Origin: Archangiaceae bacterium
Lineage (GTDB): Bacteria; Myxococcota; Myxococcia; Myxococcales; Myxococcaceae
Direction of reading: 5' to 3'
Length of the DNA stretch: 12,784 nucleotides
Assembly: GCA_043750125.1 (NCBI GenBank)
Contig: JAYVCD010000186.1
Coordinates: forward strand, 1-12,784
How positions within the stretch are numbered: the first letter of the stretch is position 1; each line of letters starts with the position of its first letter. The translations under genes and the position numbers were made by a program. Below the pieces are notes generated by a model. The model made no database searches, was not told the origin of the DNA, and worked only from the letters and a program-made list of their open reading frames with translations. Below, piece after piece: positions 1 to 12,784 of the stretch.

Positions 1-1
1 G

Positions 2-418
2 AGCGCGCTGGGGGCCAACGAGGCCTTCGTCGGTTTCTTCGGTTGGAACACCGCCTGGTCGGTCAATCTGGGCGGGAACGTTTCCTTTCAGGCGACCGAC
101 GAGCTGTCGTTCATCGTCGGCTACACCTACACCCGATCGTGGAAGTACTACGGCGAGGCGATTCGCCCGGACGAGACGCTTCCCAAGAACGCGACCTACG
201 GGTCGGGCCAGTCTGAGTACACCTCGACGGTGGTCGCGGTGAACTACCAGCTCAACGATCACTACGGAATCAGCCTCTCGGCTTCCAACGCTCTGCAGGC
301 CCCAAGGTCCCCGGGCGCCGGTGGCGCGGTCGGTCACTTCCGCTTCCCGTTCTTCGCGACCGACAACGCCGCGGAAAATACGACCAGCATCAACTTCACC
401 CTTTCTGCGGCCTACTGA
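2..418 (+). CDS. C-terminal part (5'-truncated by the window) of a probable outer-membrane beta-barrel protein
   Basis: The frame of ORF 230..418 is open back to position 2: SALGANEAFVGFFGWNTAWSVNLGGNVSFQATDELSFIVGYTYTRSW...STVVAVNYQLNDHYGISLSASN...FRFPFF...TSINFTLSAAY*. It shows alternating hydrophobic strands joined by short turns (SFQATDELSFIVGY, NYQLNDHYGISL). The last strand is amphipathic and ends in an aromatic Tyr, like a BAM beta-signal. Confidence 0.75.
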   Translation, partial: SALGANEAFVGFFGWNTAWSVNLGGNVSFQATDELSFIVGYTYTRSWKYYGEAIRPDETLPKNATYGSGQSEYTSTVVAVNYQLNDHYGISLSASNALQAPRSPGAGGAVGHFRFPFFATDNAAENTTSINFTLSAAY

Positions 419-437
419 AATGAAGAACACCAATACC

Positions 438-441
438 GGAG
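438..441 (+). promoter_or_regulatory. Shine-Dalgarno (GGAG) for the ATG at 447
   Basis: ccGGAGcccacATG, 5 nt spacing. This start gives a normal-length lipoprotein signal peptide. Confidence 0.6.
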
Positions 442-446
442 CCCAC

Positions 447-3400
447 ATGACTCAGACGTCCATCCGATGGCGTGCTTTGGCGGCAGCTGCCGCGACGCTC
501 CTTGCAGCGGCGTGCACCCAGAGCAATGGGGACATCAACCGGGTCCAGCCCAACGTCGCCAAGAAGGCGGACCTGCTGGACGGGGTGTGGTTCTTCCGCA
601 ACACGGTGACCTGGACTCCGGCTACCACCGGCTTCACCTACCCCGGTCAGACCGGCAACATCGAAAAGCTGGTCTTTGAAATCCAGGAAAAGAACCTGGT
701 CGGCTATCGCGCCTACCCGTACATCCTCGGGGCCGAGATCGATGTCGAAAAGACCTCGAAGGTCAGCGGCACCACCACCCGGTACTGCGACAAAGACGGG
801 AAGTGCACCGGCGGCAACCCGTACTACGGCGCGCCGATCGTCGCCTTCCCGATCGAAAGCCACTTCGACATCAAGCGCAACTACAACGTCTCGACCGGCG
901 AGCAGGGCAACGTGATCGCCGAGAACGCCAGCGACCGTCCCTGGAATCAGCGCGAGTACCTGCGCATCGACTGGTCGGCCAACCTGCTCAACGTCAACTC
1001 GGGCCTCAACTGGAACTCGATTCAAAATCCGTCGGGCGGCTCGGGCTCGGGCACCTGGATTCAGCCCAACGAGAAGGGCGAAGACCCCACCGACTGGCCC
1101 AGCCGCGAGTACGACGCGGCCGGGAAGCTCATCTACATGGACTACACCGGCCGCTACATGGCCAACCCGGACCTGTATTACTTCCGGGACTACGGCTACT
1201 ACCCGACCTGCTTCTTGCGCGGCGGCGAGCAGAACGACTGCAGCTCGAGCGAAATCCGAATGCGGATCTCGATGTCGAAAGTCGACCCGAACCACAGCCG
1301 CGATTACGAGCCGCTGCAGTACGGCAACGACCTGATGAGCAAGTTCGGGTACGCCCGCACCGAGCGCCTCAACTACGACCGCAAGTTCGGGTTCAACAAC
1401 TCGGCGGTCATTCGCCTCGCGAACCGCCACCGCAACTGGAAGCACTCGTTCGTGCCCAACGCGGACGGGAGCATCGACGAGAAGTCGGTTGCGATTCCGC
1501 TGGCCAACCGCGAGCTGCGGCCGATTCTCTATTACTTCACCCGCGCCGACTTGATGGGCGGTGAGCAGAACTACAACGAGTACATGGTTCCCGCTCGCCG
1601 CCTCGAGAAGGGCTGGGACAAGGCGTTTCGTCGCGCGGCCGCTGCAGCGCAAGGCAAGCAGGTCGACCTCAACGACGCGTCGGCGCAGGCGATGTACATC
1701 TGCGACAACCCGGTGAAGGTCGAAGGGGCCTGCGGCAAAGTGGGCTTCTCACCCAAGTTTGGCGACCTTCGCTACAGCTTCATGAACACCGTCGCCGAGC
1801 CGGTCGCCAACGGCCTGCTGGGCTACGGCCCGTCGTCGGCAGACCCTGAGACCGGAGAAATCATCTCGGGCAACGCGAACACGTACCTCTGGGGCATCGA
1901 CCTCTACGGCCGCCAGGTCCTCGACACCATCGACCTGCTGCTCGGCGAAACGTCGGTCAACAAATACATCAGTGGCGGGACCTTGAAGGAATACATCAAG
2001 AACAACCCTTCCTACTCGCTGGTCAGCGTCGCCAAGAATGGTCAGAGCCTTCAGGCTGAGCTCCAGGGCGTCCCGACCCGCACCGAGGAAAGCCGCGGTG
2101 CCTTCGAGCGTCCGACCGACCGCACCGTCTCGCTGCTCGAGACCCTGGCGGCCACCGGCGGGGTGCCCCGTTACAGCCAGGACTCGGCCCGCGTCGCCGC
2201 AGACGTGCTCGCCCAGAACCCGACCCTCGAGGCCGCAATCCTCGACAACCCGGACCTCGGCGACGACGTGGTTCACCTGCTGCCCGCCGAGCTTCAGGGC
2301 CGCGCGCTCACCGACAAGGACTTTCGCCGCAAGGCCTCGCGCAGCGTCCTCACCAACATCAAGGACAGCCAAGACTACCGTCAAAAGCGCATCGACTGGG
2401 CTTCGCGCAACAACGTCTACCTCGCCGAGTTCAACGACCGCACCATCATGGCGCTGGCGAACCGCGAGTCGGCCACCCGCACTGCCCGTATTGCCGAGCT
2501 GACCAACGCCGCCCACGTCAAGTGCGTCGACGCCGCTTCCTGCACCGCGGCGGAAGCCAAGCTCATCGCCAACGACGAAATCTCGAGCCGCATTCGCCAG
2601 TCGACCTGGCAGGCGACCAGCGAGCACGAAATCGGTCACACCTTCGGCCTGCGCCACAACTTTCAGGGCAGCTTCGATGCGATCAACTACCAGGACACCT
2701 ACTGGGAAATGCGCAAAGAGAGCCTGACAATCGCGCAGACCACCGCCGGTGTCGTCGAGCAGAAGGTTCCCCGGACCCCGGCGGACTTGAAGGCCACGTC
2801 GGACGGCACCATCGGCCAGCGCCTCGGAGGGATGTACGACCACGAGTACAGCTCGATCATGGACTACTCGGGAAAGATCAACGGCGACTGGAGCGGCGTC
2901 GGCAAGTACGACGAAGCGGCGATTCTGTTCGCCTACTCGGGCGACACCGCCCCGGGCTACGTCGAAGTGTTCGACGGCGCTCGCCGCGAGAAGCGGACCT
3001 TTGCAGGCTCGGACGGTGCCCAGGTGACGGTCACCGGCGCTGGCCTCGATCTGCCGATGGTCAACGCCCAGCACAAGAGCCCGGCGGTTCCCAACTACAC
3101 CGAGCGCTACCACTACACGATGGCTCCGCTGCACTTCGGAGACGGCGCCCAGGGCGCGAAGTTGACCGATGTCATCAACGACGGAATCGCGAAGTTCCAG
3201 AAGCGTTCGATTCGCAAGTACAGCGAAGTGAAGGCTGCCAATGACGAGTTGGCGGCGAAGCTCGAGGCGAACCCCGAGATGATCAAGGACCCGGACCTCT
3301 ACGCCGCGGCGATTGGCCCGAACCCGATTCTCGAGGTGCCGTACATGTTCTGTTCCGACGATCACGTCGGTGGCGTCCTGTCGTGCAACCGCTTCGATCG

Positions 3401-4850
3401 CGGGCCCGACTACTACGAGATGGCCCGCAAGGAACTCGAGGACAACTACAACTATTACTTCTCGAGCCACTTCAAGCGTGACCGCTTCAACTTCGGTCCC
3501 GGCGCCGCGCTCTACGGCACCGAGGGCGCCTTCCTCAACGTCGCCGACATCTACAAGAAGTGGGTGTTCGAGTTCTTCAAGAAGTCAGGCCAGCCGGGCC
3601 AGGAAGTCCGCAGCAGCTACCCGATCGACGCGACGATGCAGGACTTCTGGACGATGGCGGTGCTCGACGGCATCAACCAGCACCTCAACGTGATGGCGGT
3701 GCCGCCGACCGGAATGTTCATGTACCGCAACCGCCCCCAGGGCGCGCAATGGGACATCGCCAGCGAAGGCGATGACTACGACGCGCTCAACCCGAACGGT
3801 CGAAAGAAGATTCAGGACTACTACCGCAGCACCCGGGTCCGTTACCCCGCCTCGGGCTTTGCCGATCTGCCCCGAGGGCTCGGCCGCCGGATGTACAGCC
3901 GCTACGACTTCAAGAGCGGCTTTGGCTTCTTCAACCGAATGGAGGAAGCCGGTCACTACAACGACCAGATTGGCGCGATGATCGCCGCGGTTCTTCCCGA
4001 TGCGACGTTCCTGGGTGCTGACGAATCGGCCGACTTCCGCCGCTACAACATTCCCTACTACCTGGTCTTCAAGAAGGAGCTTACCGACACGTTCAGCGCG
4101 CTCTGGAGCAACAACGAAGAACTGGTTCGCCCGATCATGTACTTGAAGAAGAACGACCTCGGCAAAGTGCGCCAGGATCCGAACCCTGACGGCCAGTGCA
4201 ACTCGGGTTGCACCATCGCCGAGCAGGACAACAAGTGCGTGTGCGCGGGCCTGGAATGGAAGCGCTTCGTCAACGGAGCCGATCTGATCAGCGGCTTCAA
4301 CTACCCGCGCGAGACCGGGAAGGTCTGCGCTGCCGGCCAGACGGTGAACTGCCTGACTGCCGACCAGCTGCCCGCGCAGGCGAACATTCAGCTCACCTGG
4401 ACCAGCCGCATCTATTCGCTCTGGCTGGGCGAGGCGCTCTTCAAGGTCAACTACGACCTCGACTACGCCAAGGCCAACCAGGTCTTCAAGCTGGGCGGCG
4501 GTGAGCAGCAGACGGTCGCCGCCGGCTTCCACGCGGTCGAAGTGCAGGACATCACCACCGGCGCCCGCTATTCGGCGCTCGAGAAAAATGGTGCGCTGGC
4601 CAACTCGACTCCTGCGATTCGGGTGATCGGAATCGCCAAAGAGCAGCTGCTGATGGTGCAGGACCCGACCCGCTGCCCGCTGCCCCCCTACCTGGACTAC
4701 TTAGGCTACGCCTGCATGGGCGCCGACGAAGCCAACAACCCGGCACTCGTCTCCGAGCGCCGCCTGTACTGGATTGATATTTTCCGCAGCTCGCTTCGTG
4801 ACCTCGACCTGATGCGCGGCATGTACCAGTCGTTCGGGAAGGCGTTCTAA
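447..4850 (+). CDS. Giant lipoprotein zinc-dependent metalloprotease (metzincin, EcxA/DUF4953-like catalytic region), paralog 1, ~1467 aa
   Basis: Signal peptide MTQTSIRWRALAAAAATLLAAAC ends in a lipobox-like Cys23, with no Asp at +2. HEIGHTFGLRH is at 2625-2657 and the Met-turn SSIMDY at 2850-2867, followed by GKYDEAAILFAY. The sequence is colinear with the next gene. An alternative in-frame ATG is at 420. The ORF-track start at 321 overlaps the upstream gene and is unlikely. Confidence 0.88.
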   Translation: MTQTSIRWRALAAAAATLLAAACTQSNGDINRVQPNVAKKADLLDGVWFFRNTVTWTPATTGFTYPGQTGNIEKLVFEIQEKNLVGYRAYPYILGAEIDVEKTSKVSGTTTRYCDKDGKCTGGNPYYGAPIVAFPIESHFDIKRNYNVSTGEQGNVIAENASDRPWNQREYLRIDWSANLLNVNSGLNWNSIQNPSGGSGSGTWIQPNEKGEDPTDWPSREYDAAGKLIYMDYTGRYMANPDLYYFRDYGYYPTCFLRGGEQNDCSSSEIRMRISMSKVDPNHSRDYEPLQYGNDLMSKFGYARTERLNYDRKFGFNNSAVIRLANRHRNWKHSFVPNADGSIDEKSVAIPLANRELRPILYYFTRADLMGGEQNYNEYMVPARRLEKGWDKAFRRAAAAAQGKQVDLNDASAQAMYICDNPVKVEGACGKVGFSPKFGDLRYSFMNTVAEPVANGLLGYGPSSADPETGEIISGNANTYLWGIDLYGRQVLDTIDLLLGETSVNKYISGGTLKEYIKNNPSYSLVSVAKNGQSLQAELQGVPTRTEESRGAFERPTDRTVSLLETLAATGGVPRYSQDSARVAADVLAQNPTLEAAILDNPDLGDDVVHLLPAELQGRALTDKDFRRKASRSVLTNIKDSQDYRQKRIDWASRNNVYLAEFNDRTIMALANRESATRTARIAELTNAAHVKCVDAASCTAAEAKLIANDEISSRIRQSTWQATSEHEIGHTFGLRHNFQGSFDAINYQDTYWEMRKESLTIAQTTAGVVEQKVPRTPADLKATSDGTIGQRLGGMYDHEYSSIMDYSGKINGDWSGVGKYDEAAILFAYSGDTAPGYVEVFDGARREKRTFAGSDGAQVTVTGAGLDLPMVNAQHKSPAVPNYTERYHYTMAPLHFGDGAQGAKLTDVINDGIAKFQKRSIRKYSEVKAANDELAAKLEANPEMIKDPDLYAAAIGPNPILEVPYMFCSDDHVGGVLSCNRFDRGPDYYEMARKELEDNYNYYFSSHFKRDRFNFGPGAALYGTEGAFLNVADIYKKWVFEFFKKSGQPGQEVRSSYPIDATMQDFWTMAVLDGINQHLNVMAVPPTGMFMYRNRPQGAQWDIASEGDDYDALNPNGRKKIQDYYRSTRVRYPASGFADLPRGLGRRMYSRYDFKSGFGFFNRMEEAGHYNDQIGAMIAAVLPDATFLGADESADFRRYNIPYYLVFKKELTDTFSALWSNNEELVRPIMYLKKNDLGKVRQDPNPDGQCNSGCTIAEQDNKCVCAGLEWKRFVNGADLISGFNYPRETGKVCAAGQTVNCLTADQLPAQANIQLTWTSRIYSLWLGEALFKVNYDLDYAKANQVFKLGGGEQQTVAAGFHAVEVQDITTGARYSALEKNGALANSTPAIRVIGIAKEQLLMVQDPTRCPLPPYLDYLGYACMGADEANNPALVSERRLYWIDIFRSSLRDLDLMRGMYQSFGKAF
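2899..2923 (+). repeat. 25-bp exact repeat shared by the two protease paralogs (second copy 7248-7272)
   Basis: tcggcaagtacgacgaagcggcgat occurs at 2899-2923 and 7248-7272 (GKYDEAA codons). tcgatcatggactac occurs at 2853-2867 and 7202-7216. Confidence 0.85.
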
Positions 4851-4885
4851 ACATGACCACCGCAAAGACTCTCGGAACCCATTCT

Positions 4886-7800
4886 ATGAAGACCTACTCT
4901 GCGTCGCTGTTGGTGGCCGTAGCGGTGGTGGTGTCGGGCTGCAGCACGCCCGAGCGCATCGACCGCACCTTGCCGAACTACTCCAAGAAGTCCGACCTGC
5001 TGAGCGGCAGTTGGTACATCAAGGAGTCGGTGGTTGATGTGCCCAAGACGTCGGGGGCGACGACCGTCGGGTACGGGGGGAACCTCGAGAAGATTCGTTG
5101 GGAAATCCACGAGGACCTGCTCGTCGGCTATCGGACCTACGAGTTCATTCCCGGCATCGACCCGAAGGTCGACCCGGAAAAATCGAAGATCGGCGCAGTG
5201 ATCACCAAAGATGGCCGCCCCTACAAAGGCGCCCCGGTCTTTGGCTACAAGATCCTCAGTCACTTCGACCGTCAGCGCGGCTACAACGCGGCGACCGGCG
5301 AGCTGAACAACGTCCTCGCCGAGGACTCGTTGGATCGCCCTTGGTACGAGCGCGAGTTCATGCGCATCGACTGGCGCAATAACCAGATCAACAACGTCAG
5401 CAACTGCACCAACGCCGAAGGGTACAGCGCGTCGTGTGTGAACGGCCCCGCGAAGTACTTCCGTTCGGTGACAGCCGAAGACCAGAACAAGCACGACAAC
5501 GCCTGGTTCGAGGTGCGCAACACGGCAGGCGAGCTGACCTACTTCGACTTCACCACCGAGGTGATCGCGGATCCTCCGACCGTCTACTACGAGGGCTACG
5601 GCAACGTTCCGGTCTGTGCCATCAACCCCACCACCACGATGGATTGCGAGAGCGCGCTGGTTCGGATTCGCACCTCGGTGAAGAAGGTCGATGAAGAGCG
5701 GGTTTCGCAGTACGAGCCGCTGGTCTACGGCGAAAAGTTGATGAAGAAGTTCGGGTTCTTCCGTCAGGAAATGCTCTCGTACAACAAGGGCTACCAGTTC
5801 ACCGAGTCCGGTCGCCTGCTGTACGCGATGCGACACAACATCTGGGACGGGAAGACCAAGGGCGACGACGGCAAGACAGTTCCGGTCACCAAGCGCGCGT
5901 TGCGCCCGATCGTCTACTTCATGACCGAAAACACCCCCGTTGATCTCTTCCCTGCCGCCAAGGGCCTCGAGTCCAGCTGGGATAACGCCTTTCGGCGCGC
6001 GGTCGCGGTGCCTCGAGGCATCGAAGCGAGCGCGGTTCCGCAGATGTTCTACGTCTGCCAGAGCCCGGTTCAGAAAGGAGCCCCCGAGGCCTGCGGAAAG
6101 GAAGGAACCTACGCACGCATCGGCGATATTCGGTTCAACCTGATTCCCTACGTCGAGCAGATCACCGGAGGCCTGTTGGGCCTCGGGCCGTCCTCGATGG
6201 ATCCCGAAACAGGCGAAGTGGTTCAGGCCGTTGCGAACGTCTATGGGCCGGGCATGGACACCTGGACGGGCGCCGCCACTCAGGTCATCGACGTGCTCAA
6301 CAAAGAGGTTTCACTGTCCGATGTGATCGTGGGCAAGGACATCAAGGATTACGTCTTCGACAACCTCAATGCGACCGACGCCCGCCGCCCCGCCAACGGG
6401 CCCTGGAATTCGACCCAGCCGCTGATCTCAGAATCGACCCGCCCGATGGGCAGCTTCTTCAGCCCCCAGGGTGAGTTCGCGACCAAGCTCGAGGTCTACC
6501 GTCGCCAAGGGCACCTGCCGCTGCGGATGCAGGACCGCAAGGCCGTCGTCGAGAAGTTGATCGAGAACAACCCCGCGCTCGAGAGCGAGCTCATCAATCT
6601 GCCTGAGGTTCGTTCGGCGGTGATGGCCAGCATTCCGAGCAAGGCCTTCCAGGCCAAGCTGGAAAGCGACGGCAGCTTCTACCGACATGTCGCGTTGCAG
6701 ATGATGCTCGGAACCGACCCCGTATCGATGGGGAAGAAAGCGCGTCTCAGCCGGCCCACGCCTGAAGTCGGTTGTGAGTACGGCCTCGAGTTCTTCGACG
6801 ACGACTACCTCGCCATCGCGAAGGCGAAGCTCAAGGTCTACAACGCGAAGCTCGCCCAGTACCAGGCAGCCGGTTTCGACACCTGCGCCGACAAGGCCAA
6901 GTGCACGCTCGCCGAAGCCAAGCCGTTGGCCAAACGCGAAGTGTGGAATGACCTTCGCCGCGACGCCTACCGTTCGATTTCTGAGCATGAAGTCGGTCAC
7001 ACCCTGGGCCTGATGCACAACTTCATCGCCTCGGCCGACGCTCTCAACTACAAAAATGGCTACTGGGAACAGCGGAAGGACACGATCGGCGTGATGGTCG
7101 GCGGCAAGCGCGTTCTGCCGATTACTCCCCAGAACCTTCTCGATGCCTCGAAGCCGAACCAGAAGCAGATCGACGATGGGATGTACGAGCTGACCTACTC
7201 GTCGATCATGGACTACGGCGCGCGAATGAACTCGAGCATCCGTGGCATCGGCAAGTACGACGAAGCGGCGATCCTCTTCGGCTACGCCGGCGGCTTCGAG
7301 CCCGGCTGGGTCGAAGTGTTCAACGATCTGCGCACCGACTACGACGTGACCAACTACGGCGTCGATACCGACAACATGGCGAAGAAGCTGCTCATTCGAG
7401 GCGCCCACGTGGAAATCCCGCTCGCGAACGTCGAGCACTACACGCCGGTGTCGAGCTTCATCACCGACCGCTTCCACTACACCTCGCTGCCCTTCATGTT
7501 CGCGGACAAGAAGACCTTCGAAGAGAAGGGGTTCGAGCCTGCGCTGGACCAGGGCTTGAAGCGAATGCAGAACCGCAGCTTTCGCAAGTGGAGCGAGATG
7601 GAGCCGATCTACGCCCGCATCGAGAAAGAGCTGAAGAACTTCAACCTTTCGGCGGGCGGTTTCATCGAGCCCGACTGGAACAAGGCGCGCGACGTGATCA
7701 AGGTCGCCGCTCGCAACATGCCGGTCGAAGTCCCCTACATGTTCTGCTCTGACTACGAAGTCGGCGCCAACGTGATGTGCAACCGCAACGATCAGGGGGC

Positions 7801-9136
7801 CGACATCTACGAGATGACCAGCAAGTGGGTCGAGCGCTTCGATACCTCTTACGCGTGGTCCAACTTCCGCCGCGATCGCTACAACTTCAGCGTCAACTCG
7901 GCGCTCGCCGGGAAGAACCGGTACATGTCGAACCTTCCCAACGTCTACCAGCAGTGGCTTTTCAACATTTTCTTCGCCCAGAGCGCCTACCAGCTCACCG
8001 CGGAGCAAATGGACGAGTTCTTTGGCGTCGGAGATCCGGTCTGGCAGAACTATTGGACGATGGCGGTCACCGACTCGACCAACCTGCTGCTGCGGCAATT
8101 GACCACTCCGTCAGCCGGCTACCACGGCAAGACGGCCGCCGGGAACTGGGTGTACATGAGCGCCAACAAGGCGAACAACGGCCGCTTATCGACCGGAGCC
8201 GAGACGGCCTTCATCACCAACGCGAAGACTCCAGGCGGGGGCGGCTACGTCGACGTGGCCTACGTGCCGCGCGGCGTCGGCCGAAGCATGTATTCGAACT
8301 ACGACACCTTCGGGTACGACGGCTTCACCCGCGTTACCGAAGTGGGTCACTTCTGGGACCAGCGGCTGGCACTCTCGGCGCTCACCAGCTCCGAGACCAA
8401 CTTCCTCGGCGTCGACCGTGGCTCAGACGCGCTGCGCTACTCGCTGCCGTACTACATCACCTTCAATCGCGAGCTCGGGCCGCTGTTCCGCGATGTGTGG
8501 GCTGAGAACAAGTCGGGCCTCAGCTCGTCGCTCGGGAAGCTCGCCGACGGCACCGCGGTGGTGATTCCGGCCGTTCTGCTTCGCGCCGACCGTTACATTC
8601 TCAACTTCAATTACCCGCCTCCGGCCCAGATTCCGGTCGACGGCTCGGGGAATGCGTTGGCGATGGAATCGGTCGAGTCGAGCCCGGCGTGGGGCACGCG
8701 TTTTTGGACCCAGGTCCTGGGAATGGCGTACTTCACCGACAACTCGAACCAGGAATTCGCAAGCTTCAACCAGGTCTACAAGCTGGGCTCGGGTGAGGCG
8801 CTGCAGCCGGCCGACAACTACACGGTGGTGAGCTTCCCTGACCCCACCAACGTGGGGGTCGCGACCGAGCTGGCCAAGCAGCTTCCGGATCTCGTCGGCG
8901 GGTACATCTACGCGGGCCTGAAGCAGACCACCGGGTCGATCTACGTGGGCACCCCCGCGGCGGTGATGATGATTGACCGCGCCAACCTGCAGTCGGCGAA
9001 GTACGTCAGCGCCAAGACCACCGGGACCCGGGTCGATGGGCTCACGGCAGCCGAGTGGGAAGGCAAGCTGCGTGAGACGGTGCGCAGCCTCGAAATCATG
9101 CGCGGGCTGTACGGCATCTTCGGCAGCACCCGCTAA
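4886..9136 (+). CDS. Giant lipoprotein zinc-dependent metalloprotease (metzincin), paralog 2, ~1416 aa
   Basis: MKTYSASLLVAVAVVVSGC has a canonical lipobox VSGC (Cys19) and +2 Ser. HEVGHTLGLMH is at 6986-7018 and SSIMDY at 7199-7216, followed by GKYDEAAILFGY. An alternative in-frame ATG at 4853 lies 2 nt after the paralog 1 stop, so the start is uncertain. Confidence 0.88.
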   Translation: MKTYSASLLVAVAVVVSGCSTPERIDRTLPNYSKKSDLLSGSWYIKESVVDVPKTSGATTVGYGGNLEKIRWEIHEDLLVGYRTYEFIPGIDPKVDPEKSKIGAVITKDGRPYKGAPVFGYKILSHFDRQRGYNAATGELNNVLAEDSLDRPWYEREFMRIDWRNNQINNVSNCTNAEGYSASCVNGPAKYFRSVTAEDQNKHDNAWFEVRNTAGELTYFDFTTEVIADPPTVYYEGYGNVPVCAINPTTTMDCESALVRIRTSVKKVDEERVSQYEPLVYGEKLMKKFGFFRQEMLSYNKGYQFTESGRLLYAMRHNIWDGKTKGDDGKTVPVTKRALRPIVYFMTENTPVDLFPAAKGLESSWDNAFRRAVAVPRGIEASAVPQMFYVCQSPVQKGAPEACGKEGTYARIGDIRFNLIPYVEQITGGLLGLGPSSMDPETGEVVQAVANVYGPGMDTWTGAATQVIDVLNKEVSLSDVIVGKDIKDYVFDNLNATDARRPANGPWNSTQPLISESTRPMGSFFSPQGEFATKLEVYRRQGHLPLRMQDRKAVVEKLIENNPALESELINLPEVRSAVMASIPSKAFQAKLESDGSFYRHVALQMMLGTDPVSMGKKARLSRPTPEVGCEYGLEFFDDDYLAIAKAKLKVYNAKLAQYQAAGFDTCADKAKCTLAEAKPLAKREVWNDLRRDAYRSISEHEVGHTLGLMHNFIASADALNYKNGYWEQRKDTIGVMVGGKRVLPITPQNLLDASKPNQKQIDDGMYELTYSSIMDYGARMNSSIRGIGKYDEAAILFGYAGGFEPGWVEVFNDLRTDYDVTNYGVDTDNMAKKLLIRGAHVEIPLANVEHYTPVSSFITDRFHYTSLPFMFADKKTFEEKGFEPALDQGLKRMQNRSFRKWSEMEPIYARIEKELKNFNLSAGGFIEPDWNKARDVIKVAARNMPVEVPYMFCSDYEVGANVMCNRNDQGADIYEMTSKWVERFDTSYAWSNFRRDRYNFSVNSALAGKNRYMSNLPNVYQQWLFNIFFAQSAYQLTAEQMDEFFGVGDPVWQNYWTMAVTDSTNLLLRQLTTPSAGYHGKTAAGNWVYMSANKANNGRLSTGAETAFITNAKTPGGGGYVDVAYVPRGVGRSMYSNYDTFGYDGFTRVTEVGHFWDQRLALSALTSSETNFLGVDRGSDALRYSLPYYITFNRELGPLFRDVWAENKSGLSSSLGKLADGTAVVIPAVLLRADRYILNFNYPPPAQIPVDGSGNALAMESVESSPAWGTRFWTQVLGMAYFTDNSNQEFASFNQVYKLGSGEALQPADNYTVVSFPDPTNVGVATELAKQLPDLVGGYIYAGLKQTTGSIYVGTPAAVMMIDRANLQSAKYVSAKTTGTRVDGLTAAEWEGKLRETVRSLEIMRGLYGIFGSTR

Positions 9137-9157
9137 CGAAGGGGCACCCCTCGATTT

Positions 9158-9211
9158 GAAGAGACCGACGCCCGGATGCCTTCTGGAAGGGTATCCGGGC
9201 GTTGTCTTTTC
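9158..9211 (+). terminator. Long stem-loop, probable intrinsic terminator or mRNA 3' stabiliser of the protease operon
   Basis: cgacgcccggatgcc (9166-9180) pairs with ggtatccgggcgttg (9190-9204): 15 bp including two G-U pairs that form only in the + strand RNA. The stem can extend by gaagaga/tcttttc, and it is followed by tctttt. Confidence 0.75.
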
Positions 9212-9223
9212 TGAAGGCCCGCC

Positions 9224-9784
9224 ATGACTTCCATTTGCGCCCGCTGTCCCCGCGTTCTCGGCACCAGCTGCTGTGAGGTGAAGAGCCATGAGCAACTGGC
9301 GACGCTGACCTGGGCCGACGCAGACCGCCTTCAAGAGGCGACCGGGAAGAGCGTGACGAGCTTCACCGAATTCGAATGGTTGGACGAAGGGGAAGCCGCA
9401 CGGTGGTCGCAGCTTCATCCTCAATGGGACCAGTACTTCGGGCCTTCGACGCGACGGCTGACGCTCAAGCGCAAAGACGGAGCGTGCGTCTTCCACGGGC
9501 CCCAGGGCTGCGGGTTGACCGCCGAGCAAAGGCCGACCGCGTGTCGGTTGTATCCGTTCGAGGTGCGGGGCCAGGGGGAATGGGGACTGCAGGTGGATCG
9601 CTTCGGCTCGGTCGACGACGCGGTGAAGTCCGGCGAGCACGCGTGCCTCGCGGTGGAAGAATCAGACTCGTTCGATGCGCTCTGGGAGGCGTTCGGAACG
9701 AGCCGGGAAGCGCTGGAAGCGTTGGAACAACGCCTGCGCGAGGAAGCCCGCGAGCACGGACGACGCGAACAGCGCAGATGTTGA
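9224..9784 (+). CDS. YkgJ-family (CxxCxxCC) cysteine-cluster protein, putative Zn/Fe-S binding, 186 aa
   Basis: N-terminal CARCPRVLGTSCC and a later CVFHGPQGCGLTAEQRPTACRLYPF, matching the CxF...C...RPxxCRxYPF signature. GAAGG at 9213-9217 is a plausible RBS. Confidence 0.85.
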   Translation: MTSICARCPRVLGTSCCEVKSHEQLATLTWADADRLQEATGKSVTSFTEFEWLDEGEAARWSQLHPQWDQYFGPSTRRLTLKRKDGACVFHGPQGCGLTAEQRPTACRLYPFEVRGQGEWGLQVDRFGSVDDAVKSGEHACLAVEESDSFDALWEAFGTSREALEALEQRLREEAREHGRREQRRC

Positions 9785-9833
9785 AGTCGAAGGCCCCTTC
9801 ACAGAGAAGATCTGCGGTGATTTAGAGGGCGTC

Positions 9834-10607
9834 GTGTTCGCGCCGTACCAACTCGAGCTGTTCAACTCGCGCAAAGCGGACGCCGCCCCTTCGCCCAAAG
9901 TGCGCCGGTCGGTGCCCGCGCCCGCGAAGGAAGAGGTGCTCCCGCGCGCAGATGCGCTGGCGCGCCGAATCGCTGCAGACCTGGGCGCCCGCGTTCGGCT
10001 GGTGGTGAACGACAACCGGTCGACGATGGTCAGCTACCAACGGGAAGCGGGCGAGCTGACCTTGCGCCTTCACCACATGTTCCTCGATGCGCCCGAGGAC
10101 GTGGTGCAGGCGCTGGCCGATTATGCAGGTCGCGGTCGTCGTCGGGCGGGCGAGCTGATCGACGCCTACGTTCACCACAGTGAAGAAAAGATTCGAGCCG
10201 CCAGCCGCAAGCCCGAAGCGCTGAAGTCCGCCGGCAAGTGCTTCGACCTTCAAGACGTCTTTGCCCGCTTGAACCAGAACCACTTTCAAGGCGGCATCCG
10301 GGCGAGCATCGGCTGGGGTCGCGGGGTCCACCGCCGGCGGCGAAAGTCGATTCGCCTGGGCGTCTATGACCATCAGGCGCGCGAGATTCGAGTCCACCCG
10401 GCGCTGGACAAGCCCGACGTTCCGCTGTTCTTCGTCGAATACATCGTCTTCCACGAGATGCTGCACCAGCTGTTTCCGAGCGCACGCCACGACGGGCGCC
10501 ACGTTCATCACCCGCGCGCCTTCAAGGATCGCGAGAAGGCCTTTCCGTTGTACGACGCTGCGCTGCACTGGGAAAAACAGCACCTCTCGAAGCTGCTCGG
10601 GCGCTGA
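9834..10607 (+). CDS. SprT-like / YgjP(DUF45)-like HExxH zinc metallohydrolase, ~257 aa
   Basis: LQDVFARLNQNHF..IGWGR...LGVY...IRVHPALD.PDVPLFFVEYIVFHEMLH (HEMLH at 10452-10466), followed by HHPRAF. The start is reassigned to GTG 9834 behind AGAGGG (9824-9829), because the ORF-track start 9675 overlaps the YkgJ gene. No signal peptide. Confidence 0.75.
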   Translation: MFAPYQLELFNSRKADAAPSPKVRRSVPAPAKEEVLPRADALARRIAADLGARVRLVVNDNRSTMVSYQREAGELTLRLHHMFLDAPEDVVQALADYAGRGRRRAGELIDAYVHHSEEKIRAASRKPEALKSAGKCFDLQDVFARLNQNHFQGGIRASIGWGRGVHRRRRKSIRLGVYDHQAREIRVHPALDKPDVPLFFVEYIVFHEMLHQLFPSARHDGRHVHHPRAFKDREKAFPLYDAALHWEKQHLSKLLGR

Positions 10608-10611
10608 CCGG

Positions 10612-11211
10612 CTACCAGGTCGGGCGCTTGCGCAGGAAGGCCCGGCCGCGCGGCGAGAGGTCGTAGCCGACTTCAAAGCTCTCGGTGAGGCCCAGCTTCT
10701 TCAACTTCCGCACGTCGATCTTGAACGGCTCGGTCTCTCGTCCGATCGACGCAGCGAGCTTCGAGGCGGCGATCTTCGGGCGTCGGGCGATGAGCCGCAA
10801 AGTGGCGCGGGTCCACGGGCCCTTCGCGTCCATGCGGGCCAGCTTGCGGCACAGCTCCTCGACAGCCGCGCGGTCGAGCTCGGTGTCGAGCGCCAGGGGG
10901 ACCCGGTCGCCGTCGCTTCCGTGGTGAAGGTCGACTTTGAACACCGGGGTCTGCGCGGTCAGTGGCCCCTTCGCGACCGGTCGGGCGTAGTCGATCAGCT
11001 CGGTGAGGTCGACGAAGCCGGCGCGCTTCGCGTCGTCGTCGGTGAGGCCGCCAAGGGGAATGCGGGAAATCGAATCGACCTCGACGACTCCGATCGGATG
11101 AACGCGGTAGCGCCCTCCGGCCTTGACGTGAGGCTTGTCCCACAGCCGCACCGTGAGCGTGACCGAGCCGTCGACGAGGCCTTGATGAAAACGTTTCTTG
11201 AAAAGGAGCAC
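10612..11211 (-). CDS. ASCH-like domain protein with C-terminal winged helix-turn-helix, ~199 aa
   Basis: GTG start at 11211: MLLFKKRFHQGLVDGSVTLTVRLWDKPHVKAGGRY...LTDDDAKRAGF (ASCH-like pattern). It continues PWTRATLRLIARRPKIAASKLAASIGRETEPFKIDVRKLKKLGLTESFEVGYDLSPRG (wHTH-like, wing YxLSPRG). This is the C-terminal 199 aa of track ORF 10612..12702. Stop TAG at 10612-10614. Confidence 0.75.
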   Translation of the reverse strand: MLLFKKRFHQGLVDGSVTLTVRLWDKPHVKAGGRYRVHPIGVVEVDSISRIPLGGLTDDDAKRAGFVDLTELIDYARPVAKGPLTAQTPVFKVDLHHGSDGDRVPLALDTELDRAAVEELCRKLARMDAKGPWTRATLRLIARRPKIAASKLAASIGRETEPFKIDVRKLKKLGLTESFEVGYDLSPRGRAFLRKRPTW

Positions 11212-11237
11212 TTGGGGACTTACCTGATAAGCCCAAG
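11211..11237. promoter_or_regulatory. Imperfect inverted repeat filling the divergent ASCH-wHTH/pyk gap (candidate operator or RNA hairpin)
   Basis: CTTGGG-ga-CTTA-cctga-TAAG-CCCAAG. 11211-11216 pairs with 11232-11237, and 11219-11222 pairs with 11228-11231. Confidence 0.45.
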
Positions 11238-11241
11238 GGCA

Positions 11242-12672
11242 ATGAGACGCGCAAAAATCGTTTGTACGCTGGGTCCTGCCAGCAGCAGCCAGGAGATGTT
11301 GGAGCGGTTGTTGGCGGCGGGAATGGACGTGGTTCGCTTGAATTTTTCTCACGGGACCCACGCGCAACACAAAGACCTGATCGAGAAGATTCGCGCGGCC
11401 TCGCTGAAGGTGCGCAAGGGCGTCGGCATTCTGGGAGATCTGCAGGGGCCGAAGATTCGAACCGGCCGCCTGGAAAAGGGCGAGATTCAGTTGGTCGAGG
11501 GAACTGAGTTCTTCATCACCACCGACGAGTCGCAGCCGGGGACTGAAAAAATCGTCTCGACCACCTACGGCCACCTCGCGGCGGACGTGAACGTCGGCGA
11601 CCGGATTTTGCTCGACGACGGTCTGCTCGAGCTGAAAGTGCTGTCGACGGACAAGCAGAAGCTGGTGCGGACCGAAGTGGTGCACGGGGGCCCCCTGCGC
11701 AACAACAAGGGCATCAACCTGCCCGGCGTCGCTTTGCGTGCGGACGCACTGACTCCGAAGGACAAAGAAGACCTGATTTTCGGAATCAACAACGGCGTCG
11801 ATTACATCGGACTGTCGTTCGTGCGCACGCCCCAGGATTTGGATCTGACCCGCGCGGCGATGCTCGAGGCAGGCCGGATAGTTCCGATCATCGCCAAGCT
11901 TGAGAAGCCCGAGGCGATCGCCCGGCTCGACGCGATTCTCGACAAGACCGATGGGGTGATGGTCGCCCGAGGAGACCTGGGCGTCGAGATTCCGCCCGAA
12001 GAGGTTCCCGCGATTCAAAAAGACATCATTCGTCGGGCCAACGCGCGGGCGCTGCCGGTGATTGTCGCGACCCAGATGCTCAACTCGATGATCGAGCATC
12101 CACGCCCGACCCGCGCCGAAGCCTCGGACGTGGCGAACGCGATCTTCGATGGTACCGACGCGGTGATGCTCTCGGGCGAAACCGCGAGCGGGAAGTACCC
12201 GATCGAGTCGGTCGAGATGATGGACCGCATCGTGCTGGCGGCCGAATCGGCGATGCGACAGAGCTTTCCGCGCATTGGCAGCGGCGAGCCGATGAAGATT
12301 CCGGCCGATTTTCCGGACGTGACCTGCGGAGTCGCCTGCCGAGCGGCCCGCGAGTGCGGAGCGAGCCTGATTGTCGGCTTCACGCTCTCGGGCACCACCG
12401 CGCGGCTGCTGTCGCACTACCGCCCCCAGGTGCCGATCATCGCCTTCAGTCCAAACCAAGAAGTGCGCCGCCGCCTCTCGCTGTTGTGGGGCGTGGTGCC
12501 GCGGGTGCTCGAGCCGATGCAGGAGACCGAAGCGATGGTTCGACGCGTGGAGGAAGAGCTGCTCGCGCGCGGGCTGGCTCAAAAGGGCGAGCGGATCGTG
12601 ATTGTGTTTGGCGCGCCCGTCGGACAACCCGGGAAGATCAATTCCCTGCGGCTGCACACGATTTCGATGTAG
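11242..12672 (+). CDS. pyk: Pyruvate kinase, 476 aa
   Basis: MRRAKIVCTLGPAS, RLNFSHG, DLQGPKIRTG, KGINLPG, IIAKLEKPEA, DGVMVARGDLGVEIP, ATQMLNSMIEHPRPTRAEASDVANAIFDGTDAVMLSGETASGKYP. The true start is ATG 11242 inside track ORF 10366..12672. Confidence 0.98.
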   Translation: MRRAKIVCTLGPASSSQEMLERLLAAGMDVVRLNFSHGTHAQHKDLIEKIRAASLKVRKGVGILGDLQGPKIRTGRLEKGEIQLVEGTEFFITTDESQPGTEKIVSTTYGHLAADVNVGDRILLDDGLLELKVLSTDKQKLVRTEVVHGGPLRNNKGINLPGVALRADALTPKDKEDLIFGINNGVDYIGLSFVRTPQDLDLTRAAMLEAGRIVPIIAKLEKPEAIARLDAILDKTDGVMVARGDLGVEIPPEEVPAIQKDIIRRANARALPVIVATQMLNSMIEHPRPTRAEASDVANAIFDGTDAVMLSGETASGKYPIESVEMMDRIVLAAESAMRQSFPRIGSGEPMKIPADFPDVTCGVACRAARECGASLIVGFTLSGTTARLLSHYRPQVPIIAFSPNQEVRRRLSLLWGVVPRVLEPMQETEAMVRRVEEELLARGLAQKGERIVIVFGAPVGQPGKINSLRLHTISM

Positions 12673-12679
12673 TCGAAGC

Positions 12680-12784
12680 TCAAGGCCGGGGCTTGAGCGC
12701 ACGCCCCGGCACGTCGGACTCGACGAAGATTTTGAACAGCTCTGTGTCCAGTTGACCCTTGTCGGACTCGCTTTTGAGAATGTC
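12680..12784 (-). CDS. C-terminal 34 aa of a gene entering from the right edge, probably an HD-GYP-type phosphodiesterase
   Basis: The reverse strand reads DILKSESDKGQLDTELFKIFVESDVPGRALKPRP* (TGA at 12680-12682). This resembles the IL..E...G.LD..L...F tail that ends HD-GYP domains. The catalytic motifs would lie outside the window. Confidence 0.55.
   Translation of the reverse strand, partial: DILKSESDKGQLDTELFKIFVESDVPGRALKPRP

Follow-up and report, generated by a model that had tools for sequence, protein, structure and literature searches.

Gene organization of the locus

The DNA analyzed (12,784 nucleotides, hereafter "the window") was a whole contig from an uncultured myxobacterium. 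Three co-oriented genes, all on the + strand, were separated by gaps of 1 nt (gene 1 to gene 2) and 2 nt (gene 2 to gene 3), and encoded the end of a putative outer-membrane beta-barrel and two giant putative metzincins, met1 and met2. The features were as follows:

2..418, + strand: 3' end of the barrel gene (138 codons and the stop TGA at 416-418; the 5' end lies beyond the window)
420..4850, + strand: met1 (gene 2), 1476 aa, start ATG at 420, stop TAA at 4848-4850, alternative ATG at 447
513..515, + strand: codon of the predicted met1 lipobox Cys32 (LLAAAC, Thr at +2), where the signal peptide ends
2625..2657, + strand: met1 zinc motif HEIGHTFGLRH (H736, E737, H740, G743, H746)
2859-2861, + strand: Met814 of the met1 Met-turn (SSIMDY)
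4853..9136, + strand: met2 (gene 3), 1427 aa, start ATG at 4853, alternative ATG at 4886
4940..4942, + strand: codon of the predicted met2 lipobox Cys30 (VVSGC, Ser at +2), where the signal peptide ends
6986..7018, + strand: met2 zinc motif HEVGHTLGLMH (H712, E713, H716, H722)
7208-7210, + strand: Met786 of the met2 Met-turn (SSIMDY)
9166..9204, + strand: intrinsic-terminator-like hairpin (17-bp stem with 10 G-C pairs, 5-nt loop), followed by the T-rich tail TCTTTTCT

A first-pass annotation had described three co-oriented, almost contiguous genes closed by one strong hairpin, and this was confirmed: the barrel gene, met1 and met2 form one operon unit with a single terminator. Two terminator-like sites were found, versus 0.3 expected from shuffled sequence. 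Start and stop codons of barrel and protease genes were coupled, both in this operon and in a sister module on contig C182 of the same genome (see below). The operon contained no gene for an energy source or a chaperone. The 5' part of gene 1 formed the start of another contig (C8) of the same assembly, about 1 nt being missing between the two.

The barrel and the giant metzincins

The gene 1 fragment encoded the predicted strands beta8 to beta12 and the C-terminus ...INFTLSAAY, and the full-length barrel protein (P0134, 362 aa) ended with exactly the sequence of this fragment. P0134 was modelled as a 12-stranded outer-membrane beta-barrel with moderate confidence (pLDDT and pTM), in line with the barrel-like ending noticed in the first pass; the predicted barrel was closed and antiparallel, its strands joined by short turns at one end and by long loops at the opposite end, and the chain ended in an aromatic residue. 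Behind its Sec signal peptide the protein had a periplasmic tail, variable in length and rich in Pro, Ala, Glu and Lys, then a short helix and finally the barrel, and the N-termini at six distant barrel loci ran likewise from signal peptide through a PAEK-rich linker (roughly 20 to 200 aa) to barrel. The most conserved positions (E114, T116, D119, N130, P159, S164 and P340) were placed by the model within the long loops or at their base; these loops are predicted to face outward according to the usual topology of such barrels.

The barrel had no Pfam family: no Pfam match was obtained in P0004 or P0134, NCBIfam had no match for the barrel, met1 or met2, and in sequence searches neither the barrel nor the giants matched a solved structure. 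By its modelled fold, the barrel belongs structurally to the COG4313/FapF class. This predicted fold is common to the COG4313 / PF13557 (Phenol_MetA_deg) channels, e.g. Pput2725 (PDB 4rl8), which are importers without a lipoprotein partner. PF13557 did not match P0134 (hmmscan), nor was it found anywhere in genome G000; one of 70 members of the barrel family matched it (E 0.0012), hhalign gave a negligible probability to the relationship between the barrel and PF13557 proteins (a weak test, on a comparison set of four sequences), and the true PF13557 genes sat elsewhere in related genomes.

The other relative by fold, FapF, is the outer-membrane transporter of the Pseudomonas functional amyloid (PDB 5o65/5o67/5o68; PMC5557850). 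Sequence identity between FapF and the barrel was 9-10%, and the FapF-type features predicted in the barrel were the 12 strands, the preceding helix and the periplasmic extension. Unlike that of FapF, the N-terminal extension was of low complexity (Pro/Ala/Glu/Lys-rich), with no evident coiled coil; the context also differed, as FapA-E genes were absent and the neighbours encoded NFACT, metzincins and a YkgJ-like protein, and the cargo would be lipoproteins of 1400-1600 aa instead of small amyloid subunits. Slam/type 11 secretion of surface lipoproteins and two-partner secretion (TpsB) follow the same logic, a dedicated barrel encoded beside a large surface protein or lipoprotein. The barrels of Slam and TpsB have more than 12 strands; the barrel described here lacked DUF560, TPR and POTRA, no Slam Pfam match was seen in P0004, P0134 or the 70 members, and the relation is one of analogy, not membership.

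Met1 and met2 were paralogs, 33% identical end to end. Both had a signal peptide ending in a lipobox, and lipidation was predicted from the lipobox Cys (LLAAAC in met1, VVSGC in met2; a further lipobox read LLASC), which was conserved without exception in the 56 homologues aligned; the tether between this Cys and the first folded domain was short (roughly 8-15 residues). The motif HExxHxxGxxH, with the catalytic Glu, was present in both proteins (H, E, H and H invariant in all 56 sequences), and a Met-turn (SSIMDY) followed downstream of the third His (M814 and Y816 of met1 invariant); zinc-motif and Met-turn residues were invariant in alignments A3-A5. The structural models predicted a beta domain, a domain with the metzincin catalytic fold, split by a helical insert of about 200 residues, and a helical domain. 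Matches of the model to known metzincins (MMPs, serralysin, astacin and EcxA were compared by structure) were modest and spanned model residues 294-785, because the helical insert interrupts the domain, and the whole giant model gave no Foldseek match at E<=1e-3. Altogether, the identification of genes 2 and 3 as paralogous lipidated metzincins, in which the catalytic core takes up a minority of the chain and most is accessory sequence, as claimed in the first pass, was supported; proteolytic activity is predicted from motifs and models.

Among the three profiles suggested earlier for these proteases, DUF4953 (PF16313) was found, though at the zinc motif only, and DUF5117 and DUF5118 were undetected. 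Met1 (28.7 bits) and met2 (41.2 bits) were above the PF16313 gathering cut-off of 24.2 bits and a third giant paralog (22.9 bits) was below it; the matches covered profile positions 8-36 of 316, a stretch of about 25 residues that includes the zinc motif. DUF5117 (PF17148) and DUF5118 (PF17162) gave no match at E<=0.01 in met1 or met2. DUF4953 was carried by the nearest Atlas clusters of the giants, and NCBI names protease homologues "zinc-dependent metalloprotease". The usual DUF5117-DUF4953-DUF5118 metalloproteases have about 840 aa; the giants were about 600 aa longer, are predicted to be lipidated and appear to have a catalytic domain split by the helical insert. The available parts of the literature on DUF4953, DUF5117, DUF5118 and EcxA, and on Myxococcota outer-membrane metalloproteases or barrel lipoproteins, contained no description of such a system. 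The combination of barrel and giant metzincin matches nothing described, as the first-pass annotation had supposed.

Barrel-protease linkage across Myxococcota

Related loci were searched with the protease alignment A3. From 364 relatives the best 80 stretches were retained, which represented 59 distinct loci and consisted entirely of close met1 orthologues. The barrel adjoined the protease in 46 of the 47 informative close loci: it was directly upstream on the same strand in 44, inverted about 600 nt upstream in two, and absent in one (L052), where the 5 kb upstream of met1-met2 contained no barrel. Adjacency was kept despite inversion of the barrel at L057, L085 and L122. The order barrel-met1-met2 was conserved at five of five loci from other genomes (four other genera and one congener). 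The close loci also had flanking genes in common (NFACT, ligase, pyruvate kinase), so the synteny within the family partly reflects vertical inheritance, and it is the distant loci that carry the argument. In these, hand-picked from the matches listed and belonging to 14 families, 18 of 20 barrels adjoined a giant metzincin and two stood without a protease. The synteny expected from the earlier proposal was present in close and distant loci alike, although the two orphan barrels and the barrel-less protease pair mean that adjacency is not absolute. Two proteases per barrel, as in this operon, were not the rule, since at many loci a single protease went with the barrel.

The sister module on contig C182 consisted of a second barrel overlapping the third giant paralog by ATGA. 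This barrel was homologous to the first (hhalign, very high probability, E 7e-19), and its type preceded the third paralog at 12 of 12 loci. The type of the barrel agreed with that of the neighbouring protease at 16 of 17 loci, and patristic distances of barrels and proteases were correlated (r 0.88 over 73 pairs, a figure inflated by relatedness). The barrel family comprised at least 2112 clusters at 50% identity and was found in at least 155 of 401 Myxococcota genomes, with 1-3 diverged copies of the module per genome. The module was not found in several genera of the same family (g12, 0/21; g34, 0/32; g29, 0/10; g15, 0/12), and five near-complete genomes without the barrel, examined for the protease, all lacked it too. 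Barrel and protease genes are inherited, duplicated and lost as a pair, and the pairing is ancient. A functional tie between them is well supported, because of the synteny over 14 families, the second pair in the same genome, the parallel diversification of types and the joint absence. Met1 and met2 may represent an old tandem duplication with one barrel in common.

Possible roles of the module

The reading we prefer, with a probability a little short of even, is that of an undescribed conserved outer-membrane module of Myxococcota, in which a 12-stranded barrel would serve one or two dedicated giant metzincins that reach, or are held at, the surface by means of it. We infer barrel-mediated surface export or anchoring as the mechanism. 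The proteases would undergo Sec export and lipidation and would then need their own barrel to reach or stay at the cell surface; the chain might thread through or alongside the barrel, largely unfolded, by analogy with FapF and autotransporter barrels, and the proteases would finally be seated on the conserved outer loops, where they would break down extracellular protein. A more specific version, which we regard as rather doubtful, makes the barrel the founder of a new export route, a stand-alone FapF/autotransporter-like 12-stranded translocator of surface lipoproteins of 150-170 kDa that stays bound to them as an anchor. Export is opposed by the fact that a folded protein of 160 kDa cannot pass a 12-stranded lumen and by the lack of an energy source or chaperone gene in the operon, and the fold alone gives export no preference, since the closest solved structure is that of an importer (COG4313). 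Complex prediction with the met1 N-domain (residues 32-380, A5) and the barrel (residues 40-362, A6) scored close to zero, below its mark, which in a run without controls counts neither for nor against contact.

A mere inheritance of gene order, with no functional relation between barrel and proteases, is a very improbable explanation of their adjacency and already disfavoured: the flanking genes conserved within the family, the two orphan barrels and the barrel-less protease pair would fit it, but adjacency persists over 14 families with different flanks and through inversion of the barrel, the two diverged barrel types each have their own protease type, start and stop codons are coupled, and barrel and protease are absent together. 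An unlikely, though more substantial, alternative is that the lipoproteins degrade proteins at the envelope and that the resulting peptides or hydrophobic products are taken up through the barrel as a pore, which would be a small-scale analogue of the surface hydrolases feeding SusC/D. A pore for small products needs no co-diversification with a protease, yet the types agree at nearly all loci compared, and uptake presupposes another route of the proteases to the surface. A long PAEK-rich periplasmic tail and a pre-barrel helix are not known features of the COG4313 channel or of KdgM-type porins, which would also argue against such a pore.

Somewhat less probable still is a complex facing the periplasm, in which the lipoproteins would stay in the inner leaflet of the outer membrane, with the barrel as their scaffold, regulator or substrate gate; such a complex might remodel the envelope or act in quality control, much as BepA does at BAM. 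The short tether after the lipid Cys suits a periplasm-facing protease as well, and to that extent counts against a surface position. The residues at +2 of the lipobox (Thr, Ser and Ala) are also compatible with this arrangement, Lys at +2 being the inner-membrane retention signal in Myxococcus, as are the absence of an export factor from the operon and the paired Cys, which fit any extracytoplasmic location. Envelope housekeeping, however, is usually universal in a clade, whereas this module was not found in g12, g34, g29 and g15 and the five barrel-less genomes lacked the protease as well; the presence of one to three diverged copies looks accessory and niche-related, and the strongest conservation of the barrel falls in its predicted outer loops.

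Little is known of how lipoproteins reach the surface in bacteria outside the Proteobacteria and Bacteroidota. The module described here pairs, in compact form and across the phylum, a barrel family that has no name with giant zinc proteases whose family is unstudied. It gives genetics a direct way in, having one barrel with one or two cargo-like partners, and the matched sets of paralogs within one genome permit specificity swaps. If the barrel imports the products of the proteases, the module would be a new unit by which predatory or saprophytic bacteria of soil and sediment feed on protein. If it exports or anchors the proteases, as we prefer, the FapF/autotransporter principle would be extended to separate lipoprotein cargo, and a true export route would explain surface lipoproteins in some phyla without Slam.

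Layout of the barrel-metzincin locus

Contig C186 is covered in full by the window (12,784 bp; the parent assembly has 6.2 Mb in 460 contigs and is 89% complete), and positions 2-9136 were occupied by three genes on the + strand: gene 1, encoding an outer-membrane beta-barrel, and met1 and met2, encoding giant metzincin lipoproteins. The first-pass annotation had described three co-oriented genes with tiny gaps and a closing hairpin, and was right in all particulars:

Stop at 416-418, + strand: gene 1 (barrel), 3' part, truncated by the contig start
ATG at 420 (1 nt past the gene 1 stop), + strand: met1, 1476 aa, ending in TAA
ATG at 4853 (2 nt past the met1 TAA), + strand: met2, 1427 aa
9166-9204, + strand: hairpin, 17-bp stem followed by a T-run
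9224-9784, + strand: small CxxCxxCC-type (YkgJ-like) gene, weak Pfam match under cut-off
End at 10607, + strand: SprT-like gene, weak Pfam match under cut-off
About 11.23 kb to 12672, + strand: pyruvate kinase gene

The barrel, modelled with 12 strands, is encoded in a translationally coupled operon with met1 and met2. Both met1 and met2 have a second in-frame ATG, 27-33 nt downstream of the first. An antisense frame (10612-12702) spanning the kinase gene gave a weak ASCH match and is probably no gene.

Gene 1 begins on contig C8 of the same assembly, whose start (17-694, minus strand) holds the absent 5' part; read in reverse, C8 meets C186 within the barrel gene save for roughly one lost base, and the full locus is readable across both. 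Farther upstream are genes for an NFACT-family protein and for an ATP-dependent ligase.

The barrel and the giant metzincins

The full upstream gene, whose retrieval had been proposed at first pass, was obtained by database search with a sister-genome orthologue. Its product, P0134 (362 aa, N-terminal part on C8; last 138 residues identical to those of the window), consisted of a Sec-type signal peptide with ALA as its last residues, a stretch rich in Pro, Ala, Ser and Thr, a short helix, and a beta-rich remainder ending ...FTLSAAY. By sequence the barrel is a member of no described family. It had no match in Pfam or NCBIfam, and only sub-threshold, scattered Pfam matches were seen in 70 members of its family (DUF2490 in 6, OMP_b-brl in 4, Phenol_MetA_deg in 1). 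Genuine PF13557 genes occur elsewhere in related genomes, and a shallow profile comparison of the barrel with four PF13557 sequences only gave a probability of 0.5%. All of the 30 nearest Atlas clusters were unnamed Myxococcota proteins. Profile searching across 1.84 billion representatives retrieved 2112 clusters at E<=1e-3, of which 712 reached E<=1e-30; the best 150 were 236-513 aa long and therefore stand-alone barrels. The N-termini of six distant members all had a signal peptide, a low-complexity Pro/Ala/Glu/Lys-rich linker of about 20 to 200 aa and then the barrel, with no folded periplasmic domain evident. The most conserved positions (E114, T116, D119, N130, P159, S164, P340) were in long loops or at loop bases, and in the loop joining beta5 to beta6 they include Pro-Thr-(Thr/Ser). 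This resembles the PTG motifs which a published study describes as conserved at that loop in FapF and COG4313 (PMC5557850), a likeness that is no proof of kinship.

That genes 2 and 3 encode paralogous lipidated metzincins was borne out: met1 and met2 were 33% identical in an end-to-end alignment, both carried a lipobox (its Cys column invariant in 56/56 homologues), and by motif and modelled fold both are metzincins. Among the profile searches suggested earlier, DUF4953 was detected, only over about 25 residues round the zinc site, and DUF5117 and DUF5118 were not; met1 and met2 are fringe DUF4953 members by score, differ from DUF5117/DUF5118 proteins in architecture and exceed them in length by about 600 aa. 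The best name on homologues was "zinc-dependent metalloprotease", every named one being from a metagenome-assembled Myxococcota genome. The AlphaFold2 model of met2 residues 31-1230 was confident (46-sequence alignment, pLDDT 80.6, pTM 0.85) and predicted, in model numbering, a beta-rich domain (about 10-330; fold-search matches cover 9-250), a metzincin domain interrupted by a helical insert of about 200 residues (about 455-650), and a helical domain from about residue 840 on. Foldseek gave no significant match for the entire model, and a fold search gave no convincing structural relative for the domains flanking the catalytic region. Lipobox Cys apart, all 18 Cys of met1 had their nearest Cys 2-13 residues away, and four Cys-pair columns were kept in at least 79% of sequences.

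Linkage of barrel and protease in Myxococcota

The barrel-met1-met2 order was kept in all five loci compared, one of a congener and the rest of four further genera in the family; the flanking genes were kept too, and the order there could therefore be plain inherited gene order. The results below reach further than such inheritance. Protease alignment gave 59 loci, all close met1 orthologues, of which 47 were informative (met1 5' end plus upstream DNA, or a contig-cut barrel fragment) and 12 were truncated by contig ends. The barrel was directly upstream of met1 on the same strand in 44 of the 47; in two Archangium-labelled MAG loci (L057, L085) it was inverted (divergent), about 600 nt upstream, yet adjoining the proteases; and in L052 the met1-met2 pair had no barrel, an NFACT gene abutting met1, the barrel having been lost or relocated in that genome. 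The barrel is likewise inverted, divergent and still adjacent in L122.

The barrel was present in at least 155 of 401 Myxococcota genomes by profile search, a lower bound given the stricter filter used. Twenty distant loci (18 genomes, 14 other families) were hand-picked among the matches listed: a giant metzincin followed the barrel on the same strand in 16, the pair was divergent in one, the protease preceded the barrel in one, and two had a barrel without protease. Synteny, for which a check had been suggested, was thus kept in 46/47 close loci and 18/20 distant loci. Two proteases followed the barrel in three distant loci. L129, L132 and L135, from other families of the phylum, have a barrel and then two giant metzincins. 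The orphan barrels L128 and L137 have no protease beside them, their neighbours being a gene for Hsp70-PilZ and one for a GGDEF-EAL response regulator.

A second module was found on contig C182 of the same genome (loci L031 and L002):

C182:8482-13233, - strand: third-paralog protease, 1584-aa lipoprotein with HEMGHSIGLRHNF
C182:13233-14255, - strand: second barrel, 341 aa, signal peptide

On C182 the barrel stop overlaps the protease start (ATGA). The second barrel is a remote homologue of the window's (hhalign probability 99.1%, E 7e-19, 270 columns), and the third paralog was directly downstream of it in 12/12 loci, other families of the order included. Just upstream lies a 686-codon open frame without Pfam match (C182:14397-16457, - strand; L031:6398-8458). 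Its interior has a Gly-Cys-Gly-Cys along with a hydrophobic stretch and a run rich in Arg, which we take to resemble a C-terminal sorting tag. A same-frame continuation has a signal-like segment and then a beta-rich tail; the whole may represent either a fusion or two separate genes.

Trees were built from 76 barrels and 131 protease N-domains. Mean distance between met1 and met2 was 2.6, versus 3.9-4.1 to the third paralog; the two barrel types were about 3.9 apart, about like met1/met2 versus the third paralog. Barrel type equalled neighbouring protease type in 16/17 distant loci, and paired distances gave r 0.88, a value inflated by relatedness. Well-sampled genera of the same family lacked the barrel (0/21, 0/32, 0/10 and 0/12 complete genomes), and the protease was also missing in the five barrel-less genomes checked, two having just 25-residue zinc-motif matches. 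Barrel and proteases are accordingly inherited as a unit, sharing duplication, divergence and loss.

A putative role for the barrel

The barrel and the proteases very probably act together in some way. Tentatively, the barrel's role may be export or anchoring: it would be a dedicated exporter and anchor of the lipidated metzincins. This is favoured because barrel and protease types co-diversify type for type, because the barrel class is FapF/autotransporter-like, because conservation clusters on presumed outer loops, and because a periplasmic tail and pre-barrel helix are present, which are not known from import porins of this fold. Exclusively short-range Cys pairs also favour it, 12-stranded autotransporter export tolerating only such pairs according to one study (PMC3546941).

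Export and anchoring are weakened because the closest structure is an importer and the barrel lumen is narrow, and the barrel might instead be an uptake pore for protease products, which we consider rather unlikely. They are also weakened because the operon encodes neither a helper nor an energy source and the lipid tether is short; a periplasm-facing protease complex appears unlikelier still. The three exceptions to adjacency weaken export and anchoring too, and it is very improbable that barrel and proteases are mere neighbours.

Literature searches turned up no paper on a barrel-metzincin system. The barrel would work like a COG4313/FapF protein, yet by sequence it is neither, nor does it count as a partner of the Slam, TpsB or TonB type. 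Partnerships of a barrel with a lipoprotein are a kind already known, of which the window's module is a further variant, and there is a real chance that the barrel-protease module is a new export route.
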